From a virus (taxonomy: Duplodnaviria; Caudoviricetes): a stretch of DNA of 64,000 nucleotides. The translations under genes and the position numbers were made by a program. The stretch lies in IMG/VR virus record IMGVR_UViG_3300037761_000271, positions 22,486-86,485 of that record. One strand, 5' to 3'. Below are positions 1 through 64,000 of this stretch, one piece after another; within the stretch, counting starts at the first letter, position 1, and every line of letters begins with the position of its first letter. The notes beneath the pieces are model-generated. The model was not told the origin of the DNA. It ran no database searches and was given only the letters and a program-made list of their open reading frames with translations.

Positions 1-780
1 CTTGCGGACAGGGTGGCGGCCATCGACACCGAGCGGGGCCGGCTGAGGGAGCACGCCCGCCGGTTCAAGTTCGACCACTTCGCACCCGAGCGGTACGACC
101 CCCGGGATCTGATCAAGCTTCTCGGGCAGGCCGGCGCGGCCGGCTACGACGGGGTGCTGGTCGACTCGCTGTCGCACTACTGGTTCGGCAGCGGCGGCGC
201 CCTTGAGTTCGTCGACACCCACACCAAGCCGGGCGGTAGCAAGTTCTCCAGCGGCTGGAACGAGTTCCGCCCGATCGAGAACGCGATGCTCGAAGCGCTG
301 CTGTCCTACCCCGGCCACGTCATCGTCACCATGCGCGTCAAGACCGCGTACGTGGTCGAGACCCTCCCCAATGGGAAGCAGAAGCCGACCAAGGTCGGGC
401 TTAAGCCCGAGCAGCGTGAAGGCATCGAGCACGAGTTTTCGATCATCGGAGACCTGTCCCGTGACCACGTCATGACGGTCACCAAGTCGACATGCGAGGA
501 CCTGATGGACGCGGAGATCACCAAGCCTGGCACGGAAACCGCGGCGATCATCGCCGAGTGGTGCTCAGACGGCACACCGACGCCGGACGCGATCGAGTAC
601 CGCGACCGGGCGCTGGAGGCGCACATGACCCAGCAGCAGCTGCGGGGCCTGTACGACGAGGCGAAGGGTCGCAAGATGCTCGGCGCGGCGATCGTGGACG
701 AGCACGGCGACGACACCACCCTCGGCGCGATGATTGTCCGGCTCGGTCGCGAGCGGCGACCTGTGGCGGTGGCGGCATGA
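1..780 (+). CDS. AAA-family ATPase (AAA_24/Sak4-like recombination protein), 5'-truncated by window edge
   Basis: Frame is open from base 1; IDTERG and Walker B-like VLVDSLSHYW motifs; GLKPEQREGIEHEF typical of phage AAA_24 proteins. Confidence 0.8.
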   Translation, partial: LADRVAAIDTERGRLREHARRFKFDHFAPERYDPRDLIKLLGQAGAAGYDGVLVDSLSHYWFGSGGALEFVDTHTKPGGSKFSSGWNEFRPIENAMLEALLSYPGHVIVTMRVKTAYVVETLPNGKQKPTKVGLKPEQREGIEHEFSIIGDLSRDHVMTVTKSTCEDLMDAEITKPGTETAAIIAEWCSDGTPTPDAIEYRDRALEAHMTQQQLRGLYDEAKGRKMLGAAIVDEHGDDTTLGAMIVRLGRERRPVAVAA

Positions 781-1295
781 CGGACATCCGCAGCGCGACC
801 CGCCTGGTGATGGCGACCCGGCTGATCGGTGACGTGGTGAAGGACGAGACCGACGCGGCGAAGGTCCTGTCCCGTGAGCTGATGCAGCAGACCGGCATAG
901 AGCGGGTGCGGGTCAATGACGAAGCCGGGAACAGCCTCGGAACCGTCTCCCTGACCGTCGGCCGGGTGTCGGCCCGGGTCACCGACGAGGCGGCGTTCAC
1001 CGCCTGGGTGCAGCGCAATCATCCCGACGAGACGGTGACGGTGGTGCGGGACTCGTTCCGGAAGAAGGTGCTCGACTCGGCCACCGGCAAGGCGGAGCAC
1101 GGGGACCCGACGGCAGTCGGCCCGGATGGGGAGGTGCTGCCCGGGGTGGAGGTGGTGCACGGGCTGCCGTACATCATGGTCCGGCCGACTGTGGAGGCGC
1201 GGGACCGGATGCGGACCATGCTCGCCAACTCCGGGCTGCTGGCTCTGGCTTCCGGTGCGACGCCGGCGGAGGAGGTGCCCGGCGATGCGGCGTAG
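777..1295 (+). CDS. Phage protein, Gp157/Gam-like neighbour of the recombinase
   Basis: ATGA overlap; VTDEAAFTAWVQRNHPDE motif; synteny. Confidence 0.5.
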   Translation: MTDIRSATRLVMATRLIGDVVKDETDAAKVLSRELMQQTGIERVRVNDEAGNSLGTVSLTVGRVSARVTDEAAFTAWVQRNHPDETVTVVRDSFRKKVLDSATGKAEHGDPTAVGPDGEVLPGVEVVHGLPYIMVRPTVEARDRMRTMLANSGLLALASGATPAEEVPGDAA

Positions 1296-1812
1296 CGCGA
1301 TGCCGCGCGGCACCAAGCCGCTGCGGACCCTCACCCCGCTGATCCGTCGCATCGGGCTGGTGCAGGTCGGGCGCAAGCGGCAGGCCGAGGCGGAGGCGGC
1401 CGGGAAGCCGGTCAAGCCGGCCCTGACCACCCGCCCGCGCGCGACGGTTCCGGCGGACAAGCGGGCAGCGCTGGCCAAGCGCTCCGGCGGGGTGTGCGAG
1501 ATCCAGTTGCCGGGCCTGCCGGGCCGCCCGGGCTGCACCTGGTGGGCCACCGACGCGTGCCACCGGCGCACCCAGGGCATGGGCGGCCGGTTCGGCGAAG
1601 CCAAGGAGGAGATCGACCAGCTTTCCGACGTGCTCGCCGGGTGCCGCACCTGCCACCGACACACGCACGATCAGCCGGCCGAGGCGATGGACGACGGGCT
1701 CCGGCTCAAGGACTGCATGGACCCGTTGGCCGAGCCGGTCCTGTACCGGGGAGAGCTGTCCTACCTGACCGACGACGGTCGGGTCCTGAGCTACGAGGAA
1801 GTGGGAGCCTGA
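1285..1812 (+). CDS. HNH-like zinc-binding endonuclease
   Basis: RSGGVCE..C...HRR...LAGCRTCHRHTH. Confidence 0.7.
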   Translation: MRRSAMPRGTKPLRTLTPLIRRIGLVQVGRKRQAEAEAAGKPVKPALTTRPRATVPADKRAALAKRSGGVCEIQLPGLPGRPGCTWWATDACHRRTQGMGGRFGEAKEEIDQLSDVLAGCRTCHRHTHDQPAEAMDDGLRLKDCMDPLAEPVLYRGELSYLTDDGRVLSYEEVGA

Positions 1813-2333
1813 TGGAGATCACTGTCAATGTCGACACGACGGGTATCGACCTGTCGACCCCGATCGGGCAACGGTACGGCGACGACGGGCAGGAGCCGCG
1901 CACTGTCGGGGACGAGGTTGTGCGCCAGCTTGTCGCCTCGATCACCCGGTCGGACGGCTACTCGGGGATTCCCGCGCGGCTGCGGGAGCTGCGCGACCAG
2001 GAGATCCGCGAGCAGATCCGTCCCGTCATCGCTTCGGCGGTCGCGGAGCCGTTGCAGCGCACCAACGAATACGGCCGGCCGGTTGGCGACTCCAAGCCGC
2101 TGGCCGAGCTGATCGTCGATGAGGTCCGGTCCTACCTGACCCGCCGCGCCGACACCTACGACCGTAGCGGCCGGAGCGTGGTCCAGAAGCTGATCGCCGA
2201 CGAAATTGATCGGGTGATCACCGGCGAGCTGAAAAGGGCGATCGCCGACGAGAAGGCCAAGGTCGTCGCTGCGGTGCGGGCGAAGGCTGCCGACCTGATC
2301 GCCCAGGCGGTCAAGGAAGGCGTGGGCCGCTGA
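1812..2333 (+). CDS. Hypothetical phage protein
   Basis: TGATG coupling, GC3-rich coding. Confidence 0.65.
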   Translation: MEITVNVDTTGIDLSTPIGQRYGDDGQEPRTVGDEVVRQLVASITRSDGYSGIPARLRELRDQEIREQIRPVIASAVAEPLQRTNEYGRPVGDSKPLAELIVDEVRSYLTRRADTYDRSGRSVVQKLIADEIDRVITGELKRAIADEKAKVVAAVRAKAADLIAQAVKEGVGR

Positions 2334-2788
2334 TGGGCCAGCCGACGATCACCTGGGGTCCCGGCGACCTGCGCCCGGACTCCCCGGAGGATCTGGCCTA
2401 CCGGGACGGTGAGGCGCAGCGGCAGGCGGAGGTGGTCGAGTGCGCAGACGACCGCGGCCACGCCTGGTGGCTGGAGCTGGAACACCCCGAAGACGGCTCC
2501 GGTATCAGCCTCTCGTGCGAGCACTGCCCGGCAGGGTTCGACGACCTGTACCCGGATGGGGTGGACGCGGTGAACGCCGACGTGGCCGGGGTGGAGATCG
2601 CCGCCGGCTGCCACAACTCGCCGGTGCCGCTGCTGATCCCCGTCGACTGCGAGGTGCGCACCACCCACATCTCCAACCCGATCGTCGGTGAGGACTGGGA
2701 TGTGGAGTTCACCGTCGCGGCGCGTGGTCCGGCCCGGCCGGTGATTTGGCCGCCCAACCAGAGCAACGACAACAGCCAGGAGGGCTGA
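2333..2788 (+). CDS. Hypothetical protein
   Basis: Coupled ORF, CxxC. Confidence 0.6.
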   Translation: MGQPTITWGPGDLRPDSPEDLAYRDGEAQRQAEVVECADDRGHAWWLELEHPEDGSGISLSCEHCPAGFDDLYPDGVDAVNADVAGVEIAAGCHNSPVPLLIPVDCEVRTTHISNPIVGEDWDVEFTVAARGPARPVIWPPNQSNDNSQEG

Positions 2789-2789
2789 C

Positions 2790-3116
2790 ATGGCAGCGAA
2801 GACCAGGCCCATGCGGGTGATCCATTTCGCGGAGATCGAGCAGCGGTTCCGGCTGGTGCCGCTGATCATGGGGAAGGTTCACCCGGCGGTGGGCAAGGAC
2901 GAGCGGGGCGAGGGCTACTTCGCCCGGGTCCTGGTGTCATCCATCCCGGGCACTTACGGCGGTTCGCTTGACCGGTACACGTACTTCCGGTTCGACAACG
3001 ACGGCACCATCGCCGAGGCACCACGCGGGTTTGCGAAGGACTACCGGCCGGGCCGGGTTCCGGTGGAGGAGCTGGACGCGGCCGTGGCCAAGTACGCGAA
3101 AGCGGTGGTCCGGTGA
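2790..3116 (+). CDS. Hypothetical protein
   Basis: RBS GGAGG, operon position. Confidence 0.6.
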   Translation: MAAKTRPMRVIHFAEIEQRFRLVPLIMGKVHPAVGKDERGEGYFARVLVSSIPGTYGGSLDRYTYFRFDNDGTIAEAPRGFAKDYRPGRVPVEELDAAVAKYAKAVVR

Positions 3117-3322
3117 GTCGGCGGGCTCAGGCCGCCGTTGTCGTGGCGGCGTTGCTGGTCAGCCTGACCGGGTGCAATCAGAAGCCGGCCGGCGATCCGG
3201 GCGGCCCGAAGGGGTCGTTCAGGGTGGCGACCGTGGACGTGGATGGCCGGCAGGTGGTGTGCATCACCTGGGCCGATTCCTACAAGGGCGGTATCTCGTG
3301 TGACTGGGAGGGGGCACGCTGA
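3113..3322 (+). CDS. Small lipoprotein
   Basis: Signal peptide with lipobox-like LTGC. Confidence 0.6.
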   Translation: MSRRAQAAVVVAALLVSLTGCNQKPAGDPGGPKGSFRVATVDVDGRQVVCITWADSYKGGISCDWEGAR

Positions 3323-3693
3323 TGGCCAGGGTGGAGAGCGCCACCTTCCCCGCGTCGGTGCCGACCGTGGAGCCGGTGCCGTGCCCGGCCGGTGACAACT
3401 GCCTGGGCCACCCGGCACTACCCGAGGGCTGGACTTCCTGGCAGGAAGCGCTGCACCGGGACGACAACTTCGCCACCTGGTCTACATGGCACCGGACCGA
3501 GCCGCTGGTGCGGGCGGAGTCGCTTGGCCACCAGGTGGAGTGGGACCCGCCGGCCGCGCTGACCACCGGCCGCCGCTGGACATGCAAAACGTGCGGCGAA
3601 GCGGTGCTGATCTATCACAACAACATCTACGGCGGGGCCATGGAGCGGACCTGCCAGGAGTCGCTGGAGTTACGGAGGGAGCGCCGTGGCTGA
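3322..3693 (+). CDS. Hypothetical protein
   Basis: Coupled ORF, CxxC. Confidence 0.55.
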   Translation: MARVESATFPASVPTVEPVPCPAGDNCLGHPALPEGWTSWQEALHRDDNFATWSTWHRTEPLVRAESLGHQVEWDPPAALTTGRRWTCKTCGEAVLIYHNNIYGGAMERTCQESLELRRERRG

Positions 3694-3958
3694 GTGGGAG
3701 CGCCGGGAGCAGCACCTGGTGACCGTCACCGGCCCGGCGGTGGCCGACGCGGACGACGTGATCCGGGAGCTGCACGCCGCGATGTCGGAGTACCGGCAGA
3801 TCGCCGCTGAACCACCGAACACGCAGGTGCCGCCTGGTGCAGTCACCCTGTCCGCTGCCGGTGGGGTGATCACCGTACGGGTGGATCACGTGGAGTCGGC
3901 AGATGTGCCGGACGTGGAGGAGCCGCCGGAGTTGCGGCCGGGGGTGCCCGGTGGGTAG
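3686..3958 (+). CDS. Hypothetical protein
   Basis: Overlapping operon ORF. Confidence 0.5.
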   Translation: MAEWERREQHLVTVTGPAVADADDVIRELHAAMSEYRQIAAEPPNTQVPPGAVTLSAAGGVITVRVDHVESADVPDVEEPPELRPGVPGG

Positions 3959-4172
3959 GCGGCTCGTCCTGGACACCGGCGCCGGGGCGCTGGTGATCGA
4001 GGCTGGGGAGCGGCCGGGGGAGCTGCTGGTGTGGCTGGGCCCGGACGACGGCCGGCGGGTGGCGCTCGCCCCAGGGCTGGTGCTGGAGCTGTGCGGCTGG
4101 CTGGAGCGGGAGCAGGTGCTGGCGCAGGCCCGGGAGGCGTTCCAGGGCAGCTTCCACGGCGGTGCGGCGTGA
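3951..4172 (+). CDS. Hypothetical protein
   Basis: GTG start overlapping the upstream stop. Confidence 0.5.
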   Translation: MGRRLVLDTGAGALVIEAGERPGELLVWLGPDDGRRVALAPGLVLELCGWLEREQVLAQAREAFQGSFHGGAA

Positions 4173-4555
4173 ACGGTGTGGTGGTGTGGCCGGTGCGGAT
4201 GCGCCGCTGGTCCCCGACCGCCGGCTGGGTGTGGGCGCTGTGGGCGTGGACCGGCCGGGATCCGCTGGCCGTGACGGTGGAAGTGGCGCTCGGCTCGGAG
4301 TGGACGCTGGCCCGTGCGCTGCTGCGGCAGGGGCTGAGCAGGCCGGCGGGGCTGGGTGCGGTGCAGGTGTTCCCGCACCGGGGCGCCGTCGCCGTCGGGC
4401 TGTACGGGCCGGGTGTGCTGACCCTGTACACCGCCCGCCGGCGGGACCTGGGCGGGTTCCTCGCCGCCACCTACCTGGTGGTGCCGGACGGGGAGGAGCG
4501 GGTGGATGTGGACGCGGCCATCGCCCGCGTGCTGGGGGAGGTGACCCGTGGTTAA
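4169..4555 (+). CDS. SsgA-family (SALP) sporulation/cell-division regulator
   Basis: DPLAV..EWTLARALLRQGLSRPAGLGAVQVFP..DLGGFLAATYLVVPDGEE matches the SsgA-like pattern. Confidence 0.8.
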   Translation: MNGVVVWPVRMRRWSPTAGWVWALWAWTGRDPLAVTVEVALGSEWTLARALLRQGLSRPAGLGAVQVFPHRGAVAVGLYGPGVLTLYTARRRDLGGFLAATYLVVPDGEERVDVDAAIARVLGEVTRG

Positions 4556-4988
4556 GGAGTGGCGGATCGCTGCCCTATGCCAGTACACCGATCCGGAGAT
4601 TTTCTTCGTCGATAAAGGTGGCTCGGTCCAGCCGGCCCTGCGGGTCTGCGGCCGGTGCGAGGGCTGGGTGCGGCAGGCGTGCCTGGCCGACGCGCTCGGG
4701 GTGGAGGCCCGGGTCGGGGGGAAGCCGTACGGCGTCCGGGGTGGGAAGACCGCCCTGCAGCGGGAAGCCCTACTGAAGGAGCGGCGTAGCCAGCCGGTGC
4801 CGGAGTCGCCGACGGTGGCGCGGGTGCGCCGGCTGGCGGCGGCGGGGATGCGGGACCACGAGATCGCCCGGCGGACCGGCAAGTCGCCGAAGGCGATCAA
4901 CACGCTCCGTCGCCGCAAGCACATCCCAGCTGGCCAGCCGACCGGCGGCGGGCGGCTGCGGGACACCGTACGGGCGGGTGTGCTGTGA
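4548..4988 (+). CDS. WhiB-family transcription factor with C-terminal HTH
   Basis: C..DPEIFF..C-x2-C..C, G(V)RGG turn, then GMRDHEIARRTGKS HTH. Confidence 0.88.
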   Translation: MVKEWRIAALCQYTDPEIFFVDKGGSVQPALRVCGRCEGWVRQACLADALGVEARVGGKPYGVRGGKTALQREALLKERRSQPVPESPTVARVRRLAAAGMRDHEIARRTGKSPKAINTLRRRKHIPAGQPTGGGRLRDTVRAGVL

Positions 4989-5350
4989 CTGGGCTGCCGA
5001 TGAGCGAGGACGAGCTGGTGACCAGCGTGTGTGACCTGGCCGCGACGGTCGGTCTGCGGGTGGCCCACTTCCGGCCGGCCCGCACCAACCGCGGCTGGCG
5101 CACACCGTTGCAGGGCAACGGTGGGGCCGGGTTCCCGGACACGGTGATCTGGGGGCCGGGCGGGCTGCTGCTGCGGGAGCTGAAACAGGACCGGGCCTAC
5201 CCGTCGCAGGTGCAGCGGCAGCGGGCTGACGAGTTGCGGGCCGCCGGCGCCGACGTGGGCGTGTGGAAGCCACGTGACTGGCACTCGGGGCGCATCCATG
5301 ACGAGCTGCGGGCGATCAGCCGCTACGCGGACAGGGGGAAACGTGTCTGA
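4985..5350 (+). CDS. VRR-NUC-like nuclease
   Basis: GFPDTV..RELK..Q..GADVGVWKP (PD-(D/E)xK). Confidence 0.8.
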   Translation: MTGLPMSEDELVTSVCDLAATVGLRVAHFRPARTNRGWRTPLQGNGGAGFPDTVIWGPGGLLLRELKQDRAYPSQVQRQRADELRAAGADVGVWKPRDWHSGRIHDELRAISRYADRGKRV

Positions 5351-5538
5351 GACGACCGAGCAGGCCGAGCCCGTGGTCCGGTTCACCCTGGCCCCCACCA
5401 GCGGGGAGAGCGGCCGGACCGGTCCGCTGCTGGTGGTGCCGCTGCCCACGGACGCCCGGCTGGTCACCGCGGTGATGCTGGCCGCCTCCGGCTGGTGGGA
5501 GCACCGCTACGGCCGGGCAAGCGAGCCCTGGAGGTGCC

Positions 5539-6804
5539 ATGCTGACCGGTCGTAGGTACCTGCTCGCGTTGACACCTGAGCAGGAGCAGTACGCCGAGCA
5601 GGTCGCCGGGATCTGTCGGGCGGTGTGGAACACCGGCCTGGAGCAACGCCGCGTCTACCGTCGGCGAGGTGCGTTTGTCGGCTACGCGCAGCAGTGCCGC
5701 GAGTTGGCGGGGGCGAAGCGGGAGCCGGGTTTGGAGTGGTTGGCCGACGCGCCGAGCCACTGCCTTCAGCAAACGTTGCGGGATCTCGACCGGGCGTGCC
5801 GGACCCATGGTACGTGGAAGGTGCGGTGGCGGTCGAAGTCTCGCACGGCACCGTCGTTCCGGTTTCCCGAAGGACCCGAGATCATCGTTGAGCGCGTGAA
5901 TCGCCGCTGGGGTCGGGTTAAGTTGCGGAGATTCGGTTGGGTGCGGTTCCGCTGGACCCGCACGCTCGGCGGCCAGATCCGCAACGCGACTGTGCTGAGG
6001 GACGGTGGCCGCTGGTGCATCTCGTTCTGCATCGAGGACGGTGTCGAGCCGGCCACGCCGAACGGGCATCCGCCGGTGGGTGTCGACCGGGGTGTGGTTG
6101 TGGCGGTGGCCACGTCCGACGGCCAGCTGCGGGACCGCGAGGTGGCCACATCCGGCGAGGCGATGCGGCTGCGGCGGTTGCACCAGCAGCTTGCCCGGTC
6201 GCGGCGGGTGCATGGCCGTAACCGTGCCTCCCGGCGACGGGACGCGACCCGACGGAAGCTGGCCGCGCTGCATTCCCACATCCGGGCGCGTCGCACCGAC
6301 TTCAACGCCTGCACGGCTCACCGCCTGACCCGAGACCACGGCCTGATCGTCGTCGAGGACCTGCGGGTTAGGAACATGACCCGATCCGCCAAGGGCACCA
6401 TCGAGGCGCCCGGCACCAATGTTCGGCAGAAGGCCAGCCTGAACCGATCGGTCTTGTCGAAGGGATGGGGGCAGCTAGTCGCCCGGCTGGAGCACAAGGC
6501 CCGGTACCACGGCTCGACCGTGGTCAAGGTCAACCCTGCATACACGTCGCAGCGTTGCTCCGCCTGTGGGCATGTGGACCCGAAGTCCCGCGAGAGCCAA
6601 GCGGTCTTCCGGTGCACAGCCTGCGGGTATACGGACAACGCGGACGTGAACGCGGCTAAGAACATCCTTGCCGCAGGGCTTGCGGTGACAGGGCGTGGAG
6701 ACCTCGCCGTTGGGCGGTCCGCGAAGCGCCAACTACCCAGAGGGAGCACGGCATTGAACCGTAACCCTGGGAACCCTTTGCCTTCAGGCGGGGGTGGACG
6801 TCAA
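5539..6804 (+). mobile_element. IS200/IS605 (IS1341-like) remnant: tnpB plus right end, no tnpA or left end seen
   Basis: Right-end hairpin GGGAACCCTTTGCCTTCAGGCGGGGGTGGACGTCAA at 6769-6804. Confidence 0.7.
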
Positions 6805-6966
6805 GAGCAGCTGTTCAGGGAGCAGGCAGCGGCAACCTCCAACGAAACGCCGGTTTCGTTGGAGGTTGAGCCCGAACGTGCAACAGACATTGGGGGTGGG
6901 GACAGGCACTCCGCCGTGGAGGACCAGCCGCCGCTCCCAGACCAGACGGGAGCCGATCGTGGCTGA
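5539..6966 (+). CDS. tnpB: TnpB RNA-guided endonuclease #1; ORF reads through the right end
   Basis: RuvC D (VGVDRG), E (VVEDL), D (NADVNAA); CxxC..CxxC zinc ribbon. Confidence 0.93.
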   Translation: MLTGRRYLLALTPEQEQYAEQVAGICRAVWNTGLEQRRVYRRRGAFVGYAQQCRELAGAKREPGLEWLADAPSHCLQQTLRDLDRACRTHGTWKVRWRSKSRTAPSFRFPEGPEIIVERVNRRWGRVKLRRFGWVRFRWTRTLGGQIRNATVLRDGGRWCISFCIEDGVEPATPNGHPPVGVDRGVVVAVATSDGQLRDREVATSGEAMRLRRLHQQLARSRRVHGRNRASRRRDATRRKLAALHSHIRARRTDFNACTAHRLTRDHGLIVVEDLRVRNMTRSAKGTIEAPGTNVRQKASLNRSVLSKGWGQLVARLEHKARYHGSTVVKVNPAYTSQRCSACGHVDPKSRESQAVFRCTACGYTDNADVNAAKNILAAGLAVTGRGDLAVGRSAKRQLPRGSTALNRNPGNPLPSGGGGRQEQLFREQAAATSNETPVSLEVEPERATDIGGGDRHSAVEDQPPLPDQTGADRG

Positions 6967-8017
6967 GCACAGCAGCATCGAGTGGACGGAAGCGACCCTC
7001 AACGTCGTCACCGGCTGCACGAAGGTCAGCGATGGGTGCATCCACTGTTACATCGAGCGGACCCCACCGTTCCGCAAGGATGGGCGCCGGTTCGACAAGC
7101 CGGGAATTGGCGGCTCGACTGGGCTGGTGTTCCACCCGGAGCGGCTGGTGCTGCCGATGCGGTGGCGAAAGCCCAGGCGGATCTTCGTAAACAGCCTCAG
7201 CGACTTGTGGCATGACGATGTGCCGGACGGGCTGATCGCCGCCTTGTGGTTCATGATGGGCCAGTCGGCCGGGATGATCCCGGAGCGGTACCGCGGCCAC
7301 ACCTTCCAGATCCTCACGAAGCGGCCGGCCCGGATGCGGGCGTGGCTGCGCAGGTGGGCCGACACCGGTGACCCGGCGATCCAGCCGATGGACCCGGCGG
7401 CCAGCCGTTGCGGCCGGGCCGAGCTGGTTGAGGCGGCGGCGGAGTATCTGGGCGGGCCGACCGCCTACGACTGGATGGATGGCCCCCGGTACTGGCCCAC
7501 CGCCCTACCTGGTGTGTGGCTCGGCGTATCGGCCGAGGACCAGCGGTCGGCCGACAACCGGATTCCGATCCTGAATGAATGCCCGGCGGTGGTGCGGTTT
7601 GTGTCCGCCGAGCCGCTGCTGGGGCCGGTCGACCTGACTCACCACCTGTCGTTCGGTCACTGCCCCGAGCATGACTTTCCGGGCGGGTTTTGCGTGCAGC
7701 GCCAGCATCCCGGCGTGCATCACCTGAACTGGGTGATCGCCGGCGGGGAGAGCGGTCCGGGGGCGCGGCCGGCCCACCCGGACTGGTTCCAGTCACTGCG
7801 TGATCAGTGCCGGCAGGCGGGCGTGGCGTTCCACTTCAAGCAGTGGGGGGAGTGGGTCTACCGCAACCAAATGCCGGAGGAAACGTACGTCCAGCTCGAC
7901 CAGGCGATCAACCTAGCCCAGGCCCACCCCGAACCGTTCCGAGTGGGGAAGAAACGCGCTGGCCGGCTGCTGGACGGGCGCACCTGGGATGAGTACCCGG
8001 AGGTGTCCCATGCCTGA
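6959..8017 (+). CDS. Phage Gp37/Gp68 (DUF5131) radical-SAM-like protein
   Basis: SIEWTEATLNVVTGCTKVSDGCIHCY; FVNSLSDL; FVSAEPLLGPVDL; WVIAGGESGPGARP. Confidence 0.92.
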   Translation: MAEHSSIEWTEATLNVVTGCTKVSDGCIHCYIERTPPFRKDGRRFDKPGIGGSTGLVFHPERLVLPMRWRKPRRIFVNSLSDLWHDDVPDGLIAALWFMMGQSAGMIPERYRGHTFQILTKRPARMRAWLRRWADTGDPAIQPMDPAASRCGRAELVEAAAEYLGGPTAYDWMDGPRYWPTALPGVWLGVSAEDQRSADNRIPILNECPAVVRFVSAEPLLGPVDLTHHLSFGHCPEHDFPGGFCVQRQHPGVHHLNWVIAGGESGPGARPAHPDWFQSLRDQCRQAGVAFHFKQWGEWVYRNQMPEETYVQLDQAINLAQAHPEPFRVGKKRAGRLLDGRTWDEYPEVSHA

Positions 8018-8018
8018 C

Positions 8019-9310
8019 CGGGATGTAGCGCGCAGGCTCCTGGCCTTCAGGCCGGTGATAGCGCACCCATTCCGTGATGACAGGACCACGTGCTATTCTG
8101 TCAACCATGTCGGGTCGGGTGGTGAGGCGGGCGTACAAGTACCGCTTCTACCCCACCCCCGCGCAGGCCGAGCAGCTGGCCAAAACGTTCGGGTGCGTCC
8201 GCTATGTCTACAACCGGGCATTGGCGGAGCGGTCGAGGGCATGGACGCAAGAGCAGCGGCGGGTCACGCATGCCGAGTCCGACCGGTGGCTAACCGCATG
8301 GAAACGGGACCCGGATACCGGGTGGCTCACCGAGCCGTCGAAGGGGCCGTTGCAGGCCACGCTGCGGCACCTGCAAACCGCGTACGTGAACTTCTGGCAG
8401 AAGCGAGCCAGGTACCCGACGTTCAAACGGAAGGGCAGGACACACGACTCGGCCACCTACTTCCGCGGCTGCTTCACCTACCGGGACGACAAGGTCACAC
8501 TGGCGAAGCAGGACCGGCCGCTGGACATCGTGTGGTCCCGCCCGCTGCCGGAGGGTGCGGTCCCGTCGCAGGTCACGGTGTCGCGGAACTCACGCGGCCA
8601 GTACCACATCTCGATCCTGGTCGAGACCACCGTTACGCCGCTGCCGACGACGGGTTCAACGGTGGGCGTGGACGTGGGGATCACCAGCCTGGTCACTCTG
8701 TCGAGCGGGGAGAAGGTCACCAACCCGCGCCACGAGAAGTGGGACCGGGCCAAGCTGCGACGCGCCCAGCGGGCGCTAGCACGGAAGCAGAAGGGATCGG
8801 CGAACCGGGCGAAAGCCAAGCTCCGGGTCGCCCGCATCCACGGACGGATCGCCGACCGCAGGCGGGACGCCCTGCACAAGCTCACCACGAGACTGGTACG
8901 CCAGCACGACGCGATCACTATCGAGGATCTGTCGGTGCGGAACATGGTGCGCAACCACAGCCTGGCCCGAGCGATTTCGGACGCATCGTGGTCGGAGCTG
9001 CGGCGGATGTTGGAGTACAAGGCCGACTGGTACGGCCGGAAGGTGATAGCGATCGACCGCTGGTACCCGTCCAGCAAGACCTGCTCGGCGTGCGGCGTGA
9101 TCGTGGAGAATCTGCCGCTGGGGGTGCGGGAGTGGACGTGCCGCTGCGGCGCGGTCCACGATCGAGACGTGAACGCGGCCAAGGTCATACACGCGGCGGG
9201 GCTCGCCGTGTCTGCCTGCGGAGGCTGAGTGAGACCGCCCCGCACTTAGTGCGGGGAGGCGTTGGCCGATGAACCAGGAATCTCCCTGCCTTCAGGCGGG
9301 AGAGCGTCAC
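8019..9310 (+). mobile_element. Complete non-autonomous IS605-type element (left end, tnpB, right end) inserted after CTGAC
   Basis: Left hairpin GGCTCCTGGCCTTCAGGCCGG; right hairpin TCTCCCTGCCTTCAGGCGGGAGA-GCGTCAC; removing it restores ATG CCT GAC|CAG CAT CAC in frame. Confidence 0.8.
8107..9228 (+). CDS. tnpB: TnpB RNA-guided endonuclease #2
   Basis: RAYKYRFYPT HTH; VGVDVG, TIEDL, DRDVNAA; zinc ribbon; leaderless promoter TGcTATTCT-7 nt-ATG. Confidence 0.95.
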   Translation: MSGRVVRRAYKYRFYPTPAQAEQLAKTFGCVRYVYNRALAERSRAWTQEQRRVTHAESDRWLTAWKRDPDTGWLTEPSKGPLQATLRHLQTAYVNFWQKRARYPTFKRKGRTHDSATYFRGCFTYRDDKVTLAKQDRPLDIVWSRPLPEGAVPSQVTVSRNSRGQYHISILVETTVTPLPTTGSTVGVDVGITSLVTLSSGEKVTNPRHEKWDRAKLRRAQRALARKQKGSANRAKAKLRVARIHGRIADRRRDALHKLTTRLVRQHDAITIEDLSVRNMVRNHSLARAISDASWSELRRMLEYKADWYGRKVIAIDRWYPSSKTCSACGVIVENLPLGVREWTCRCGAVHDRDVNAAKVIHAAGLAVSACGG

Positions 9311-9546
9311 CAGCATCACGTGTCGACGGACTGGTTTCGCCGCCGCGGCGGCTGGGCGTGGTGGTGTTCCTGTCTGACCGACGGTGAGGGGGTGTACCCG
9401 GACGGGGACGGTGCCCGCCGGTCCGGGGCCCGGCATCAGGCCGAGCGGGTGGCTGAGGCGTTGGCCCACGGCGCACCCCAGGTTGCAGCCGCTGCCGGGC
9501 TTGTAGGTGCGTGGGATGCCGGTAGCCCACAAGGCGGTGACGGGAA

Positions 9547-10053
9547 GTGAGCGGAGTCACCACGTTGGAGCGGCCAGCGGCGGTGGAGCCGGGTCATCTG
9601 GAGCGGATGCCGGCGATCACCGTTCACCAGCCGTACGCGACCGCGATCGCCCGGCACGGCAAGCGCACCGAGAACAGGGGATGGCCGGCGCCGCTCAGCA
9701 TGGTCGGGCAACGGCTCGCCATCCACGCCAGCCAGCGGTGGGTGGCCGGAGAGGACATCTACCCGGAGGCGACGCTGCCGCAGTACGACCCGGTGGTCTA
9801 CCCGGCCGGGGTAGTGCTCGCGGTGGCCCGGTTGGCGTGGTGCTGCGCGGCCGGGATCGCAGGGGACCCGTGGTGCGAGTGCGACGTGTGGGCGCGGGAC
9901 GACCTGTACCACTGGGGCCTGGCCGACGTGGTGGCGCTACCGGAGCCGGTGCCCTGCCGGGGACACCAGCGGATCTGGTACCTGCCACTGGACGTGGCCG
10001 CGGAGGTGGCCGCCCAGCTTGACCAGATCAGCCAACGGGAGGGACGGGGATGA
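9547..10053 (+). CDS. ASCH-domain protein
   Basis: AITVHQPYATAIARHGKRTENRGW...AIHA. Confidence 0.85.
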   Translation: MSGVTTLERPAAVEPGHLERMPAITVHQPYATAIARHGKRTENRGWPAPLSMVGQRLAIHASQRWVAGEDIYPEATLPQYDPVVYPAGVVLAVARLAWCCAAGIAGDPWCECDVWARDDLYHWGLADVVALPEPVPCRGHQRIWYLPLDVAAEVAAQLDQISQREGRG

Positions 10054-10101
10054 TCCCGATTCTTGCGCTTGTCACGATCCTAGCCAGGGAGGAGGACGGG
10101 G

Positions 10102-10527
10102 ATGCTGCGATTGGTGGTGACCGGCTCCCGGACGTGGGACGAAATCTCGTATGTGTGGGACCTGCTCGACGCCTTGCTGGAGGAGCATGGCGCGGTTGCC
10201 CTGTACCACGGGTACTGCGGGCGTGGGCTGGACGCGATCGCCGACTTGTGGGCTCGCCAGCGCCGCGACGAAGTAGGCCCACTGGTGGAACTGCACCGGG
10301 TGCCGGTAGACCGCCGAGTGGACGGGACATGGCCGGCCGCCGGGCCGAGGCGCAACGCCCGCATGGTCGCGAGGTTCGTCGCCGAGTTGGTGCCGGGTGA
10401 GCCGTTCGCCTGCCAGGCGTTCAACCGCAACGACAGCCCGGGCACGAAAGGCTGCGCCGGGCTAGCTAAGCGTGCCGGTATTCCGACCACGGTCCACCGG
10501 TACGAGGAGGTGGTCACTGGTGGCTGA
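10102..10527 (+). CDS. SLOG-family (DUF2493/YspA-like) protein
   Basis: LVVTGSRTW..HG..G.D..A..W...AGPRRNARMV...SPGTKGC. Confidence 0.8.
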   Translation: MLRLVVTGSRTWDEISYVWDLLDALLEEHGAVALYHGYCGRGLDAIADLWARQRRDEVGPLVELHRVPVDRRVDGTWPAAGPRRNARMVARFVAELVPGEPFACQAFNRNDSPGTKGCAGLAKRAGIPTTVHRYEEVVTGG

Positions 10528-10891
10528 GGCGCAGCGGCCGGCGGTGACGGTCGAGCCGAGTGTCCGTTTCGGTTACCCGCACATGCGTGGGGTGCCCACG
10601 GACGCGATCGCCGGGATGGTGTGGGCCGGGGAGACCCCGGGGGTCGTGGCCGACGAGTTCGGCCTGCCGGGCCGGATGTGGGTGCTGGTGGCCTGCTGGT
10701 ATGAGGCGCGGCACGGCCAGCCGCGGACGGCCTACCGGCGGGCGTGGAAGCAGTGGGCGGAGCGGGCCGGGAAGGCGATGTGGGCCAGCAGTGTCAACTA
10801 CGCGGCGATCCCGGACCCGCCGAGCAGAGACAAGATCAACCAGAGGGAGACGGCCACTACAACACCAACCACCCCGACGTGGTGGAGGTGA
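10520..10891 (+). CDS. DUF433-like HTH protein
   Basis: VEPSVRFGYPHMRGVPTDAIAGMVWAGE..VADEFGL. Confidence 0.7.
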   Translation: MAEAQRPAVTVEPSVRFGYPHMRGVPTDAIAGMVWAGETPGVVADEFGLPGRMWVLVACWYEARHGQPRTAYRRAWKQWAERAGKAMWASSVNYAAIPDPPSRDKINQRETATTTPTTPTWWR

Positions 10892-10897
10892 CCCCGG

Positions 10898-11392
10898 ATG
10901 GCCGGCTCTACGTCGCAGCCTGAGACCCGGCAGCAGCGGGCCGAACGGCTCGCCCCCCTGGCCGTGGAGTGGGCCGCCCGGCTACGCGACGAGCAGGTGG
11001 ACACGCTGGCGGGCGAGCTGCTGGACCCGCTGCCCCGGCGGGACCTGTACGGGCTGATCGGGCTGCTGGGCGGCGCGGCGGATGTGGGTGTGTCGCCGGA
11101 CCTGTGGTGGCGTTGGGTGCGGCTGCGGGACCTGCCCGCGCTCGCGGCGCCGGTGCGGGAGCCGGAGGAGGCCCTGGTCGAGGACACGGCCCCTCCTCCG
11201 GTGCGCGACCCGGGCGGCCAGCCCTCCGCTGCGGAGGAGGCGGCCGTGGGTGAGCTGCTGGTGTCGATGCTGGAGCAGTGGTACCCGGATGCGGAGATCG
11301 CCGCAGCGACCGGGCTGTCGACCAACGCGGTGAAGAAGCGGCGGCATCGGCTGGGCGTGTTCCGCCGGCCGGCCCGGGCGGGGGTGGGCTGA
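10898..11392 (+). CDS. Hypothetical protein with C-terminal HTH
   Basis: DAEIAAATGLSTNAVKKRRHRLG. Confidence 0.65.
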   Translation: MAGSTSQPETRQQRAERLAPLAVEWAARLRDEQVDTLAGELLDPLPRRDLYGLIGLLGGAADVGVSPDLWWRWVRLRDLPALAAPVREPEEALVEDTAPPPVRDPGGQPSAAEEAAVGELLVSMLEQWYPDAEIAAATGLSTNAVKKRRHRLGVFRRPARAGVG

Positions 11393-11399
11393 GGTGCGG

Positions 11400-11714
11400 T
11401 CAGGACTTTCGCCGAGGCTTCTTCGGCGTATCCGCGCGTCGTTGGTGCTCCCGCTTGACCGGCCCGCGCCACTCGCCCGGCAACGGTGCGTCCGGGTTCT
11501 TGACCCGCCACTCGATGTAGGCCCGGACATCAGCAGCGCGGCCGCCGTCGCCTACCACGTCGGCGTATGCATCCCACAGCGCCCTGTCCACTCGGATGCG
11601 CCGCTCGTCTCCTTGGCCGAGTGCCACAAGCCGAGGGTACGAGTCGGACCCTTCCGAGGGCAACAGCGAGGACCACAAGTCTGGGGGTTTGGTGCGGTGT
11701 TTGCCAGCGTCCAT
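11400..11714 (-). CDS. Small ribbon-helix-helix-like regulator
   Basis: RRIRVDRALWDAY..RAADVRAYIEW; own leaderless promoter TATCAT-7 nt-ATG. Confidence 0.6.
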   Translation of the reverse strand: MDAGKHRTKPPDLWSSLLPSEGSDSYPRLVALGQGDERRIRVDRALWDAYADVVGDGGRAADVRAYIEWRVKNPDAPLPGEWRGPVKREHQRRADTPKKPRRKS

Positions 11715-11844
11715 GGTTCCGATGATAGCGTAAGCGGGACCCTGATCGGGACCCTATACGACTGCCCGCCGTGAATAGCCCTCCTAGATCACGGGGGAGC
11801 AACGAAAGTGGATCAAGTGCACAGGAGGGACACGTGGACCGCGG

Positions 11845-13122
11845 ATGGGGGTGAAGCTGATGGTCGAGGTGCTCGACCACGCGCCTGGCGCCTGGACGCC
11901 GCCTGAACGCCTGCTTGTCGTAGCGATCGCGGAGCAGGCGAACGACGTAACGCGGCAAGCTTTTTGCGGTCCCGAGCTGATCGCGCACCGTGCTGGCCTG
12001 GCGGATGTCAAGAGCGTCGCCAGGTCGCTTCGCCGGATAGCCGAGAAGGGCTACGAGCTGCGGGTTCCCGCTGGTGCCGACGCAGCCGGCCGGGCGCTCT
12101 TCGCCTACCGCGGGCATCGGACGGTCTACGAGATCCCTCGCCTGTGCCCAAGTCCCGTTCACGACACCCACGCGTGCATCGAGCGGCATGCGGCCGGGCA
12201 GTCCGTCCCTGACCACCCCACCCGAGAAAGGGTGGCAGCAGGTGCCACCCAAACGGAGGGAAAGGGTGGCCGATTGAGCCACCCTAAGGCAGGCGTCCCA
12301 CCCGAGAAAGGGTGGCAGCAGGTGCCACCCAAACCTGAGGGATTCGGGGAGAAAGGGTGGCAGCCAGACACCGAAAGGGTGGCAGTACGCGACGCAAAGG
12401 GTGGCACTAGCAGCCACCCCTCCCCTCAATCCCCTCAATCCCCTCAGGGGGGTGTGGGGGGGCAGACCCCCAAGCCGCCGTCGCTACCCGCCACCGCTGG
12501 CGCAAGCCGCCAGTCGGCACTGTTCCCCGTCGGCGACCTGAAGCTGCCCGAGTCGGTGCAGATCGTCTTCGACTGGGGCCGCTGGAACGGCTACGAGGAC
12601 ACAACCCCCGATCAGGCCCGGGCGGTGCTGCAAGCGTTTCGCAAGCGGTACGGGTCCAAGCCGGTCGGCTACATCCGGAAAGTCGCCGGGCTGGACGGCG
12701 GCGGTTTCGATGACCTGTTCCGCGAGGTCCGGGACCGGAGTGCCGCAGCGGCCAAGGTGGCGATCGAGGTCCTGGAGCGGACCGAGCCGGACTGCGAGCA
12801 TGGCACCCGCGCTGGGCGGGCCACGCACCCGGCCACGGGAGCCCTGCTCTGCCCGATGTGCCGGGCCGGCGTGAACATCGTCGCAGCCAACGGCGCGACG
12901 ACGGACGCGCCGGTTGCCGCGGTCGTGGATGCCTACCGGCTCGCCTACCGCGCCACGCTCAACGCCGCCCCCCGCTCGTCGCTGCTGATCGATATCACCC
13001 AGCAGGCCGCTGCGCTGCTCAGCCGGGGCGCTGACCCTGGCCTGCTCGTTGACCTGGCCCGCCGTGCTGGCGCACGCGGCGAAGGGCTCATTACCGCCGC
13101 CACCCGAGGAGGGCAAGCATGA
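11845..13122 (+). CDS. Phage replication initiator (N-terminal winged helix)
   Basis: ERLLVVAIAEQAND..GPELIAHRAGL; upstream of DnaB; internal iterons. Confidence 0.75.
   Translation: MGVKLMVEVLDHAPGAWTPPERLLVVAIAEQANDVTRQAFCGPELIAHRAGLADVKSVARSLRRIAEKGYELRVPAGADAAGRALFAYRGHRTVYEIPRLCPSPVHDTHACIERHAAGQSVPDHPTRERVAAGATQTEGKGGRLSHPKAGVPPEKGWQQVPPKPEGFGEKGWQPDTERVAVRDAKGGTSSHPSPQSPQSPQGGVGGQTPKPPSLPATAGASRQSALFPVGDLKLPESVQIVFDWGRWNGYEDTTPDQARAVLQAFRKRYGSKPVGYIRKVAGLDGGGFDDLFREVRDRSAAAAKVAIEVLERTEPDCEHGTRAGRATHPATGALLCPMCRAGVNIVAANGATTDAPVAAVVDAYRLAYRATLNAAPRSSLLIDITQQAAALLSRGADPGLLVDLARRAGARGEGLITAATRGGQA
12217..12446 (+). repeat. Iteron-like origin repeats inside the initiator gene
   Basis: AAAGGGTGGC x6, inverted GCCACCC copies, 38-bp direct repeat at 12217 and 12297, TCCCCTCA(A) x3. 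Confidence 0.75.
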
Positions 13123-14462
13123 CCATCACCGGCACGCCAATCGCCGACGCGCTGGCCGCGGAGCAGGCACCGACATACGACCTCGGGGCGGAGCGGACCC
13201 TGCTGGGCATCCTGATGGCGGACCCGGCGAAGGTCGGGGAGGTGTTGGACCTCGACCCGGAGCTGTTCTACAAGTCGCAGCACGGTGAGGTCTTCGCCGC
13301 GATCCTGAAGCTGCACGCCGAGGGCAAGCCGACCGAGCCGCAGTCGGTGACCGCGTATCTCGCCGACGAGGGTTCGATCAGCCGGCTCGGCGGTGCGGAG
13401 TACCTGGCTGAGTGCTACGAGTCGGTGCCGGTGACGGCCATGCTGGGGCACTACGTGGACCGGCTGGTCGTCACCGGAGAGCGGCGCAACTACCAGGCCG
13501 CCGGCATCCGCATCACCGACGCTGCCACCAGGCCTGGCCAGGACCCGGCCGGGCTTGCCGCGCTCGCACAGGAGCTGATCGCCAAGGCCCGGATCGGGCG
13601 CCGCGAGTTGGAGTTGCACCAGCTCGGAGCCCTGATCAACCCGTGCCTGGACGACATCGAGGTCCGGCAGCACAAGCCGAAGGGCATCAAGTGCGGCTTC
13701 ATCGACCTGGACAGGGTGATCGGCGGCATGTCGCCGAAGCAGCTCATCACCGTGGCTGGGCCTACCGGCTCGGGGAAGAGCGTGTTCGTGACGGACATCG
13801 CCCGGCATGTGGCAATCCGGGGGCGGTTGACGGTGGCGTTCTTTTCGCTCGAAATGTCCAAGGAGGAAATCTTCGATCGGGTGATCGCCGCGGAGGCGGG
13901 CGTGCCGCACATGGCCGTTCGTGACGGCACCCTCAGCGAGCGGGACTGGTCGAAGGTGACCGCGAAGATTGGGCCGATGTCGCACGCGCCGCTGTTCATG
14001 GCCGACGACGGGACCTTGACGGTGGCGCAGATTAAGCACCGGTGCAAGCGGCTGAGGGATGCCAGGGGATTGGACCTGATCGTGGTTGATCATATGCACC
14101 TGCTGGCACCGAGCGCGCGATGCCGGGATGAGCGGGAGCGGATCGAGGACGTGAGCCGGGGACTGAAGGAGCTGGCGATGGGGATGGACATTCCGGTGAT
14201 GGCGGCGGCGCATATGAACCGGAACCCGGCGCTGCGTGCGGACAAGAAGCCGCAGCTACCAGACCTCAAAGGGGCGTCGGGGATCGAGCAGAACAGCAAC
14301 GTGGTGCTGATGCTGCACCGTGAGGACTACTACGACCCGTCCTCGCCGCGCCGGGGTGAGCTGGACGTGGTGGTGGCGAAGAACCGCAGCGGCGAGATGC
14401 GGTCGGTGGTGCTGGCTGCGCAGCTAGATAAGAGCCGGTTCGTCGATATGGCAGTCGTGTAG
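13119..14462 (+). CDS. dnaB: Replicative DnaB helicase
   Basis: Walker A GPTGSGKS, FSLEMS, IVVDHMHL, GIEQNSNVV, VAKNRSG. Confidence 0.96.
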   Translation: MTITGTPIADALAAEQAPTYDLGAERTLLGILMADPAKVGEVLDLDPELFYKSQHGEVFAAILKLHAEGKPTEPQSVTAYLADEGSISRLGGAEYLAECYESVPVTAMLGHYVDRLVVTGERRNYQAAGIRITDAATRPGQDPAGLAALAQELIAKARIGRRELELHQLGALINPCLDDIEVRQHKPKGIKCGFIDLDRVIGGMSPKQLITVAGPTGSGKSVFVTDIARHVAIRGRLTVAFFSLEMSKEEIFDRVIAAEAGVPHMAVRDGTLSERDWSKVTAKIGPMSHAPLFMADDGTLTVAQIKHRCKRLRDARGLDLIVVDHMHLLAPSARCRDERERIEDVSRGLKELAMGMDIPVMAAAHMNRNPALRADKKPQLPDLKGASGIEQNSNVVLMLHREDYYDPSSPRRGELDVVVAKNRSGEMRSVVLAAQLDKSRFVDMAVV

Positions 14463-14899
14463 GACGGGGAGGTACGGCATGATCAGGCATATCGCCTGGG
14501 TGTTCGATGAGTTTCTGATGGAGCACAGCTTCGTCATCACCGACCCGGGTCCAGGCCAGCGGCGGACGGCTGTCCGCGGCGACCTGTCGTATGAGATCGG
14601 ACCGCGCTGCCGCTGCGACTACTGCCCAGAGTCGCAGCACCCGAACTACCGCTGCATCGCGGGCGTGGCCTCGTGACGGTGGATAGGGTGCCGATCCGGC
14701 TCGGTCCGGGCATGGGCGGCGGGCTGGACGGGCCGCCGTGCCTGCAGCGGGACACCCTGGCGCAGGGCACCCCGGCGGGGATGCTGCCCTGCGGGGCGAT
14801 GTGCCGCCGCTGCGGGCGGGTGACCGCCCGGCGGGACCCGGACGGGCGGGCGTGGTGCGGCGGACAGCTACCGGCACCGGCGGGGGAGAGGAGCAGGCG

Positions 14900-15331
14900 G
14901 TGAGCTGGGTGTGGTTCTGGACACCGTGCTGGTACTGGCACGGATGGCGGACGCTGCTGCCGGTGCAGCGCGGCGGTGACGAGTACGGCCGGCGGACGCT
15001 GATCTTCGGCTGGACCGTCACCGGCAGGGTAATCGTGGCGATATCCCGCCCGGGTCGGCTGTACCGACCGGAGTGGTGGCAGCACCGCGACATGCTGACC
15101 GACACGGTCGTGTGGGCGTCGATCTACCCCTACGGCGGCGGAGAGCAGGAGCACGGCATCCAGCTCACCGTGGCGTCTGCTGAGAGCCGGTGGCAGGCGC
15201 TGGCCGTGGTGCGTCTCCCGCAAGAGGCGGTGCGGGGGTTGGCCGAGCTGATCGACGCGTCCCGGTCGCTGGTGTGGCACGACCCGCGCGACGCCGACGA
15301 TCCGTTCTGGAACCCGCAGGAGGAGCGATGA
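14900..15331 (+). CDS. Hypothetical protein
   Basis: RBS, coupled to the next gene. Confidence 0.5.
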   Translation: MSWVWFWTPCWYWHGWRTLLPVQRGGDEYGRRTLIFGWTVTGRVIVAISRPGRLYRPEWWQHRDMLTDTVVWASIYPYGGGEQEHGIQLTVASAESRWQALAVVRLPQEAVRGLAELIDASRSLVWHDPRDADDPFWNPQEER

Positions 15332-17076
15332 CGACCAGCATCAGTCTCGGCGCCGGGCTTGTGCTTCCGGACGAGGCGGTCACGGAGACATTCGCGGTGC
15401 TCGGTAAGCGCGGGTCCGGGAAGACCACGCTGGCGCGGGTGCTGTGCGAGGAGCTGCTGACCGCGCAGCTTCCGGTCGCGGTGATCGACCCGACCGGGGT
15501 GTGGTGGGGGCTGCGCACGTCGGCGTCGGGCAAGTCGGACGGGTTCCCGGTGGTGATCTTCGGCGGAGACCATGCGGACGTGCCGCTGTCGGACACCGCC
15601 GGGACGGTGATTGCTGACGTGATCGTTCAGCAGCGGGTGCCGGCGGTGCTGGACTTGTCGCTGCTGACCAAGACCGCGGCGCGTCGGTTCTGCACGGACT
15701 TTCTGGAGCGGCTGTACCACCGCAACCGGGACCCGCTCCACTTGGTGGTGGACGAGGCGGACCTGCTGGCGCCGCAGCGTATACCACCCGGGGCGGAGCG
15801 GCTACTCGGCGCGATGGACGACGTGGTGCGCCGCGGCCGGGTGCGGGGGCTGGGGGTCACGCTGATCACCCAGCGGCCGGCGGTGTTGAACAAGGACGTG
15901 CTCGGTCAGGCGGAGGTGCTGGTGGCGCTGCGGATGACTGGTCCGCGGGACGTGCAGGCCATCGACGAGTGGGTGCGGCTGCACGCCGATGAGGATGAGG
16001 CCCGGGAGCTGAAGGGCAGCCTGCCGTCGCTGCCGGTGGGCACGGCCTGGTTCTGGTCGCCCGGCTGGCTCGGGCTGCTGCGCCGGATCGAGGTACGCCG
16101 GCCACGCACCTACGACTCTTCAGCGACGCCGAAGCCGGGCCAGACCCGGCTGCCGGTGAAGCGGATGGCCACGGTGGACCTGCGCGTCCTGGGGGAGCAG
16201 ATCGCCGCCACCGTGGAGCGGGCCAAGGCCGAGGACCCGAAGGTGCTGCGGGTGCGGATCGCCGAGCTTGAGCGCGCCCTGGCCGCGGCCAGGGCGGACC
16301 TGCCCGAGCCGGAGCGGGTGGAGGTGTCGGTGCTCACCGACACGAACCTGGCCGATCTGCGGGCCGCCGGCGGGCAGCTGACCGCGGTACGGGACCAGCT
16401 GGACCTGGCGGCGCGGGAGGCGCACGAGCAGATCAGCGCCGCGCTGGAGCGGCTGGCCCCGACCGTGGACGCGATCACCGCCGCCGGCCGTACCCCGGCA
16501 GCCGTACCGCCGCCGGCCCGGCCCGTCTCACCGGTACCACCGGTGCCGCCCGCTTGCCCGCCGCCGAGCCGGCAGCCGCAGGCCGGCGGCGGGGCAGGGG
16601 TGGCACTGCCGAAGGCGCAGCGGGCCGTCCTGACCGTGCTGGCGCAGCACGGCACCCGCACCGTCGTGCAGGTGGCGCTGCTGGCTCGCTACTCGCACAG
16701 CTCCGGCGGCTACCGCAACGCCCTGTCCGCGCTGCGCACGGCGGGGTACATCGAGGGCCGGGGTGAGATCACCGCCACCCCGGAAGGGCTGGAAGCGCTG
16801 GGCGACTGGGAGCCGCTGCCGTCCGGCCGGGCGTTGGTCGACTGGTGGAAGCAGCATCACCTGGGGAAGGCGGAGCGGGCCATCCTCGACGTGCTGGTGG
16901 ACCGGTACCCGGCTTCGGTGCCGGTGCAGGACATCGCCGAGTCCACCGGCTACTCCGCAGGTTCGGGCGGGTTCCGCAACTCCTTGTCGCGGCTGCGGTC
17001 GCTGGAGTTGGCCTCCGGTCGGGGTGAGCTGTCGGTCAACCCGACGCTGATGGAGGAGGGCGCAGGTGTGCCATGA
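15328..17076 (+). CDS. HerA/DUF87-like P-loop ATPase with coiled coil and tandem C-terminal winged helices
   Basis: GKRGSGKT, VIDPTG, LVVDEAD, RRGRVRG..TQRPA. Confidence 0.8.
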   Translation: MTTSISLGAGLVLPDEAVTETFAVLGKRGSGKTTLARVLCEELLTAQLPVAVIDPTGVWWGLRTSASGKSDGFPVVIFGGDHADVPLSDTAGTVIADVIVQQRVPAVLDLSLLTKTAARRFCTDFLERLYHRNRDPLHLVVDEADLLAPQRIPPGAERLLGAMDDVVRRGRVRGLGVTLITQRPAVLNKDVLGQAEVLVALRMTGPRDVQAIDEWVRLHADEDEARELKGSLPSLPVGTAWFWSPGWLGLLRRIEVRRPRTYDSSATPKPGQTRLPVKRMATVDLRVLGEQIAATVERAKAEDPKVLRVRIAELERALAAARADLPEPERVEVSVLTDTNLADLRAAGGQLTAVRDQLDLAAREAHEQISAALERLAPTVDAITAAGRTPAAVPPPARPVSPVPPVPPACPPPSRQPQAGGGAGVALPKAQRAVLTVLAQHGTRTVVQVALLARYSHSSGGYRNALSALRTAGYIEGRGEITATPEGLEALGDWEPLPSGRALVDWWKQHHLGKAERAILDVLVDRYPASVPVQDIAESTGYSAGSGGFRNSLSRLRSLELASGRGELSVNPTLMEEGAGVP

Positions 17077-17312
17077 CCACCGAGCCGACCGTGCGCTGCA
17101 ACCGCTGCCGCAGAGTGCTCTCCGACCCGCGGTGGTGCGCTGTCGGGTTGGGCCGGGTGTGCGCGGCCCGGCTGGGGCTGGTGCTGCGCTCCGAGCTGCG
17201 GCGCCGGATACGGGTGCGGGCCGGTGGGGGAGTGGGGGAGCCGGTGCTGGACGGGCTCGCGGAGCTGATGGAAGAGATCGACGAGAGCGAGGGGACATGG
17301 GTGGGAAGGTGA
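17073..17312 (+). CDS. Small zinc-ribbon protein (DUF6011-like)
   Basis: CNRCRRVLSDP..GLGRVCA. Confidence 0.6.
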   Translation: MTTEPTVRCNRCRRVLSDPRWCAVGLGRVCAARLGLVLRSELRRRIRVRAGGGVGEPVLDGLAELMEEIDESEGTWVGR

Positions 17313-17865
17313 GGTGGCAGGCCCGCCGGGGGGCGCTCGCCAGCTGGCTGGCGTGGGTTGGGCTGTGGACATTGCTCGGCTGGGCCGCGCTCGGCTGGCT
17401 GGTCGCCCTGGTGCTGCTGGGCCTCGGTGCCGTGGACGCCGGCCTTGGGGCGTTCGGGGTATGGATTGTCGCGGTGCTGCTGCTGATGGCGGTGGTGTTC
17501 AGCCATGACTGACCTACGTGAGCCGGGCCGGGTCCGGCTGATCACACTGGCCGTCGATCATGTGGCGCTGGCGTGCGTCCGGTGCGGGGAGTCGCTGGGG
17601 TGGGCGTCGGCCCGGCCGCCGTACCGGGTGCTGGAGTTCGGCCTGGTGGAGCTGGCCGCGATGCTGGCCGGCCACCGGTGCGCCGGCGGGGTGGTCGAGT
17701 GGTGAGCACCTTGACCGCCCCACCTGCCGAGCTGTGCACCTGGGAATGGGGCGGCATCACCTGGTGCCCGGAACGCGCCTACCACCGTTGCACCCGGCCA
17801 GCCAGTCACCTCACCCCGCACCGCTGCGGGTGCGGCACTACCGCCAGACGAGAGGACGCGAGCTG

Positions 17866-18171
17866 ATGGCCTGGAGCATCACACCCAACCCGGACGGCAC
17901 CTGGTCATGGTCCGCGTTCCAGTCCGCGTACGGCGCGGCGTCCGGCACCGCGCCCACCTTCGCCGCGGCGAAGGTGGAGCTGGCGATCGCCGAGGCCGCG
18001 ATCTGCGGGACCCCGTACCCGCCGTCGGTCGAGCGGGCGATGCGCGTAGACCCGGCCTGGTTCGCCGCCGACTTCCCGGACCCCACCACCACCACCACCC
18101 GAGAGGACACGCCTGAGCATGGCAACCCGCGACGAACTGGTCGCCGCTGCGACCGAGATCCACGACCGTGA
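17866..18171 (+). CDS. Hypothetical protein
   Basis: RBS GAGG, operon position. Confidence 0.5.
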   Translation: MAWSITPNPDGTWSWSAFQSAYGAASGTAPTFAAAKVELAIAEAAICGTPYPPSVERAMRVDPAWFAADFPDPTTTTTREDTPEHGNPRRTGRRCDRDPRP

Positions 18172-18273
18172 GGGCTGCGCCTGTGACCGCCGGTACCTGA
18201 TGAGCTGCACACGGCTGGCCGCCGCGGTCCTGCGAGCCGGTGCCGAGATGCGCGACCGGGAGGCGATCGACCG

Positions 18274-19467
18274 ATGACCGCCACCGACCAGTCGCCGGCC
18301 GGGAGGGCCCGCCCGGACGCACGGGCTGGTTTCCGCAGCGATCCGAGCTATGGGAGAGGACCGAGGATGACCACCCACAAGCCGCCACCACCACCACCGA
18401 GCAAGCCGCCGGACCAGCCCAAGCCGCAGCCGACCACGGCATCCCATGGTGTCGGCGCCGTCTTCCCGCACGTCGCCGGCCGTTGCCCTGCCTGCCGGGG
18501 CAGCTCGCTGTTCCGGGGCGAGGCCGGGCATGTCACCTGCTCACGGCTGGACTGCCCGGACCCGTGCGCGGCCGATGACCTGCTACACGCCGACCGGCCG
18601 GAGCTGCTGGTGGACCCGGCCGCCGCCCAGGTGCTGGCCGCGGCGCGGGCGTGGTGGGATTCCCTGAGCCCTGACGGCCGGGAGCACCTGAGGCACGCCA
18701 GCGCCGACGGGGCGCTCAAAGCGCTCGCGGCCGCCATGGACGCGCTCGGGGACACCACCGAGGCCGAGCATGACCGCCGCATGGCCGCGGGCGAGCCGGT
18801 GCTGGTGGTCGGCACCCCGCCGCCGTGGCGGGTGGAGGCCGCACCGCCGCCGACGGCCGGCACACCGTCGGAGCCGGCCGGGCGTGACCACCACTGGATT
18901 GAGCCCGAGCAGGCGGTGGGCTCGACACCGCCGTGGCGCAAGGAGCCGGTCGCTACGGCCAATTTGGCCGTAGCTAGCCACGGATTGGCCGAGGTGCTCA
19001 TGCGGCTGCGGGTTGCTCTGGACGCCGGCCAGGACGTGCCCGACGCGGACCTGGTGCCCCTGGCCGGCACCCACCGGGAGGCGCTGGCCCGCGCCGTCCG
19101 GGCCAACGAGGAGCAGACCGCTGAGGCGGAGCGGCTACGGGCCGAGCTGGCCAGGGTGCGGCGGGAGCTGGCCGAGGTGCAGGGCCGGGTGGAGGATTAC
19201 CGCCGCGATGCCTGGGACCGGACGGCAGCGGTCGACGCCCTCCGCGCCGAGCTGGCCACCGCCCGCCGGGACGCCGAGCTGTGGGAGCGGGCCGCCGGGG
19301 ACATGGAGGCCCGGGACCGGCACGCCGCCGCCGACACGCTCGACTGGGCCGCCGGAGAGTGGCACCGTACGGCAGTCGGCACCAACGAGTGGCCCACCCG
19401 GGATCAGCTCCACCAGTGGGCCACCGAGATCCGCGCCGGCACCCGCAGCATTGGAGATGTCAGGTGA
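18274..19467 (+). CDS. Hypothetical protein (Cys-rich domain plus coiled coil)
   Basis: CPACRGSSLF..HVTCSRLDCPDP. Confidence 0.6.
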   Translation: MTATDQSPAGRARPDARAGFRSDPSYGRGPRMTTHKPPPPPPSKPPDQPKPQPTTASHGVGAVFPHVAGRCPACRGSSLFRGEAGHVTCSRLDCPDPCAADDLLHADRPELLVDPAAAQVLAAARAWWDSLSPDGREHLRHASADGALKALAAAMDALGDTTEAEHDRRMAAGEPVLVVGTPPPWRVEAAPPPTAGTPSEPAGRDHHWIEPEQAVGSTPPWRKEPVATANLAVASHGLAEVLMRLRVALDAGQDVPDADLVPLAGTHREALARAVRANEEQTAEAERLRAELARVRRELAEVQGRVEDYRRDAWDRTAAVDALRAELATARRDAELWERAAGDMEARDRHAAADTLDWAAGEWHRTAVGTNEWPTRDQLHQWATEIRAGTRSIGDVR

Positions 19468-20210
19468 CGGCCGTGCGAATCCCACTGCATCATGGTCTGT
19501 TTCTGCTAGTCGATGATGCCGATGCGGAAGCTGTCTCCCAGTTCAGGTGGCGTCCTGTGACGAAGCGGGAAACCTACTACGCACGACGACGCTTCCTGGA
19601 ACCTGATGGGGATTCCGTGCGAGAGCGAGGTCAGTTCGTGCACACCTTCTTGACCCGATGGCCGATGGTTGACCACATCAACGGCAACGGCCTGGACAAC
19701 CGGCGCTGCAACTTACGACCTGCGACTGAATCACAGAACCAAGCCAATCGCAAAAAGACCAGGGGAACATCTCGCTACAAGGGCGTTGTTTGGGACACGT
19801 CGAGGCTTAGGTGGCTAGCGAGGATTTACCCGCAGGGGAAGCAGATCAAGCTTGGCCGCTTCATGTCGGAGGAGGATGCAGCGCTCGCCTACGACGATGC
19901 AGCGCGCCGCTACTTCGGTGACTACGCTGCCCTGAACTTTCCGCGTCCTGGCGAGCAGTCGGCCCTTGACAGGGTGGCGCCGGTAGCCAGGGGGCTTCCC
20001 TTGGTCGGCCGTGGGATCAGGGGTCACCGCCTTGTACGCGTCGCCGCCAAGGAATATCAATGCTCCTGCGGATGCCCACTTGTCTTCGCCCCGCACGGAA
20101 AGAGTCAGACTCGCGCTAGGGAAGCAATGAAGGCACACTGCCAAGACCTCCTCAAGGTCCGCCCCGTCCCCGGCAGCCAGCAGCCGGACGGAGGTGGCGA
20201 CGATGGGTGA
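19464..20210 (+). CDS. HNH-AP2 endonuclease
   Basis: VDHINGNGLDNRRCNLR; SRYKGV..W.ARI..LGRF..EEDAALAYD AP2; lower GC. Confidence 0.92.
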   Translation: MTAVRIPLHHGLFLLVDDADAEAVSQFRWRPVTKRETYYARRRFLEPDGDSVRERGQFVHTFLTRWPMVDHINGNGLDNRRCNLRPATESQNQANRKKTRGTSRYKGVVWDTSRLRWLARIYPQGKQIKLGRFMSEEDAALAYDDAARRYFGDYAALNFPRPGEQSALDRVAPVARGLPLVGRGIRGHRLVRVAAKEYQCSCGCPLVFAPHGKSQTRAREAMKAHCQDLLKVRPVPGSQQPDGGGDDG

Positions 20211-20520
20211 ACCGGCCTGCGACCTGATCTCGTACACCGAGCTGGCCGACCTGCTTGAGCAGCTTCCGCTGCTGGTCCGCGAGGCTCGCCGCGCCCGCCG
20301 GCTGACCATGCACCAGGCCGCCGAGCAGATCGGGGTGGCCGCGTCCACGGTGATGCGGCTGGAGCACGGCGAGGGTGGCGACCGGGCGGTTGCGGTGCTG
20401 GTGCTGCGCTGGCTGGACAGGTCCGGCAGCCCGGAGCCGGCCCCGGACCAGCCCGAGCAGTGGATCACCACCGACCGGGTGCGTAACCCCCGGCTACCGA
20501 GACGGGAGGCCGAACGATGA
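20203..20520 (+). CDS. XRE-family HTH regulator
   Basis: REARRARRLTMHQAAEQIGVAASTVMRLEHG. Confidence 0.85.
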   Translation: MGEPACDLISYTELADLLEQLPLLVREARRARRLTMHQAAEQIGVAASTVMRLEHGEGGDRAVAVLVLRWLDRSGSPEPAPDQPEQWITTDRVRNPRLPRREAER

Positions 20521-20849
20521 TCACGCTGCTGAGCATCTGGGGATGGCTGCTGATCGGCGCCGTCATCGGCCGGGTGGCGTTCGTGCGGATCTTGGGCGAC
20601 CAGCCACGCCGCGGTTTGGTCGATCGGAAGGATGATTGCGGCAGGCGGTACACGGCAGAGATTGGGTGGACGGACGCCTTCGGTCGCGCCCTGTGGGCTG
20701 GCATCGCCTGCGTCGTCGCCTGGCCGCTGGCGCTGCCGCTGCTGCTGATGCTCGCCCACACCGGCGCCGAGAAGCTGCGCGCCAAGCGTGAGCGGCTGGC
20801 CGCCGAGGTGGCTCGGTTGGAGCGGGAGGCCGACGACGATGTCGGCTGA
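20517..20849 (+). CDS. Small membrane protein
   Basis: Two hydrophobic segments. Confidence 0.6.
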   Translation: MITLLSIWGWLLIGAVIGRVAFVRILGDQPRRGLVDRKDDCGRRYTAEIGWTDAFGRALWAGIACVVAWPLALPLLLMLAHTGAEKLRAKRERLAAEVARLEREADDDVG

Positions 20850-21132
20850 CCGCTACGATCCCGCCACCGTGAGGCTGGTGGCCGAGGTGCTGCACCAGGA
20901 AGGATGCGAGGACCCGTGTCCAGGCAACTGTGCGAGCGACGCCGTGGCGGTGCTGAACGCACTCACCGCCGCCGGCAAGCTCCGCCGCAGCCCGTACGCC
21001 GCCGATGGTGAGCCGCGCTGCGGTGAGCCATACCCGGGTGACGGCCCGCCGTGCCAGCTCCGCCCCGGCCACGACGCCCACGCCCGGCCGGCATCGGGCG
21101 GGTTCGACGCCTGGAGGCGCGAAGATGCCTGA
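20839..21132 (+). CDS. Hypothetical protein
   Basis: Coupled ORF. Confidence 0.5.
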   Translation: MSADRYDPATVRLVAEVLHQEGCEDPCPGNCASDAVAVLNALTAAGKLRRSPYAADGEPRCGEPYPGDGPPCQLRPGHDAHARPASGGFDAWRREDA

Positions 21133-21700
21133 GCAGCCGTTCACCGACGCCGATCTGGACGCCGTGAAGGTGCTGATCGCCCACCAGCGCCTTGACATCG
21201 GCAGTTGCATATGCGGCTGGGGTGTCGATACGGGCGACCTGGGCCGTGACCACTCGCTGCACATCTGGCGGGAGCTGCAACGCGTGGCGCTACCTGCCTA
21301 CGATGCCCGGGTCCGGGCCCGGGCCGGGGAGGATGCCGCTCGGGGGGAGCGGTGGCGTGTCGGCACCTCCCCGGGCACCCACGGCCGCACCATCTACCGG
21401 CACATGCCGGACGGTCCGGAGCGGGGGAAGCTGATCGGGCTGATGGACACCAGAGAAGATGCCGCGCTGGCGGTAGAGGCGGTCAACCACCAGCTCCACG
21501 CCACCGGCTGGCGGTGGGAGTACGGAGTGGAGATGGTGTGGCCAGACGGGCGGAGTCACGTGGACCTGCGTGGCAGCCGGGAGGCGGCCGAGGGTGTGCT
21601 GGCTGCGCAGGCGGAGATCACGGGCAACGTGGTGACCTCCCGGCTGGTCCGCCGGCTGCTTACCTTCGGCCTGGTGGAGGAGGTGCCTGACGGTGACTGA
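21125..21700 (+). CDS. Hypothetical mosaic protein
   Basis: Coupled ORF. Confidence 0.55.
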   Translation: MPEQPFTDADLDAVKVLIAHQRLDIGSCICGWGVDTGDLGRDHSLHIWRELQRVALPAYDARVRARAGEDAARGERWRVGTSPGTHGRTIYRHMPDGPERGKLIGLMDTREDAALAVEAVNHQLHATGWRWEYGVEMVWPDGRSHVDLRGSREAAEGVLAAQAEITGNVVTSRLVRRLLTFGLVEEVPDGD

Positions 21701-23198
21701 GGTCGGACTGCCACCGGCCCAGATGGGGGAAGCCTGCCGCAACTGTGGACGGGCAATCCGGGCCGGGAACACCTCGACTGGTTGGACCCACGTCGGCGGC
21801 TGGCAGGGTGTGCGGTGCCCGGGGGATCTGTGTGGGGCGGCGCCCCGGCGCAGCCCGGAGGATGTGCTGGAGCGGGTGGACGCTGCGGTGGAGGGCCGCT
21901 GCCCCTGTGGCGCGGACCCGCGGCCAGGGTCGGCGTGGTGCTCACCTGATTGCGAGCCGACCCACCGTGGCCCGGATACCGACGCGTGGGGTTCGGGGCC
22001 TCCGACCGCCGCCCGCTGGCGGCCGGACCTGGTGACCGTCTTCGACGACACCGGCCTGACCCTGCTGGACTCCACCCACCGGGACGACACGGGCCTGGAC
22101 TACCGGGTCTACACCGACTCGGAGTCTGTCCGGGCGTTCCTGCGGGTGGATGACGGGCACCGGTTCGTCGGGTTGGAGGTGCCGTGGTCGGAGCTGGAGG
22201 CGTCGGGTCCGTCCGGGTCGTTCCGCCGGTTGGAGCGGGAGCTGGGCGACCGGCGCAGGCTCGACCCCGAGCCCAGCCTGCCGCCTGCCCCGCTGCCGGT
22301 CGGGCAGACGACCGAGGAGTTCGCGGCGGCGGCAACAGCTTGGCATCGGTTACTATGGATACCAAACCCTCCGGCCGACCCTGACGCGCCAACTCCGGCA
22401 GAGCTAGCTGGCGGCGTGGACCTGACGCCCAATGTGGCGGCCGTGTACCGGGAGCGGGTTCCTCGCTACTCCCCGGCAGGCCAGTCTTCGACCGGCATGT
22501 GGGTGGATGAGGCCCGTCGGCTATTCGGGATCCCGGTGGTGGTTAGCCCGAACGTGCCACCCGACCAGGTGCTGGTGGTGGGCGAGGGCGGTCAGCGGAC
22601 GATCCTGACTGCCGACCCGGACCGGCTCGGCCGGGCGGTGGCCGGGACGTTGCGCACCCGCCGCCGCTGGCGTGAGGCGGTCGTGTGGTTCACGGCCTGG
22701 CTGATCGCTACTCCGCTGTGGGCCTGGCTGATGATGGTGGTTGCCGGTGCCGGGCTGGGCGACCGTCACCCGTACTGGGCCTGGCTGCTGCTGGCCGGTG
22801 TGGTCCCACCGGCCTGTGAGGCGATCAGCCGACTGTGGCGACTCGGGAAGGTCCGCTGGCGCCGCCGCCGGCCGCGGGTCAACCTGCGGGTGGACACTAG
22901 CCAGTACGAGGAGGGCATGGCCCAGGCGTCGGAAGCGTTCCGCCGGGCGGGTGAGCAGATCGCCACGGCCGGCCCGCCGATCCGCGCCGTCGGTGCAGCC
23001 GCCGCCGGGCTCGGTCGGGCGGTCGCCGCGGCGGTGCAGGCCGAGTCGGACCGGGTGGCGCTGCGGGCGGTCTGCTCCGATGAGGCGATGTACGAGCGGG
23101 CGCTAGTCGCAGCCGAGGAGCGCGGTGTGTCGGTGCAGCAGATGTTCTGCGCGGTGGCCGAGGGCCGGTACACCGACAGCGGGTGGTCCGAGTCGTGA
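21693..23198 (+). CDS. Hypothetical protein with two TM segments
   Basis: Long coupled ORF, CxxC motifs. Confidence 0.6.
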   Translation: MTEVGLPPAQMGEACRNCGRAIRAGNTSTGWTHVGGWQGVRCPGDLCGAAPRRSPEDVLERVDAAVEGRCPCGADPRPGSAWCSPDCEPTHRGPDTDAWGSGPPTAARWRPDLVTVFDDTGLTLLDSTHRDDTGLDYRVYTDSESVRAFLRVDDGHRFVGLEVPWSELEASGPSGSFRRLERELGDRRRLDPEPSLPPAPLPVGQTTEEFAAAATAWHRLLWIPNPPADPDAPTPAELAGGVDLTPNVAAVYRERVPRYSPAGQSSTGMWVDEARRLFGIPVVVSPNVPPDQVLVVGEGGQRTILTADPDRLGRAVAGTLRTRRRWREAVVWFTAWLIATPLWAWLMMVVAGAGLGDRHPYWAWLLLAGVVPPACEAISRLWRLGKVRWRRRRPRVNLRVDTSQYEEGMAQASEAFRRAGEQIATAGPPIRAVGAAAAGLGRAVAAAVQAESDRVALRAVCSDEAMYERALVAAEERGVSVQQMFCAVAEGRYTDSGWSES

Positions 23199-23335
23199 AC
23201 CGGCACCAGCGTACGGCGATCGACCGGCACTGCCGCCTGTCGATCGAGACGATGCACCCACGCTTCGGCCGGGCGCTGCCCAACGGGCTGTCGGTCGTAT
23301 TGACGGTCAACTCGGGGTACGAATGACTGGAGGCG

Positions 23336-23740
23336 TTGGCGCCTGGTCAGGCGCATCCGGAGCGAACCGACGCTCATGGCTTCGGCCGTCAGGTGTCCGG
23401 TCCGCCTGTCGGCGTCCTGGCCCCTGGGCCGGTCTGGCACGCGAGCGTGGCGACCCGGCAGCCGATCCCGATCCCGGCGATGCTGGAGCGGGAGGCCGTA
23501 CGGCAGCTACAGGGCGTCGGCGATCCGTCCCTCGGCGAGTGGCGGGAGTGGTCGGGCCGGGCGTTCCACCTCCGGCGGCGGCTGTCGGCTCGCGAGCAGC
23601 GGACGGTGGGGCCGGTGGTTGACGTGCGCGGCACACCTGAGGCGGCCCGGCGGGCGGAGGTGCTGGGGGATCTGCTGCGGCACGCGCCACCCGAGGTGCT
23701 GGTCGACGAGCTAGGCCCGGAACTAGCTGATAACGGCTGA
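23336..23740 (+). CDS. Hypothetical protein (true start uncertain)
   Basis: ORF in the early-operon direction. Confidence 0.45.
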   Translation: MAPGQAHPERTDAHGFGRQVSGPPVGVLAPGPVWHASVATRQPIPIPAMLEREAVRQLQGVGDPSLGEWREWSGRAFHLRRRLSAREQRTVGPVVDVRGTPEAARRAEVLGDLLRHAPPEVLVDELGPELADNG

Positions 23741-23830
23741 AACCTGCGCAGGTTGAGCGATGGTCGGATCGGCCGCGGGAATGAGGGTCCCGGTAGGCTG
23801 GCGTGATTCACGATGTACGTGGGTAGCGAC

Positions 23831-24814
23831 TCACCTTCCGAACATGTCCAGGGCGATGATGAATGACGGGTGCCGGGCCGGGTCGAATCCGGACCGGTTG
23901 TACAGGCTGGTGGTGCGTGCGTCCTCATGGCCGGCTGCGTCCTTGAGGTCGGCGAGTGGGATGCCCAGTTCGTGCCCGCGGGTGATGTAGGCGTGCCGCA
24001 GCGTGTGAGGTCCGATGGGCGACTCAATACCTGCCCGCTGACCCAGCCGGCGGAGGGTCTTCCACGCGGCCTTCCGATCGAGTCGGCGCCCGCTCTCCGT
24101 AGCCAGCAGCGGACCCCCCTTGCGCCCCTCCACCATCGGCTGCACCCGCTGCCAGGCCGGCGGAGACAGCGGCACGTCCTCTTCCTTGTCGCCTTTGCGG
24201 GTGACGTGCACGAACCGGACGCCCTTGCGGGGTGGGGTGATGTCCTCAACGTTGGCGCCCAGCGCTTCGGAGACCCGCAGGCAGGCCATCACCAGCAGCG
24301 CGACCAGCGCGGCCGTGCGGGGGCTGTCAGCGTCGGCTGCCGCGACCAGCGCCCGGACCTCGGCAGGTTCGAGGTAGGGCTGACGGGATGTGCGCTTGGC
24401 CTTCGGCCGGTCCTGCGGCGGCACTGGGTTGCGGTCGGTCTTCTGGTCGGAGATGGCCCGGCGGTAGTAGCTGGAGATCGCGGCCATGTGCCGGGCGACG
24501 GACCGGCGGGCCAGCGGCCGGGGTTTGCGGGAGGCCGGGTTGCCGACCGTCTCCAGCGCGGTGGTGTATGCCTCAAGGTCGGACCGTTGGGCGTCGAACG
24601 GCGGTACCCCGGTGGCCACGCACCACAGACGCCAAGATCGCCACACGGCGGCGTACTGCGCTTTGGTGTCTGGCGCGAACCGGGGGCTGCGCAGCCACAC
24701 GCCGGCCTGCGCGTCGGCCCGGGTCCACGGGTCGTCGCCGTTGAGCGCGTCCTGCTCGGCCTGACGGGCTGCGGCAAGGCTGCCGACGACGACCGGAAGG
24801 TTGCTCTCCACCAT
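23831..24814 (-). CDS. Tyrosine recombinase (XerC/D-like)
   Basis: Catalytic R (LRVSE), K (TRKG), HxxR (HTLRH), H (AGH), Y (TTSLY). Confidence 0.93.
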   Translation of the reverse strand: MVESNLPVVVGSLAAARQAEQDALNGDDPWTRADAQAGVWLRSPRFAPDTKAQYAAVWRSWRLWCVATGVPPFDAQRSDLEAYTTALETVGNPASRKPRPLARRSVARHMAAISSYYRRAISDQKTDRNPVPPQDRPKAKRTSRQPYLEPAEVRALVAAADADSPRTAALVALLVMACLRVSEALGANVEDITPPRKGVRFVHVTRKGDKEEDVPLSPPAWQRVQPMVEGRKGGPLLATESGRRLDRKAAWKTLRRLGQRAGIESPIGPHTLRHAYITRGHELGIPLADLKDAAGHEDARTTSLYNRSGFDPARHPSFIIALDMFGR

Positions 24815-24862
24815 GGTCCAGACCGTACCACTAAATCAGAGTTTCGTGGTATCGTCGTACGC
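24815..24862. promoter_or_regulatory. Back-to-back leaderless extended -10 promoters
   Basis: Minus strand TGgTACGGT-7 nt-ATG(24814); plus strand TGgTATCGT-7 nt-GTG(24863). Confidence 0.65.
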
Positions 24863-25483
24863 GTGTCGAGTATCCATGAGGACATGGCCGAGGCCATGCA
24901 TCGCGAGTTCATGAGCACCCGGGACGGCGCGACGGCGCTTCAGGTTTACGTTCAAGGACTCACCGAGGGCCGATGGGACGACAGCTACCTAGAGCAGGTG
25001 GGCCAACAGCACCGCGGTATCAGATCGCGGTGGTCGATCCAGGAGATCGCCGCATTCGCCCACCTCCACAGCGCACTCATGGCCGGCAATATGTTCGAGG
25101 TAGAGATTAGCGCCCGTGGCGAGCCCGGACCGGACTCCGACCGCGAGGGGAACGCGGCGAAAATCGGTCAACTGCCGGGACCCTTCGTGGCCACCGTCAG
25201 CCGGAGCCAGAGGAACGCTGACCAGGACGGTTGGCTCTACTGGGACGAGCCGATCAAGATGGAGAAGTCGGTCAACGTCCCTTACACCGACGGCGTGCAT
25301 GGCACCCAGCCGATCAGGTGCGTGGTCGACGTTCCGCCGGGCCGGGTGCCACTGGAGATCGGCACAACCAAGCCAAGCCGTACTCTCCTCCATTGCCGGA
25401 TGGACGGTGGCGTGGCCCGCTGGCCGTACGGCCACAACCGGCTCATCCTGTTCATGTCCGCCATGCAGCTACCTACCGGGTAG
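24863..25483 (+). CDS. Orphan protein (206 aa) divergent from the recombinase
   Basis: Promoter-positioned GTG; 3' part of ORF 23870..25483. Confidence 0.6.
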   Translation: MSSIHEDMAEAMHREFMSTRDGATALQVYVQGLTEGRWDDSYLEQVGQQHRGIRSRWSIQEIAAFAHLHSALMAGNMFEVEISARGEPGPDSDREGNAAKIGQLPGPFVATVSRSQRNADQDGWLYWDEPIKMEKSVNVPYTDGVHGTQPIRCVVDVPPGRVPLEIGTTKPSRTLLHCRMDGGVARWPYGHNRLILFMSAMQLPTG

Positions 25484-25601
25484 GCTGCGGGTGGACGGCG
25501 GCGGCCCGGGTGTGCATCCCGGGCCGCCAGCGTATCCCCCGCCACTCCCCCGTGGTCGGCTGTCGACCAGCCTACCGCCAGATGTGAACGGGGACCCGCC
25601 G

Positions 25602-26537
25602 ATGCATCCTGCTGCTGCGTCTTCACGCTTTGCCGACGAACCGCGTGGCGGCTCGTGCCCGGCCTGCCGCCGGCGGGACCCGAAGATGGGGCTGGTGTGC
25701 GACCCGTGCTGGGACTGGCTGCCTACCGCCCTGTCCGGGGTCGGGAGCCGTTACCGGCAGCTTCCCGCCTACCTGGTGCCATCGGACCAGGTAGGCGAGC
25801 GGGTGTCCGGCACCCCGGACCCGGCGGCTCCGCTGAACTTGGACGTGGAGGACCTGCTGACCCGGGTGGTGCGCCTGGGTGGGCAGCCGGTCGACGGGGT
25901 GACCGTGGCGCTGGCCCCGGCCACCGAGCTGGAGTTGGCACGTAAGCGGATGGCCACCTTCGACCCGCAGTCCGCCGAGCACACCTGGTGGTGGGTGGAG
26001 GCGTACGAGCGGCGGCCGGTGCTTGGCCTGGACGGTCAGCCGGTGCTCCGCCCGATCGCCGACCAGGTGGGCTACCTGCCGGTGGCGCAGGTGCTCGACT
26101 CGTGGGCCAGGGAGTGGGTGGAGATGCGTGGTATGCGGGAACATCACCCGTCCCCGACGGTGGCGGTGCTGGTCGACTGGCTGGCCGCCCGGCTGGACTG
26201 GGCCTGCCGCCGCTTCGGTGCGGTCGGCGACTTCGCCGAGAGCATGCGTACCCTCCGCGGGCAGCTCATGTCGGTGCTGGGCGAGTTCGACCCGCCGCCG
26301 CAGCCGTGCGACGGGGTGCAGTGCAAACGCTGCGATCGGCGGGAGCTGTTCGTGGTCCCGGATGGCTCCGGCGACAGAGCCTGCGCCAACGAATCGTGCA
26401 TGCGTGTCTATCGGGAGGAGGAGTTTCACGACTGGGTGCGGCACCTAGCCGGGTATGAGCGGTCCCGCCGCACTGCGGAGGAGATCCGGGAGCTGCTGCA
26501 CCCCTCATACCGCCGACCCGACCCGGATACGGCCTGA
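25602..26537 (+). CDS. Zinc-ribbon phage protein, probable late regulator
   Basis: Multiple CxxC motifs; position upstream of the packaging module. Confidence 0.6.
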   Translation: MHPAAASSRFADEPRGGSCPACRRRDPKMGLVCDPCWDWLPTALSGVGSRYRQLPAYLVPSDQVGERVSGTPDPAAPLNLDVEDLLTRVVRLGGQPVDGVTVALAPATELELARKRMATFDPQSAEHTWWWVEAYERRPVLGLDGQPVLRPIADQVGYLPVAQVLDSWAREWVEMRGMREHHPSPTVAVLVDWLAARLDWACRRFGAVGDFAESMRTLRGQLMSVLGEFDPPPQPCDGVQCKRCDRRELFVVPDGSGDRACANESCMRVYREEEFHDWVRHLAGYERSRRTAEEIRELLHPSYRRPDPDTA

Positions 26538-26668
26538 CCAGCGTGTCGGCCCCACCCCACTTGCCCATTCGCGATCACGGGCGTTACTCTGCGGGTGGAT
26601 TCCTGTGCCCACTTCCGCCCCGACTCCTGCTGGTCGGGGTGTTGTCGTGCCCGCCGCCGGGGGTGTTC

Positions 26669-26971
26669 ATGCCCCAGGCCGGCCCCGACACGGGGGTTCC
26701 TCGCGCGTTCGCCGCCGCCCGGCTTGGCGTGTCCCCGCACACGGTGAGCATGTGGGCGGCCCGCGGCTATGTTGCCCGGTGGACCGACGACGCTGGCGTG
26801 GAGCACACCGAGCACCGGCCGGTGCGCACGGTCGGCTGGTGGCGTGGCCACCGGCTCTACCGGTGGGGTGACCTGGTCGAGGCCGAGCACCACACCCGCA
26901 ACACCGTCCTGTCGGCGCGCCACCAGGACCGCTCCCCCGCCACCGGCTCCCATGTCGGTGCCCAGGCCTAG
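26669..26971 (+). CDS. MerR-like HTH DNA-binding protein
   Basis: AAARLGVSPHTVSMWAARG..HRLYRWGDL. Confidence 0.7.
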   Translation: MPQAGPDTGVPRAFAAARLGVSPHTVSMWAARGYVARWTDDAGVEHTEHRPVRTVGWWRGHRLYRWGDLVEAEHHTRNTVLSARHQDRSPATGSHVGAQA

Positions 26972-27116
26972 ACTCATCCCACGGCCCCGACCAACCCAGT
27001 TCGGGCGGCCCCCGACCCTTCCCCGCTGACCCCCCGCTCACGCAAGAGGGGTCGCCGAGGGCCGCCCACAACTTCCCCACCTTCTCGCGGCCCAGTCAGC
27101 CCGAACCAAACCAAAC

Positions 27117-28433
27117 CCCGGCGTGATGCCGGTTGACGTCCTCCACGCCCAAAAGGCGTCGGATTCCAACCTAGGCTGCGAGCAGCTCGGGTTGAGGTTC
27201 GCGGTTCACGGGCTCGCCCAGCGGCGAGCCTCCCCGCGCAGTCACGGCGCGCCCCGCCGCGATGTCCCTGATGTTGCAGGCCGCGTTCACGTCGGCGTTG
27301 GCCACGTGCCCGCAGGCGAGGCACCGGAACACCGCTTGGCTCTCGCGGTTCTCGGCTGCGCAGTGCCCGCAGGCGTTGCAGGTCAACGACGTGAACGCAG
27401 GCTTAACTTTGGCGATGCGGCCAGGCGCCTTACCTTCCAGGCGCTCGACCAGTAGCCCCCAGCCAGCGGACAGAATCGCCTTGTTGAGGCCGGTCTTTTG
27501 CCTAATGTTCCGGCCCGGCGCCTCGACAGTGCCTCTGGCCGACCGGGTCATGCTGGCGATCTTCAGGTCCTCTACCGCGATCAGGTCGAACCGGCGGGCC
27601 AGGTCGGTGGTGGTCTTCTCCACCCAGTCCTTCCGCCGGTCCGTCTCGCGCGTCCTCAGCCTGGAGATTGCCAACTTGGTTCTGCTGCGCCGGGTGGACC
27701 CTCGTTTGGCGCGAACCAGCTTTCGCCGGAGGCTGAGCAGCCGACGCCGCTCAGCTGGCCGAAGGGTCGGCACGGTCGACAGCTCACCGGTGGACAGCGC
27801 GACCGCCGCGACCACGCCCCGGTCCACACCCACCTCTGCCCCGTTGCCCGGCCCCGGGATCGGCTCCGGGATCGTGGCGAACGCGACATGCCACCGCCCC
27901 GCTCGGTCACGGGTGACCCGGTACGACTTCACCCCGTCGGGCACCGGTCGGGACCAGCGGAAACTTATCCAGCCGATCTTCGGCACCTTGACCTGACCGA
28001 CGTTGCGCGACAGCCGACGAACATCCCAATGGGTGCCGACCCCAGTACCTCGCTGGCCAACGACACGGAATCCTTCGTCCCTGCCTGCCTTCCGCCACTT
28101 CGGCAGTCGGTGGCTGCCTTCGTAGAAGAGCGCCATCGCGGCAGCGAAGTCCCGCAGTGCCTGCTGCTGGACGGTCACGGAGCCGCCGCGCAGCCACTCG
28201 TGCTCGGCCCGGGCCGCGGTCAGCTGCCGACACTGTTCGGCGAACCTAGGTGCCGGACCGCGTTGCCGGCTCCACCAGGAGTGCTGCTCAACGGCCAGGT
28301 TCCAGACGAACCGGGCGTGTGCGCAGTGCTCCAGCAGCGCCGCCTCCTGGGCGGCCGTGGGCTGAAGACGGTAGCGCGACACAACGGCACCATACGACAC
28401 AGGTGTGACAACAGCTCCCGGCGTGATGCCGGT
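27117..28433 (-). mobile_element. tnpB element with right end (..GGAGGACGTCAA ending at 27133), flanked by a 17-bp direct repeat
   Basis: CCCGGCGTGATGCCGGT at 27117-27133 and 28417-28433; no left-end hairpin or tnpA seen. Confidence 0.8.
27171..28382 (-). CDS. tnpB: TnpB RNA-guided endonuclease #3
   Basis: MSRYRLQPT start; VGVDRG, AVEDL, NADVNAA; zinc ribbon. Confidence 0.95.
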   Translation of the reverse strand: MSRYRLQPTAAQEAALLEHCAHARFVWNLAVEQHSWWSRQRGPAPRFAEQCRQLTAARAEHEWLRGGSVTVQQQALRDFAAAMALFYEGSHRLPKWRKAGRDEGFRVVGQRGTGVGTHWDVRRLSRNVGQVKVPKIGWISFRWSRPVPDGVKSYRVTRDRAGRWHVAFATIPEPIPGPGNGAEVGVDRGVVAAVALSTGELSTVPTLRPAERRRLLSLRRKLVRAKRGSTRRSRTKLAISRLRTRETDRRKDWVEKTTTDLARRFDLIAVEDLKIASMTRSARGTVEAPGRNIRQKTGLNKAILSAGWGLLVERLEGKAPGRIAKVKPAFTSLTCNACGHCAAENRESQAVFRCLACGHVANADVNAACNIRDIAAGRAVTARGGSPLGEPVNREPQPELLAA

Positions 28434-28508
28434 GAGAGCCCCGAGACCACCGGTCCGGGGCTTCTCTGCCGCCCCGTGACGGGGCTATCCGTGAAGGAGC
28501 AACCACCC

Positions 28509-28790
28509 ATGCCCAAGGAGAGCGTCTACTGCGTCGCCGACCGGCAGTACCGGGTCGATGTCGGCTGGAGCCGGGACCGCGACCACGTGGAGATCGGCAC
28601 CGACACCAACACGGCCGTGGGCATCCACAACCTGGTCCAGCACCTCCCGGACTCGGAGACACCCGGCGTCCGCTACGAGGGTCCGATCGCCTGGAACGGT
28701 CTGCACTGCCAGCTCGACCGCCGCGCGGTCAACGACCTGATCTATCTGCTGCGTAGGGCGCGGGACCAGGCGTTCGGCAAGGACGCATAA
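28509..28790 (+). CDS. Hypothetical phage protein
   Basis: RBS AAGGAG. Confidence 0.65.
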   Translation: MPKESVYCVADRQYRVDVGWSRDRDHVEIGTDTNTAVGIHNLVQHLPDSETPGVRYEGPIAWNGLHCQLDRRAVNDLIYLLRRARDQAFGKDA

Positions 28791-28886
28791 CCCGCACCAC
28801 TTCGACCGGGGCCGGCCCCGTGTCCCGGGATGTGCCCGGGGCCGGCCCTGCAAACATCCCGCCGCATCCCGAACCCTGGAGTACCC

Positions 28887-29219
28887 ATGTCCGACCCGGT
28901 GATCACCGGCACGGCTGATGTGCGTCACCTGCCGGTGGCCGAGTTTCGCCAAACCGGCTTCCTGCAAGAGGTGAACCGGCAGTTTCTGCACCCGCTGGGC
29001 CTGGCCCTGTCGGTCGAGCTGGCCCCGGACGGGTCGGAGCGGCTGGGCGCGATCTGGGACTGCCGGGACGACCCGGAGGGTATCCGGTTCGTGCCGTCTG
29101 CGGTCGACCCGGACAAGGCGCGGCGGGTGGCCGAGCAGCGGGAGCGCCTGGCAGGTTCGCGGCAGGCCCGGCTGGGGTACGTGGTGCAGCCGGCCCCTGA
29201 TGCTGGGGCGCCGGCATGA
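28887..29219 (+). CDS. Hypothetical phage protein
   Basis: RBS GGAG; GFLQEVNRQFLHPLGLAL. Confidence 0.65.
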   Translation: MSDPVITGTADVRHLPVAEFRQTGFLQEVNRQFLHPLGLALSVELAPDGSERLGAIWDCRDDPEGIRFVPSAVDPDKARRVAEQRERLAGSRQARLGYVVQPAPDAGAPA

Positions 29220-29463
29220 CGTGGCAGGCGTTCGTCGTGCCCGACTACCTCAGCATGGGCCGTGGCGTACACATCTACCTCGGACTAAAGCGCCCGGATG
29301 GCTCCATGACGGCGACGTGGCCCATGCTCTGCTCGATGCGCTCGCAGCGCACTACGGCGGCACGTCGGATCTTCGGCGGCTGCGGGCCGACTACGACGCC
29401 GAGCGGCGCCGGGTGGACAAGATGATTGACCGGTTGACGCTGCCCGAGCGGCCCGCTCGGTGA
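29216..29463 (+). pseudogene. Probable frameshifted small gene
   Basis: N-terminus in the frame of 29216; plausible C-terminus (HALLDALAAHYGG..DYDAERRRVD) in the frame of 29200. Confidence 0.45.
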
Positions 29464-29996
29464 CGGTCATCGTCGGGCTGGTCCACAACGGTGTGGTGCA
29501 CCTGGGTGGTGACTCGGCCGGCATCTCCGGCTGGGATCTGACTGTCCGCGCCGACCCGAAGGTGTTCACTGTCGGCCCTTACGCGATCGGGTACACCACC
29601 AGCTTCCGCATGGGCCAACTGCTGCGCTGGTCGTTCGACCCGCCCAAACCGGACACGGCCAAGCTGGACCGGTTCATGACGACCACGTTCGTCGACGCCG
29701 CCCGGGCCGCGTTCAAGGCTGGCGGCTGGGCGAAGAAGGACAGCGAGCAGGAGGAAGGCGGCCAGTGGCTGGTGGGCGTGGCGGGCCGGCTGTTCGAGGT
29801 CGGCGGCGACTACCAGGTGGGTGAGCCGGCCGGCGGGTACGCGGCGATCGGCTGCGGCGGCCAGGCTGCCCACGGTGCCCTGTACGCCACCCCGACCCTG
29901 GCACCACGGCGGCGGTTGCAGCTGGCGCTGGAGGCCGCGCAGCATCACAGCGCCGGGGTCCGCGGACCCTTCACCTACGTGAGGAGCCGGGCGTGA
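29460..29996 (+). CDS. Ntn-hydrolase (HslV/proteasome beta-like) protein
   Basis: N-terminal M-T-VIVG..GGDS..; AIGCGG..A.GAL. Confidence 0.7.
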   Translation: MTVIVGLVHNGVVHLGGDSAGISGWDLTVRADPKVFTVGPYAIGYTTSFRMGQLLRWSFDPPKPDTAKLDRFMTTTFVDAARAAFKAGGWAKKDSEQEEGGQWLVGVAGRLFEVGGDYQVGEPAGGYAAIGCGGQAAHGALYATPTLAPRRRLQLALEAAQHHSAGVRGPFTYVRSRA

Positions 29997-30231
29997 GCGG
30001 CCTGGAGGGCATCGTCGAGGAGCTGGTGATCCGGCCCGGTGACACGCTGGTGGTGCGGGTCCAGGCTGCCATCTCACCTCAGCAGGTCGACGAGCTTAAG
30101 CGGGAGCTGAGCGAGCGCCTGCCGGGCGTTAAGGCGCTGGTCGTTGCCGCCGAGCAGATTGCCGTTTACCGCCCGGCACCCGGCTGGCGGAGGTGTGCAG
30201 CCCAACCTGGCGCTGGTAGCGTGTGACGGGA

Positions 30232-30401
30232 TGAGCAGCACAGACACCACCACCAGGTCAGGTCGCCGCACCGTCTCGGTGAAACTCTCGTGGGCTGGTG
30301 TGGCCGAGTTGGACCGGCTGGCCGCCGCTGAGGGTGTGGACCGGTCGGAGTTGATCCGCCGGCTGCTGCGGGAGGCCATCCAGGCGAGGCGGACACGATG
30401 A
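30232..30401 (+). CDS. CopG/RHH regulator
   Basis: VSVKLS..ELDRLAAAEGVDRSELIRRLL. Confidence 0.7.
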
Positions 30402-30828
30402 GACTGCCACGGTGGGTGCACCGGTTGTACGCTGCGGCGGGCGGCTGGTTCTGGCTGCCGTGCCCGGCATGCGGCGAGCACTTCGGCGGGCATGAGGCCG
30501 GCAACTGCTCCCGCGGTACCCGCACGGTGTGCCGCCGCTGCTCGGCCAGCCTCCGCTGCTGTGGTGGCGTGACGGTCAACGGCGAGCGGTTGCACCTGTC
30601 GTACGCCGGCCAGCCGGCAGGAGTAGCAGCTGTGACGCGGCTGGTCTGCTGGCTACGCGGGCATCAGCCGGTGAAGGTCATCGAGCGGGTCAAGCTGGAC
30701 TCTGTCACACCGTGGGGAGCGGTCTGGGGCATAGTTGCTGCTCGGCTGGAATGCAGGCGGTGTGGTAGGACCGTAATCGGGGTCCCGCCGCGCCGCAGGG
30801 GTGAGCTGCCCGGCGGGTGGGTCGTGCC

Positions 30829-31272
30829 GTGACTGACCCGACCCCCGACTATCCCACGCAGTGGATCACCACCGATGCGGTTCGCAACAGCAGGCCGCCA
30901 GCAGGTCAGGCCCGGACCTACCGTCAGCCGGCGTACACGGTCGGCTGGGTATGCGCGGTCGGCTCGTTGGCGCTGGCCCGTCTGATCGACCCGGACTGGC
31001 TGGCCGCTGTGACCGTGCTGGTCGCCTACCTGGCCGGTGGCTGGTGGATGCGTACCACCTACCGGCAGGCGAGGCCGGACCCGGTGCTCGTGTACGACCG
31101 CTGGCTTGCCCACCGCCGCCGCTGGACACCTGCCGACGTGGCCGCCTGGCTGGTCTACCGGTCGGGCCGCCTGGCCTGCCGGCTGCTGCGACGCCACAAC
31201 GTGAGCTGTCGCGGCCGCCTGGACCATGTACGTCCCGACGGGACCGTGATCGAGGCGGGCAGCCGTGGCTGA
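30829..31272 (+). CDS. Membrane protein
   Basis: Two TM segments. Confidence 0.5.
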   Translation: MTDPTPDYPTQWITTDAVRNSRPPAGQARTYRQPAYTVGWVCAVGSLALARLIDPDWLAAVTVLVAYLAGGWWMRTTYRQARPDPVLVYDRWLAHRRRWTPADVAAWLVYRSGRLACRLLRRHNVSCRGRLDHVRPDGTVIEAGSRG

Positions 31273-31591
31273 CCCGGCTTTGCCCAACCGGGTCGAGGTT
31301 GAGGCGTGGCTGGCATCCCGCGCCCACCCCACCGGCTGGGCCACCACCTTGACGGGCCTGCCGTGGGAGATCATCCACCCGGTGTGCCGCATCGCCGCCG
31401 CCAGCCGTGTCCACCCGGCCGTAGTGCTCGGGGCGGCTGCGGCGTACACCGGCGACCGGGGCGACCGGGGCGTCCGGCAGGCCATCACCCAGCAGCTGAC
31501 CCACCACGGCCACACCCCACCCCCAGGCACCGGACCCAACCGCGCCACCCGCCGCGCCCAGACCAGGAACAGCCGCCGCGCTGCGAGGTGA
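31265..31591 (+). CDS. Hypothetical protein
   Basis: Coupled ORF. Confidence 0.5.
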   Translation: MADPALPNRVEVEAWLASRAHPTGWATTLTGLPWEIIHPVCRIAAASRVHPAVVLGAAAAYTGDRGDRGVRQAITQQLTHHGHTPPPGTGPNRATRRAQTRNSRRAAR

Positions 31592-31597
31592 GCCACG

Positions 31598-31900
31598 ATG
31601 GCCCGCCACAACCACCAGCCCACCACCACCCAACGCGGCCTGGGCCACCCCCACCAGCGGCTCCGCGCCCGGCTGCTACCCCAGGCGTACGGCCACCCCT
31701 GCCCCTACTGCGGACGACCGATGCTGGAAGGTCAAGACCTGGACCTCGACCACCCGCTGCCCCGCGCCCTGGGCGGGAAGCCTGGTGAGGGTCGCATGGC
31801 ACACCGACACTGCAACCGCTCACGTGGATCGAAGCTAGGCAATGCCTTACGCGCAGCTCGACGGCAGCCGCCACGCCGCGTCACATCACGACGATGGTGA
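31598..31900 (+). CDS. Packaging-associated HNH endonuclease
   Basis: CPYCG..LDLDH..AHRHCNRSRG, upstream of terS. Confidence 0.88.
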   Translation: MARHNHQPTTTQRGLGHPHQRLRARLLPQAYGHPCPYCGRPMLEGQDLDLDHPLPRALGGKPGEGRMAHRHCNRSRGSKLGNALRAARRQPPRRVTSRRW

Positions 31901-31904
31901 ATGC

Positions 31905-32045
31905 ACAGGGGCACCCGGGGGGGCGGGTCCCGACGCATTTCGGACAATCCCTGACCCGCTTCCGAGCCAGGTGATTTTTACACACGGCGTTTTTCCGTTT
32001 CGTGTAGGGCCCGGCCCGGCCCTGACCTGCACGTATAAACGTTAT
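31905..32045. other. Probable cos/packaging-initiation intergenic region
   Basis: Non-coding gap between HNH and terS with G-run and T-tracts; exact cos not identifiable. Confidence 0.4.
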
Positions 32046-32131
32046 TCTATGTCCGCCTCCTGACGTGGACTAGTGTCGATATCTCGCGTAAGCCCCTTGT
32101 GCCAACTCCGCCTTGTCGGTGACGGCTGTCG

Positions 32132-32458
32132 ATGTTTCGGAGCGGGGAGGTCCGGCTCGTGGCAGCTCGAACAAGGCGGCTCCGTGCGGTAGGGCCAGGT
32201 GAGTCCGCGCAGGGAAGGAAGCCACCGCGTGTGACGGTAGCGGCCCAGAGCGGCAGCCACAGGGATCTGCTGGTCGCTCTGCGGTCCAGGATTGCCCAGG
32301 CAGTCGAGGACCCGAACACGCCACCCCGGGATCTGGCGTCACTGTCGCGGCGGCTGCTGGAGATCGCTAAGGAGATCGAGGCGATCGATGCCGACGACCA
32401 GGGGGACGAAGTTGGTGCGGCAGCCGCGACGCCGGACGAACCGTGGGCTGCTACCTGA
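32132..32458 (+). CDS. Terminase small subunit
   Basis: RDLLVALRSRIA..PPRDLASLSRRLLEIAKEIE; synteny. Confidence 0.75.
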   Translation: MFRSGEVRLVAARTRRLRAVGPGESAQGRKPPRVTVAAQSGSHRDLLVALRSRIAQAVEDPNTPPRDLASLSRRLLEIAKEIEAIDADDQGDEVGAAAATPDEPWAAT

Positions 32459-33902
32459 GGCCCGTCACCTGATCTTGCCGAAGGGGATCCGGTCGTCCGG
32501 GTTCCCTTCGGTGCGGGAGACGTGCCGACGTGTCGGTATCGAGTTCGACCGGTGGCAGCAGGATCTGAACAGGTGCCTGCTGGCCAAGGACGCGGCCGGG
32601 TTGTACGCGGCCGACACCGCGGTGCTGTCGATCGCGCGCCAGGTGGGTAAGACCTTCGACGTGGGTGCGGTGGCGTTCGCGTTGTGTATCGCCACGCCGG
32701 GTCTGACGGTGGTGTGGACGGCGCACCGGTTCAAGGTGTCGCGCGAGTCATTCAACGAGATGCGGGCATGGGCGAAACGGCGCCAGCTCGCCGCGCACAT
32801 CGACTACGACGAGATCACCACTGGGGCGGGGAACGAGCAGATCCCGTTCCGCAATGATGCCCGGATCGTGTTCGCGGCCCGGGAGCGTGGGGCGATCCGC
32901 GGGTTCACCAAGGTCGGGGTGCTGGTGCTGGACGAGGCGCAGATCCTGACCGAGGCGGCGCTGTCGGACCTGGTGCCGACGACCAACCAGGCGCCGAACC
33001 CGCTGGTGATCCTGATGGGCACACCGCCGAAGCCGACCGACCCGAGTGAGGTTTTTGTCCGGCTGCGGCAGGAGGCGCTGGACGGCGAGTCGGATGATGT
33101 GCTGTACGTCGAGCTGTCCGCCGACGCGAACGCCGACCCGAACGACCGTAGGCAGTGGCGCAAGGCGAACCTGTCGTACCCGGCCCGCACGTCGGAGCGG
33201 GCGATCCTGCGGCTGAAGAAGCTGCTGTCGGCCGAGGATTTCCTGCGGGAGGGGCTGGGGGTCTGGCCGGAGGGCGGCCTACCGAAGTGGCAGGTAATCA
33301 GCGAGGCGGCGTGGCTGGCCCGGCAGAAGACCACCCGCGCGCAGCTTCGGCTGGTCGACCCGGTGACGCTGGGGGTGGATGTCACCCCGGACCGGACCTG
33401 GTCGGCGGTCGCCGCCGCCGGTGACCGGGTCGGTGGCGGCCGGGCGGTGGAGGTCACCGCCGACCCGCAGGCGGCCGAGCTGCGGGACCGGGTGGACTAC
33501 CGGCCGGGCACCGGCTGGGTGATACCCCGGCTGAAGACGCTGGTGGAACGCAACCGGCCGTGTGTGATCGTGATATCGGACCGGGCGCTGTTCGAGGAGG
33601 CCGAGGCGGCTGGGCTGCCGGCCTACCGGGCCAGCACCGGCGACCTGGCGTCGGCGGCGGCGAAGCTGTACGACGGGATCGCCGGCACCACCCCGGACGT
33701 GTGGCACTCACCCGACCCGGACCTGGCCGATGCGGCGGCGGGGGCGACGAAGCGTCCGCTCGGCGATGGGTGGGCGTGGGACCGCCGCTCGGTCAGCGTC
33801 AACATCTGCACCCTGGTCGCCACCAGCCTGGCGTTGTGGGGGGCGGCAACACCTCGCATCCACGTTGCCCGGTTGACCCCGTTCGCCCTCGTCGGCAGCT
33901 AG
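32415..33902 (+). CDS. Terminase large subunit
   Basis: IARQVGKT Walker A, LVLDEAQ Walker B, MGTPP, LGVD nuclease motif. Confidence 0.93.
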   Translation: MRQPRRRTNRGLLPEARHLILPKGIRSSGFPSVRETCRRVGIEFDRWQQDLNRCLLAKDAAGLYAADTAVLSIARQVGKTFDVGAVAFALCIATPGLTVVWTAHRFKVSRESFNEMRAWAKRRQLAAHIDYDEITTGAGNEQIPFRNDARIVFAARERGAIRGFTKVGVLVLDEAQILTEAALSDLVPTTNQAPNPLVILMGTPPKPTDPSEVFVRLRQEALDGESDDVLYVELSADANADPNDRRQWRKANLSYPARTSERAILRLKKLLSAEDFLREGLGVWPEGGLPKWQVISEAAWLARQKTTRAQLRLVDPVTLGVDVTPDRTWSAVAAAGDRVGGGRAVEVTADPQAAELRDRVDYRPGTGWVIPRLKTLVERNRPCVIVISDRALFEEAEAAGLPAYRASTGDLASAAAKLYDGIAGTTPDVWHSPDPDLADAAAGATKRPLGDGWAWDRRSVSVNICTLVATSLALWGAATPRIHVARLTPFALVGS

Positions 33903-33905
33903 ATA

Positions 33906-34000
33906 CCCTCGCCTTGCCCCGCCTGGCCAAGCCAGGCCCGGCCTTGCCGCACCTAGCCATGCCCGGACTCGCCGTACCCAGCCGTGCCCCGCCAGGCCAC
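33906..34000 (-). ncRNA. NN-GGY pentamer array 3 (putative guide RNA)
   Basis: 18 consecutive 5-nt units at 33911-34000 (17 GGY, 1 GTC) plus a terminal GAGGG; starts right after the stop codon at 34002. Confidence 0.85.
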
Positions 34001-34001
34001 G

Positions 34002-34541
34002 CTAACTTTCTCCTCGCTCCAGCCGCTCCAGCCGAGCCTTGAGTTCCGCGATCTCCTCCTCGGACCGCTCGTGACGCTGGTCCATCGACGACAGGGACTC
34101 CTCCAGCCGTTTCTGTCGGATGTCCATCCGCCGGTTGAAGTCCATCTGTGCGGCGAATGCCCGCGCAACCAGCTCGAATGCCTGCCGGGTGTCCGGGTCC
34201 ATGCCCGAGAAGTCGACGTGGACCACCTTCGAATGACCGGAGCGTAGCGCCCGGTTCGACTTCCGCTGCTGCTGGCGGGCAAGCTGCATGTGCTCGGGTG
34301 GCCTCACCACCCGATAGCCCTGGTTGGGGACCGCCTCGACCGCCCGCTTGTCGATCAGCTCATGTTCGCGGGCGGCCCGCCGCATCGCCATCTGTAGCTG
34401 GTGCCGGTCCCGGACAGGATGCAGGCCGAGGGCGTCACCCATCTGCTGGTAGGTGAGGGTGTGGGCGGTCTCGGTGGCCCGGAGCAGGTCGTAGACGATC
34501 CGCCACCGGGGTTGCTCGCCGAGTGGCTGGAATGGTGCCAT
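34002..34541 (-). CDS. Accessory protein: winged-helix-like N-terminus, coiled-coil C-terminus
   Basis: TLTYQQMGDALGL..AMRRA..VPNQGYRV; TGATG-coupled to the RAMP gene. Confidence 0.75.
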   Translation of the reverse strand: MAPFQPLGEQPRWRIVYDLLRATETAHTLTYQQMGDALGLHPVRDRHQLQMAMRRAAREHELIDKRAVEAVPNQGYRVVRPPEHMQLARQQQRKSNRALRSGHSKVVHVDFSGMDPDTRQAFELVARAFAAQMDFNRRMDIRQKRLEESLSSMDQRHERSEEEIAELKARLERLERGES

Positions 34542-35113
34542 CACGCGGTCTCGACCTTGGCGATGAACCGGCCGTAACGGGGGCGCCAGTCGCCCAGCCC
34601 GATCAGTTGTCCGGCGGTTTCGGCGATCGCCTCGACCTCGGCCAGGTCGATGACGTTGGTATCGATGTAGCCGAGGGCATCGGTGCGCCACTCGCGGAAC
34701 ATGGGCCGGCAGCGCATGACCCGCTGCTGCCCGACCTTGGCGGACGCCAGCAGTCGGAAGTTCTCATCGGCCCACAGTCCGGCCGCGTCGCGTGGCCCGC
34801 GGTAGGCGAGCGGGTTCAGGTCGGACTTGATGAACACGCCTTCCTTGACCTTCGGCCCGCGCTTGGACTTCTTCGCCGCGTCGTAAAGGGCGCGCCAGAT
34901 GTTCTCACCGGGGATGAATGGGCCGATCTCCGAGTCGATGTAGAGCGACCCGGCGTGCTCCAGCCGGGCGATCTGTTCGTGGTCATCGTCGGTCTTGTTG
35001 CGCTTCCCGGTGATCCGCTTCATGGCCTTTGCGGCTGGGTCGAGCGGGTTGGACAGCCTGCCGCTGTGCATGAGCAGGCTGGTTGTGCCTTCGATGGTGA
35101 TGCGGAAGTCCAT
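34541..35113 (-). CDS. Stand-alone Cas7/RAMP-like RNA-binding protein (190 aa)
   Basis: ITIEGTTSLLMH first strand, PFIPGENIWRAL (cf. RAMP PYIPGSSLKGAL), C-terminal G-loop IGLGDWRPRYGRF; RBS GAGGAG. Confidence 0.8.
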   Translation of the reverse strand: MDFRITIEGTTSLLMHSGRLSNPLDPAAKAMKRITGKRNKTDDDHEQIARLEHAGSLYIDSEIGPFIPGENIWRALYDAAKKSKRGPKVKEGVFIKSDLNPLAYRGPRDAAGLWADENFRLLASAKVGQQRVMRCRPMFREWRTDALGYIDTNVIDLAEVEAIAETAGQLIGLGDWRPRYGRFIAKVETA

Positions 35114-35139
35114 TTCCCCGTGCTCCTCGTGTTGGTAGT

Positions 35140-35214
35140 TCCCTGCCGCGCCCAGCCGTGCCTCGCCGAGCCCAACCTAGCCAGGCCGCGCCGGGCCCGG
35201 CCCCGCCCCGCCTT
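35140..35214 (-). ncRNA. NN-GGY pentamer array 2 (putative guide RNA)
   Basis: 14 perfect NN-GGY units at 35145-35214 plus a terminal AGGGA. Confidence 0.87.
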
Positions 35215-35217
35215 GCG

Positions 35218-35259
35218 TGCGGTGGTCGGGAGTCGAACCCGACTGATGACCATCACCGC
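35218..35259 (-). ncRNA. tRNA-like minihelix between arrays 1 and 2
   Basis: GCGGTG/CACCGC stem plus GTCGGG-TTCGACT-CCCGAC T-arm, followed by a discriminator-like A. Confidence 0.75.
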
Positions 35260-35261
35260 GC

Positions 35262-35336
35262 CCCATGCCCCGCCTCGACAAGCCGTGCCAAACCAAGACT
35301 CGCCACGCCCAGCCTCGCCTGGCCAAGCCGTGCACC
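35262..35336 (-). ncRNA. NN-GGY pentamer array 1 (putative guide RNA)
   Basis: 13 units at 35267-35331 (11 GGY, 2 GTC) plus a terminal ATGGG. Confidence 0.85.
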
Positions 35337-35339
35337 CGC

Positions 35340-35380
35340 AATATACCACGCTTTACGGGATACATACCACGTCTATACCG
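35340..35380 (-). promoter_or_regulatory. Extended -10 promoter of the cassette with direct repeats
   Basis: TGgTATATT at 35348-35340, about 7 nt before array 1; ATACCACG at 35343 and 35364 (21 bp apart). Confidence 0.65.
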
Positions 35381-35398
35381 TGATAGAGGGGATGCTGT

Positions 35399-36787
35399 GT
35401 GAGCTGGTGGCGGAGGCTGCTGGGGCTCCAGCGGGCCACCAGCACCGAGTTGCAGAAACGGTCGGCCCTGTCCTGGCAGGATTATGTTGATCTTTTCAGT
35501 TTTGGTGGCTCCAGCTATCCGCTGCTGAACACCACCATGGCCTCGATGAACGAGGAGGCCATCGGGTCGACCCTGTCGCAGGTGGCCAAGTCCAACGGGC
35601 CGGTATTCGCGCTGCTGCTCGCCCGGCTACAGGTGTTCTCCCAGGCCCGGTTCCAGTGGACCCGCTTCGACCGGGGGGCGCCCGCCGACCTGTTCGGCAC
35701 GGACGAGCTGGCTGTGCTGGAGCGGCCGTGGCCGGGTGGAACCACCGCGGACCTGCTCGCCCGGATGGAGATCCAGGTCACCACTGCCGGGAACGCCTAT
35801 GTGCGCCGGGTCGGCCGGGGCGAGAAGTCCCGGCTGATCTGCCTGCGGCCGGAGTGGATGTACATCGTCCTCGGGTCGCAGACCGACGCCGACCACCCGG
35901 CCGAAGCCGCCGACGTGGAGCTGCTCGGCTACGTCTACAAGCCACCCAACGCGAAGATGGTCACGTTCCTGCCCGAGGAGATCGCTCACTACGCGCCGAT
36001 CCCGGACCCGGACGCCACCTACCTGGGCATGTCCTGGATCACCGCCGCCCTGCGGGACATCTCCGGCGACAACCTGATGACCGACCACAAGCGCGCCTTC
36101 CTCCGCAACGCGGCCACCCCCAACATGGTGATCAAGTTCGACCCCAGCATCACGCTTGCGGCGGTCAAGGAGTTCAAAGAGGTCTTCGAGGCCGAGCACC
36201 AGGGCGCGCTGAACGCATACAAGACGGTGTACCTGGGCGGCGGCGCCGACGCGACCGTGGTCGGCAAAGACTTCCAGCAGTTGGAGTTCGCGGTCACCCA
36301 GGGCAAGGCCGAGTCGCGGCTGGCATCCTGCGCCGGGGTCCCCCCGTCCTGGGTCGGATTCTCCGAAGGGCTCCAGGGTTCGTCGCTCAACGCGGGCAAC
36401 TTCACCGCCGCCAGGCGCCGCTTCGGCGACGGAACCATGCAGCACATGTGGATGAACGTCGCCGCCAGCCTGGAGATCCTGGTCCGCCGACCCAGCGTCG
36501 GCGTGTACCTGTGGTTCGCCACGAAGGGCATCCCGTTCCTGCACATGGACGCGAAGGACGCGGCCGAGGTGCAGGCCACCGAGGCGCAGACCATCACCGC
36601 GCTGGTGCGGGACGGGTTCACCGCCCAGTCGGCGATCCTCGCGGTCCAGAACCACGACTGGTCCCGCCTGGTGCACACCGGGAGGGTTTCTGTCCAGCTC
36701 CAGACCCCCGGTGAGGCGGACGCGGCGCAGGTCAACGGCAACGGCGCCCGGCGCGGAGAGCTGATCGTCGGTGCCCTGCGGCCATGA
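35399..36787 (+). CDS. Portal protein (HK97-like)
   Basis: GNAYVRR, LRPEW, FLRNAATP, VPPSWVG; position after terL. Confidence 0.92.
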   Translation: MSWWRRLLGLQRATSTELQKRSALSWQDYVDLFSFGGSSYPLLNTTMASMNEEAIGSTLSQVAKSNGPVFALLLARLQVFSQARFQWTRFDRGAPADLFGTDELAVLERPWPGGTTADLLARMEIQVTTAGNAYVRRVGRGEKSRLICLRPEWMYIVLGSQTDADHPAEAADVELLGYVYKPPNAKMVTFLPEEIAHYAPIPDPDATYLGMSWITAALRDISGDNLMTDHKRAFLRNAATPNMVIKFDPSITLAAVKEFKEVFEAEHQGALNAYKTVYLGGGADATVVGKDFQQLEFAVTQGKAESRLASCAGVPPSWVGFSEGLQGSSLNAGNFTAARRRFGDGTMQHMWMNVAASLEILVRRPSVGVYLWFATKGIPFLHMDAKDAAEVQATEAQTITALVRDGFTAQSAILAVQNHDWSRLVHTGRVSVQLQTPGEADAAQVNGNGARRGELIVGALRP

Positions 36788-36809
36788 CAACTCCAGGACG
36801 GAGACGGAT

Positions 36810-39317
36810 GTGACCACCACAACGGTGACCGGTGTGGACCTGCGGTCCGCGCTGCGGCTGTGCTACCGGTCGGTGGAGTTCCGCGCCACCGGGCCGGTCG
36901 GCGACGGGCGCACCCTGGAAGGCTACGCCGCGGTCTTCGACACCCCCACGATCATCGAGTCGTTCGCCGGGGACTTCGAGGAGGTTGTCAAGCGGGGCGC
37001 GTTCCGCAAGACGCTGCGGGACCGCATGCCGGTGATGCAGTTCGACCACGGCAACGACAAGCGCACCGGCAGTGTGCCGATCGCCTCGATCGAGGATCTG
37101 CGGGAGGACGACGAAGGTCTGTTCGTCAACGCGCGGCTGTTCGCCAACGACGTGGTGGAACCGATCCGGCAGGCAGTCGCAGGCAAAGCCATCCGCGGCA
37201 TGTCGTTCAAGTTCCGGGTGATCCGGGACCAGTGGGTCGACCGTGACGGGAAGAAGATCCCCGCCGACGACCTGGCCGGCCTGCTTGAGAACCCGGGCGA
37301 CCGCGGGCCGATCCGCCGGGAGATCCAAGAGGTCGAACTGTTCGAACTGGGCCCGGTGGTGTTCCCGGCCTACACGCAGACCAGTGTCGGCGTACGTGGC
37401 TCCCGGTTCGACTCTAACGCCGTGGCGGTGCGGGGTGTGCTGGGCCAGTTCGGGCTGGATGAGCGTTGCGTGCAGCGGCACCTGGCCGGGTTCGACCCGC
37501 AGGAGCGGCAGGTCCTCGCCGAAGAGGTGGTGGCCGCGTTCCCGGAGCTGGCCGACCTGCTGACCGCGCGGGCCACCCCACCGGCCGACCCGGCGCCGGC
37601 TGCCGAGCCCGAGCCTGAGCCGACCCCACCCGCACCAGTACCCACCCCGCCCCCGGCGCCTTCCCCGGCCCCGCCGGGCGGTGCCCAGAGCTCCCCGCAG
37701 CCGGCCGCGGCCACTGCGGGACCCACCACCACCGAGCCGGCCCCCAGCCACTCGGCGTCCAAGCCGGAGCCGCGTAAGCACTCCAAGGCACCCAAGCCGC
37801 CGGTAGCCAGCCGTGCGGCGACCAAGCCAGCCACAACTAGCCAGAGGAGTGACAACGTGCAGCCCACGATGACCGTGGACGAACGGCGGGAGCGGCAGGA
37901 GGAGATCCGCGCCCGCCTCACCGAGATCGACAACGAGTACATGGGTGCCGCCCTGCCGGATGAGACCCGGGAGGAGTGGGGCCGGCTGTCCGAGGAGCAC
38001 CAGACCCACCAGGTGGCCATCGACGACGCGGAGCGGCGCCGGGTCAACCTGGAGAGCCTGTTCGCCCAGGGCCGCGGCGTGGAGGGTGGCGCCGGGATCA
38101 CCACGGTGACCACCCCGGGTCTGCTGGCCAAGCGCACCGACTCGGACCTGTACGACCTGCGGGAGATCCGCCGGTCGGCATCCTCGGAGGATGACCTGCG
38201 CCGGCTGTACCGGGAGCGGGCCTACGAGGCGGTGGAGCGGGCCAAGTTCCCCGGGCAGAAGAACAAGGAGCGGGCGCAGGCCCGGGCGCTGGAGCTGCTG
38301 GACACGGTCGACGACGAGTCGGCGACCCTGGCCCGGCGGATGCTGGCCACCGGATCCCCGCTGTACGACCGCGCGTTCGGTAAGGCGGTGCTGGCCCGGT
38401 CCACCTCCGGGCTGACCGCGGAGGAGGCCCGGGCGCTGTCCGTGGGCTCCGACTCCGACGGCGGGTTCGCCGTCCCGTTCCAGCTCGACCCGACGATCAT
38501 CCTCACGTCGGACGGGTCCAGCAACCCGCTGCGGCAGATCAGCCGGGTGGAGACGATCGTCGGCAAGGAATGGCAGGGTGTCACCTCCGCCGGGATCACG
38601 GTCACCCGCACCCCGGAGGTGCAGGAGGCCACCGACGACGCGCCCGAGGTGGACCAGCCGGTCGTTCGGCCCAGCGCGGTGCACGCGTTCGTTCCGTTCT
38701 CCATGGACGTGGAGCAGGACTGGACGCGGCTGCGGGCCGAGATGACCCGGCTGCTGAACAACGCCAAGGACGACGAAGAGGCCGAGTCGTTCGTCAACGG
38801 CGACGGGTCCCTGATCAGTGGCGGCGGGCACACCCCGGACGGCATCGCCGCCGGGCTGGCCGCGGCCAGCGAGGTACCCGGCGGCGCGTCGTTCACCTCC
38901 CAGGACCTGTACGACCTGGAGGCCGGCGACAACGGGCTGGGTGAGCGGTTCCTCGCCCGGGCCGTCTGGCTGGCCAACCGCAGCATCTACAACCTGGTGC
39001 GGCAGTTCGACACCTCCGGTGGTGCCGACCTGTGGGTGCGGCTCGGCGCGGGTCAGCCACCTGAGCTGATCGGCTACTCGGCCTTCCGCGCCTCGGCGAT
39101 GCCGTCCAGCCCCACCGGCCGGTACCTGATCCTGGGCGACTTCAACGAGTTCCTGGTTGTGGACCGTGTCGGCATGTCGGTCGAGCTTGTGCCTCATTTG
39201 TTCGGTGCGGCCCGGCGGTTCCCGACCGGGCAGCGGGGCATCTACGCCCGGTGGCGGAACACCACCAAGATCCTGGTGGACAACGCGTTCCGAGTCCTGA
39301 CGGACGACGAGTCCTGA
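36810..39317 (+). CDS. Fused HK97-type prohead protease, linker and major capsid protein; internal start at 37857
   Basis: LEGYAAVFD, FDHG, MSFKF, ELFELGPVVFPAY protease; DGGFAVP capsid; internal GAGGAG RBS. Confidence 0.92.
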   Translation: MTTTTVTGVDLRSALRLCYRSVEFRATGPVGDGRTLEGYAAVFDTPTIIESFAGDFEEVVKRGAFRKTLRDRMPVMQFDHGNDKRTGSVPIASIEDLREDDEGLFVNARLFANDVVEPIRQAVAGKAIRGMSFKFRVIRDQWVDRDGKKIPADDLAGLLENPGDRGPIRREIQEVELFELGPVVFPAYTQTSVGVRGSRFDSNAVAVRGVLGQFGLDERCVQRHLAGFDPQERQVLAEEVVAAFPELADLLTARATPPADPAPAAEPEPEPTPPAPVPTPPPAPSPAPPGGAQSSPQPAAATAGPTTTEPAPSHSASKPEPRKHSKAPKPPVASRAATKPATTSQRSDNVQPTMTVDERRERQEEIRARLTEIDNEYMGAALPDETREEWGRLSEEHQTHQVAIDDAERRRVNLESLFAQGRGVEGGAGITTVTTPGLLAKRTDSDLYDLREIRRSASSEDDLRRLYRERAYEAVERAKFPGQKNKERAQARALELLDTVDDESATLARRMLATGSPLYDRAFGKAVLARSTSGLTAEEARALSVGSDSDGGFAVPFQLDPTIILTSDGSSNPLRQISRVETIVGKEWQGVTSAGITVTRTPEVQEATDDAPEVDQPVVRPSAVHAFVPFSMDVEQDWTRLRAEMTRLLNNAKDDEEAESFVNGDGSLISGGGHTPDGIAAGLAAASEVPGGASFTSQDLYDLEAGDNGLGERFLARAVWLANRSIYNLVRQFDTSGGADLWVRLGAGQPPELIGYSAFRASAMPSSPTGRYLILGDFNEFLVVDRVGMSVELVPHLFGAARRFPTGQRGIYARWRNTTKILVDNAFRVLTDDES

Positions 39318-39388
39318 CCCCGACCATGATGATCCGCCGGCCGGGGCTGTGGTTCCGGCCGGCGGATCTCACCCAAGGAGACGACGAC

Positions 39389-39823
39389 GTGAGTGATCTG
39401 TTCGTGGCGCGGCAGTCCGGCACGGTGATGCTGGATGGCCGGCGGCACGCGATCCGCCGCGGGGTGACCGTGGCGAGGGCGGGATCCGAGATGCTGGCGA
39501 GGCATCCCCGGCTGTTCGAGCCGATGAAGGTGCACTACGACGCGCCAGCGAAGGGGCGTCGTAGTGCGGCGCCGGTGGAGCAGGCCACAGCCGTACCGGG
39601 TGAACGGCGGGCGGTCCGACTGCCCGAGCCGGAGCCTGAGCCCGACCCGGGCCCGGAGCCGAAGCAGGCTGTCCCGCAGCGCCCACCCACGTCCGGTGCC
39701 GGGTCCTCGGCTCCGGTGTGGCGGGAGTACGCGGCGGCGGTCCTCGGGGCACCGGCCGAGACGTACGCGACGCTGGGCCGGGACGAGATCATCGCCCTGC
39801 TGAATGCCCAGCCGGTGGGCTGA
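39389..39823 (+). CDS. Capsid-adjacent virion protein
   Basis: RBS AAGGAG; WREYA..GRDEIIALL C-terminus. Confidence 0.6.
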   Translation: MSDLFVARQSGTVMLDGRRHAIRRGVTVARAGSEMLARHPRLFEPMKVHYDAPAKGRRSAAPVEQATAVPGERRAVRLPEPEPEPDPGPEPKQAVPQRPPTSGAGSSAPVWREYAAAVLGAPAETYATLGRDEIIALLNAQPVG

Positions 39824-40628
39824 GATCCCCGCCAGCCGCATCACCGTCTCGGTGCCGTACTGGCATGCGGCCGGCACGGTCCGCCGGACCGTCGAGTCGG
39901 TGCTCGCCCAGACGTGGCGGGACCTTACTGTCGTCGTGATCAACGACGGTGACGATGTGCGCCAGCTGCACGCCGCGCTGCGTGGCATCCGCGACGACCG
40001 GTTGGTCGTCCACAGTCTGCCGGCCAACCACGGCATGTACTTCGCCACCGCGGTGGTATTGGGTGGCACCGGCGACCGGCTGTGGTCGCAGGTCGACGCC
40101 GACGACTGGATCGAGCCGCACCGGTTGGAGAAACTGGCCGCCGGGCTGGGCGACGCTGACGCGGTGTTCACCCCATGGACGAACCACAACCTGGACGGCA
40201 CCACCCACATCCGTGGCATCCAAACCCCGGAGTACCAGGCCGAGCAGGGCTGGACACTGCGGGCTGTCGCCCACATGTGCAACCTGTGGACCACGGGGTT
40301 CGCCCGGCAGATAGTTCACCCGGGGTGCCGGCTGGCGTGGGACCAGATGATGACCCAGCTCGCCTGGCGGTTCGGAACCATCACTGTGGTCGACGATCCG
40401 AGCCACCACCGGCAGATGACCGCCGGGTCGCTGATGGCCTCGGCCCGCACCGGCCGAGGCAGCCCAGCTCGCCGCCGGGACCGGCGGCATCACAAAAGGT
40501 TGTGGCCGCAGCTGACCGCCTGCGCGGACGTGGCGCAGGCGAGCAGGTTGCTCCGCCGCGACAGCGGCCGGCCGGTCGTGAACGAGCTGAAGGCGGAGGT
40601 ATGGCGGATGAGGCAGGCACTCGCATGA
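39804..40628 (+). CDS. Glycosyltransferase family 2 (GT-A)
   Basis: VSVPYW..VESVLAQT..VVINDGD..VDADD. Confidence 0.88.
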   Translation: MPSRWAEIPASRITVSVPYWHAAGTVRRTVESVLAQTWRDLTVVVINDGDDVRQLHAALRGIRDDRLVVHSLPANHGMYFATAVVLGGTGDRLWSQVDADDWIEPHRLEKLAAGLGDADAVFTPWTNHNLDGTTHIRGIQTPEYQAEQGWTLRAVAHMCNLWTTGFARQIVHPGCRLAWDQMMTQLAWRFGTITVVDDPSHHRQMTAGSLMASARTGRGSPARRRDRRHHKRLWPQLTACADVAQASRLLRRDSGRPVVNELKAEVWRMRQALA

Positions 40629-41554
40629 TCGTCGGGGTGACCGGCGGTGCCGGGTTCATCGGCGGGTATGTCTGCGAGGAGCTTCAACGGCGCGGGCACG
40701 AGCCGGTCGTGTTCGATCACCTGGGCCGCGGCGACGGTAGCGTGATGCTCGGCGACGTACGCGACGCCACGGCGATGACGGAGCTGGCCGCGCACGTGGA
40801 CGGGATCATCCACCTGGCCGCCTGTCTGGGCACCCAGGAGACGATCCGCAACCCGCGACCGGCGGCCGAGACGAACATCCAGGGCGGGCTGAACTTCCTG
40901 GAGGCGATCGCCCAGTACGGCATACCCGGCTGCTACATCGGCGTCGGGAACCACTGGATGGACAACACGTACTCGATCTCCAAGACGGCTGTGGAGCGGT
41001 TCGTCCGCATGTTCAACCGGGAGCGGCGGACCCGCTGCAACGTGGTGCGGCTGGTCAACGCCTACGGACCCCGGCAGTCGGTGGCACCACCGTTCGGACC
41101 CGCCAAGGTACGCAAGATCACCCCTGCGTTCGTGTGCCGCGCCCTGACCGGGCAGCCGATCGAGGTGTACGGCGACGGGCAGCAGGTCTCCGACATGGTG
41201 TGGGTTGGTGACGGAGCCCGGGCACTGGTCGCCGCGCTGGAGGGCGCCGATCGGGGTGCCGTACACGACCGGGTGGTCGAATGCGGGCCGGCGCAGCACA
41301 CCACGGTGGAGCGGGTGGCCGAGCTGGTGCGGCGTCACGTCGCCAGGCTCGGGTACGAGCCACAGGGGGTAGTCCACCTGCCGATGCGCCCCGGGGAGGT
41401 CCCCGGGGCGAAGGTGATCGCCGACTACGAGACGCTGCGGCTGGTCGGCATCGACCCGGAGACCCTGAAACCACTGGACGAAGGGATCGCCGAGACAGTC
41501 CGCTGGTACGCGGAGCACTGGTTGCCCGGATATCTAAAAGGGCAGGGCCGGTGA
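40625..41554 (+). CDS. NAD-dependent epimerase/dehydratase
   Basis: VTGGAGFIG, YSISK (YxxxK), NAYGP, GDGQQVSD. Confidence 0.93.
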   Translation: MIVGVTGGAGFIGGYVCEELQRRGHEPVVFDHLGRGDGSVMLGDVRDATAMTELAAHVDGIIHLAACLGTQETIRNPRPAAETNIQGGLNFLEAIAQYGIPGCYIGVGNHWMDNTYSISKTAVERFVRMFNRERRTRCNVVRLVNAYGPRQSVAPPFGPAKVRKITPAFVCRALTGQPIEVYGDGQQVSDMVWVGDGARALVAALEGADRGAVHDRVVECGPAQHTTVERVAELVRRHVARLGYEPQGVVHLPMRPGEVPGAKVIADYETLRLVGIDPETLKPLDEGIAETVRWYAEHWLPGYLKGQGR

Positions 41555-42441
41555 TCGACGGGCGGCGGGTGATCGCCTGGGTGCCGTATGGCCGCGAGCC
41601 CACCGTCTCCATCCTGGTCGAGTACCTGCGGCGGGAGGTCGAGCGCCACCTCATTGACGAGGTGTGGCTGTACATGAACACCGACGAAGACCAGGTGGCG
41701 GACCGGAAGTACGCGCAGACCCTGGCCGCAAGGCATGCGTTCGTGAAGCTGCTGCCCATCCCCAAGACGGTCCCCCTGGTCCGGCGTACCAGGCACGGAG
41801 GGCTGCGGCCGGTCAAGAAACAGCGCCGCACGATCGGCGCCTACCGGTACATGACCGACCGGAACGCGGTCTACGTCCGGTTCGACGACGACATCGTGTA
41901 CATCCACCCGGATGCGGTGGAGACCCTGGTGCGGCGCAAGATCGAAATGCCGGCCACACTGTGCTGCTTTCCGATCATCTGGAACAACGCGATCTGCTCC
42001 TGGTGGTTGCAGCAGTGCGGCATCATCCCTCGGGACCTAGGCATCGTCGAGCGGCCGTACTGCATGGACCCGGTCGGTTGGGCCGACGGCGACTTCGCGG
42101 TAGGCATCCACCGGCTGCTCCTGGACCGCATCGAGGTCGACGACGTGGAGTCGCTGTTCACCTACCAGGACTTCGCCCTCGATATCGGGCAGCAGTTCAG
42201 CGTGTCGTGCTTCGCCGCCCTCGGCTCTTACTACGCCGGGCTGCGACCACCCGGTGCGCTGCCCACCCACGAGGAGGAGACGCACCACACCGTCCACGCC
42301 CCCACCGCATCCAGGCAGCCCAACGTGGTCATAGGCGACGCCTTGGTCGCCCACTACACCTTCCGGCCCCAACAGCCGGTCGTGCACGCCACGGATGTCC
42401 TGGACCGGTACCGGAAGCTGGCCGTAGAGCAGACAACGTGA
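41551..42441 (+). CDS. GT-A-fold glycosyltransferase-like protein
   Basis: YVRFDDDIVYI DxD motif; cluster context. Confidence 0.7.
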   Translation: MIDGRRVIAWVPYGREPTVSILVEYLRREVERHLIDEVWLYMNTDEDQVADRKYAQTLAARHAFVKLLPIPKTVPLVRRTRHGGLRPVKKQRRTIGAYRYMTDRNAVYVRFDDDIVYIHPDAVETLVRRKIEMPATLCCFPIIWNNAICSWWLQQCGIIPRDLGIVERPYCMDPVGWADGDFAVGIHRLLLDRIEVDDVESLFTYQDFALDIGQQFSVSCFAALGSYYAGLRPPGALPTHEEETHHTVHAPTASRQPNVVIGDALVAHYTFRPQQPVVHATDVLDRYRKLAVEQTT

Positions 42442-43400
42442 TCGTCCTCTGCGCCAACTCGACCTCATGGGACGACCAGCGTGACGAGCTGATCCCCGGC
42501 GGGCAGGGTGACCGGTACCTGCGGCCAATCCTGGCCGCGCTGCCGGAGGGTCGCGCGGTCGTCGCCCGCCAGCCGCGGCCGGGCAGGTCGCACGTCAACG
42601 TGTACATGAACCACCGCGTCATCTACGACCGGCAGGCCGGCCGTGGCGAGCGGTATTCGGTGCTGATCTCGCACGGCATCGCCAGCAAGACCTACCGCAA
42701 CGGCGCCCGGGCCAAGGGATTCCGCTACGTGGTTGTGCCCGGGCCGGCATTGTTCGCCGAGGTGGTCGGCTCGGGTATCCCACCGAGTAGGGTGCGGCAG
42801 CTCGGCTACCCGAAGCTGGACCCGATCCACAACGGTCAGGTCACCAGCCCGTGGCCGGAACGCGACGGGCGGGTGCGGGTGCTGTGGGCACCCACCCACG
42901 GTGGTGGCAGCGAGCGGTACCCGGATGGCAACCGGGACGCACCCGGCGCCCGGGCCACCAGCTGGTGGCATCGGGAGGATCTGCTCGGCCTGACAGACCC
43001 GCAGCGGCATCTGGTCCTGGAGGCGCCACACCCGCGTCACTCACCCGGCCGGCAGGCCACCCTGGCCCAGTACGTCGGCGCGGACGTGGTGATAGCCGAT
43101 GGCGGGTCCACGATGTATGAGGCGTGGTGCCTAGGGCTTCCGGTGGTGCTGCCAACCTGGCTGACGGCCGACCGGTGCCTAGAACGGGCGGGTGGCGCGA
43201 CCTTGGAGGGCCGGGTGTACCGGGACCGGATCGGCTGGCACGCCGACAGGCCGGACCAACTCGCTGAGCTGGTCGACGCCGCCGCCGCGGTAGGGATCAC
43301 ATCCGATGAGGTCGCGTTCGCGGAAGAAGTGCTCCCGGCCGCGTTTCGTGGCCACGGTGGCCGGCTGCACGCGGCGTTTCTGTTGAACCTCGACCGCTGA
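42438..43400 (+). CDS. CDP-glycerol glycerophosphotransferase-like (TagB/TagF, GT-B) protein
   Basis: SHG, LGYPKLD, LWAPT, HP, DVVIADGGS. Confidence 0.78.
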   Translation: MIVLCANSTSWDDQRDELIPGGQGDRYLRPILAALPEGRAVVARQPRPGRSHVNVYMNHRVIYDRQAGRGERYSVLISHGIASKTYRNGARAKGFRYVVVPGPALFAEVVGSGIPPSRVRQLGYPKLDPIHNGQVTSPWPERDGRVRVLWAPTHGGGSERYPDGNRDAPGARATSWWHREDLLGLTDPQRHLVLEAPHPRHSPGRQATLAQYVGADVVIADGGSTMYEAWCLGLPVVLPTWLTADRCLERAGGATLEGRVYRDRIGWHADRPDQLAELVDAAAAVGITSDEVAFAEEVLPAAFRGHGGRLHAAFLLNLDR

Positions 43401-43469
43401 TCGCCGAGCAGGAACAACCCGAGGCGTGAACGGGGGAAAGGCCATGGCGGCACCGACGGAGGTCCACAC

Positions 43470-43736
43470 ATGACGGGCACACCAAGCCAGCGGACCGGGA
43501 CGCCGATCGACCGGGCCAAGCTGCTGTCCATCGGCTACCTGGCGGGTGGCCGCACCCGTGACCGGGTGGCCGAGGGTCGCAGCCATCCGGAGACTGGCCG
43601 GCCGTACAAGACGACGACCAACGAGGCGGGCGCGGTGACCGAGCACGCCACCAACGACGACCGGGTGGACGCGGTGGCGCGGGTGGCCACGGTGCGCGCC
43701 ACCGCCACCAACAATGGAAGGCTGGCCAACCCGTGA
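43470..43736 (+). CDS. Hypothetical protein
   Basis: RBS GGAGG. Confidence 0.55.
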   Translation: MTGTPSQRTGTPIDRAKLLSIGYLAGGRTRDRVAEGRSHPETGRPYKTTTNEAGAVTEHATNDDRVDAVARVATVRATATNNGRLANP

Positions 43737-44080
43737 CCGCAGCACCGGGCTCCTACTCGCAGGCCCTCGCCCAGGCCAAGAAGCTGATCAACGCGGGTAA
43801 GCTGGCCGACCCCGGCGAACACTTCCCCTACAAGCACAAGCACATCAGCGGTTTGATCGCGCAGGATCCGCCGGCCGGGCCACGCGGGCCGGATGACCGG
43901 ACGCTGAGCTTGACCGACTACATCGACCAGGACGTTGCCGACGCCGCCGCCGAGTACATCGCGGCGCAGGCCGCCTACCTGGCGAAGCCGACCGCGGCCA
44001 ACCGGCGCCGCTACCACATCACCCGCGACCTGTTGATCATGGCACGGCGTGCGCACCGGCGCGGCCAGGGAAGGGCGTAA
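43733..44080 (+). CDS. Hypothetical protein
   Basis: Coupled ORF. Confidence 0.5.
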   Translation: MTAAPGSYSQALAQAKKLINAGKLADPGEHFPYKHKHISGLIAQDPPAGPRGPDDRTLSLTDYIDQDVADAAAEYIAAQAAYLAKPTAANRRRYHITRDLLIMARRAHRRGQGRA

Positions 44081-44082
44081 CG

Positions 44083-44565
44083 ATGGCGATCACCGCATCC
44101 GGGTTGTACCTGCCGACGTGGCGGGATGAGTTGGACGCCACGGATATCGGCCTGGACCTGTCGCTGGCCACCCACAAGCTGGCGCTGGTGGCCGACGCGT
44201 ACACCCCGGACTTCGACGCCCATGACACGTTCGCCGACCTGACCAACGAGGTGTCCGACGGCGTATGGGCGGCCGGTGGGAGACCGCTGTCGACCGCAGC
44301 AGCGGGTGACACATCCACCGCACCGACGCTGACAATCAGTCCGGCCGGCACGCTCATGTACGACATGACCGACGTGGCGGTCGCCGGTACCACGCTCACA
44401 AACGCGATGGCGGCGGTGCTGTACGCGGACGCGTTGACCACCCCGGTCGCCGACGCGCTCATCATGCTGATCGATTTCGTAACCGCGTTCTCGACAAACA
44501 ACGGAACGTTCGGGATCCAGTGGGCCGCCACAGGCTGCGCGACTCTAGACCTCACACCACCGTAA
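44083..44565 (+). CDS. Virion structural protein
   Basis: KLALV..YTPDF..NEV..GG..L..FGIQW pattern common in actinophage head-tail regions. Confidence 0.6.
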   Translation: MAITASGLYLPTWRDELDATDIGLDLSLATHKLALVADAYTPDFDAHDTFADLTNEVSDGVWAAGGRPLSTAAAGDTSTAPTLTISPAGTLMYDMTDVAVAGTTLTNAMAAVLYADALTTPVADALIMLIDFVTAFSTNNGTFGIQWAATGCATLDLTPP

Positions 44566-44598
44566 TCCGAAGGTGCCGGACTAAGGAGGAACAGCTCG

Positions 44599-44910
44599 AT
44601 GGCTGGTTTCGACTCACAAATCGAGAACGCCGAAGACGTGAACAACATCGCGGGACGTTTGGCCTACGACCTGCGGGAGATCATGCGCAGGGCCAAGGCG
44701 TTCCACGACTGGAAGGCCGGCAAGACCCTCAGCGATCCTCCGTACAACATGGGCGACGGTGGTGTGGGGACCAGCGACACCGCCAAGATTGGTAGCTGGG
44801 AGGCCGACGTGTTCCTGTTCTGGCAGCTGTACGTCGGCGCCGCTACGCTGCCCGCGGCCATCAACTTCGAGCGGTTCGCCATCAGCGGGTTCATCTTCGG
44901 CGCAAAGTAG
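44599..44910 (+). CDS. Hypothetical virion protein
   Basis: RBS AAGGAGG. Confidence 0.6.
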   Translation: MAGFDSQIENAEDVNNIAGRLAYDLREIMRRAKAFHDWKAGKTLSDPPYNMGDGGVGTSDTAKIGSWEADVFLFWQLYVGAATLPAAINFERFAISGFIFGAK

Positions 44911-44919
44911 CCCAGTCCG

Positions 44920-47910
44920 GTGACCACCGTCCGGCAGTTCGATGGCACCGTTGGCGACGAGATCCTCTGCAACGTTGGTGCGCTTGCAGACATGGCCTAC
45001 GGCACCATCGCCGTGCTGTTCAAGACGGGCACCGGCGCCGGGGCGGGCGTCGACCGGGCGCTCATGCACCTGCACGACTCCAGCGGGTTCTTCGCCGGCG
45101 GGCTGTACGTCAACGCCGACGGTGACCTGGTCTGGCGGGCCTCCTCCAGCTCCGTCGCCGCCGTTGGGCTGGCCGACGGCGACTGGACGCTGCTGGTGGT
45201 GCGCAAGGCGTCCGGCACCACCGCACCACGGTTCAGCGTCTGGGACGAGGCCACCGACACGTGGACCCACCCGGACGGGGACACGGCCATCGCCGACTGG
45301 TTCGGGGCCGAGGGCGGCACGATCCGGTTCTCGTTCCAGGGCCTAGCGGACTTTTTCGACGGGGCGGTAGCTGCCCGCGCCGCGTGGGCCAACCGGCTGC
45401 CGTGGACAGCCGACGCGGCCGGCGACGCGGACATTGAGGCTGCCGGGCTCACCACCAACCTGGACAACTGGCGCGACGCCGACCCGGATGCGTCGTGGGG
45501 CTTCGGGCAGCCGACGGTCGTCTACAACGTGGAGGACCTGTCCGCTGGGCAGGCGGACGAGATCGACCGGGTCGGAACCACCGTCGTCGAGGACACCAGC
45601 CTCAGCTTCCAGTACGAGGGCGGCGGACTGCTCACCACCAGCCGCAACCACCTGCGCAGCACCCAGGATGAGCCGGGCTCCAGCGGGACCCTGTTCGACC
45701 TGTCCGAGACGCAGGGCACCCCGGGCACCGTGGGCCTGTCCACTTCCAGCGGCGGGTTCGTGGTGGTCCGCGAGTGGCACCGGGAAGTTGGCGCCACCGT
45801 CGGCTCGGCCAGCATCCCCACCTCGCTGCGGGTCACCGCGGTCAGCGCCTCCACCCTGCGGTACCGGTGGCGGGTCGACCAGTACGACAGCTCCGGAGTG
45901 CTCAAGGCCAGCAGCAACTACAGCACCGAGCACAACACCACCGGAATCAAGACCGAGACGCTGACGCTGACCACCACCTGGGCCGCCGGTGACCGGCTGC
46001 GGTTCAGGCTGGAGGAGCGCAAGGCCTCCGGCGGTGGCAGCCGCACCGTGACGGTGGGCCACAACGACCCGGACTCGTGGGCCGAGTTCGAGGTCGCGAC
46101 GGTCACCGACGCGACCGCCACCCCGGCAACGGTTGCGGTTACGGCCAGCGTCCCGGCCCCGGCCGCACAGGCCGGCGCCGCCCCCACCCCAGCGACGGTG
46201 GCCGTAGTTTCCGCGGCTGGTGCCGTGGTCGTCCAGGCCGGTGCAGCTGCCACCCCCGCGACAGTGGCCGTTGCCGCAGCCATCCCGGCCGTCGTCGCAC
46301 CCACCCAGACCGGGCTGATCTCCGGCACCGTCTCCGCCAACCCGGTCACCCTGTCCTGTGGGGTCGGCGAGCGGCTGATCTGCATCGCGTTCAGCCGCGG
46401 CGGCGGCACCACGTTCAGCGTCACCCCCAACGCCGGCGGCGCGTCCTGGATCAACCGGGTGGCCGAGGCGACCCTGCCAGCCAACGACCTGGCCCGCCGC
46501 TCACTCGGCGTGGCCGAGCTGGTCCCCACCAGCGGCATCACCGACGGGCTGTTCACCGCCGCATGGTCGGCCGATAGCACCGACGCTATCTGGCTGCGGG
46601 TCCAGGAGGGTGGCGCGTTCGGTTTCGCCGCCGCTGCCACCGCCGACTCCGATACCGGATCCGTCACGTCCCTGGCCACCGGTGACACCGCCTCGATCCC
46701 GGCCGGGGATCTGCTGCTGCTGGCCGCCGCGGCGATCCGCGACGGTGGTGCGGCCGGCATCGGCTGGGCCGCCACCGATGTGAACCCGGGGCTGGTCGGC
46801 GGCGGTAACTTGCTGCTGGACGCCTACGCCGGGAAGGGGGCGGGCGGGAACGCCGGCGCCGGCGGCTACCTGATCCTGGACGGGCAGGGCGTCGGGGTCA
46901 GGGCGGACACGGTCAGCCTGCCCGGTGGGGACGCCGTCAAGCGGATTACCGCCGCGCTGGTCGTCTGGTCCACGGGGGTCACCGCCGCCGCCGCCCCTTC
47001 CACGGTGGCGGCCGTGGCGGCCATCCCCGCACCGACGGTCACGACCAGCAGCAACGCCACCGCCACCCCTTCCACAGTGGCTGCGGTGGGAGCTGTTGCT
47101 CCGCCGGCCGTCCAGGCCGGTGCGGCCGCCACCCCCGCCACGGTTGCCGGCACGGCGGCGGTTCCGACCCCGGACATCTCCACCGGCGCCACACCCGTTC
47201 CGGTGGTGGTGGCCGTCGTCGGGGCCATCCCAGCCCCGACGGTTACGACCACCGGTGACGCCATCGCCACCCCGGCCACCGTCGCCGGTACCGCCACGGT
47301 CCCCGAGCCCACCGCCGAAGCCGGGGCCACCCCCACCCCGGCTACCGGCGCAGCCACGGCAGCCGTTCCATCGCCAACCGTCCAGGCCGGTGCGGCCCCG
47401 TCCACCTCCACCGTGGCCACGGTCGGCCAGGTCGGCACAGCGCAGGTGTCCGCGGGTGGGACCGCCGGTCCGGCCACCACCACGACGGTGGCCGGCATCC
47501 CCGCGCCGGCGCTGACGACCACCGGCGGCGCCACCGCCACACCAGCCACGCTCACCTGCACGGCCGACATCGACGCCGCCGTTGCCCAGGCCAGCGCCAC
47601 GGTAACCCCCACCACGACCAGCTGCACCGCAACCATCCCCGCCCCCGGGGTCACCGTCTCCGTCTCCGCTACCACCGTCACCGGCATCGCCGCGGTGCCG
47701 ACGGTGACGGTCACAACCGCTGCGACCATCACCGCCCAGACCGTCACAGCCGCGGCGACGGTCTGGGCGGTCACCGTCCAGGCCGGGGCCGCGTTCCCCG
47801 CCTGGGGTGTCGCAACCAGCGTCCCGGCCACCGGGCCCAGCGTCCGGGTGCTGGCGCCCACCGGCCCGACCGCAGCTGCTGTGCCACAGACCATCGGAGG
47901 CGGCGGATGA
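44920..47910 (+). CDS. Large virion protein: LamG-like N-terminus plus Ala/Thr/Pro/Val repeat stalk
   Basis: Beta-rich domains; recurring ATATPATVA/AIPAP motifs. Confidence 0.65.
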   Translation: MTTVRQFDGTVGDEILCNVGALADMAYGTIAVLFKTGTGAGAGVDRALMHLHDSSGFFAGGLYVNADGDLVWRASSSSVAAVGLADGDWTLLVVRKASGTTAPRFSVWDEATDTWTHPDGDTAIADWFGAEGGTIRFSFQGLADFFDGAVAARAAWANRLPWTADAAGDADIEAAGLTTNLDNWRDADPDASWGFGQPTVVYNVEDLSAGQADEIDRVGTTVVEDTSLSFQYEGGGLLTTSRNHLRSTQDEPGSSGTLFDLSETQGTPGTVGLSTSSGGFVVVREWHREVGATVGSASIPTSLRVTAVSASTLRYRWRVDQYDSSGVLKASSNYSTEHNTTGIKTETLTLTTTWAAGDRLRFRLEERKASGGGSRTVTVGHNDPDSWAEFEVATVTDATATPATVAVTASVPAPAAQAGAAPTPATVAVVSAAGAVVVQAGAAATPATVAVAAAIPAVVAPTQTGLISGTVSANPVTLSCGVGERLICIAFSRGGGTTFSVTPNAGGASWINRVAEATLPANDLARRSLGVAELVPTSGITDGLFTAAWSADSTDAIWLRVQEGGAFGFAAAATADSDTGSVTSLATGDTASIPAGDLLLLAAAAIRDGGAAGIGWAATDVNPGLVGGGNLLLDAYAGKGAGGNAGAGGYLILDGQGVGVRADTVSLPGGDAVKRITAALVVWSTGVTAAAAPSTVAAVAAIPAPTVTTSSNATATPSTVAAVGAVAPPAVQAGAAATPATVAGTAAVPTPDISTGATPVPVVVAVVGAIPAPTVTTTGDAIATPATVAGTATVPEPTAEAGATPTPATGAATAAVPSPTVQAGAAPSTSTVATVGQVGTAQVSAGGTAGPATTTTVAGIPAPALTTTGGATATPATLTCTADIDAAVAQASATVTPTTTSCTATIPAPGVTVSVSATTVTGIAAVPTVTVTTAATITAQTVTAAATVWAVTVQAGAAFPAWGVATSVPATGPSVRVLAPTGPTAAAVPQTIGGGG

Positions 47911-48743
47911 TCGACCTCGGTGACACGCACCAGGTGGCGGTAGAGATCCGCGACACCGACGGCCCCGCCGACCCGGCCACCGCCGTGCTCACGGTCACCC
48001 TGCCGGACCTGACCACCGACACCCCCGACGTGACCCTACCGCCAACGGTGACCGGCATCCTGCGGGTGGACTACCCGACCGTGCAGGCCGGGTTGCACCG
48101 GTGGCGGCTGGTCACCACCGACCCGATAACCGCCCACGGCGACACGTTCAACGTCACCGACCCGACCTGGCCGGCGCTGCCCGGGCTGCTGGAGGTCAAG
48201 AACCACCTGAACATCCCGGCCGCCGACACCACCGACGACGACGAGCTGCGCGGGTTCATCCTCTCCGCCTCCGCGGTGGTCGAGGACATCGTCGGGGTGG
48301 TCGCACCGAGGACTTTCGTCGAGACCGCCTCCGGCGGCGGGCGGCACATCGTGCTGGAACGGCGGCCGGTCATCTCCGTCACCCAGATCAAGGTGGGCGG
48401 GGTGGAGGTGGCCGCCAGCAACTGGACGGCGAGCCCGTCGGGGCTGGTCCGCTCCGAGAACGGCGACTGGCCGGCCGGGCTGCGCAACATCGAGGCCACC
48501 TACGTGGCCGGCCGGCCGATCGCATCGCCCAACGTGCTGGACGGAGTGATGGACCTGATCCGCATCAACTGGCGCCCGCAGGCCGGCGGCAACTACGGGG
48601 CGTTCGACGGCGGCCGGGGTGACGACTTCGGGCAGGCCGCCCTGGAGGCAAGCTTGCAGGGCCAGCTCAGATTGGGGTTCTTCGTGCCGAACACGGTCAC
48701 CCAGCGGCTGATACCGGACCGGCGCGGGCCGGTGGTGCTCTGA
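47907..48743 (+). CDS. Head-tail adaptor
   Basis: LLEVKNHLNI..DDDELRGFILSA..VTYVAG-like motif. Confidence 0.75.
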   Translation: MIDLGDTHQVAVEIRDTDGPADPATAVLTVTLPDLTTDTPDVTLPPTVTGILRVDYPTVQAGLHRWRLVTTDPITAHGDTFNVTDPTWPALPGLLEVKNHLNIPAADTTDDDELRGFILSASAVVEDIVGVVAPRTFVETASGGGRHIVLERRPVISVTQIKVGGVEVAASNWTASPSGLVRSENGDWPAGLRNIEATYVAGRPIASPNVLDGVMDLIRINWRPQAGGNYGAFDGGRGDDFGQAALEASLQGQLRLGFFVPNTVTQRLIPDRRGPVVL

Positions 48744-49204
48744 TGGCCTCCTCGATACCGGCAGCCCTGGACTACCTGGTCGCCGCGGTCCGGGACCTGC
48801 CCGAGGCCGGGCCGCCGGTGGCGGTCAGCGACGGCTGGCCGGTGCAACGCTCCGACGACGAGATCGTCATCGGGATCGACACCGACGACGGAAACTCGCA
48901 GGTGGGCGCGGACTACGCCCAGCTGTCCCGGATGGAGGAGGAGGAGGTGGCGGTGCCGTGCGTGGTGGCGGTGCGCCGTGGCGGCTCCGACGCGGCCTCG
49001 GCCGCCCGGACCGCCGCGTTCGGCCTGCTGGACGCGGTCCGCGGCCTGGTCGCCTCCGACCGGACCCTGGGTGGTGCGGTGCGGCAGGGCCTACCCGCCC
49101 GGGTGGCCGGGTGGACGATGGCTCAGACCAGCGACGCCCAGCAGGCCGGTGAGGGCCGGGTCTGCCAGATCACGTTCACCTTGACGTGGCGGCATCGGGG
49201 CTAG
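48743..49204 (+). CDS. Tail terminator-like protein
   Basis: SSIPAALDYL..DRTLGG; synteny. Confidence 0.6.
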   Translation: MASSIPAALDYLVAAVRDLPEAGPPVAVSDGWPVQRSDDEIVIGIDTDDGNSQVGADYAQLSRMEEEEVAVPCVVAVRRGGSDAASAARTAAFGLLDAVRGLVASDRTLGGAVRQGLPARVAGWTMAQTSDAQQAGEGRVCQITFTLTWRHRG

Positions 49205-49532
49205 CCCTCCGGCGGGTGCTGTAGGCCAGCCACCCGGCTCCGACACCACCCGCCCCACCGGCGGCGAGCACCAGCACCGCAACGTTGCGCCAGGCCGCCC
49301 GCCGGTCGTGGCAAGCGGCGCTGATCCCACCCACCACCCCGGTGCGCAGTCCGGCGCCGCCGAGCGTGTCACGCAGGTCGGCCCGGAACGGCTCCGCACT
49401 GTCGACGAACGCCGACCCGCAGGTGACGCCGTACGCGGACAGCGGCAGGAAGCCGACCGCCAGCCCAAGTGCCAGCACCCCGGCCGCGGCCAGGGCCACA
49501 AGCCGCGTGCGCGGCGTGTTCGCAGGGGTCAT
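49176..49532 (-). CDS. Antisense membrane protein (moron)
   Basis: Two TM segments, CGS..C; leaderless TAGCGT-7 nt-ATG. Confidence 0.65.
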   Translation of the reverse strand: MTPANTPRTRLVALAAAGVLALGLAVGFLPLSAYGVTCGSAFVDSAEPFRADLRDTLGGAGLRTGVVGGISAACHDRRAAWRNVAVLVLAAGGAGGVGAGWLAYSTRRRASPDAATSR

Positions 49533-49579
49533 GCCGCGCACGCTACACCGCACACCCTGGGTGCGCATGGGGGTGAACC

Positions 49580-49996
49580 GTGGCCTCCGACTTCTCCGCC
49601 CAGCTTCACATGGCCGGCGCGCACCTACGGGCCATGTCCCGGCAGGTCCGCTCGAAGACCCGCCCGGCGCTGAAGAAGGCCGCGGAGCCGATGGTCGCCC
49701 AGGCCAGGTCCAACGCGTCCTGGTCGACCCGCATCCCCGGTGCGATCCGACTGGCAGTCACCGCACGCGGCGTGGACATCCGCGTCTCCAGCAAGAAAGC
49801 CCCCCACGCCCGGCCCTACGAGGGAATCGGCGGTAACGCCACCTTCCGGCATCCGGTGATGGGCAACCGGGACCGGTGGGTGTCACAGGACACGAGGCCG
49901 TTCCTGATGCCGGCGGTGAGGCAGCACCAGGGCAAGGTGCGGGCCGCGCTGATCCAGGTGGTGCAGGACGCCGCCACCACACACGGATACAAGTAG
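49580..49996 (+). CDS. HK97 gp10-like tail completion protein
   Basis: APHARPYEG..FRHPV..TRPFLMPA. Confidence 0.8.
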   Translation: MASDFSAQLHMAGAHLRAMSRQVRSKTRPALKKAAEPMVAQARSNASWSTRIPGAIRLAVTARGVDIRVSSKKAPHARPYEGIGGNATFRHPVMGNRDRWVSQDTRPFLMPAVRQHQGKVRAALIQVVQDAATTHGYK

Positions 49997-50006
49997 AGGA
50001 GTACCG

Positions 50007-50507
50007 ATGGCCCCGGCACCGCTGAACACCACCGAAAGGTACATCAACCCGGAGGTGACGGTCACCTACTGGCTGACCCTCTGCGCCAACATCAACGCAC
50101 CGACCCGGGAGGAGTTGGACGCCGGGACCAGCGTGGACCTGACCGGTGAGACCGCCGGCATGTCCGGCTGGGAGGTCAGCGCCGAGCGGGTGGCCGTGCC
50201 CGACCTCGGGTCCAAGAAGACCGGTCGGATCACCGGCCGGGTCAACCCGGGCGACGCGCAGATCGTCTACTACGCCAGCAGCGACACGGCCGATGTGCGG
50301 GACGTGAAGGCCCGCGGCGACACCGGATTCATTTTCATCGCCGACGGCGGGGACATCGAAGGGCAGAAGGCGCGGATGTTCGCCGTCGAGGTCTCCTCGC
50401 TCACGCCGACGGTGGACGTGGCCGGCACCGAGGGTGCCCGGATCATGGTCGACTACTCGATCAACGACTGGGCCGAGGAGGTCACCATCCCGGCCGAGTC
50501 GTCGTGA
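50007..50507 (+). CDS. Major tail protein
   Basis: INAPTREELDAGTSVDLT; synteny. Confidence 0.8.
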   Translation: MAPAPLNTTERYINPEVTVTYWLTLCANINAPTREELDAGTSVDLTGETAGMSGWEVSAERVAVPDLGSKKTGRITGRVNPGDAQIVYYASSDTADVRDVKARGDTGFIFIADGGDIEGQKARMFAVEVSSLTPTVDVAGTEGARIMVDYSINDWAEEVTIPAESS

Positions 50508-51136
50508 CCGCACCCCGTAAGCGGGCGCCGGCCAGGCGCCGGACCAGGACGGCCGCGGCCGCTGGGCAGTCACAGCGTGACCGGCTGCTCGGCAGGCCAC
50601 GGCCGTTCCTCGCGTTTCGGCTGCTGGTGGACCAGGCCGGGGCGGAGGCGGCCCGGGCGGAGCTGGCCCGGGTGCAGGCCGCGACCCGCCCGGCGCTGGT
50701 GCGCGAGGCCGAGGGCACCCCGAAGCAGCGGCAGGCGACCAGACGCCGCACCGACGCGGAGGCGGCAGTCGATGCCTGCTACGAGACGCTGACCCTGCGG
50801 GCCCTCCCACCGGCCCGGTGGGAGGAACTGTCCGCCGCGCATCCGCCGACGGCCGCCCAGATGGACCGGTGCAAGGCGGAGCGGGAGCAGGCCGCCAAGC
50901 GGGGCGAGGAGCCGCTGGACTGGCCCAGCTACGACGACGCCACGTTCTGGCCGGCGGCCCTGGCCGAGTGCGTCGACGGGGACATGACCGGCGACGACTG
51001 GACGGCGTTCCTGGCCGAGCATGTGTCCCGCGGCGAGGTCCGCGGGCTGAAACTCGCCGTGTTGCAGGTGAACACCGCCGAGCGGGTCGCCGATCCGCTG
51101 GTGCTCCCAAAAGGCTGGACCGGGACGACCAGCTAG
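50504..51136 (+). CDS. Tail assembly chaperone (G)
   Basis: TLRALPPARWEEL..AHPP; position before the tape measure gene. Confidence 0.8.
   Translation: MTAPRKRAPARRRTRTAAAAGQSQRDRLLGRPRPFLAFRLLVDQAGAEAARAELARVQAATRPALVREAEGTPKQRQATRRRTDAEAAVDACYETLTLRALPPARWEELSAAHPPTAAQMDRCKAEREQAAKRGEEPLDWPSYDDATFWPAALAECVDGDMTGDDWTAFLAEHVSRGEVRGLKLAVLQVNTAERVADPLVLPKGWTGTTS
51106..51112 (+). promoter_or_regulatory. -1 ribosomal frameshift site producing the G-T chaperone (extends to 51441)
   Basis: C CCA AAA slippery heptamer; the -1 frame continues as RLDRDDQLALELMVCRAY.. Confidence 0.8.
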
Positions 51137-51444
51137 CCCTGGAGCTGATGGTATGCCGCGCCTACCGGCTCCCCCACTCGGCGTTCCTCGGCTGGCGCAA
51201 GGACGACCGGGACAAGGCGATCTGGGAGCTTGCCCGCTCCCGGCAGGTGTGTCACGGCTGCGGCACCCGCGAGGCGGAGTGGCTTCCGTCCGAGGGCGGT
51301 AGCCGCCACGCGTACCGGGCCGAGGAGCACATCTGCCCCGGCTGCGAGGTGCTGGAGTACGGCCGGGAGAAGGTCGCCAAGCAGAAGACGCAGGCCAAGG
51401 GTGCGCACATCCGGCTGGTCCGCACACGGGTGAGGCGGTGACCG

Positions 51445-54321
51445 GTGCCGACCAAGGATCTGCACCATAAGCTGACCGGCGACTCGACCAGCCTGGAGCG
51501 GGCGCTGCACCGCGGCGACTCCGCGATGCAGAAGGCGGCGCGGGAGGCCCGCCGGCTGGAGGCCGAGCAGCGCCGGTTGCAGCAGGCGATGGCGTCGGTC
51601 GGCCGGGGGGTGCTGGTCGCCGGGGCGGCGATCGCCGCCGGGCTGGCCCTGTCGGTGCGGGCCGCGATCGAATGGGAGACCGCCTGGGCCGGGGTCCTCA
51701 AAACGGTCGACGGCACCGATACGCAGATGGCTGCCCTTGAGGAGGAGATCCGCTCCCTGACCGGGGTGCTGCCCGCCTCCCACCGGGAGATCGCGGCGGT
51801 CGCTGAGGCGGCCGGCCAGCTGGGCATCCAACGGGAAGACATCGCCGCCTTCACCAAGGTCATGATCGACATGGGTGAGGCTACCAACCTCACCTCGGAT
51901 GAGGCCGCCACCGCCCTGGCGCGGCTGATGAACATCATGCAGACCGCCCCGGCCGACGTGTCCCGGCTGGCGTCCGCGATCGTCGATCTGGGCAACAAGG
52001 GCGCCACCACCGAGAGCGAGATCACCGAGATGGCGCTGCGGATCGCCGGCGCCGGGGCGACGATCGGCCTGTCCGAGCAGCAGGTGCTGGCGTGGGCCGC
52101 CGCGCTGAGCAATGTGGGCATCCGCGCCGAGGCCGGCGGGTCGGCGATCTCCCGCGTGTTCCTGGAGATCGACACCGCGGTGTCGATGGGTGGGGAGAAG
52201 CTGGAAGTCTTCGCCCGCACCGCGGGTATGACCGCCGCCAAGTTCCAGCAGGCGTACCAGCGTGACGCCGGCGGGGCGATCGCCGCCTTCGTGCAGGGCT
52301 TGTCCCGGGTGCAGGAGTCCGGCGGCGACGTGAACGCGATCCTGCGTGAGCTGGGGATCACCGAGATCCGCACCTCGGATGCGCTGCGGCGGCTGGCCGG
52401 GTCCGGCGACAACCTGACCCGCACGTTGCGGATCAGCTCGCAGGCGTGGGATGAGAACACCGCCCTGGCCGCCGAGGCGGAGCGGCGCTACGGCACCACC
52501 GCCGCGCAGCTGCGGATCGCCAGGAACCAGGTCAACGACTTCGCCATCGACATGGGGAACACCTTCCTGCCGATCCTGGGGGCGGCGGCGGAGCATGCGG
52601 CGGCCCTGGCCGGTGTCATCGGCGACCTGCCCGGGCCGGTGAAGGCAGCCCTGGCCGTGATCGCCGCGGCCACCGCCGGCCTGCTGCTGCTGTCCGGTGC
52701 CGCCCTGGTGGCCATCCCCCGGATCGTCGCCGTCAGCGCCGCCCTGGACACGTGGTCGGCGTCCTCAGCCCGGGGTGCTGCCGCGGTCGGGCTGTTCCGC
52801 CGGGCGGTGGGTGCGGTGCCGCTGGGCCCGCTGACCGCCGCGTTCGCCGTCGCGACCGTCGTGGTCGGCATCTTCGCCGCCAAGCAGGCCGAGTCGAAGG
52901 CCCGGGTGGAGGAGCTGTCCCAGACGCTGGACCAGCAGACCGGATCCATCACCGACAACACCCGGGCGTGGGTGGCGCATGAGCTGGAGACCCGCGGGGT
53001 GCTGGAGGCGGCCGAGCGGCTGGGCCTGGATCTGGCCACGCTCACCGACGCGATCACCGGCGAGCGTGCCGCGCTCGACCAGGTCAACCGGGTCATCGAC
53101 GAGAACACCGTCTCCCGTGGCTTCCAGGCGGCGAACACCGCTGACCTGATCCGGCTGGGTCAGGAGCACAAGCAGACGTTGCTGGCCCAGGGCGTCTCCG
53201 AGCGCGACGCGACCAAGCAGTCGATCGCCTTCACGGAGGCGCTGGCCGGGCAGCATTCGGCCGCTGCCCAGGTGCAGGGCGCCACCCGTGGCCTGACCGG
53301 TGATGTCGAGGATGCGGTGGCGGCGCAGCAGCGGCAGGCGGAGGCCAGCGGTCAGGCCGCCGAGGAGATGGAGTCCCTGGATCCGGCTACCCGTGATCTG
53401 GCCGGCGCGTTTGACGTGGCTGCCTCGTCGGCGGAGGATGTCGCCGCCGCGGTCGATGACCTGGACAAGGAGCTTAAGCAGCTGTTCGACCGGGTGTTCG
53501 GCCTGTCCAACGCCCAGGATGATCTTGCCGATGCGTTCGATGCGTTGACCGAGCAGATCCAGCAGCAGAAGGACGCCGGGGTTGAGGGCGCGGGTGCGCT
53601 GGACGGGATGACCGAGGCCGCCCGGGAGAACCGTGACCTGGCGCAGCAGCTGCTGGAGAAGTACGGTGCGCTGACGCTGGAGACGATCCGGCAGACCGGC
53701 TCCCAGGAGGACGCCGAGAAGGCCGCCGCCGACTTCAAGACCGCGCTGGAGGAGCTGGCCGAGGAAACCGGCACCAATGTGGAGGAGCTTGAGGGCTACA
53801 ACGACGTGGTGGCCGAGATCGAGCGGCTGATCCGGGTCACGTTCGAGACCCCTGGGGTGACTGCGGCGGAGGCGGCGGCGAAGCGGCTGCGGGAGCAGCT
53901 CGCCAACATCGACCGGTTTGTGACCATCACGTTCCGGAGCTCCGGTGCCGCGTCGGTGGGCTCTTTCCGGGTGCCGGGGTTGCAGCACGGCGGCGAGGTC
54001 GCCGGGTCGCTGTCCGCACCACCGGACTCGCGGCTGATCGCGGCCACCCCGGGCGAGTTCATGATCCGCCGGCAGGTGGCGCAGCCGAACCTGGCCGCGG
54101 TGGCGGCGTTCAACGCCACCGGCCGTTGGCCGGTGGGCGGCGGCGGATCCGGCGGCGGCGCGGGGTTCGCCGGCGCCAGCGGCGGCCAGTTCACCGGTGC
54201 CCTGTACCTGGACTCCGGGCAGCTGCTGGGCCTGGTGCGGGGGGAGATCCGGCAGGGTCAGGCCGCCCATGACCGGGAGCTGCTACGTGGGATCGGGCAG
54301 GGGGTGGGTGCGGCGCCATGA
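51445..54321 (+). CDS. Tape measure protein (TP901-like)
   Basis: WETAWAGVLKTVDG, LGNKGATTESEI, GIRAEAGGSA. Confidence 0.93.
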   Translation: MPTKDLHHKLTGDSTSLERALHRGDSAMQKAAREARRLEAEQRRLQQAMASVGRGVLVAGAAIAAGLALSVRAAIEWETAWAGVLKTVDGTDTQMAALEEEIRSLTGVLPASHREIAAVAEAAGQLGIQREDIAAFTKVMIDMGEATNLTSDEAATALARLMNIMQTAPADVSRLASAIVDLGNKGATTESEITEMALRIAGAGATIGLSEQQVLAWAAALSNVGIRAEAGGSAISRVFLEIDTAVSMGGEKLEVFARTAGMTAAKFQQAYQRDAGGAIAAFVQGLSRVQESGGDVNAILRELGITEIRTSDALRRLAGSGDNLTRTLRISSQAWDENTALAAEAERRYGTTAAQLRIARNQVNDFAIDMGNTFLPILGAAAEHAAALAGVIGDLPGPVKAALAVIAAATAGLLLLSGAALVAIPRIVAVSAALDTWSASSARGAAAVGLFRRAVGAVPLGPLTAAFAVATVVVGIFAAKQAESKARVEELSQTLDQQTGSITDNTRAWVAHELETRGVLEAAERLGLDLATLTDAITGERAALDQVNRVIDENTVSRGFQAANTADLIRLGQEHKQTLLAQGVSERDATKQSIAFTEALAGQHSAAAQVQGATRGLTGDVEDAVAAQQRQAEASGQAAEEMESLDPATRDLAGAFDVAASSAEDVAAAVDDLDKELKQLFDRVFGLSNAQDDLADAFDALTEQIQQQKDAGVEGAGALDGMTEAARENRDLAQQLLEKYGALTLETIRQTGSQEDAEKAAADFKTALEELAEETGTNVEELEGYNDVVAEIERLIRVTFETPGVTAAEAAAKRLREQLANIDRFVTITFRSSGAASVGSFRVPGLQHGGEVAGSLSAPPDSRLIAATPGEFMIRRQVAQPNLAAVAAFNATGRWPVGGGGSGGGAGFAGASGGQFTGALYLDSGQLLGLVRGEIRQGQAAHDRELLRGIGQGVGAAP

Positions 54322-55214
54322 CCGTGGACCTGTCTACCTTCGACCCGGTGCTGTCGCGGCAGTTGATCGCCATCTCCGGGTTCTCCAACGGGGCGGTTCG
54401 GGTGGAGCGTTCGCTGACATCCGGGTTCAACCTGGCCTCGATCGTGCGCGGCGGGGTGGCGCTTCCGATCTCCGGCGGGGTGGGGCAGCTGTGGGACGCC
54501 GAGTTTCACGCCGACATGCTCAACCACTACCGGGTCACACAAGCCTCATTGGAGGATGTCATGGAGGTTTACTCCGCCAGCGACACGTGGACGAAGGCCG
54601 ACTACCCCGGCCTGGTCGCGGTCTGGGGCTGGTGCGTCGGCCCCGGCGCCGGCGGCGGCGGGTGCGCCACCACCGCAGCCGGTGAGGCGGCGGAGGGCGC
54701 GGGCGGCGGTGCGGGCGAGATCCGCCCGTTCTTTGTCGAGGCCGCATCGCTGGGCACCACCGAGACCATCACCATCCCCACCGGGGGTGCCGGCGGGACG
54801 GCTGGCGCCAACAACGGCTCCGCCGGTAGCGGGTCGACCAGCTTCGGGTCGCACGTGTCCGCCGGCTCCGGTGTGGGTGGCGCCGGAGGTGCGGCAACAT
54901 CGACCAACAACCAGAACGGTGGCGGCACCGGCGGCACCGGCGGATCCGGCGGGCTGCTGTCGATCCCGGGCGAGTTCGGGGAGAACGGCACAGTCCGCAG
55001 CGCCCAGCCCAGCTTCGCCAACCGGGGCGGCGGGTGCATGTTCGGCCCGGGCGCGCGGACCGCGCACAGCTTCGCCACCAACGGCACCACCCCGGCCGGC
55101 GGGTTCGGCGGCGGCGGCTCCGGCGGCCGCAACAACGCATCCCAGGGCACCGCCCGATCCGGCGGCGCCGGCCGGGGCGGCGGACTAATCCTCAACTACC
55201 TCATGGCCACCTGA
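54318..55214 (+). CDS. Minor tail protein with glycine-rich domain
   Basis: GGAGG repeats; post-TMP position. Confidence 0.7.
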   Translation: MTVDLSTFDPVLSRQLIAISGFSNGAVRVERSLTSGFNLASIVRGGVALPISGGVGQLWDAEFHADMLNHYRVTQASLEDVMEVYSASDTWTKADYPGLVAVWGWCVGPGAGGGGCATTAAGEAAEGAGGGAGEIRPFFVEAASLGTTETITIPTGGAGGTAGANNGSAGSGSTSFGSHVSAGSGVGGAGGAATSTNNQNGGGTGGTGGSGGLLSIPGEFGENGTVRSAQPSFANRGGGCMFGPGARTAHSFATNGTTPAGGFGGGGSGGRNNASQGTARSGGAGRGGGLILNYLMAT

Positions 55215-55789
55215 TGTCGGAGACCGCCAGCACTACCCCCAGCCTGGCCGGCAGGGTGTGGCTGAAGTCGATCAGTCATCCGGACCGCAACCGGGTCGTG
55301 CGGGTGGCCGACTACGGGGATGTCGAGCACGCCGACCGGTCCGGCATCTTCCCGGTGGAGGGTCGGGCGTTGCCGACCGGGGTGGAGGAGCTGGCCGGCG
55401 GCCGGGACCACGTGCTGGTGCTGGCCACCGAGGCGCAGGCCGATGAGGACCAGCTGGCGGTGACGCTCCGCTTGGGCGGGGTGTTCTTCATCCACGTGCC
55501 CACCGAGGCGGTGACGGGCATCGAAGGCAACACGCTGCTGCCCGGCAGCATGTACGTCATGATCGGCCGGCCGGTGAAACGCCGACTCGGCGGGGTGTCC
55601 CGGGTGCACCACTACATCCTGCCGCTGACCGAGGTCACCCCACCCGGGCCGGACGTGGTCGGCACCACCATCACCGTCGCCGGGCTGATCGAGCTGCACG
55701 GCTCGATCGAAGCGCTGTGGGCCGCCTACCCGACGATCCGCGACGTGTGGGATGAGATCGGCTCCGGCGAGTCGCTGCTACCTATCTGA
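55214..55789 (+). CDS. Minor tail protein (Dit-like C-terminal part)
   Basis: TPSLAGRVWLKSI..; synteny. Confidence 0.6.
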   Translation: MSETASTTPSLAGRVWLKSISHPDRNRVVRVADYGDVEHADRSGIFPVEGRALPTGVEELAGGRDHVLVLATEAQADEDQLAVTLRLGGVFFIHVPTEAVTGIEGNTLLPGSMYVMIGRPVKRRLGGVSRVHHYILPLTEVTPPGPDVVGTTITVAGLIELHGSIEALWAAYPTIRDVWDEIGSGESLLPI

Positions 55790-55809
55790 GCCGAGGAGGT
55801 GTCGAGCCC

Positions 55810-56499
55810 GTGCCGCTGTCAGTCCCCGACCAGTTCCCCTTCGAGGCGCCGGGCGACCAGCCGCTGCATTCGCTGACTGGTGGGTCGTCCGGCACTGAGC
55901 CGATCCTGGCCGAGGTGCTACAGACCAAGTGGTCGGCGCTGCAAACCACCATCGGCGACCTGGCCGACCGGCTGACCGTGGTGGAGGCGGCATCGGCCGC
56001 GTCCCGGTGGCGGCACATCACCACCGGCAGCCAGACCGGCGGCGCGTCCACCCCGGCGCTGGCGGTCCCGGCCGGGTTCCTGATGCTGCGGCTGTCCGCG
56101 TGGGGGGACATGGCCGACAACCAGGACTTGTTGCTGCGGGTCAACGAGGACTCCGGCAGCAACCACATCTGGGGGCTGAACATCTGGGGGGCCGGGACAG
56201 CTGGTGCCACTACAGATTTTACTCACAGCGGTGGCGGCACCAGCGCGTGGAGGATCGGACGTTGGGCGACAACCGAGTCCAACAACAGTCTGGTCAACAT
56301 CTTCCCCGGTGACGGTGGCCAGAACCCATCCTATCTGTCCTACTCGCACCGGGACTCCACCACCGACACTTCCCATGGCATCCAGCTCGGCAGGGGTAAG
56401 TACCTTGGTGATGTGGTGATATCCAGCCTGAGGATCCTCGCCAATGGCACGACGTTCCAGGATGTCCGCTGGGTTCTTGAAGGGTATCTGTCTGCATAA
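55810..56499 (+). CDS. Tail fibre/minor tail protein
   Basis: Coiled coil then beta-rich domain; RBS GAGGAGG. Confidence 0.6.
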   Translation: MPLSVPDQFPFEAPGDQPLHSLTGGSSGTEPILAEVLQTKWSALQTTIGDLADRLTVVEAASAASRWRHITTGSQTGGASTPALAVPAGFLMLRLSAWGDMADNQDLLLRVNEDSGSNHIWGLNIWGAGTAGATTDFTHSGGGTSAWRIGRWATTESNNSLVNIFPGDGGQNPSYLSYSHRDSTTDTSHGIQLGRGKYLGDVVISSLRILANGTTFQDVRWVLEGYLSA

Positions 56500-56516
56500 T
56501 AGGAGAAAGGGCGAAT

Positions 56517-56843
56517 ATGACCAACCTCATGATTATCCCTGTGCGCAAGTTCATCCAGTACGATGGAACTAACGGAGATGTAATCTTCCAGCTCTTCCAG
56601 GACTCGACCATCCAAAATCCGTCACTGGATCTTGATGATGGGAACACGCTTACGATCGGCTGGGGGTCGACCGACCCAGAGGAGCGTGAAGGCACTACAC
56701 TCCAGAACGGACAATGGATGCAGTATAGCCATAATGAGAACGGACTGCCGCACGTTGGCGCAGCCGCAGTAACCGATCCATTGTTGCAGCCAATCAACTT
56801 TGGGATTGTCATTCGTTCGTCTGGCGTAATCGTCGAACACTGA
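56517..56843 (+). CDS. Hypothetical low-GC tail-region protein
   Basis: RBS AGGAG; visibly AT-richer. Confidence 0.6.
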   Translation: MTNLMIIPVRKFIQYDGTNGDVIFQLFQDSTIQNPSLDLDDGNTLTIGWGSTDPEEREGTTLQNGQWMQYSHNENGLPHVGAAAVTDPLLQPINFGIVIRSSGVIVEH

Positions 56844-59236
56844 TGGCGGCTGTCTGGATGACCGTCGGGAACACTGGTCCGGCCGGGGCAACGTTCGCAT
56901 GCAAGGTGGACGGCGGCGGCCCGGTGCGGGTAGCGGTGGCCGACAACGCCGACATGGCCGGGCCGGTGTTCACCGGCTCGCAGGCGGTCGACGCTCAGGG
57001 CGTCGCGAAGGTATCGATCGCCGGCCTTGCCCCAGGCACCCCGTGGTTCTGGCGGGTCGAGGACAACGGCACCATCGACACGGCCGAGACCGGCCGGTTC
57101 CGAACGCTACCAACAGCTGGGTTACCGGCCAGCTTCACCATTGCGGCCTACGGTGATGCGGGCCTGTCCCCGGTCACCCCCGGCAGCGGCACCAGCTTGG
57201 GCGACAACCTGGTGTCAGACCATGTCGCGTTTGACACCATCCGGCAGGCCGCGCTCGCCGGCGGCTGGCCGCTGGCGGTGAACCTGGGCGACTGGGGATA
57301 CCCCGACTGGGGTGTGACTCTCACCGATACGCTGGCGAACCGGCGCACATTCTGGGATGACAACCTGCTACAGCCCAGGCAGGCGGCGCTGCTGCGGGAC
57401 GTGTCCGGTGTCCTCCTGTGGGATGATCATGACTTTGCCGCGAACAACAGCGACGGAACGTACGCCAACAAGGCCAACGGGCTGACCGTGTACGGGGAGC
57501 GGATGCCCCACCATCCGCTGGCCGGCACCGACGGCATCAACCAGGCGGCACAGATCGGCCGGGGGCTGCTGATCGGCGCCGACGTGCGGTACAACCGCAG
57601 CCCCAACAGCGACCCGGACACCGCGTCGAAGACGATGCTGGGCGCGACCCAGAAGGCGTGGATGGAAGGGCTGCTGACAGCAGCGTCCTCCACGGGGGTC
57701 CGGTACGTGATCTGGCTGATGCCTCAGCAGTGGCTGGGCACCGCCACCGACTCCTGGGCCAGCTTCACCACCGAGCAGGCCGAGCTGGTGCAACTGTTCG
57801 GCGACCACGGGTTCGCCGGGCGGGTGTGGCTGCTGTCCGCCGACTACCACGGTGTGGCACTCGACGACGGCACCAACTCGGCCGGCGGCTTCCCGGTGCT
57901 GCAATGCGCGGCGATCGACGCCACGCCGGGGTTGGGTGGCGGCGGTAGCTACTCCCACGGCAGCTTCGATGGCCGCGACCAGTACGGCACTCTGACGGTG
58001 ACCGACCTAGGGAGCAGCGTCAGCGTGCGGCTGACCGGCTGGCGCGGCACCACTGAGCTGGTCAGCCACCAGTCCGGTTTCGTCCTGTCCACCACGGTCG
58101 CGGTCGCCTCCGGAGCGCTGCGCCGCACCCTGGCCGGCTCCCACCGGCCGCTGCTGGAGGCCCGGGTAGTCACCGGCCATCCCACCGGGGATGACCCGGA
58201 CGGGGAGGAGATCCCCATCCGGGGTGGGGACGTGGTCTACGACGGCACCGCCGAGGTCCGCGCCACCCTCCGCCTGGACACGCTGGGGATCTCGGATGCC
58301 ACCGGGCGAAGCACGTACCCCCGGTTCGCCACCGATCTGCTGTCGCCGGTCCGCGGCGCCGAGATCTTCATCCGCTACGGGCTGGACCTGGGCGGTGCCG
58401 GTGTCCTGTGGACCCCGCTGGGCTACTACCGGATCGAGGACGACGACCAGGGTGAGGCCCCGTACGGCGGGATCGCCCTGGCCGGCAAGGACCGGATGGC
58501 TGCGCTGATCGAAGGCAACCTGCTGTCCCGGCGGCTGTACCCGGCCAGCCGCGCGGTCGGCACCATCGTCGAGGACCTGGTCACCGACATCTACCCCGAT
58601 GCGGTGATCGTGTGGGACGACAGCTCGGACCTGAACCCGCTGGGCCGGGTGCTGGTGGTGGAGGAGTCCCGGTACGAGGCGCTGCGGGATATCGCGGTCA
58701 GCACCGGGAAGCTGATGTACTGGGACGACACCGGGGTGCTGAGGTTCGAGACCCCCCCGGATGAGGACAGCCCGGTGTGGGAGGTCCGCTCCGGCCGGGA
58801 TGGGGTGCTGGTCTCCGCCGCCCGTCGGGTCAGCCGGCAGGATGTGGTCAACGGGTGGGTGGTGGTCGGGCAGGCCGCCGACGATCTGTCCCGGGTCCGC
58901 TCGGTGGCGATCGACAGCAACCCGCAGTCGCCTACCTACTTCTTCGGCGACTTCGGGCAGGTGGTGCGCCGCCACGAGTCGCCGCTGATCTTCAACCAGC
59001 CGCAGGCCGACACCGCCGCGATCGCCCTGCTGCGCCGCAGCCTCGGCGCCCCCCATGAGGTGGAGTTCAGCGCGATCACCAACCCCACGTTGCGGCCGTG
59101 GCAGCCTACCCGCGCCACCTACCGGGATGGCAACCGGGACGTGGTGGTGATGCAGCGGGTCCGTGTGCCGCTGGCCCGTCAGACCATGACCGGCGCCGGG
59201 CGCACCAGGATCCTGGCCGCGATAGGGAGCGTGTGA
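56843..59236 (+). CDS. PhoD-like metallophosphoesterase fused to a tail hub (DUF5047-like) domain
   Basis: GRFRTLP, NLGDWGY, WDDHD, DVRYNRS, MLGATQKAW; C-terminal tail domain. Confidence 0.82.
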   Translation: MAAVWMTVGNTGPAGATFACKVDGGGPVRVAVADNADMAGPVFTGSQAVDAQGVAKVSIAGLAPGTPWFWRVEDNGTIDTAETGRFRTLPTAGLPASFTIAAYGDAGLSPVTPGSGTSLGDNLVSDHVAFDTIRQAALAGGWPLAVNLGDWGYPDWGVTLTDTLANRRTFWDDNLLQPRQAALLRDVSGVLLWDDHDFAANNSDGTYANKANGLTVYGERMPHHPLAGTDGINQAAQIGRGLLIGADVRYNRSPNSDPDTASKTMLGATQKAWMEGLLTAASSTGVRYVIWLMPQQWLGTATDSWASFTTEQAELVQLFGDHGFAGRVWLLSADYHGVALDDGTNSAGGFPVLQCAAIDATPGLGGGGSYSHGSFDGRDQYGTLTVTDLGSSVSVRLTGWRGTTELVSHQSGFVLSTTVAVASGALRRTLAGSHRPLLEARVVTGHPTGDDPDGEEIPIRGGDVVYDGTAEVRATLRLDTLGISDATGRSTYPRFATDLLSPVRGAEIFIRYGLDLGGAGVLWTPLGYYRIEDDDQGEAPYGGIALAGKDRMAALIEGNLLSRRLYPASRAVGTIVEDLVTDIYPDAVIVWDDSSDLNPLGRVLVVEESRYEALRDIAVSTGKLMYWDDTGVLRFETPPDEDSPVWEVRSGRDGVLVSAARRVSRQDVVNGWVVVGQAADDLSRVRSVAIDSNPQSPTYFFGDFGQVVRRHESPLIFNQPQADTAAIALLRRSLGAPHEVEFSAITNPTLRPWQPTRATYRDGNRDVVVMQRVRVPLARQTMTGAGRTRILAAIGSV

Positions 59237-60048
59237 TGACCACCGAACGGCTGGCCCGGGACCTGGCCAGGAAGGTGGCTGCCGCGCCCCAGCCTGTCAC
59301 CGGGTTGGGGCTGCACATGGCCACCCTGCTCACCTGGGACCCGTCCACACTGACCGGCAGCGTCGACCTGGACGGGGACGTGCTGCCGGACCTGCCGGTC
59401 GAGTCGGCGATCGACGCGTTCAGCTGGACGCCGGGTGATACGGTGCTGGTCCACTCCTGGCACCCACCCGACGGTCACCGCCGCCGCGGGTTCGGCTCGT
59501 ACTGGATCCGCAGCCGGGTGTTCCGGCCAGGCGCGGCTAATGCGGCCAAGGTGTTGCAGGCGCTTCAGAACAGCTTCGCCAAGCAGATCGCCGCGGAGAT
59601 CGCCGCCGAGAACATCTTCAGCGCGACCGCTCTTGGCACCGAAACTCGCGCTGACACCGCCGGGTTTGGCACGCTGTCCGGCGGGCCGACATTGACGGTT
59701 TCCGTTGGTAGCACGGGCAAGGTTATTGTACATTTATCGACCTCGATAATCGGTACCGAGGCCGCTGCGGAACCTGGTATCGCCAGAGCCGGTGGTCGGA
59801 TGTCGGTATCGTTGTCCGGGGCCAACACCGCAGCCGGGTCCAGCGATAGGTCGACGGCGATCCTGGGGCAGTTCGCCAGCGCCCCGGGCACTACGGATGT
59901 GATCGAGGTTGGTGGCCGGTTTGGAACGACGTTCGCTCTTGACGGGCTCAATCCCGGAGACACGGTGTTCACCGCTCAGTATGCCCGGCTATTCCCCGGC
60001 ACCACGTGCGACTTCACGGACCGGACGATCGTGGTGCAACGAGCTTGA
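59236..60048 (+). CDS. Minor tail protein
   Basis: Coupled ORF, beta-rich C-terminus. Confidence 0.65.
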   Translation: MTTERLARDLARKVAAAPQPVTGLGLHMATLLTWDPSTLTGSVDLDGDVLPDLPVESAIDAFSWTPGDTVLVHSWHPPDGHRRRGFGSYWIRSRVFRPGAANAAKVLQALQNSFAKQIAAEIAAENIFSATALGTETRADTAGFGTLSGGPTLTVSVGSTGKVIVHLSTSIIGTEAAAEPGIARAGGRMSVSLSGANTAAGSSDRSTAILGQFASAPGTTDVIEVGGRFGTTFALDGLNPGDTVFTAQYARLFPGTTCDFTDRTIVVQRA

Positions 60049-60318
60049 TCGATGGCGGCGTGCTGGGATCAGGTACGGGGTCAGCACAAAACCGGCAGCG
60101 GCCAGGACCGCCGCGCAACCTGCCGGTAGGGTGTCTTCGCTCAGCGCCAGCCCGATCGGCGGAAGCAATGTCGGTAGTGCAGCTACTAATGCTGCCGCTA
60201 CCGCCAGTATCGTGAGTACCGCAATGGTGACCAGCCGAGTGATCGTGTCGTCTTTCATCGGATTGGTGACGGGTCGCATTCGGGCCACGGTGACCGGGGC
60301 TGCGGTAGCGTGCTTCAC
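59989..60318 (-). CDS. Antisense small membrane protein (moron)
   Basis: Two TM segments; upstream CATAAT, 5' hairpin GGCCCCGG..CCGGGGCC (60343-60378), RBS AGGAGG. Confidence 0.6.
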   Translation of the reverse strand: MKHATAAPVTVARMRPVTNPMKDDTITRLVTIAVLTILAVAAALVAALPTLLPPIGLALSEDTLPAGCAAVLAAAGFVLTPYLIPARRHRSSSLHHDRPVREVARGAGE

Positions 60319-60479
60319 AGGGTCCCTCCTATCAGGGATCTAGGCCCCGGTGCTGGCGCTAGCACGCCGCCCGGGGCCGTCTTACACCTATTATGGGTTA
60401 TGTGGGTGACCTGGTCATAGTCAGTGTCGGATGCCCGACCCAGAGTCTGCCCGAACGGCTGACGCTCAGGGGGTGAACG

Positions 60480-61382
60480 ATGCCGACGTACGCCGAGTTG
60501 CAGACCGAGACGTGGTGGGGGCGGGAGATCACCCCCGACCCGCTGCGGGCGCTCGGTGAGCGGCTGTGTCGCGCCTACGGGCGGCCGCTGGCCGCCGCTG
60601 GCACCAAGGGCGACAACCTCCACCTCTCCGGCGCCCACCGCTCCCAGGAGTGGATCCTCAACAGCCGGTACGCCACCAGCCGCAGCTACACCGTCCAGCC
60701 CGGGCTGACCGCGGCCCAGTTGCGGTGCATCTGTGGCCTGGACTTTAACCCGGGCAGCACCGCGCGGATGATCGAGGTGTGCTCCCGGTTGGACCGGGCG
60801 GTCCGCGCCGGCACCCTGGAGGTTGTGCGGGAGTGGTACGGCAACCTCGACGGCGACACGAGGGTGGACGGCTACAACAACATCCTCAACCGGGCGGCCA
60901 CCAGCGACGCCAGCCACCTTTGGCATCTCCATGCCACGCTGGACCGGCGGCAGGTGGCCGACGCCGGGGCGATGCGCCTGGTCGGGGATGTGCTGCTAGG
61001 GCAGACGACAGGAGGGGACATGCTCCCAGAGTTGGGCGACCAGGGGCCGACGGTCGAATACTGGCAGCGGATGCTGCGGATCGCCGGCTACGACCCGGGG
61101 GCCGCCGACGGGGTGTACGGCCCGGCCACCAAGGCGGCCGCCGACAAGTTCCGCGCCGACCACGAGCTCGGCGGGTCCAACTCCATCACCGCCTGGATGG
61201 CGGTGGCCATCCAGGGCGAGGTGTTCGCCGGCAAGGCCGGCCCACCGGGGCCACCCGGACCGGCGGGCGCCGACGGGAAGCCGGGCGCCAAGGGCGACCG
61301 GGGCGAACCCGGCCCGGCCGGACCGGCGGGACCCACCCCCACCGAGGTCACGTTCGCCGGCATCGTCACCAAGACGTCATGA
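60480..61382 (+). CDS. Endolysin (Zn-peptidase-like domain, PG-binding domain, collagen-like tail)
   Basis: GAHRS..GLD..HLWHLH; LGDQGPTV..WQRML..ADGVYGPAT. Confidence 0.8.
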   Translation: MPTYAELQTETWWGREITPDPLRALGERLCRAYGRPLAAAGTKGDNLHLSGAHRSQEWILNSRYATSRSYTVQPGLTAAQLRCICGLDFNPGSTARMIEVCSRLDRAVRAGTLEVVREWYGNLDGDTRVDGYNNILNRAATSDASHLWHLHATLDRRQVADAGAMRLVGDVLLGQTTGGDMLPELGDQGPTVEYWQRMLRIAGYDPGAADGVYGPATKAAADKFRADHELGGSNSITAWMAVAIQGEVFAGKAGPPGPPGPAGADGKPGAKGDRGEPGPAGPAGPTPTEVTFAGIVTKTS

Positions 61383-61403
61383 CCCGGAGAGAGTAGACGC
61401 GAT

Positions 61404-61667
61404 GTGGTTGAGACCGTGGTCGGTCTGGGCGGCGCCGGCGGCCTCCTCGCCGCATTCGGCTACCTCCTCATGGCCAACCGTGGGGATCGGCGCGACTACC
61501 GGCAGGCGGTCGACCAGGAGGAGGCGCGGGCGGAGCGGGCCGAGCAGCGGGTCAGGGACATCAGGGCCAAGCTGGAGGAGCAGCGCACCGCCCGGTACGC
61601 GTGCGAGGAGGCCGCGGCCGGGCTCCGGGCGGAGCTGGCGGCGCTGCGGCGGGACGGTGGCCGGTGA
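61404..61667 (+). CDS. Membrane/coiled-coil lysis-cassette protein
   Basis: N-terminal TM segment plus coiled coil. Confidence 0.65.
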
Positions 61668-62239
61668 GCGCTGAGACACGCCAGCTGGCCCGGGTGAGCG
61701 CCCAGCGGCGGCGCCGGACGGTGGCCTCGGTGGTGGTTGCGGTCGCCGCGTTCGCCGCGCTCGGGTTCTCCGGGTGGCAGTTCGCCGGCCGGGTCAACGA
61801 GCAGGAGCAGCGGGCGGCCGAGGCGCGGGCCGCGGTGGAGCAGCTGTGCACCCAGGTGGAGCAGCTCGGCCGGCGGTGTGTCGTGGACCCGGAGGAGCTG
61901 CGGGGCGAGCCGGGAGCGCCGGGGCTGCCCGGACCGCCGGGGCCGCCGGGGCCTGCCGGTCCGGCGGGTGAGCCCGGCCCGTCCGGGCGCACGGGCCCGG
62001 ACGGTTTGCAGGGGCCGGGCGGGGATCCGGGGGCGGCAGGCCCGGCCGGTGAGATCGGCGAGCCGGGGCTGCCGGGTCCACCGGGTGAGCCGGGGCCGGC
62101 GGGTCCGCAGGGTGAGCCGCCGCTGTCGTGGACGTTCACCATCCAGCGCGGCGGCCAGCTAACCACCCACCGGTGTGTTCGGGACGAGCCATTTGACCCG
62201 GGGGCGCCGAGGTACGAGTGCCAGCCGGTAGAAGAATAG
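61664..62239 (+). CDS. Membrane-anchored collagen-like protein
   Basis: TM segment plus G-x-y repeats. Confidence 0.8.
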
Positions 62240-62243
62240 TGCT

Positions 62244-62762
62244 GTGCAGACCAAACTGAGCCGCAACCGGCAGACCGAGTACGAGATCGCGCGGACTGCA
62301 TGCGACCAGCTCAGCAGTAGTGTCACCATCGCTGGCGACTGCTGGGAGTGGCGGGGCGTACGCACCAATAGGCAGTACGGCCAGGTGTGGGTAGATGGCC
62401 AGTACTGGAGTGTCCATCGCCTAGCGTGGATACTCTTTCATGATCAGGCGATCCCAGATCAGCTCTATATCTGCCACCGGTGCGACAACCCCCCCTGCTG
62501 CAACCCAAGGCACCTGTTCGCCGGAACCCCTGCTGACAACCAGAGAGACCGCGCCAGCAAAGGCAGGGTGACCAATCAGTACACCGGCGTGACGCACTGC
62601 CAGCGGGGGCACCCGTTCGACGCGGCCAACACGTACATGCCTCCGCGCGGTGGACGGGTGTGCCGGAGATGCGTGCAGGCGAGCAGGGACCGGTACATCG
62701 CACGCCAGGCAGTCGTGACGGCCGCCGGCAAGGTGCGGCTGAGCGAGAGGACTAGGGCATGA
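62244..62762 (+). CDS. Free-standing HNH endonuclease
   Basis: [30 protein letters not shown]; THCQRGH..CRRC. Confidence 0.92.
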
Positions 62763-62935
62763 GACGGATACGCAAGCTGGTCGCGGCGATCCTGGGCGGG
62801 CTCACCGCCACCGCGGTGGTTGCGGTTGCACGGATGGCCGGGGTGGAGCTGGCGCCGGAGGTGGCCGGGCTGATCGTGCTGGTAGCGGCATCACTGTCGA
62901 CCTACCTGGCGCCGGCCAACGAGGCGCCGACGTGA
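62759..62935 (+). CDS. Holin
   Basis: 58 aa with two TM segments, [17 protein letters not shown] (below the ORF track cutoff). Confidence 0.7.
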
Positions 62936-63198
62936 CTGACCCGGGCTGGTTGACCTGGTTCTGGCTAGCGTGGCTGACCGTGCTCACCGGCGGGTTCGTC
63001 TTCGCCCAGACGGTCGCACTGGTGGACCCCGGCCGGGGTGGCACGCTGAGCGAGTGGACCAGACGGCAGCTCGGGGTGAACCCACCGCGGCCACGGCGGC
63101 GGTGGGCGGTGGCCACGTTCACCACCGTGCTGGTGGTGCTCACGGTGTGGCTGGTGCCTCACATGACCTACTGGCCGTGGCGCTGGTACTGGGAATGA
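62932..63198 (+). CDS. Small Trp-rich membrane protein
   Basis: Two TM segments, GGTLSEW. Confidence 0.65.
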   Translation: MTDPGWLTWFWLAWLTVLTGGFVFAQTVALVDPGRGGTLSEWTRRQLGVNPPRPRRRWAVATFTTVLVVLTVWLVPHMTYWPWRWYWE

Positions 63199-63263
63199 CC
63201 TAGCCGGGCGGCTCCCAGCGTCGGCCGCGCGCGAGATAATAGACCTGAACAGAGGAGAGCATT

Positions 63264-63479
63264 ATGCGTAAGCTGCTCATCATCGTGGCGCTGGTCGCCG
63301 CCGGCGTCGGCGCCGCGGCCAGCCCGGCCCACGCCGACCCGATCACCTGCCCACCCGGCCAGGAGGCCGCAGTCAACCCGTCCGACGGCGGATGGATGTG
63401 CGTCAACAAGGCCGGCAACGGCAACAACAGTGAGGACCCGCGCCCGCCGAACGCCGACAAGGGCGACTTCCGCCCCTGA
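63264..63479 (+). CDS. Small secreted protein
   Basis: Signal peptide ending ASPA-HA; two Cys; own RBS GAGGAG. Confidence 0.75.
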   Translation: MRKLLIIVALVAAGVGAAASPAHADPITCPPGQEAAVNPSDGGWMCVNKAGNGNNSEDPRPPNADKGDFRP

Positions 63480-63561
63480 CCCAACGTTGGTTGGCGGTTG
63501 CGGCCTGACCTATAACCGAACGGCCGTTCCGTTGCACCCTGCGGTGCGCGGCGGAGTGATG

Positions 63562-63595
63562 GGAGCCCTCCCGGGTGACAGCCCGGGAGGGCTCC
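63562..63595. terminator. Hairpin terminator between convergent genes
   Basis: Perfect 14-bp stem GGAGCCCTCCCGGG/CCCGGGAGGGCTCC. Confidence 0.8.
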
Positions 63596-63618
63596 TTCGT
63601 CGTGCCCGGGATTCAGGG

Positions 63619-64000
63619 TCAGCCGGCCGCGTCGCGGCACTGGGCAGCGTTGTCCCGGTAGTCAGATGAGCCGATCTGCTCGGTCAGCTCTTCCACGTCC
63701 GCAGTGATCGTGTTCAGCTTGTCGGTCAGGTCCTCGACCGCTGCAGCGTCGTAGGCCATCCCAGCCTCGATCCCGTCGTAGATCATCATGGGCATTTCGG
63801 CGGCGATGTCGGCGAAGTCGGCGCTGAACCCCATCAGGTCCTCGGCGTTGTCCAGGGCCTCGAGGCAGACGTCCGGGACGTCGGCGACGGTGACCACGGT
63901 CGCAGGTGGGCTGGTGTCGGTGGTGGCCTCGGCGCCCTCGCCGCTGCCGCCGATGCCGATGCCGATGAGCAGGGAGGCCAGGCCGGTGAAGGTGACCACC
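63619..64000 (-). CDS. Membrane-anchored protein, 5'-truncated by window edge
   Basis: TM segment then C..C helical domain. Confidence 0.65.
   Translation of the reverse strand, partial: VVTFTGLASLLIGIGIGGSGEGAEATTDTSPPATVVTVADVPDVCLEALDNAEDLMGFSADFADIAAEMPMMIYDGIEAGMAYDAAAVEDLTDKLNTITADVEELTEQIGSSDYRDNAAQCRDAAG

Follow-up and report, generated by a model that had tools for sequence, protein, structure and literature searches.

The tnpB cassette and its flanking repeat

We analyzed a tnpB cassette carried by an uncultured phage, known from an IMG/VR record of 86,485 bases. The cassette lies inside a 64-kb stretch of that record (the window), to which the coordinates below refer. It is an antisense insert in a phage intergenic region, between a gene for a MerR-like protein and a gene of phrog_10659. 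The features of the locus are listed here in ascending order.

26669..26971, plus strand (opposite to tnpB): flanking phage gene for a MerR-like regulator (phrog_2474, E 2e-7)
27117..27132, minus strand: right copy of the 16-mer, the predicted guide and target, abutting the right end and followed by GGTTTGGTTTGGTT
27133..27262, minus strand: omega/reRNA scaffold, overlapping the tnpB 3' end and the right end, with the stem GACGCC-TTTT-GGGCGT and then GGAGGACGTCAA
27171..28382, minus strand: tnpB coding sequence, 403 amino acids plus stop, GTG at 28382 to TAG at 27171, apparently intact
28383..28416, minus strand: 34-nt spacer from the left copy to the tnpB start, holding TTGTCA and TATGGT
28417..28432, minus strand: left copy of the guide-identical 16-mer CCGGCATCACGCCGGG, an exact match that ends at or adjoining the -35 of the tnpB promoter
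28432..28435, minus strand: TCAC, a TAM of the family type, whose last C overlaps the left copy by one base
28509..28790, plus strand: flanking phage gene of unknown function (phrog_10659), with a ribosome-binding site and an ATG 75 nt past the left copy

The TnpB protein matches the Pfam families HTH_OrfB_IS605, OrfB_IS605, and Cas12f1-like_TNB. It is 62 to 78% identical to the members of a large Streptosporangiales family, with its closest homologues (P0002, P0003, and P0012) at 75 to 78%. Alignment with ISDra2 TnpB showed the RuvC D/E/D residues and both CxxC pairs of the zinc ribbon, in agreement with the intact triad claimed by an earlier reading of this DNA from its letters alone (the sequence-only reading). 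A start at 28400, as given in the list of open reading frames (ORFs), was replaced because all relatives begin at the MSRYRL codon, which places the start at GTG 28382. The TATGGT proposed as a -10 element is present, and its position is corrected to 28394..28389, 6 nt ahead of that GTG. The 34-nt spacer that holds it is likely a leaderless-type promoter of tnpB.

An exact 17-nt direct repeat, ACCGGCATCACGCCGGG in the minus-strand reading, flanks the gene at 28433..28417 and 27133..27117, as first reported from the letters. Sixteen of its bases are flank and one is the terminal base of the right end, and it has exactly two copies in the window and likewise in the entire 86,485-base record. Its palindromic character also held: the dyad has 5-nt arms and a 5-nt spacer and folds as an RNA hairpin at -9.5 kcal/mol. 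The hairpin of the 16-mer stands among other hairpins of the intergenic region. The IS200/IS605 family makes no target duplication (PMC13565253), and the IS1341 group within it is defined in part by that absence, whereas here an exact repeat of 16 to 17 nt is found at both junctions.

No match to Y1_Tnp (tnpA) was found anywhere in the 86,485-base phage record, which extends to the whole record the absence of tnpA noted previously. Y1_Tnp matches occur in two of three related host-type genomes, unlinked to elements with these ends, and neither in the phage record nor in those three genomes could a cognate TnpA be tied to this TnpB family. Rfam gave no family match across 26000..29500. The cassette belongs to the IS200/IS605 family and is of the IS1341 type, consisting of tnpB and an omega RNA with no left end.

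The window holds two other TnpB elements, and neither has a guide self-match. One (5539..6803, plus strand) has a right end of ...GGGGGTGGACGTCAA at 6803 and a predicted guide of GAGCAGCTGTTCAGGG; its ORF continues beyond the right end to 6966, and its tnpB starts within the 3' end of an upstream plus-strand ORF (5274..5555), so that a left end of about 115 nt would not fit. The other, element 2 (8018..9325, plus strand; coding sequence about 8107..9228), stands directly behind a DUF5131 gene (6794..8017) that the two elements bracket. It has a left-end-like hairpin after TGAC and a right end of GAGCGTCA(C), where its relatives have ...AGTCAA. The 14-mer TCACCRGCATCACG occurs at the right-end junction of element 2 (9307..9320, plus strand) and at the left copy (28435..28422, minus strand) and nowhere else in the window; 0.07 occurrences would be expected, for a pattern chosen post hoc. 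It may be that similar phage sequences received two unrelated TnpB elements.

Element ends, guide, and TAM in the family

We used relatives of the element to place its boundaries. Eighty came from species-representative genomes, mostly of Streptosporangiales, at 62 to 71% identity, a further 23 came from viral contigs and 80 from metagenomes, and 130 more were extracted from 400 genomes of the same order. Past the stop codon, they share their DNA sequence as far as ...TTGGAATCC-hairpin-GGAGGAYGTCAA, and the similarity is lost from the following base on; in 70 homologous elements, the conserved stretch ends exactly behind GGAGGAYGTCAA. The family right-end profile matches the window over its full length, with 27133 as the last position (E 2e-8). 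The right end of the element is therefore 27133, terminating in ...GGAGGACGTCAA, and both the 70-element conservation and the profile uphold the boundary drawn before between GACGTCAA and CCGG.... The right end is that of the IS1341 group: it bears a subterminal hairpin, its terminus is conserved, and the omega/reRNA scaffold is encoded there. The last 150 nt have a consensus fold with compensatory changes in 15 of 23 pairs, to which the window sequence conforms.

With this boundary, the predicted guide remains the flank just past the right end, where the sequence-only reading had put it, and would read CCGGCATCACGCCGGG (27132..27117), following the precedent of ISDra2 TnpB, whose guide derives from about 16 nt of flank (PMC8612924). 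On the minus strand, 27100..27132 comprises the guide hairpin and then GGTTTGGTTTGGTT, and this stretch could be a weak intrinsic terminator that sets the 3' end of the omega RNA. We also considered the upstream region as the remnant of a second right end and rejected this, since the right-end profile matches the true right end alone.

Most relatives have, ahead of the start codon, a left end about 115 nt long. Its order is a TCAC or TCAT flank, a C, a few variable bases, ACCTACAGCGTGGAGG or CGCGGCGTGGAGA, a hairpin resembling that of the right end, the promoter-like TTGTC...TAGGTT, and, a few bases later, the GTG. The Y of TCAY and the base that precedes the left-end hairpin on its 5' side vary together: TCAC is paired with G in 21 of 23 elements and TCAT with A in 17 of 19. 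In IS608, it is bases 5' of such a subterminal hairpin that recognize the TnpA cleavage site. Because the covariation with the hairpin-flanking base points to recognition of that kind, we placed target base 1 right after the TCAY cleavage position, so that the family TAM, as read from these alignments, is TCAC or TCAT (TCAY), directly 5' of base 1. Across the left ends of L007 to L086, the same covariation suggests that this actinobacterial family has IS608-like recognition and a TAM that differs between elements. TCAC had been put forward as a plausible TAM type, and it is both the left-flank motif of the family and the experimental TAM (5'-TCAC) of AmaTnpB from Alicyclobacillus macrosporangiidus (PMC10278001).

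Upstream of the window tnpB, the family left-end profile has no match, which bears out the missing left-end hairpin. An IS1341-group left end bears a subterminal hairpin and lies 3' of a specific tetra- or pentanucleotide, the TAM; this element has no such end. The only trace is a marginal resemblance in the last 35 nt or so (TTGTCA...TATGGT). The spacer at 28383..28416 is possibly the final part of the family left end: its TTGTC...TAnGnT layout is common to the family, and its similarity to the left end is otherwise marginal. The upstream hairpins were also considered as a degenerate left end starting from TTCAC at 28495..28491, and this was rejected: the profile does not match there, the hairpin spacing is 6 nt instead of about 20 nt, and this TTCAC is the complement of the ribosome-binding region of the phrog_10659 gene.

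The upstream copy had been proposed to be a target licensed by a TAM, and this is not supported. The four bases ahead of the upstream 16-nt match (28436..28433) are CTCA, which mismatch TCAY at every position. The TCAC at 28435..28432 lies one base out of register, and the DNA next to it reads CGGCATC..., one base off the guide CCGGCATC.... With the family TAM out of register with the guide match, cleavage or repression at the upstream copy is unlikely. The right copy is likewise without a TAM, as is the flank of every family element, so a second TAM-less copy is not in itself dangerous. The right flank was tried as the start of a second left end, as at a circle or tandem junction, and this was rejected: neither copy is followed by sequence homologous to a left end, and the one-base mismatch persists.

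These observations bear on the proposal that the left copy is a functional self-target, where TnpB with its omega RNA would be bound upstream of the -35 and would repress or tune tnpB. TnpB-derived RNA-guided transcription factors (TldR) are known, and the full 16-nt guide match here ends at or adjoining the -35 of the presumed promoter, a placement that would by itself permit such control. Furthermore, one TnpB tolerates weak TAMs (PMC11043419). However, the preceding CTCA differs from TCAY at all positions, and with the RuvC triad intact, a licensed full match would be cut and not just bound. None of the 212 other relatives has a long self-match near its promoter, and the guide folds on itself. 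RNA-guided autorepression thus gained no positive support from a locus with an intact nuclease and no proper TAM, and we regard it as quite improbable.

Guide-prefix matches and the proposed origin of the repeat

We searched the 400 nt upstream of tnpB in 213 distinct family elements for the first bases of each element's own guide. A guide prefix starting at guide base 1 was present in 3 of the 213 (about 1.4%), namely, the window element, L165, and L228, and the window element has the sole 16-nt match. L165 has TCAT followed by GCTGCGGTGC, a 10-nt prefix with an in-register TAM; its left end is almost complete, and the joint shows a 3-nt microhomology, TGC. L228 has TCAT followed by GGACAGGATGG, an 11-nt prefix, also with an in-register TAM; it has no left end and lies among tightly packed, phage-like genes, and its partial duplication leaves the frame of the upstream gene open to a nearby stop. 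When guides were permuted among loci, giving about 6,400 pairings, no match beside a TAM was longer than 7 nt. Guide-prefix duplications are therefore rare but not due to chance. In a second TnpB family, the relatives of element 2, none of 30 distinct elements has a guide duplication. The sequence-only reading had named homologues without duplications as evidence against its proposal, and this is largely what we found, in 210 of 213 elements; L165 and L228 nevertheless carry partial, TAM-adjacent duplications of 10 to 11 nt.

Shorter matches and other left-end variants were seen in the same survey. Guide-prefix matches of 9 nt in L253, L291, and L351 were set aside because they are no more than chance would give and their flanks do not go on into a left end. 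L036, L032, L050, and L052 have left ends that are otherwise canonical but whose 3 to 5 variable bases behind TCAY repeat the first 3 to 5 bases of the guide, with 5 nt in L036; the enrichment is only weak and may reflect very short remnants or chance. At other loci (L018, L022, L057, L077, L130, L132, L135, L136, L139, L146, and L151), a small divergent gene replaces the left end. Such a gene is found in many viral and some genomic relatives, and its product looks by eye like a ribbon-helix-helix protein of the CopG/Arc type; tnpB has its own short promoter region there. This arrangement, which is not that of a transposon, may be recurrent and is possibly regulated. L011 occupies the loop between the arms of a perfect 14-bp palindrome (left flank GAGCCGTGCGGCCC, right flank GGGCCGCACGGCTC), probably as an insertion into a terminator-like hairpin.

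Direct repeats of 12 to 15 nt between the upstream and downstream flanks occur at about 4% of 209 related loci, at random offsets, and among these loci a 16-nt repeat whose first base is guide base 1 is found for the window element alone. This excludes chance as the origin of the repeat. Of the readings considered, we favor, at about even odds, the one in which the repeat is a repair scar, left by copy-in at a site cut by TnpB, and not a switch for self-regulation.

From the anatomy of the locus, its right-end boundary, the family TAM, the loss of the left end, and the two parallel cases, we infer a TnpB cut, a donor, a route of repair, and an escape indel. The empty site would have been a TAM followed by CCGGCATCACGCCGGGG..., and TnpB would have cut it about 15 to 21 nt from the TAM. 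The TAM-distal end would then have invaded an element-bearing donor and copied target bases 1 to 16, the right end, and tnpB. Copying would have halted within the left end, and the new strand would have been joined without homology to the TAM-proximal stub (the TAM plus target bases 1 to 16). The product would be the TAM and target bases 1 to 16, the cassette from the truncated left end through tnpB to the right end, and the target again from base 1 through base 16 and beyond, with the left copy as the TAM-proximal remnant of the target.

The two junctions constrain how such a repair could have run. The right end abuts target base 1, as in a normal insertion, and the right junction must therefore be donor copied. 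A left junction made of a TAM, k target bases, and a truncated left end implies that the recipient target was broken at or beyond base k and joined without homology. Insertion through repair of a TnpB cut, as suggested earlier, is thus retained with respect to repair at the cut and an illegitimate left junction, but plain end joining of a free element is rejected because it would put the right end at base 16 to 21 and duplicate the overhang only. The remnants are 10, 11, and 16 nt long, all within 16 nt. ISDra2 TnpB cuts the nontarget strand 15 bp and the target strand 20 to 21 bp from the TAM (PMC8612924). By analogy with these positions, which are those of ISDra2 and not of this enzyme, the 16-nt remnant would be close to the nontarget-strand cut.

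Since the left copy has no in-register TAM, the copy-in repair needs an additional one-base indel. The shift could have arisen later in the C run, either as a deletion at the left TAM (TCAC followed by CCGG becoming TCA followed by CCGG) or as an extra C at the right-end/guide junction, and it would shield the full-length self-match from cleavage. One TnpB is active only with a guide of more than 14 nt (PMC11043419); a requirement of this kind would explain why the TAM is intact at the 10- and 11-nt stubs and shifted in register at the 16-nt stub.

The empty allele expected from such a repair would have one 16-mer, ...CTCTCAC(C)CGGCATCACGCCGGGGTTTGG, with an in-register TCAC (three Cs, or two if the indel was at the right-end/guide junction). 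Neither this allele nor a sibling phage was found in INPHARED by megablast of 5 kb. In IMG/VR, protein-seeded scans with both flanking genes gave no sibling, the best relatives being about 40% identical, and the exact 26-mer spanning the left copy and its flank revealed no empty allele in IMG/VR or the JGI metagenomes. When the right-hand flank was compared with 400 Streptosporangiales genomes by blastn, one gene matched at about 68 to 70% identity and no sibling appeared; tblastn of the phrog_10659 flanking gene against phages likewise found no sibling phage. The predicted empty site of L228 is absent from IMG/VR.

Several points speak against copy-in at a TnpB cut: the rarity of the pattern (3 of 213, and 0 of 30 in the second family), the marginal left-end similarity of the 34 nt, and the fact that the 16-mer is a hairpin in a hairpin-rich region, where a structure-prone duplication without TnpB is conceivable. 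The last point leads to an alternative in which illegitimate recombination or replication slippage in the hairpin-rich intergenic region made the repeat with no TnpB cleavage, as a by-product of cassette gain or of left-end loss. It agrees with the stable hairpin of the repeat amid other hairpins, with the 12- to 15-nt flank repeats at about 4% of related loci, and with the out-of-register TAM, which leaves a TnpB cut at this allele without direct support. However, background repeats lie at random offsets, whereas this one is 16 nt long and runs exactly from guide base 1, and slippage does not predict that L165 and L228 share the design with an in-register TAM. We hold slippage to be a real contender, although an unlikely one.

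Two other explanations place the origin of the repeat elsewhere. An ordinary TnpA insertion may have occurred beside a phage sequence that already had two copies, such as paired terminator or operator hairpins, with later decay of the left end. The canonical right junction fits this, and element 2 has the related 14-mer TCACCRGCATCACG where its own right end meets the flank, a hint that the motif may recur in the phage. Yet the two exact copies are the only ones in the 86-kb record, the left copy would abut the remaining promoter region by coincidence, and about 80 nt of the left end are missing, not decayed, while tnpB and the right end are intact; we consider this improbable. Alternatively, a circular cassette with the 17-mer may have integrated at a phage 17-mer by site-specific recombination, leaving attL/attR-like repeats. 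Identical direct repeats around an insert and their dyad symmetry would suit such a core, but there is no recombinase beside the cassette (the neighbor is a 100-amino-acid MerR-like protein without a catalytic domain), the right copy begins precisely at the family right-end boundary, which is unexpected for a recombinase core, and the L165 and L228 remnants are not palindromic. This explanation is highly improbable.

Possible spread of TnpB and comparison with known systems

TnpB genes are among the most abundant in prokaryotes, and the majority of copies have no transposase. To our knowledge, the arrival of solo TnpB copies at new sites is poorly documented. We tentatively propose that TnpB cassettes can spread in phages and bacteria without a transposase by cutting empty sites, followed by copy-in, and that incomplete copy-in leaves a scar composed of a TAM, the first k target bases, and a truncated left end. 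In such scars, k would be capped by the cut position (here 16), short stubs would keep their TAM, and a full-length stub would survive only with a one-base register break. The window cassette itself is presumably beyond TnpA mobilization and could still spread by guide-directed cuts in the empty sites of co-infecting sibling phages. If the proposal is true, the scars document, in natural sequences, both the geometry of TnpB cleavage and mobility without a transposase, and they offer a sequence-only estimate of the cut position and of the self-match length tolerated beside a TAM. A donor-copied side joined to a TAM-proximal stub would be genomic evidence of TnpA-independent, nuclease-driven spread, especially between co-infecting phages. 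The case at this single locus is circumstantial, and its value lies in the junction pattern common to L165 and L228.

The window TnpB shares with ISDra2 TnpB (PDB 8bf8 and 8h1j) the same domain set, RuvC triad, and zinc ribbon, as well as a guide-RNA scaffold that overlaps the tnpB 3' end and the right end and a guide taken from about 16 nt of flank. The two differ in sequence (about 25 to 30% identity) and in TAM (TCAY here, TTGAT in ISDra2). With AmaTnpB, the TCAC type of TAM is common to both, and this likeness is one of motif alone. The covariation of TCAY with the hairpin-flanking base in this family resembles the IS608 rule of end recognition, and the family right end reads GGAAT-hairpin-...TCAA; unlike IS608, the window element lacks the left-end hairpin altogether. 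Against the IS200/IS605 norm, it stands out by its missing left end together with its direct repeat. We class it as an IS1341-type TnpB element that has become a cassette without a left end, with what may well be a scar made of target remnant.

TldR and the window locus both have a guide-matching site by a promoter. In contrast to the nuclease-dead TldR, the window TnpB keeps its RuvC triad, and the TAM at the matching site is out of register.

The published function of IS605 TnpB is spread through a double-strand break and donor copying (PMC13565253 and bioRxiv 10.1101/2023.11.20.567912). Both papers discuss spread into homologous DNA that is driven by TnpB and independent of TnpA. As in TnpB homing, the guide here is directed against the sequence split by the element. 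Published homing, whether restorative or "non-restorative" into homologous DNA, yields a precise element, whereas the left junction here is imprecise; in the literature searched, we found no description of imprecise left junctions that retain a TAM-proximal target stub. The closest parallel in setting is with the free-standing phage homing endonucleases SegF and SegB and their intronless homing, in which a nuclease gene likewise lies between conserved phage genes (PMC13565253). Like these, the cassette could convert sibling phages in co-infection; unlike them, it would have its target read by an RNA guide and not by a protein.

What the first reader, a model, noticed from the sequence alone, without database searches (positions are those of the whole stretch)
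33906..35350. Phage-borne Cas7/RAMP-like protein with NN-GGY pentamer arrays: candidate RNA-guided system with a gapped code
Seen: an antisense cassette between terL and portal with its own extended -10 promoter. Order on the minus strand: array 1, tRNA-like spacer, array 2, RAMP-like gene, partner gene, array 3. The 45 core 5-nt units are NN+GGY (42) or NN+GTC (3): the trinucleotide is fixed and the dinucleotide varies. Knowledge: the protein carries RAMP hallmarks (first beta-strand, P-x-IPG motif, C-terminal G-loop), and Cas7 proteins polymerise on RNA with a fixed nucleotide period. Inference: subunits bind one GGY each and display the NN bases for gapped target pairing. No nuclease or other cas gene is in the window, so the likely output is blocking or silencing of a competing phage. 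It resembles my recollection of recently reported VIPR-type viral systems, so novelty of the class needs checking.
Basis: partly seen in the sequence, partly recalled or inferred. Interest (0 to 1): 0.97.

Follow-up and report, generated by a model that had tools for sequence, protein, structure and literature searches.

The report
Phage VIPR RNA-guided silencing cassette
This is a real member of the VIPR family, a phage RNA-guided DNA-silencing system first published in 2026, so the class is known. Two details may be new: a tRNA-shaped spacer between guide RNAs, and one guide that appears aimed at the portal gene of sibling phages.

Summary
On the minus strand of 33906-35350 lie, in order: a conserved extended -10 promoter, a 13-unit NNGGY array, a tRNA-like minihelix, a 14-unit array, a 190-aa gene, a 179-aa gene and an 18-unit array. 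Of the 45 units, 42 are GGY and 3 are GTC. Shuffled genomes never exceed 8 units in a run.

The 190-aa protein is a Vipr. Its only hit in the PDB is 'SUSP1 Vipr protein' (E 1e-30, full length), and its predicted fold matches Csm3/Cas7. The partner gene belongs to the same PHROG family as the Felixounavirus vap gene next to vipr. The locus is therefore a VIPR system (bioRxiv 10.64898/2026.04.26.720920), closest to type II. The class is not new.

Three points go beyond the papers I could read:
- The tRNA-like minihelix recurs 59 times in VIPR loci of actinophage type, with strong covariation. It probably acts as a processing signal or as a 3' tail.
- Under the published 1-nt-skip rule, guide 1 matches the portal gene of sibling phages that show no cassette at this site at 22/26. 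It matches the phage's own recoded allele at only 20/26.
- The cassette is a mobile insert that also sits in an unrelated phage backbone.

No targets were found for guides 2 and 3.

The parts
35340..35348 (-). Extended -10 promoter motif TGGTATATT, about 9 nt upstream of array 1
   Evidence: The motif TGGTATATTGC is invariant in the window and in L038, L039 and L040, whose flanks differ. The generic sigma-70 scan finds no -35 element. Promoter function is inferred.
35262..35331 (-). vrRNA array 1: 13 NNGGY/NNGTC units plus a terminal ATGGG junction unit. NN series: AC TT CA GA TG GT GA TT TT AC TT GA GG
35218..35259 (-). tRNA-like minihelix: 6-bp acceptor-like stem GCGGTG/CACCGC, an 11-nt linker containing GG, a 5-bp T stem, a TTCGACT T-loop and a discriminator A, followed by CGC
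   Evidence: It is the top hit of covariance model R1 (53.8 bits) and the only hit in the 64-kb window. Covariation was measured in 58 and 32 distinct copies. ARAGORN and Rfam do not call it a tRNA.
35140..35214 (-). vrRNA array 2: 14 NNGGY units plus an AGGGA junction. It runs into the vipr ribosome-binding site (GAGGAG) and start codon
   Evidence: The junction CAGGGA-ACTAC...GAGGAG is conserved in L038-L040 and in MakoManhole.
34541..35113 (-). vipr gene, 190 aa: a RAMP protein with the G-loop motif GLGDWRPRYGRF
   Evidence: PDB 36pp_D 'SUSP1 Vipr protein', E 9.8e-31, residues 4-187. phrog_4652, E 9e-55. 677 homologues at E<=1e-10. AF2 pLDDT 90.5. Top Foldseek hits are Csm3/Cas7, E 3e-6, prob 1.0.
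34002..34541 (-). vap gene, 179 aa (vap1-family accessory protein). Its start overlaps the vipr stop (TGATG). Predicted N-terminal winged helix plus long C-terminal helices
   Evidence: phrog_5926, E 6e-8. The same PHROG is hit by the vipr-adjacent genes of Felixounavirus wV8 (7e-76), Pseudomonas phages and actinophages. 35% identical to MakoManhole gp77. AF2 pLDDT 86.8 with weak hits to MarR/GntR-type winged-helix regulators.
33906..34000 (-). vrRNA array 3: 18 units plus a GAGGG junction. It starts 1 nt after the vap stop codon
33845..33869 (-). Possible terminator or 3' hairpin (GGCAAC-N13-GTTGCC), antisense within the end of terL
   Evidence: Read from the sequence only. It was not called by the terminator scan because it has no T run. 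This is a weak feature.
35471..35508 (+). Guide 1 near-target in the phage's own portal gene (codons 25-37, in frame, skip base at the wobble position): 20 of 26 NN bases match
   Evidence: It is the best hit in the whole genome. 0 of 500 scrambled guides reach 20, and 1 of 50 did. The homologous site in siblings L118, L119 and L141 scores 22/26.
32292..33902 (+). terL, the left flank of the insertion
   Evidence: phrog_9, E 2e-43.
35399..36787 (+). Portal gene, the right flank of the insertion
   Evidence: phrog_12, E 2e-33.

Best explanation
The stretch 33903-35398 is a VIPR (Viral Interference Programmable Repeat) cassette closest to type II. It was inserted as a self-contained module between terL and portal of a probably temperate, 70% GC phage of actinophage type.

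Proposed mechanism:
- One conserved extended -10 promoter drives a transcript that reads vrRNA1, tRNA-like minihelix, vrRNA2, vipr, vap, vrRNA3.
- By homology with the solved SUSP1 system, Vipr protomers polymerise along the GGY repeats. Each NN dinucleotide is exposed and reads double-stranded DNA with one skipped base per unit. The bound filament blocks transcription. The winged-helix Vap assists.
- vrRNA1 is most likely aimed at codons ~25-37 of the portal gene of sibling phages. Their alleles match at 22/26, above the 80% cut-off used in the VIPR paper. The phage's own allele carries extra changes and matches at only 20/26.
- The tRNA-like minihelix takes the place of the SUSP1 pseudoknot tail. 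It most likely recruits host tRNA-processing enzymes (RNase P on its 5' side, RNase Z or a similar enzyme on its 3' side) to separate neighbouring guides. It may also cap the 3' end of vrRNA1.

Shown here: homology, anatomy, covariation and the target match. Inferred: transcription, processing, filament formation and silencing.
For: Family assignment:
- Vipr is a full-length homologue of the solved SUSP1 Vipr, E 1e-30.
- H16, K32 and the GDWRPR G-loop align with SUSP1 H17, K33 and its G-loop. K32, R136 and D175-W176-R177 are invariant and H16 is nearly invariant (>=90%) among 25 homologues.
- The predicted fold is Csm3/Cas7-like.
- The partner gene shares phrog_5926 with the Felixounavirus vap.
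- The three arrays are far beyond chance.
- In about 100 homologous loci the arrays lie only on the vipr strand.
- The published mechanism is described.

Insertion and mobility:
- Siblings L118 (94% nt identity in portal), L119 and L120 have terL followed directly by portal, with no cassette.
- A 92% identical vipr sits in an unrelated, complete phage genome that has no homologue of this terL, portal or capsid gene.

Target of vrRNA1:
- The best own-genome hit lies in the adjacent portal gene.
- The same site is the best hit in four whole sibling genomes.
- It scores 22/26 in L118, L119 and L141 under skip 1, against 15-16 under skip 0, 2 or 3. None of 2000 scrambled guides exceeds 20.

Minihelix:
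- 59 model hits, all on the vipr strand and all next to arrays.
- The T stem and five acceptor pairs are 100% paired, with 4-16 double changes per pair. The covariation score is 0.58 against 0.13 for shuffles, 0/500.
- The TTCGA T-loop is nearly invariant and the GG in the linker is invariant.

Lifestyle: a tyrosine integrase and a serine recombinase are present.
Against: - There are no expression, processing or binding data for this locus.
- Only vrRNA1 is followed by a minihelix. vrRNA2 runs into the vipr leader and vrRNA3 into antisense terL, so there is no shared invariable tail of the kind described for SUSP1.
- No perfect target was found for any guide in IMG/VR or in the metagenome scan. 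Guides 2 and 3 have no target at all.
- The 22/26 versus 20/26 difference between sibling and own alleles is only two bases. Whether it separates binding from non-binding is unknown.
- The first ~115 nt of the portal gene are mosaic among siblings, so part of the local divergence may be recombination rather than escape.
- The type II label rests on similarity and on the vap family, not on the authors' phylogeny.
Confidence: 0.88

Rival explanations
1. The tRNA-like minihelix is not a cleavage signal. It is simply this clade's 3' tail, a structural cap that defines the filament end as the SUSP1 pseudoknot does. The vrRNAs are then separated by other nucleases or by trimming back to the protected filament.
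For: The element sits where the SUSP1 tail sits, directly after an ATGGG-type junction unit. In the SUSP1 structures the pseudoknot caps the 3' end, and DNA engagement starts next to it. Other actinobacterial loci carry plain hairpins in this position. The linker contains a GGY-like motif that could bind one more protomer.
Against: The near-invariant TTCGA T-loop and the invariant linker GG are more than a cap hairpin would need. They are the features that tRNA-processing enzymes recognise (established knowledge of RNase P and RNase Z minihelix substrates). In Trine and MakoManhole a minihelix also precedes the first array. In L039 and L040 the last array of a cluster lacks one, which looks like punctuation between units rather than a tail on each unit.
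Confidence: 0.3
2. The portal match of vrRNA1 serves self-regulation. A partial 20/26 match lets the cassette damp the phage's own late operon, for example during lysogeny, rather than attack sibling phages.
For: The best own-genome match lies only about 130 bp from the array, in frame, in the first late gene downstream of terL. The phage carries integrases.
Against: Sibling alleles match better (22/26) than the phage's own (20/26). Relative to siblings, the own allele has extra non-synonymous changes at two guide units. The VIPR papers report no self-targets at >=80% match, and lower self-match than non-self match.
Confidence: 0.1
3. The cassette is a decaying or inactive relic, and the portal match is a coincidence.
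For: Three units are GTC rather than GGY. Two of the three arrays have no recognisable conserved tail. No perfect target was found.
Against: Both ORFs are intact and have many close homologues. The promoter and the leader junction are conserved. The paper describes internal degenerate units as frequent in vrRNAs. The portal match is specific to the 1-nt-skip rule, beats all 2000 scrambled guides, and recurs as the top hit in four sibling genomes.
Confidence: 0.03

Closest known systems
Type II VIPR systems of Escherichia phage SUSP1 and the Pseudomonas fulva prophage (bioRxiv 10.64898/2026.04.26.720920, 10.64898/2026.04.26.720927 and 10.64898/2026.10.15.759431)
   Same: A Vipr RAMP protein (34% identical to Felixounavirus Vipr, 41-43% to Pseudomonas phage Vipr). 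An adjacent vap of the same PHROG family. NNGGY arrays both upstream and downstream of the genes, on the same strand. Location in a phage. A natural match found only under the 1-nt-skip rule, in a competing phage.
   Different: The host range is actinophage-like at 70% GC. There is no pseudoknot tail: a tRNA-like minihelix follows array 1 and the other two arrays share no tail. The predicted target is the portal gene of sibling phages, not a satellite or a lysis-lysogeny regulator. Array 3 has 18 units, against 9-16 reported.
Hammerhead-ribozyme-interspersed vrRNA arrays of type I and type V VIPR (Fig. S19 of 10.64898/2026.04.26.720920)
   Same: A structured RNA element sits between successive vrRNAs and is presumed to cut the array into units.
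   Different: In those arrays the element cleaves itself. Here it is a tRNA mimic that would depend on host RNase P or RNase Z. Rfam finds no ribozyme here. I could read only the figure legend, not the figure.
Cas7/Csm3 backbone subunits of Class 1 CRISPR effectors
   Same: An RRM/RAMP fold with a G-loop and a thumb. Top structural matches have E 3e-6, prob 1.0 and TM about 0.5. The subunits polymerise on a guide RNA with a fixed period.
   Different: There is no CRISPR repeat-spacer array and no other cas gene in the cassette. The period is 5 nt and only 2 nt per unit are read. Sequence identity is 11-16%.
tRNA-punctuated polycistronic RNAs: engineered tRNA-gRNA arrays, plant tRNA-snoRNA transcripts and MALAT1-mascRNA (from my own knowledge, not checked here)
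   Same: A tRNA-shaped element between functional RNAs is cut by RNase P and RNase Z and so releases the flanking RNAs.
   Different: Those use complete or near-complete cloverleaf tRNAs. Here there is only an acceptor-like stem, a T arm and a short GG-containing linker. Cleavage is untested.

Membership tests
VIPR system | A Vipr protein: a minimal RAMP with an RRM core, a G-loop and a thumb, homologous to characterised Vipr | tested here: met
   phmmer against the PDB gives a single hit, 36pp_D 'SUSP1 Vipr protein', E 9.8e-31 over residues 4-187. The AF2 model (pLDDT 90.5) matches Csm3/Cas7. The G-loop residues GDWRPR are invariant.
VIPR system | vrRNA arrays of tandem YNNGG units (at least 4, typically 9-16) flanking vipr on its strand, with GGY conserved and NN variable | tested here: met
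   There are 13, 14 and 18 units, against a maximum of 8 in shuffles. Homologous loci have arrays only on the vipr strand, and their NN content differs.
VIPR system | A minimal two-gene locus (vipr plus vap) without a CRISPR array or cas operon, mostly in viruses | tested here: met
   There are two overlapping ORFs between terL and portal in an IMG/VR virus record. The rest of the window was not screened for cas genes.
VIPR system | An invariable structured 3' tail after each repeat tract (a pseudoknot in the SUSP1 clade) | tested here: not met
   The three arrays have different 3' contexts. Only array 1 is followed by a conserved structure, and that structure is a tRNA-like minihelix, not a pseudoknot. 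The paper itself describes variable architectures among types.
VIPR system | Target recognition by the 1-nt-skip (xNN) rule | tested here: inconclusive
   Guide 1 matches the sibling portal gene at 22/26 only under skip 1 (15-16 under skip 0, 2 or 3), and 0 of 2000 scrambled guides exceed 20. No perfect target was found and guides 2 and 3 have none.
VIPR system | vrRNAs are expressed, co-purify with Vipr, and repress transcription at targets | not testable with these tools
   This needs small-RNA sequencing, pull-down and reporter assays.
VIPR type II | A vap1-type DNA-binding accessory gene next to vipr | tested here: met
   The window ORF B hits phrog_5926, as do the vipr-adjacent genes of Felixounavirus wV8, Pseudomonas phages Medea1 and LESphi2, and four actinophages. 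The model shows a winged helix.
VIPR type II | Position in the authors' Vipr phylogeny | not tested
   The reference tree and type labels are not available to me. I have only pairwise identities: 34% to Felixounavirus Vipr and 41-43% to Pseudomonas phage Vipr.
CRISPR-Cas Class 1 | A CRISPR repeat-spacer array plus further cas genes (Cas5, Cas6, a large subunit) | tested here: not met
   Only 5-nt units and two genes are present. No Pfam family was hit by Vipr.
tRNA gene | A full cloverleaf with a D arm and an anticodon arm | tested here: not met
   ARAGORN finds no tRNA in the window. There is no Rfam hit at E<=10. The element has only an acceptor-like stem, an 11-nt linker and a T arm.

The most novel reading that the evidence does not exclude
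In VIPR systems of actinophage type, the pseudoknot tail has been replaced by a tRNA-like minihelix. This element hands array maturation to the host's RNase P and RNase Z, a natural counterpart of engineered tRNA-gRNA arrays. In this phage, guide 1 silences the portal gene of sibling phages. The phage's own portal allele has been recoded at that site: two extra amino-acid changes and a run of T-ending codons that is one of the two most AT-rich 30-mers in the genome.
Probability: 0.4. Interest if true: 0.7.

Novelty: new member of a known kind. Interest (0 to 1): 0.5.

Why it matters
The locus extends a system described only this year to high-GC phages of actinophage type. Cultured relatives that can be tested directly carry the same architecture: Gordonia phages MakoManhole and Trine, and Mycobacterium phage LittleE.

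If the tRNA-like spacer is a host-processed punctuation mark, it shows a third way besides pseudoknot tails and hammerhead ribozymes to mature gapped-code guides. It would also be a compact natural design for multiplexed guide arrays.

The portal match gives a concrete, testable case of a phage aiming VIPR at the structural operon of its closest relatives while carrying an escape allele itself.

Tried and rejected
- **Database screens.** Pfam gave nothing for Vipr and only sub-threshold coiled-coil noise for Vap. Rfam at E<=10 gave one chance miRNA hit. A single-sequence fold of the minihelix was no better than shuffles (z = -0.09), so the structure rests on covariation alone.
- **Exact IMG/VR scans.**
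  - The 3' ten units of each guide gave 0 hits.
  - Eight-unit seeds of guides 2 and 3 gave 8 and 7 hits. All were chance: the unforced part matched at background, and most contigs were far below the phage's 70% GC (44-62% GC).
  - The 5' units of guide 1 gave 8 chance hits.
- **Metagenome scan.** A degenerate guide 1 pattern gave 5 hits. One was a portal homologue at 22/26 and four were chance.
- **Self-targets.** Guides 2 and 3 do not exceed scrambled controls in their own genome or in five related genomes.
- **Cross-targeting.** 81 guides from related loci, scanned against these genomes, gave nothing above chance.
- **A scripting error.** read some loci in truncated form, because row names of alignment A2 collided with locus ids. 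One search is superseded. only lost rows from the Vap alignment.
- **Tool limit.** The genome search allows at most 3 mismatches, so an 80%-match scan of host genomes was not possible.
- **Host.** It was not determined. The nearest Vipr homologues in isolate genomes are from Planomonospora and Streptosporangium, and there is one in a Streptantibioticus MAG. This is not evidence of host.
- **Rejected readings.** A CRISPR system, a tRNA gene or attP remnant, and a simple coding or low-complexity repeat.
Full report
**Observation**

On the minus strand, the region has three tracts of 5-nt units with a fixed GGY and a variable dinucleotide:
- 35331-35267: 13 units.
- 35214-35145: 14 units.
- 34000-33911: 18 units.

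Together they hold 42 NNGGY and 3 NNGTC units. In 100 dinucleotide-preserving shuffles of the whole 86,485-bp, 70% GC record, the longest run had 8 units.

Between arrays 2 and 3 lie two overlapping ORFs: 35113-34541 (190 aa) and 34541-34002 (179 aa). The cassette is antisense between terL (32292-33902) and portal (35399-36787). The window is part of an IMG/VR virus record estimated to be 91% complete.

**Identity**

The 190-aa protein has no Pfam family. Against all PDB sequences it hits exactly one entry, 36pp_D 'SUSP1 Vipr protein', at E 9.8e-31 over residues 4-187. It also hits phrog_4652 at 9e-55.

The alignment places H16, K32 and the G-loop GDWRPR opposite SUSP1 H17, K33 and its G-loop. 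K32, R136 and D175-W176-R177 are invariant and H16 is nearly invariant (>=90%) in 25 homologues. They correspond to residues that the structural paper names as GGY and backbone contacts.

An AlphaFold2 model (pLDDT 90.5) matches Csm3/Cas7 subunits of type III, III-D and VII effectors at E 3e-6 to 1e-4, prob 1.0. That PDB copy predates the VIPR depositions.

The 179-aa partner hits phrog_5926. The vipr-adjacent genes of Felixounavirus wV8 (7e-76), Pseudomonas phages Medea1 and LESphi2, and four actinophages hit the same family. Its model (pLDDT 86.8) has an N-terminal winged helix followed by long helices, with weak similarity to MarR/GntR-type regulators.

**Literature**

VIPR systems were described in April 2026 (10.64898/2026.04.26.720920). 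They comprise:
- a Vipr RAMP protein and a vap gene;
- vrRNAs of 9-16 YNNGG repeats with a structured 3' tail;
- dsDNA recognition in which each NN pairs and one target base per unit is skipped;
- transcriptional silencing of competing phages and satellites.

Seven types with variable array architectures are reported. The locus meets every sequence-level criterion except the shared pseudoknot tail. With a vap1-family partner it is closest to type II. The class is therefore known.

**Relatives**

- tblastn finds Vipr in 131 phage records. The nearest are Gordonia phages MakoManhole (57%) and Trine (49%), then Mycobacterium phage LittleE (49%). Pseudomonas phages are at 41-43% and Felixounaviruses at 34%.
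- The large protein collection holds 677 homologues at E<=1e-10.
- In about 100 fetched loci, NNGGY arrays occur on the vipr strand and never on the opposite strand.
- The three nearest loci (85-92% Vipr identity) share the motif TGGTATATTGC just upstream of the first array. They also share the junction CAGGGA-ACTAC...GAGGAG leading into vipr. This supports one promoter and co-transcription, although neither was tested.

**The tRNA-like element**

At 35259-35218 lies a 6-bp acceptor-like stem, an 11-nt linker, a 5-bp T stem with a TTCGACT loop, and a discriminator A followed by CGC. ARAGORN and Rfam do not call it.

The same element flanks arrays in MakoManhole, Trine, LittleE and many uncultivated loci. 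A covariance model found 59 copies in 539 kb. All are on the vipr strand and next to arrays, and only one lies in the 64-kb window.

Covariation:
- The T stem is paired in all 58 distinct copies, with double changes at four of five pairs.
- In a gapless alignment of 32 copies, five acceptor pairs are also 100% paired, with 4-16 double changes each.
- The covariation score is 0.58, against 0.13 for shuffles (0/500) and 0.10-0.14 for slid partners.
- The linker GG is invariant.

The element occurs in 27 loci. It is confined to loci of the actinobacterial clade whose Vipr is at least ~45% identical to this one, plus one Saccharibacteria MAG. Pseudomonas and Felixounavirus loci have pseudoknot-type tails. 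Some actinobacterial loci have plain hairpins.

None of the four papers that mention VIPR contains the word tRNA in its main text, and no held paper combines 'vrRNA' with 'tRNA-like'. Supplements and figures were not available. I can therefore say only that I found no description of this architecture.

Because acceptor-plus-T-arm minihelices are known substrates of RNase P and RNase Z (established knowledge), I favour a processing role at about 55%. A pure tail or cap role gets about 30%.

**Targets**

Under the 1-nt-skip rule, guide 1's best hit in its own genome is 20/26 at 35471-35508. It lies in frame in the adjacent portal gene. 0 of 500 scrambled guides reached 20, and 1 of 50 did. An earlier first-reader note pointed to the same site.

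Results from portal homologues:
- The homologous site scores 22/26 in L118 (94% nt identity in portal) and L119, and in a metagenomic portal, L141.
- It is also the top hit in each of four whole sibling genomes, at 18-20/26.
- On L118, L119 and L141 only skip 1 gives the signal (22, against 15-16 for other skips), and no scrambled guide of 2000 exceeds 20.

Siblings L118-L120 have no cassette between terL and portal. The four larger siblings G001-G004 (including L120's record) have no vipr, though they are only 64-84% complete.

The phage's own allele differs from L118 at 12 of 38 bases in the site. Changes include F to W and W to Y at guide units 2 and 5. The whole first ~115 nt of the gene is mosaic among siblings, so escape is an inference.

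No perfect target exists in IMG/VR or in the metagenome scan. Guides 2 and 3 have no target.

**Mobility and lifestyle**

A 92% identical vipr with a 78% identical vap lies in a complete 52.8-kb phage genome. That genome has no homologue of this phage's terL, portal or capsid gene. The cassette therefore moves between backbones. The genome encodes a tyrosine integrase and a large serine recombinase. This fits expression from a prophage as protection against superinfecting relatives.

**Verdict**

Two features remain of interest: the tRNA-like punctuation, and the predicted targeting of the sibling portal gene together with a recoded own allele.

Noticed in passing
window 35480-35506 (+), portal codons 28-36: Eight of nine consecutive codons end in T, in a gene where 4.3% of codons do. 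The patch 35466-35520 ties for the most AT-rich 30-mer of the 86-kb genome. It coincides with the guide 1 near-target. Siblings have C or G at these positions, except L141, which is partly T. Possible causes are selection acting on the skipped base, a deamination footprint on the non-target strand, or a recombination patch.
   Followed up: partly
L136-L138 (record of L038) compared with window 33903-35398: The same cassette (Vipr 92%, Vap 78% identical) sits in a complete 52.8-kb phage that has no homologue of this phage's terL, portal or capsid gene. Siblings L118-L120, which share this backbone, have no cassette between terL and portal. The cassette is a mobile module.
   Followed up: yes
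window 35113-35145 (-): Array 2 ends 31 nt before the vipr start codon, and the conserved junction contains the ribosome-binding site. A Vipr filament on its own leader could feed back on vipr translation.
   Followed up: no
window 35360-35370 (-): A second motif resembling the -10 element, GTGGTATGTAT, lies about 20 nt upstream of the conserved TGGTATATT. L038 and L039 have TGGGCTATAG in the same place. It could be a second promoter or an operator.
   Followed up: no
window 31499-31548 (-): A weak extra run of 8 NNGGY units among 10, upstream of terL. This is at the upper edge of what shuffles reach (maximum 8), and it is probably coding sequence. It has no minihelix nearby.
   Followed up: no
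L032, L036, L038, L051: Some relatives have uninterrupted tracts of 25-32 units, well above the 9-16 reported for the SUSP1 and P. fulva clades.
   Followed up: no
L018:1311-1364: A Saccharibacteria MAG contig carries a Vipr (45% identity) with the same tRNA-like minihelix, outside the Actinomycetota.
   Followed up: no
window 23891-24376 (-), and about 16 kb before the window start: A tyrosine integrase lies inside the window and a large serine recombinase lies upstream of it. The phage is probably temperate, or it carries an integrated element.
   Followed up: partly

Follow-up and report, generated by a model that had tools for sequence, protein, structure and literature searches.

Systems termed VIPR, for Viral Interference Programmable Repeat, were described in three 2026 preprints, including bioRxiv 10.64898/2026.04.26.720920 and bioRxiv 10.64898/2026.04.26.720927. 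In these systems, Vipr, a small protein of the RAMP type, polymerises along a vrRNA that consists of 9–16 GGY+NN pentamers followed by a structured tail (bioRxiv 10.64898/2026.04.26.720920). The GGY of each pentamer is buried in Vipr and the NN is presented (VIPR preprints); structures are given in bioRxiv 10.64898/2026.04.26.720927 (PDB 36pp). In Vipr of Escherichia phage SUSP1, the residues contacting G1, G2, Y3 and the DNA strands are H17, R138, D177, W178, R179, E71, K33, R39 and K82 (VIPR preprints). The NN dinucleotides have been shown experimentally to pair with double-stranded DNA such that every third target base, usually a codon wobble position, is skipped, a code published in April–June 2026 (bioRxiv 10.64898/2026.04.26.720920), and the authors argue that wobble skipping defeats synonymous escape (VIPR preprints). 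Binding of the Vipr–vrRNA complex silences transcription, as demonstrated for the SUSP1 and Pseudomonas fulva systems (VIPR preprints), and R-loop formation is reported to start at the 3′ end of the guide (VIPR literature). Rival satellites and prophages serve as natural targets, which were called when at least 80% of the NN positions matched; the target genes published are a satellite recombinase and prophage regulators, and no self-targets have been seen (VIPR preprints). The main texts of the three preprints mention neither tRNA-like tails nor a tail-less guide beside vipr.

The window analysed here covers the final 64 kb of a virus record in IMG/VR that is 86,485 bp long and has 70% GC. 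Its VIPR cassette reads, on the minus strand, as a possible promoter, array A, a tRNA-like minihelix, array 2 (array B), vipr, a vap-like gene and array C (Table 1). It is flanked on one side by the gene for the large subunit of terminase and on the other by the portal and protease-capsid genes, all of which are oriented oppositely to it. From sequence comparison, array 2 is interpreted as the vrRNA guide tract of a VIPR system in an uncultured sediment actinophage, with a probability of about 85%; the membership of the locus in the VIPR family is surer than the guide function of array 2. The family and its skip code were already known, and the new element is this actinophage example. Two features of its clade go unmentioned in the main texts on VIPR: arrays set apart by tRNA-like elements, and a guide that lacks a tail and is continuous with the vipr leader. 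Apart from one RAMP gene and one small gene, the cassette contains no protein genes. PADLOC detected nothing, Rfam contains no family for the RNAs of the cassette, and a consensus scan found no full sigma-70 site for the cassette.

Table 1. Features of the VIPR cassette and its flanks, in window coordinates.
Feature	Position	Strand	Remarks
Terminase large subunit gene	32292..33902	+	phrog_9, E 2e-43
Array C	33909..33998	-	18 pentamers (17 GGY); downstream guide
vap-like accessory gene, P0002	34002..34541	-	179 aa; start overlaps vipr stop
vipr, P0001	34541..35113	-	190 aa; Cas7-like RAMP
Array 2 end to vipr start	35114..35142	-	29 nt, short, unstructured; holds the GGAAC end unit and the ribosome-binding site
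GGAAC end unit	35138-35142	-	directly after array 2
Array 2 (array B)	35143..35212	-	14 GGY+NN pentamers; putative guide part of vrRNA
CGC+AA unit	35213..35217	-	immediately before array 2; probably the conserved post-minihelix junction
tRNA-like minihelix	35218..35259	-	42 nt; acceptor-like stem and T arm; between arrays A and B
Array A	35265..35329	-	13 pentamers (11 GGY, 2 GTC); first guide of the cassette
TGG + TATATT	35340..35348	-	possible extended -10 promoter for the cassette, proposed from sequence alone
Portal gene	35399..36787	+	Pfam Phage_portal, E 5e-31

Two other regions of the window may be mentioned for their gene content. Genes for a family 2 glycosyltransferase and an NAD-dependent epimerase (39804-41554) directly follow the protease-capsid fusion gene. 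Tandem 9-nt and 27-nt repeats of the GCCGGGACC type at 61901-62119 could encode collagen-like Gly-X-Y, perhaps in a tail fibre.

The protein encoded next to array 2 is Vipr, a Cas7-type RAMP, as judged from its homology. Its match among solved structures is PDB 36pp_D, annotated "SUSP1 Vipr protein" (E 1e-30, residues 4-187), and it is 34% identical to the SUSP1-type Vipr. It also matches phrog_4652 (E 9e-55), and neither Pfam nor PADLOC has a family for it. All contact residues of the SUSP1 protein are kept in the alignment: H17, K33, R39, E71 and K82 correspond to H16, K32, R38, E70 and K81, and R138, D177, W178 and R179 correspond to R136, D175, W176 and R177. A structural model of the protein built from 24 relatives reached a pLDDT of 95.3, and its top Foldseek matches were Csm3/Cas7 subunits from CRISPR complexes of types III and VII (E 4e-6). 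The gene downstream of vipr encodes a putative accessory (Vap) protein of the kind found adjacent to vipr in VIPR systems. It is 35% identical to gp77, the product of the post-vipr gene in Gordonia phage MakoManhole (E 1e-24), which is annotated as 'DNA binding protein'. It also matches phrog_5926 and, weakly and locally, the gene that follows vipr in a SUSP1-type Felixounavirus. DNA binding by this protein is a prediction.

This Vipr has tblastn matches in 130 phage records, and 26 loci were found in species-representative genomes, where the closest proteins are those of a Streptantibioticus MAG (71%), Planomonospora venezuelensis (69%), an unclassified Actinomycetes MAG (68%), Streptosporangium (67%) and Streptomyces (65%). 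Same-strand GGY+NN arrays surround vipr in 17 of 17 loci examined, which comprise two phages each of Gordonia and Mycobacterium together with 13 loci from bacterial and archaeal genome assemblies. Across 69 arrays in 30 related loci, all 16 dinucleotides are used and no NN series is shared. The arrays of the present cassette likewise consist of tandem GGY+NN units on the vipr strand, in intergenic DNA flanking the genes, with NN positions that are hypervariable; a VIPR array is defined by a minimum of 4 such units and usually has 9-16. Two annotated genes of related phages overlap such elements and are probably not genes: Trine gp40 (L011 3091-3894, Gordonia phage) and LittleE gp35 (L012 2054-2443, Mycobacterium phage), both 'hypothetical protein' in GenBank, lie over vrRNA arrays and minihelices.

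In the actinomycete clade, the arrays are separated by minihelices, after which a CACGCA-type motif follows. Each minihelix consists of an acceptor-like stem, a linker of about 10 nt and a T arm whose loop, of the GGTTCGA type, is invariant. Beyond the copy at 35218-35259, 23 more instances were found in L001, L011-L014, L017-L020 and L022, and compensatory changes are present in 10 of the 11 predicted pairs (24 instances, 12 loci). ARAGORN called no tRNA, the minihelix included. The covarying minihelix of this cassette is likely both a processing signal and the 3′ tail of array A. The structured, invariable 3′ tail of published vrRNAs would then be present in array A, and hence in the system, and is lacking in array 2: the stretch between the end of array 2 and the vipr start codon contains no tRNA-like tail or T-loop (fold of the 29 nt, -8.6 kcal/mol).

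Read as its reverse complement, array 2 is a run of perfect pentamers, with 14 of 14 units conforming to GGY+NN. The NN series GG GG CG CC GC CT TA TG TC GA AC TG GC AG agrees with the series listed in the first-pass annotation, a model's reading of the letters made without database searches. The probability of GGY at a fixed place is about 0.06 in DNA with 70% GC, and by our own arithmetic 14 such triplets in phase have a probability of about 1e-17 per start. An in-phase scan of the whole window for GCC (cut-off 7/8) returned only two regions, both of which lie inside the VIPR cassette. Since all 14 units conform and the scan found the cassette alone, the pattern is real and far beyond chance. 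The first-pass series had begun with an additional AA, read as K/N, but this dinucleotide follows CGC rather than GGY. CACGCA(A) or CACGCT stands downstream of the minihelix in L017, L018, L020 and Trine, and because the leading AA has no GGY and falls inside this conserved junction, it probably does not belong to the guide. The guide is therefore probably better counted as 14 units, without the leading AA. The listed matches to the array 2 region were three sediment-metagenome DNA contigs, none of RNA origin, and those three contigs gave no clear picture of variation in array 2.

When the 14 dinucleotides are taken as codon positions 1 and 2, they give G-G-R-P-A-L-Y-C-S-[D/E]-T-C-A-[R/S], and the decoding proposed earlier is arithmetically right. 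The zinc-binding motif that the first-pass annotation had named for this peptide is also real. When about 1,600 actinomycete genomes were searched in six frames with a profile, GRPxxYCSxxC followed by R-x-x-A-x-R, with a CxxC upstream, emerged as a zinc-ribbon module located N-terminally in TetR regulators, ATPases of the LuxR type, coiled-coil proteins and small proteins. The motif is also present in IMG/VR contigs, and several PHROG families match it, HNH endonucleases among them. For the seven fixed residues to arise within an 11-codon window, the probability is 4e-9 to 1.5e-8 (about 4e-9 with observed NN frequencies), and none of 68 other arrays spells them in either orientation. The resemblance to the motif is thus unlikely to be due to chance. 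As the first-pass annotation had stated for the window, no motif-bearing gene is present there, and none was found in the whole 86,485-bp record. The wobble-skipping code that it proposed was right in kind, because the locus is a VIPR system and the skip rule has been shown by experiments on homologous systems; it is no new revelation, having been published in 2026.

Because many actinomycete and phage proteins have at their N-terminus the zinc-ribbon motif that array 2 spells, its target would likely be a gene of this kind, carried by a phage or mobile element that competes in a Streptosporangiaceae-like host. The target is not in this phage, as had been anticipated: the best self-match of array 2 in the 86,485-bp record is 19/30, equal to that of shuffled guides and hence at chance level, and no site in the source contig matches at 80% or more. 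The gapped-pattern search proposed in the first-pass annotation, run as exact patterns in viral, genome and metagenome collections and with up to three mismatches in 381 Streptosporangiales genomes, gave no near-perfect match. For instance, the exact one-base-skip pattern of all 15 units had 0 matches in the viral, genome and metagenome contig collections, and the exact pattern of units 2-13 had 0 in viral contigs. Units 3-10 and 6-13 matched 8 loci at 17-20/30, which were out of frame or contained stops and are attributable to chance. At up to three mismatches, the Streptosporangiales genomes contained 0 matches. Patterns anchored on the motif found 6 viral loci, the best being L072 at 24/30, and 0 loci in metagenomes. 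With the peptide as a profile, the best match among about 1,600 actinomycete genomes was 23/30, and a profile of 14 real motif segments searched against 5.8 billion proteins reached at best 11 of 14 residues. The peptide search of related loci gave 9 pattern matches, 0 of which were confirmed, and tblastn against phages with a 20-aa typed peptide and a 45-aa real segment, an insensitive search, returned nothing.

The two best in-frame matches differ in origin. L050, which encodes a hypothetical protein of Planomonospora sp., matches at 23/30 with the first nine units perfect and the last six poor, so that its mismatches fall at the 3′ end of the guide, where the R-loop is reported to start (VIPR literature). 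L072, a viral contig with 55% GC, matches at 24/30, having been preselected on 18 fixed positions. Given the size of the search space, we estimate that chance alone would give 23/30 many times over. L050 and L072 therefore reveal the gene family and do not identify the target, and no natural target of array 2 was found at a convincing match in the collections searched. This absence is weak evidence, because the searches of whole collections were exact and the search of the 381 Streptosporangiales genomes tolerated up to three mismatches, so that targets with 4-6 mismatches fell outside the range, and because databases sample uncultured sediment phages poorly.

The other two guides and the question of the host gave separate observations. 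Exact patterns of arrays A and C had 0 matches in viral contigs, and no targets for them were found among 72 collected loci. The best self-match of array A, 19/26, lies at 35474-35511 in the 5′ part of the portal gene, in exact codon register with the portal start at 35399, and only 2 of 200 shuffled guides reach 19. Decoded array A resembles the portal peptide WQDYVDLFSFGG. Array A looks like a guide against the portal genes of related phages, the copy in this phage itself being kept under the threshold of 80%. Under this match, at 35480-35509, the portal gene uses T-ending codons (GAT TAT GTT GAT CTT .. AGT TTT GGT), whereas it otherwise has 92% G/C at third positions; the match does not account for these codons, since the guide does not read the base that it skips. 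With regard to the host, the best motif match of array 2 (L050) and the closest Vipr prophage of a cultured strain (L015, Planomonospora venezuelensis) both belong to Planomonospora, which hints at a Streptosporangiaceae host. Contrary to this hint, the structural genes of the phage resemble those of Rhodococcus phages, with about 66% nucleotide identity.

The way in which array 2 would act can be outlined from the gene order and from the homologous systems. A single minus-strand transcript would carry array A, the minihelix, array 2, vipr, vap and array C, and host tRNA-processing enzymes would probably cut it at the minihelix, freeing the 5′ end of array 2. Vipr protomers, one per pentamer, would then bury GGY and present NN, as shown in homologues whose contact residues are conserved here. 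The resulting filament would pair NN with double-stranded DNA, skip every third base and silence transcription, as shown for SUSP1 and P. fulva. Counting against the reading of array 2 as a guide are the target searches, which produced no convincing natural target, the 3′-end position of the mismatches in L050, and the lack of a structured 3′ tail such as published vrRNAs and most arrays of the clade possess.

In a rather unlikely extension of the guide reading, array 2 would represent a distinct, conserved, tail-less class of vrRNA fused to the vipr leader, with its 5′ end cut at the minihelix and with a dual role: a broad-range guide that uses the zinc-ribbon motif against many genes of mobile elements, and an RNA operator that throttles the translation of vipr. 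The main rival to the guide reading, which is unlikely, makes array 2 chiefly a cis-acting leader on the vipr–vap mRNA, where a Vipr filament would cover the ribosome-binding site about 15 nt downstream and autoregulate expression. The 29 nt that separate the end of array 2 from the vipr start codon without tail or hairpin fit such a leader, as does the recurrence of a tail-less array abutting the vipr ribosome-binding site in MakoManhole, L015 (Planomonospora) and L019 (a Mycobacterium prophage). A mere scaffold, however, has no need to spell a recognisable protein motif, and the NN series of array 2 is as variable among relatives as those of other guides. A position upstream of vipr is no argument against a guide either, given that SUSP1 also has a working vrRNA there (VIPR preprints). 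The leader and guide roles are compatible and do not exclude each other.

A very unlikely reading holds that array 2 is decayed or a decoy, still bound by Vipr after its living target has gone. Although no collection searched contained a target at 80% or more and array 2 lacks the usual tail of the clade, it keeps all 14 GGY scaffolds undamaged, while degenerate units are found in arrays A and C, and with uncultured sediment phages poorly sampled in databases the missing target carries little weight. Least probable is that the periodic tract is a DNA feature, such as phased sites for a packaging protein or a G-quadruplex-prone tract. In favour of this are its position between terL and portal and the recurrence of GG at 5-nt intervals, from which quadruplexes of two layers could in principle arise. 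Against it, the arrays of relatives accompany vipr and not packaging genes (they adjoin DNA polymerase in Trine and lie among tail genes in LittleE), they are always on the vipr strand, and homologous arrays have been shown to be RNAs bound by Vipr (VIPR preprints). Packaging-site repeats and a quadruplex tract were both rejected once the homology to Vipr had appeared.

The VIPR family gains a high-GC actinophage, probably of a Streptosporangiaceae host, and, with array 2 as a probable guide, a concrete, testable guide that spells a widespread zinc-ribbon motif. If guides commonly aim at conserved protein motifs, one guide could silence whole gene families in rival elements, which is a lead and not a result.

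The closest known systems are the Type II VIPRs of Escherichia phage SUSP1 and a Pseudomonas fulva prophage. The cassette shares with them a small Cas7-like Vipr that keeps the GGY-contact residues, a small accessory gene of the DNA-binding type downstream, GGY+NN guides (13-18 units here versus 9-16 published), arrays on both sides of the genes, and a phage-borne location without a self-target. It differs from them in that the tail is a tRNA-like acceptor/T-arm minihelix rather than the published pseudoknot, in that array 2 is tail-less and runs into the ribosome-binding site of vipr, and in its high-GC actinomycete host. More distant are the Cas7 filaments of class 1 CRISPR systems (Csm3, Cmr4 and type VII Cas7), with which Vipr shares the RAMP fold, the use of one protomer per short RNA repeat unit, and a thumb that periodically breaks the guide–target duplex. 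The VIPR cassette nevertheless has no CRISPR array, Cas6 or adaptation genes. In VIPR, one period spans 5 nt of RNA and 3 nt of DNA, versus 6 and 6 in class 1 Cas7, and only two of every five guide bases are informative. Membership of the locus in class 1 CRISPR-Cas was rejected on its 5-nt units, which are not repeat–spacer units, its single RAMP gene with one small gene, and the empty PADLOC result.

A formal parallel is found in TRAP, the trp attenuation protein of Bacillus, which is a ring-shaped oligomer that binds GAG/UAG triplets with spacers of 2-3 nt, one subunit per triplet. A TRAP-like spacer array, like an attP tRNA fragment, was dropped as a reading after the homology to Vipr emerged. 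TRAP and the present arrays have in common a conserved triplet with a 2-nt variable spacer, a 5-nt period and binding by an oligomer. In TRAP, however, the spacers are uninformative and the ring-forming protein has an unrelated fold, whereas here the spacers would constitute the guide and the protein is predicted to form a RAMP filament.

What the first reader, a model, noticed from the sequence alone, without database searches (positions are those of the whole stretch)
35218..35259. tRNA-mimic minihelix separating two guide arrays, a possible host RNase P/RNase Z processing signal
Seen: 5'-GCGGTG atggtcatca GTCGGG TTCGACT CCCGAC CACCGC A-3'. The 6-bp acceptor-like stem stacks on a 6-bp T stem with a canonical TTCGACT loop, giving 12 bp, the same as a tRNA acceptor+T helix (7+5). 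There is no anticodon arm and no CCA. Knowledge: RNase P and RNase Z recognise this top-half structure. Inference: host tRNA-processing enzymes cut the precursor to release guides 1 and 2 without a Cas6, a natural analogue of tRNA-gRNA multiplexing.
Basis: partly seen in the sequence, partly recalled or inferred. Interest (0 to 1): 0.85.

Follow-up and report, generated by a model that had tools for sequence, protein, structure and literature searches.

The report
tRNA-like separator between phage guide RNAs
A 42-base RNA fold that copies the top half of a tRNA separates two guide RNAs of a phage VIPR system (a CRISPR relative described in 2026); the same fold also sits between ordinary genes in hundreds of actinobacterial phages, so it looks like a general, undescribed "cut here" mark read by the host.

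Summary
On the minus strand, 35259->35218 folds as a 6-bp outer stem, a 10-nt linker, a 6-bp stem with a TTCGACT loop, then A and no CCA. It separates two NNGGY pentamer arrays.

The cassette is a VIPR system (bioRxiv 10.64898/2026.04.26.720920). The 190-aa gene matches the solved SUSP1 Vipr protein (E 1e-30) and the arrays are vrRNAs.

The minihelix belongs to a conserved, covarying family. My covariance model found 93 copies in 37 of about 82 Vipr loci, all on the vipr strand. Copies sit at 58 of 62 array-to-array junctions but rarely at array ends.

The T-loop, the G53-C61 pair and a D-loop-like GG linker match tRNA consensus.

New here: the family does not depend on VIPR. Streptomyces phage Endor1 has nine copies between ordinary genes and no Vipr. 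Mycobacterium phage Oaker has six or seven. BLAST finds 144 phage records, none annotated, and Rfam has no family.

This favours recognition by host tRNA-processing enzymes over Vipr, but no RNA ends were available, and the family's usual stack is 11 bp, not 12.

None of the four VIPR papers I read mentions tRNA. Two earlier follow-ups in this scan reported the same separators on other genomes.

The parts
35340..35348 (-). Putative extended -10 promoter element (TGGTATATT) of the cassette. The likely transcription start is about 7-8 nt downstream, at the CACG motif (about 35331-35332).
   Evidence: Read from the sequence. The same GTGGTATATTGC, followed 7 nt later by CACG, is conserved in L005, L006 and L007. 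The simple sigma-70 scan did not call it, so this is inference.
35260..35332 (-). vrRNA array 1: 13-14 NNGGY units, ending in GGCATGGGGC.
   Evidence: Periodicity scan; units parsed.
35218..35259 (-). tRNA-like minihelix. Outer stem 35254-35259 pairs with 35219-35224. Linker 35244-35253, with its GG at 35250-35251. Inner (T-like) stem 35238-35243 pairs with 35225-35230. T-loop TTCGACT at 35231-35237. Unpaired A at 35218.
   Evidence: covariance model hit at 35215-35261(-), 40 bits; family covariation.
35140..35217 (-). vrRNA array 2: a CGC lead plus 15 NNGGY units. It runs straight into the vipr 5' untranslated region (Shine-Dalgarno GAGGAG at about 35123-35128) with no separator.
34541..35113 (-). 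vipr gene (190 aa), a RAMP/Cas7-like protein that binds the guide RNA.
   Evidence: phmmer against PDB chain 36pp_D 'SUSP1 Vipr protein', E 9.8e-31 over the full length. AlphaFold2 pLDDT 93. Top Foldseek hits are Csm3/Cas7. phrog_4652.
34002..34541 (-). vap-like accessory gene (179 aa), coupled to vipr through an ATGA overlap. Probably a DNA-binding protein.
   Evidence: phrog_5926. The syntenic gene in Gordonia phage MakoManhole is annotated 'DNA binding protein'. Weak positional similarity to the Mijalis vap-position gene, E 7e-4.
33906..34000 (-). vrRNA array 3: 19 units. It starts right after the vap stop codon, and its tail overlaps the terL stop codon. No minihelix follows it.
   Evidence: No stable fold lies downstream.

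Best explanation
The element is one copy of a widespread family of about 46-nt RNA elements in actinobacterial phages that mimic the tRNA 'elbow'. Each has an acceptor-like stem stacked on a canonical T-arm, plus a D-loop-like linker whose GG can dock on the T-loop.

It acts at the RNA level as punctuation in polycistronic transcripts. In this window it marks the border between vrRNA 1 and vrRNA 2 of a type II-like VIPR cassette.

The most likely mechanism is that host tRNA-maturation enzymes read it. RNase Z, or another 3'-end endonuclease, would cut just after the unpaired purine and create the CGC... 5' end of vrRNA 2. RNase P may cut at G35259 and create the 3' end of vrRNA 1.

Shown here: the structure, its conservation, its tRNA-consensus features, its placement at junctions, and its independence from Vipr.

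Inferred: which enzymes act, where exactly they cut, and whether the minihelix is released or stays on vrRNA 1 as a 3' cap.
For: 1. Structure.
- RNAalifold on 60 copies independently returns 5 bp + 11-nt linker + 6 bp + 7-nt loop.
- 95-96% of cells are paired against 64-66% in shuffles. The covariation score is 0.750 against 0.17 shuffled and at most 0.17 when the partner is slid.
- In a test that does not select for pairing, GTTCRA hexamers within 90 nt of an array on the vipr strand carry both stems in 58 of 81 cases. Elsewhere the figures are 4 of 184 and 2 of 204.

2. Strand and specificity.
- All 93 model hits are on the vipr strand.
- In whole VIPR-carrying phage genomes the hits lie only in the VIPR locus.

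3. tRNA mimicry, from 78 distinct copies.
- G53-C61 in 77 of 77.
- Loop: T (77), T (67), C (78), R (78), A (71), N, Y.
- Linker R-N-Y-G(72)-G(77)-Y-A resembles A14-R15-Y16-G18-G19-Y20-A21. The tRNA consensus is from my own knowledge.
- The base after the stem is a purine in 100% of copies, and none is followed by CCA.

4. Separator logic.
- The element is at 58 of 62 array-to-array junctions.
- It precedes only about 9 of 51 first arrays and follows about 8 of 34 last arrays.
- The closest relative (L005/L018, Vipr 92% identical) has single arrays and no minihelix.
- Where arrays abut coding sequences on the same transcript (Trine, L035, L059/L060), minihelices flank them on both sides.

5. 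The motif after the minihelix (R-CGC) matches the CACG found 7 nt downstream of the conserved extended -10 where an array starts at a promoter. In Endor1, which has no arrays, the trailing motif is ACTG/ACTC instead.

6. Independence from Vipr.
- Endor1 has 9 copies, each 3-13 nt after a stop codon between co-directional genes. It has no Vipr and no arrays.
- Oaker has 6-7 intercistronic copies.
- BLAST finds 144 phage records and 874 places.

7. Precedents.
- tRNA-like t-elements flanking a crRNA are cut by RNase P and RNase Z to give functional guides in Haloferax (PMC6546412).
- Hammerhead ribozymes occupy the same inter-vrRNA position in other VIPR types (10.64898/2026.04.26.720920).
Against: - There is no RNA-end or expression data.
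- The family's usual coaxial stack is 11 bp (42 of 75 copies) rather than the 12 bp of a tRNA, and the outer stem is 5-6 bp. Chen et al. attribute the failure of RNase P to cut some tRNA-like Y RNAs to the lack of a 7-bp acceptor stem (PMC4201824).
- The base before the stem is mostly A or C, not the U that RNase P prefers (my own knowledge).
- Array 2 runs into the vipr mRNA and array 3 ends without a minihelix. Other nucleases, or protection by Vipr followed by trimming, must define those ends and could define all ends.
- In the SUSP1 clade the structured element after each array is retained as a 3' tail that caps the filament (10.64898/2026.04.26.720927).
- The copies used for the first covariation count were picked by a scan that required pairing. 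address this only in part.
Confidence: 0.55

Rival explanations
1. The minihelix is a nuclease-resistant structural cap or boundary. It is not cut out by tRNA enzymes. It stays on the upstream RNA as a 3' tail, as the SUSP1 pseudoknot does, blocks 3'-to-5' exonucleases, and stops the Vipr filament from spreading into the next array. Some other RNase (E, J or III) cuts the single-stranded RNA after it.
For: In the SUSP1 clade the structured 3' tail is retained and caps the filament. tRNA-like modules have been proposed to protect Y RNAs from exonucleases (PMC4201824). In Endor1 and Oaker the element sits 3-60 nt after stop codons, the position taken by mRNA-stabilising REP elements (the REP comparison is my own knowledge). 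The outer stem is short at 5-6 bp.
Against: Two of the three arrays in this window, and both arrays of the closest relative, have no such cap, so it is not needed for a vrRNA. A plain hairpin would do as a cap, and other Vipr clades do use plain hairpins. Yet here the T-loop consensus and the linker GG are held almost invariant. In Trine, L035 and L059/L060 a copy also precedes the first array.
Confidence: 0.28
2. Vipr itself, being a RAMP protein, or the vap protein recognises the hairpin and processes the array as Cas6 does, or uses the hairpin as its loading handle.
For: Vipr has a Cas7/Csm3-like RAMP fold. Cas6 RAMPs cut at repeat hairpins (my own knowledge). The SUSP1 tail is said to make vrRNAs competent for Vipr complex formation.
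Against: The same element is abundant in phages without Vipr or arrays: Endor1, Oaker, and 113 Streptomyces phage records. Arrays without a minihelix exist next to vipr.
Confidence: 0.04
3. The element works at the DNA level or is a relic: a decayed tRNA gene, an attP core, a protein-binding palindrome, or a small mobile repeat with no RNA function.
For: It resembles the 3' half of a tRNA, which is a common phage integration target. It is repeated many times per genome.
Against: It is strictly strand-specific relative to transcription: 93 of 93 hits, plus all Endor1 and Oaker copies. Compensatory changes include G-U pairs, which would be C-A mismatches on the other strand. The unpaired loop and linker bases are conserved. 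No integrase lies next to it, and up to 8 copies sit inside one array block. There is no U tract of the kind a terminator needs.
Confidence: 0.04

Closest known systems
VIPR systems, type II (Escherichia phage SUSP1, Pseudomonas fulva prophage); bioRxiv 10.64898/2026.04.26.720920, 10.64898/2026.04.26.720927 and 10.64898/2026.10.15.759431
   Same: There is a Vipr homologue (E 1e-30 to the solved SUSP1 protein). A small DNA-binding-type accessory gene lies downstream. Arrays of 13-19 NNGGY units sit on the same strand before and after the genes. The cassette is phage-borne.
   Different: SUSP1-type vrRNAs each carry a 3' pseudoknot tail, which I also saw in Mijalis. Here the structured element is a tRNA top-half mimic, found only at junctions and missing after 2 of the 3 arrays. 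None of the four VIPR papers contains the words tRNA, RNase P or RNase Z. Their figures could not be read.
Hammerhead-ribozyme-interspersed vrRNA arrays (VIPR types I and V; fig. S19 of 10.64898/2026.04.26.720920)
   Same: A structured RNA module lies between adjacent vrRNAs and is thought to cut the array into units.
   Different: That module cleaves itself. The element here is too small for that, matches no ribozyme family, and would depend on host enzymes.
Engineered tRNA-flanked guides: the Haloferax icrRNA 't-elements' (PMC6546412) and polycistronic tRNA-gRNA arrays (the latter from my own knowledge)
   Same: tRNA-like structures flank guide RNAs, so RNase P and RNase Z release them without Cas6.
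   Different: Those are synthetic and use whole tRNAs or t-elements. This one is natural, lacks the D stem and the anticodon arm, and cleavage has not been shown.
Natural tRNA punctuation and tRNA-like processing signals: mitochondrial polycistrons, MALAT1 mascRNA, gammaherpesvirus 68 tRNA-miRNA transcripts (all from my own knowledge)
   Same: tRNA-shaped modules inside long transcripts mark where RNase P and RNase Z cut.
   Different: Those systems are eukaryotic or organellar and use full or nearly full cloverleaves. Here a 46-nt minihelix sits in bacteriophage operons and guide arrays.
tRNA-like domain of bacterial and phage Y RNAs (YrlA), PMC4201824
   Same: It mimics the tRNA T-arm, D-arm and acceptor in bacteria and phages. 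The M. smegmatis YrlA is cut by RNase P and receives CCA.
   Different: YrlA is one module of a roughly 100-nt RNA that binds Ro60 and is encoded next to rsr. The element here is free-standing, repeated 1-10 times per genome, has no D stem, and is not linked to Ro60.
REP/BIME intercistronic palindromes of enterobacteria (my own knowledge)
   Same: They are short repeated structured elements just after stop codons inside operons.
   Different: REPs are plain imperfect hairpins without a T-loop or a D-loop-like linker.

Membership tests
VIPR system (type II-like) | A Vipr protein, that is a RAMP homologous to a characterised Vipr | tested here: met
   phmmer against PDB 36pp_D 'SUSP1 Vipr protein': E 9.8e-31, residues 4-187 against 5-189. 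AlphaFold2 pLDDT 93. Best Foldseek hits are Csm3/Cas7.
VIPR system (type II-like) | vrRNA arrays of tandem YNNGG/NNGGY pentamers (9-16 units published) flanking vipr on its strand | tested here: met
   Three arrays of 13-14, 15 and 19 units, all on the minus strand, and the only ones in the 86-kb record. Array 3 is longer than the published range.
VIPR system (type II-like) | An accessory vap gene next to vipr, with a predicted DNA-binding product in type II | tested here: inconclusive
   A coupled 179-aa gene. It matches phrog_5926 of unknown function. The MakoManhole orthologue is annotated as DNA binding. Similarity to the Mijalis counterpart is only E 7e-4. I made no fold.
VIPR system (type II-like) | vrRNAs are expressed, bound by Vipr, and target DNA by the 1-nt-skip rule | not testable with these tools
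   No RNA runs were listed. No 1-nt-skip match for arrays 1 and 2 in the window (up to 3 mismatches) or in IMG/VR (exact).
tRNA gene | Cloverleaf with a D stem and an anticodon arm | tested here: not met
   ARAGORN finds 0 genes in the window. Rfam shows no tRNA hit even at E up to 10. Only 10 nt lie between the two stems.
tRNA gene | T-arm consensus: G53, T54, T55, C56, R57, A58, Y60, C61 | tested here: met
   The window copy reads GG-TTCGACT-CC. For the family: G-C closing pair 77 of 77, then T 77, T 67, C 78, R 78, A 71, and Y 67 of 78.
Substrate of RNase P / RNase Z (tRNA-like minihelix) | Coaxial acceptor plus T-stem stack of 12 bp, with an acceptor stem of 7 bp | tested here: inconclusive
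   The window copy is 6+6 = 12 bp. Across the family, 42 copies have 11 bp, 23 have 12 bp and 6 have 13 bp, and the outer stem is mostly 5-6 bp.
Substrate of RNase P / RNase Z (tRNA-like minihelix) | Elbow: a GG like D-loop G18-G19, available to dock on the T-loop | tested here: met
   The linker GG is conserved in 72 and 77 of 78 copies, inside an R-N-Y-G-G-Y-A motif. The tertiary contact itself was not modelled.
Substrate of RNase P / RNase Z (tRNA-like minihelix) | An unpaired purine 'discriminator' with no encoded CCA (CCA blocks RNase Z; my own knowledge) | tested here: met
   The base is A in 55 and G in 23 of 78 copies, followed by CGC in most VIPR copies and CTG/CTC in Endor1.
Substrate of RNase P / RNase Z (tRNA-like minihelix) | Actual cleavage at the stem borders | not testable with these tools
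   No RNA-holding runs. The accessible papers contain no processing data for actinobacterial VIPR loci.
Self-cleaving ribozyme separator (hammerhead and others) | A match to a known ribozyme family | tested here: not met
   Rfam 15 shows none at E up to 10 over 33850-35420 and none in the Endor1 region.
Intrinsic terminator | A GC-rich hairpin followed by a U tract | tested here: not met
   The stem is followed by ACGCAAGG. The scan finds no minus-strand terminator in 33700-35500.

The most novel reading that the evidence does not exclude
Actinobacterial phages use a dedicated 46-nt tRNA-elbow mimic as general transcript punctuation. Host RNase P and/or RNase Z would cut polycistronic phage RNAs at these marks, between early genes (Endor1, Oaker and more than 100 Streptomyces phages) as well as between VIPR guide RNAs. 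That would make it a bacterial-virus counterpart of mitochondrial tRNA punctuation and a natural version of tRNA-gRNA multiplexing.
Probability: 0.4. Interest if true: 0.85.

Novelty: new variant of a known kind. Interest (0 to 1): 0.72.

Why it matters
For VIPR, it would explain how multi-guide arrays in actinobacterial phages are split into single guides without a Cas6-like enzyme or a ribozyme. It would also offer a compact, host-independent separator for engineered vrRNA arrays.

More broadly, it points to an unannotated RNA family. It is present 4-10 times per genome in well-studied Streptomyces and Mycobacterium phages, is absent from Rfam, and is sometimes buried under mis-called ORFs. 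It may govern mRNA processing or stability in phage early operons.

Cultured carrier phages and tractable hosts (M. smegmatis, S. coelicolor, Gordonia terrae) exist, so the idea can be tested directly.

Tried and rejected
- ARAGORN and Rfam (gathering thresholds, then E up to 10) on the window gave no tRNA, tmRNA, ribozyme or other family at the element. The only weak Rfam hits were chance matches to eukaryotic families: mir-1842 and SNORD67.
- An attP or tRNA-fragment reading: the 26-nt 3' half occurs once in the record and no full tRNA shares it. I dropped this reading once the element proved to be repeated inside arrays.
- A purely structural scan without the T-loop constraint gave 411 hits on each strand, so it is useless in 65-70% GC DNA.
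- Single-sequence folding with flanks does not recover the minihelix.
- Sequencing runs: no RNA holder was listed. There were only 3 sediment-metagenome DNA runs, one of them probably the source.
- 1-nt-skip targets of arrays 1 and 2: none in the window at up to 3 mismatches and no exact match in IMG/VR. Natural targets tolerate mismatches, so this says little.
- The sigma-70 promoter scan called nothing.
- ARAGORN on 83 related loci found no true tRNA between arrays. It gave only false calls built on a minihelix or on arrays.
- Literature searches for tRNA-like, pentanucleotide or intergenic elements in Streptomyces phages found nothing relevant.
- The whole-genome model search of five bacterial genomes scored only 150 of 4,600-9,500 candidates each, so it was not exhaustive.

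Full report
**1. The observation**

The window is bases 22486-86485 of an 86.5-kb IMG/VR virus record of about 70% GC.
- a 6-bp outer stem (GCGGTG with CACCGC);
- a 10-nt linker (ATGGTCATCA);
- a 6-bp inner stem (GTCGGG with CCCGAC) closing a TTCGACT loop;
- an unpaired A followed by CGC, so no CCA.

ARAGORN and Rfam call nothing here. Folded alone, the sequence gives -19.5 kcal/mol and z -2.7, and the minimum-energy fold is a different one. Folded with its flanks it is no better than shuffles. One sequence therefore does not establish the structure.

**2. Context: a VIPR cassette**

The genes around the element are as follows.
- TerL (32292-33902, +), portal (35399-36787, +) and a protease-capsid fusion (36771-39317, +) are ordinary head genes.
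- Between terL and portal lies an antisense cassette of two coupled genes, 34541-35113 and 34002-34541 on the minus strand.
- Three arrays with a strict 5-nt period (NNGGY) flank those genes. They are the only such arrays in the record and all lie on the minus strand.

[quoted passage not shown] Each has a roughly 20-kDa RAMP protein (Vipr), an accessory vap gene, and vrRNAs of 9-16 YNNGG repeats whose NN dinucleotides pair with DNA while skipping one base per unit.

The 190-aa protein here matches the solved SUSP1 Vipr chain (PDB 36pp_D, E 9.8e-31, full length). Its AlphaFold2 model (pLDDT 93) is closest to Csm3/Cas7. The "guide arrays" and the "RAMP-like gene" are therefore a known system. 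The family is large: 2,475 cluster representatives, including phages of Gordonia, Mycobacterium, Pseudomonas and enterobacteria. The closest bacterial copies are in actinomycetes: Streptantibioticus, Planomonospora and Streptosporangium.

**3. The minihelix is a conserved, covarying family**

In Gordonia phages MakoManhole and Trine, in Mycobacterium phage LittleE, and in IMG/VR relatives, the arrays on the vipr strand are separated by about 42-46-nt elements. These share the architecture but have different stem sequences.

I collected 80 further Vipr loci and ran these tests.
- A scan requiring a T-loop-like 7-mer and two stems gave 88 hits on the vipr strand against 7 on the other.
- In a test that does not select for pairing, GTTCRA hexamers near arrays carry both stems in 58 of 81 cases, against 4 of 184 and 2 of 204 elsewhere.
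- On 60 copies, RNAalifold independently returned 5 bp + 11-nt linker + 6 bp + 7-nt loop.
- Pair counts gave 95% paired (64% shuffled), 168 cells changed on both sides (40 shuffled), and a covariation score of 0.750 (0.17 shuffled, at most 0.17 slid). The model-based alignment gave the same picture.
- A covariance model (R1) found 93 copies at E up to 0.01 in 37 of about 82 loci, all on the vipr strand. One of them is this window's copy.
- In six virus records that carry VIPR, four of them at least 90% complete, every hit lies inside the VIPR locus.

**4. How tRNA-like is it?**

Across 78 distinct copies:
- the pair closing the loop is G-C in 77 of 77;
- the loop reads T, T, C, R, A, N, Y, which is the G53-T54-T55-C56-R57-A58-Y60-C61 consensus;
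- the linker reads R-N-Y-G-G-Y-A-N-N-C-A, with the GG present in 72 and 77 of 78 copies. This resembles the D-loop A14-R15-Y16-G18-G19-Y20-A21 (my own knowledge of the tRNA consensus). It suggests an elbow contact between T-loop and D-loop made without a D stem;
- the base after the outer stem is always a purine, and CCA never follows.

Against full mimicry, the stack is 11 bp in 42 of 75 copies and 12 bp, as in this window, in 23. The outer stem is usually 5-6 bp.

**5. It behaves as a separator, not as an obligatory handle**

In the 35 loci that have minihelices (the thresholds are approximate):
- 58 of 62 array-to-array junctions carry one;
- only about 9 of 51 first arrays are preceded by one;
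- only about 8 of 34 last arrays are followed by one.

In this window only one of the three arrays is followed by a minihelix. The closest relative (Vipr 92% identical) has single arrays and none. Where arrays abut coding sequences within a transcript (Trine, L035, L059/L060), minihelices flank them on both sides.

In VIPR loci the bases after the element are R-CGC. Where an array starts at the conserved TGGTATATT box, CACG lies 7 nt downstream. A cut at the 3' border would therefore give nearly the same 5' end as transcription initiation.

Other Vipr clades use different separators: a pseudoknot in SUSP1-like Mijalis and plain hairpins in others. The VIPR paper also reports hammerhead ribozymes in this position.

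**6. The family does not depend on VIPR**

- A BLAST search with this window's copy hit Streptomyces phage Endor1.
- Endor1 has nine R1 hits (39-55 bits), all on the strand of its leftward early genes. Each lies in an 80-190-nt gap between co-directional genes and starts 3-13 nt after the upstream stop codon.
- Endor1 has no Vipr homologue and no GGY arrays.
- The Endor1 copy matches 144 phage records at 874 places. Of these, 113 are Streptomyces phages with 5-10 places each, and no listed record has an annotation under its best match.
- The LittleE copy also finds Mycobacterium phages (Oaker, Damien, Konstantine, Send513, Papyrus and others), plus Microbacterium and Gordonia phages.
- Oaker has six clear copies and one weak one, each between co-directional genes.
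- A Streptosporangium genome has a solo copy between two coding sequences, 41 kb from its vipr.
- Rfam has no matching family, and my literature searches found no description.

**7. Mechanism**

The element works in phages that lack Vipr. It keeps the tRNA features that define the elbow rather than just any hairpin, and it sits at borders between RNA units. The best reading is therefore that host tRNA-maturation enzymes recognise it.
- RNase Z or an equivalent would cut after the purine. The absence of CCA fits this.
- RNase P may cut at the first stem base.

Precedents exist. Engineered t-elements let RNase P and RNase Z release functional crRNAs (PMC6546412), and M. smegmatis YrlA is cut by RNase P (PMC4201824).

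The same Y RNA paper warns that tRNA-like RNAs without a 7-bp acceptor stem were not cut. It also suggests that tRNA-like modules can simply protect RNAs from exonucleases. The main rival is therefore a retained 3' cap or filament boundary. I give host tRNA-enzyme processing 0.55, the cap reading 0.28, and about 0.04 each to Vipr-dependent processing and to DNA-level or relic readings.

**8. Novelty**

The VIPR system is published. None of the four VIPR papers available to me mentions tRNA, RNase P or RNase Z, although I could not see their figures. Two earlier follow-ups in this scan reached the reading "tRNA-like separators in VIPR guide array" on other genomes.

- a family model and the junction statistics;
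- the D-loop-like linker;
- the 11-bp caveat;
- the finding that the element is a general intercistronic feature of actinobacterial phages.

**Limits**

- There is no RNA evidence.
- E-values from the short model calibration are rough.
- The Klebsiella phage hits were not examined and may be true tRNA T-arms.
- The searches of bacterial genomes were partial.

Noticed in passing
L130 (Streptomyces phage Endor1, MT711978.1 43485-48601, minus strand): Nine copies of the same minihelix family lie between co-directional early genes. Each starts 3-13 nt after a stop codon. The phage has no Vipr and no GGY arrays. Similar copies occur in 113 Streptomyces phage records, and no listed record has an annotation under its best match.
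   Followed up: yes
L131 (Mycobacterium phage Oaker, KF986247.1 38090-44137): Six clear minihelix copies and one weak one, each in the gap between co-directional genes 41-53. Related Mycobacterium phages (Damien, Konstantine, Send513, Papyrus and others) have 4-5 BLAST places each.
   Followed up: partly
L128:2006-2051 (Streptosporangium sp. DT93, G007:C7:90305-90350): A solo minihelix between a small gene and an HU-like gene, with no arrays nearby, about 41 kb from that genome's vipr locus.
   Followed up: partly
L004:2054-2443 (LittleE gene 35) and L003:3091-3894 (Trine gene 40): Annotated coding sequences lie over vrRNA arrays and minihelices. LittleE gp35 is on the opposite strand, across two arrays. 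The annotated start of Trine gp40 puts minihelix-array-minihelix-array-minihelix inside the ORF. An ATG near 3389, preceded by a ribosome-binding site, looks like the real start.
   Followed up: partly
L026:1696-1780, L050:2789-2857, L060:3209-3302, L082:3100-3191: ARAGORN makes false tRNA calls (Glu, Ser, Leu, undetermined). It uses a minihelix as the 3' half, or an array as a long variable arm. This is a likely source of spurious tRNA annotations in phages that carry VIPR.
   Followed up: partly
window 35340-35380 (minus strand): The box CGTGGTAT occurs twice, 21 nt apart, the second copy overlapping the putative extended -10. This may be an operator for the winged-helix-like vap product.
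   Followed up: no
L005/L018 compared with window 35140-35332: The closest relative (Vipr 92% identical) has entirely different NN dinucleotides, different unit numbers, and one long upstream array of about 25 units. Guide content therefore turns over much faster than the protein.
   Followed up: partly
window 33900-33910: The tail of array 3 overlaps the stop codon of the convergent terL gene. The cassette transcript would therefore run antisense into the 3' end of terL. No terminator-like fold follows.
   Followed up: partly
window 36771-39317: A single 848-aa ORF joins an S78 prohead protease domain (residues 37-213) to an HK97-type major capsid domain (564-844).
   Followed up: no
L016:2680-2960 and 4080-4480 (Citrobacter phage Mijalis); L017:2070-2400 (Pseudomonas phage LESphi2): In enterobacterial VIPR loci the repeat is NNGGT, and every array is followed by a pseudoknot-type tail. 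In the Pseudomonas locus the arrays are followed by plain hairpins. The separator module differs between clades.
   Followed up: partly
one search hit list (58 Klebsiella phage records): The LittleE minihelix query also matched many Klebsiella phages at 80-90% identity. These may be genuine tRNA T-arms rather than family members.
   Followed up: no
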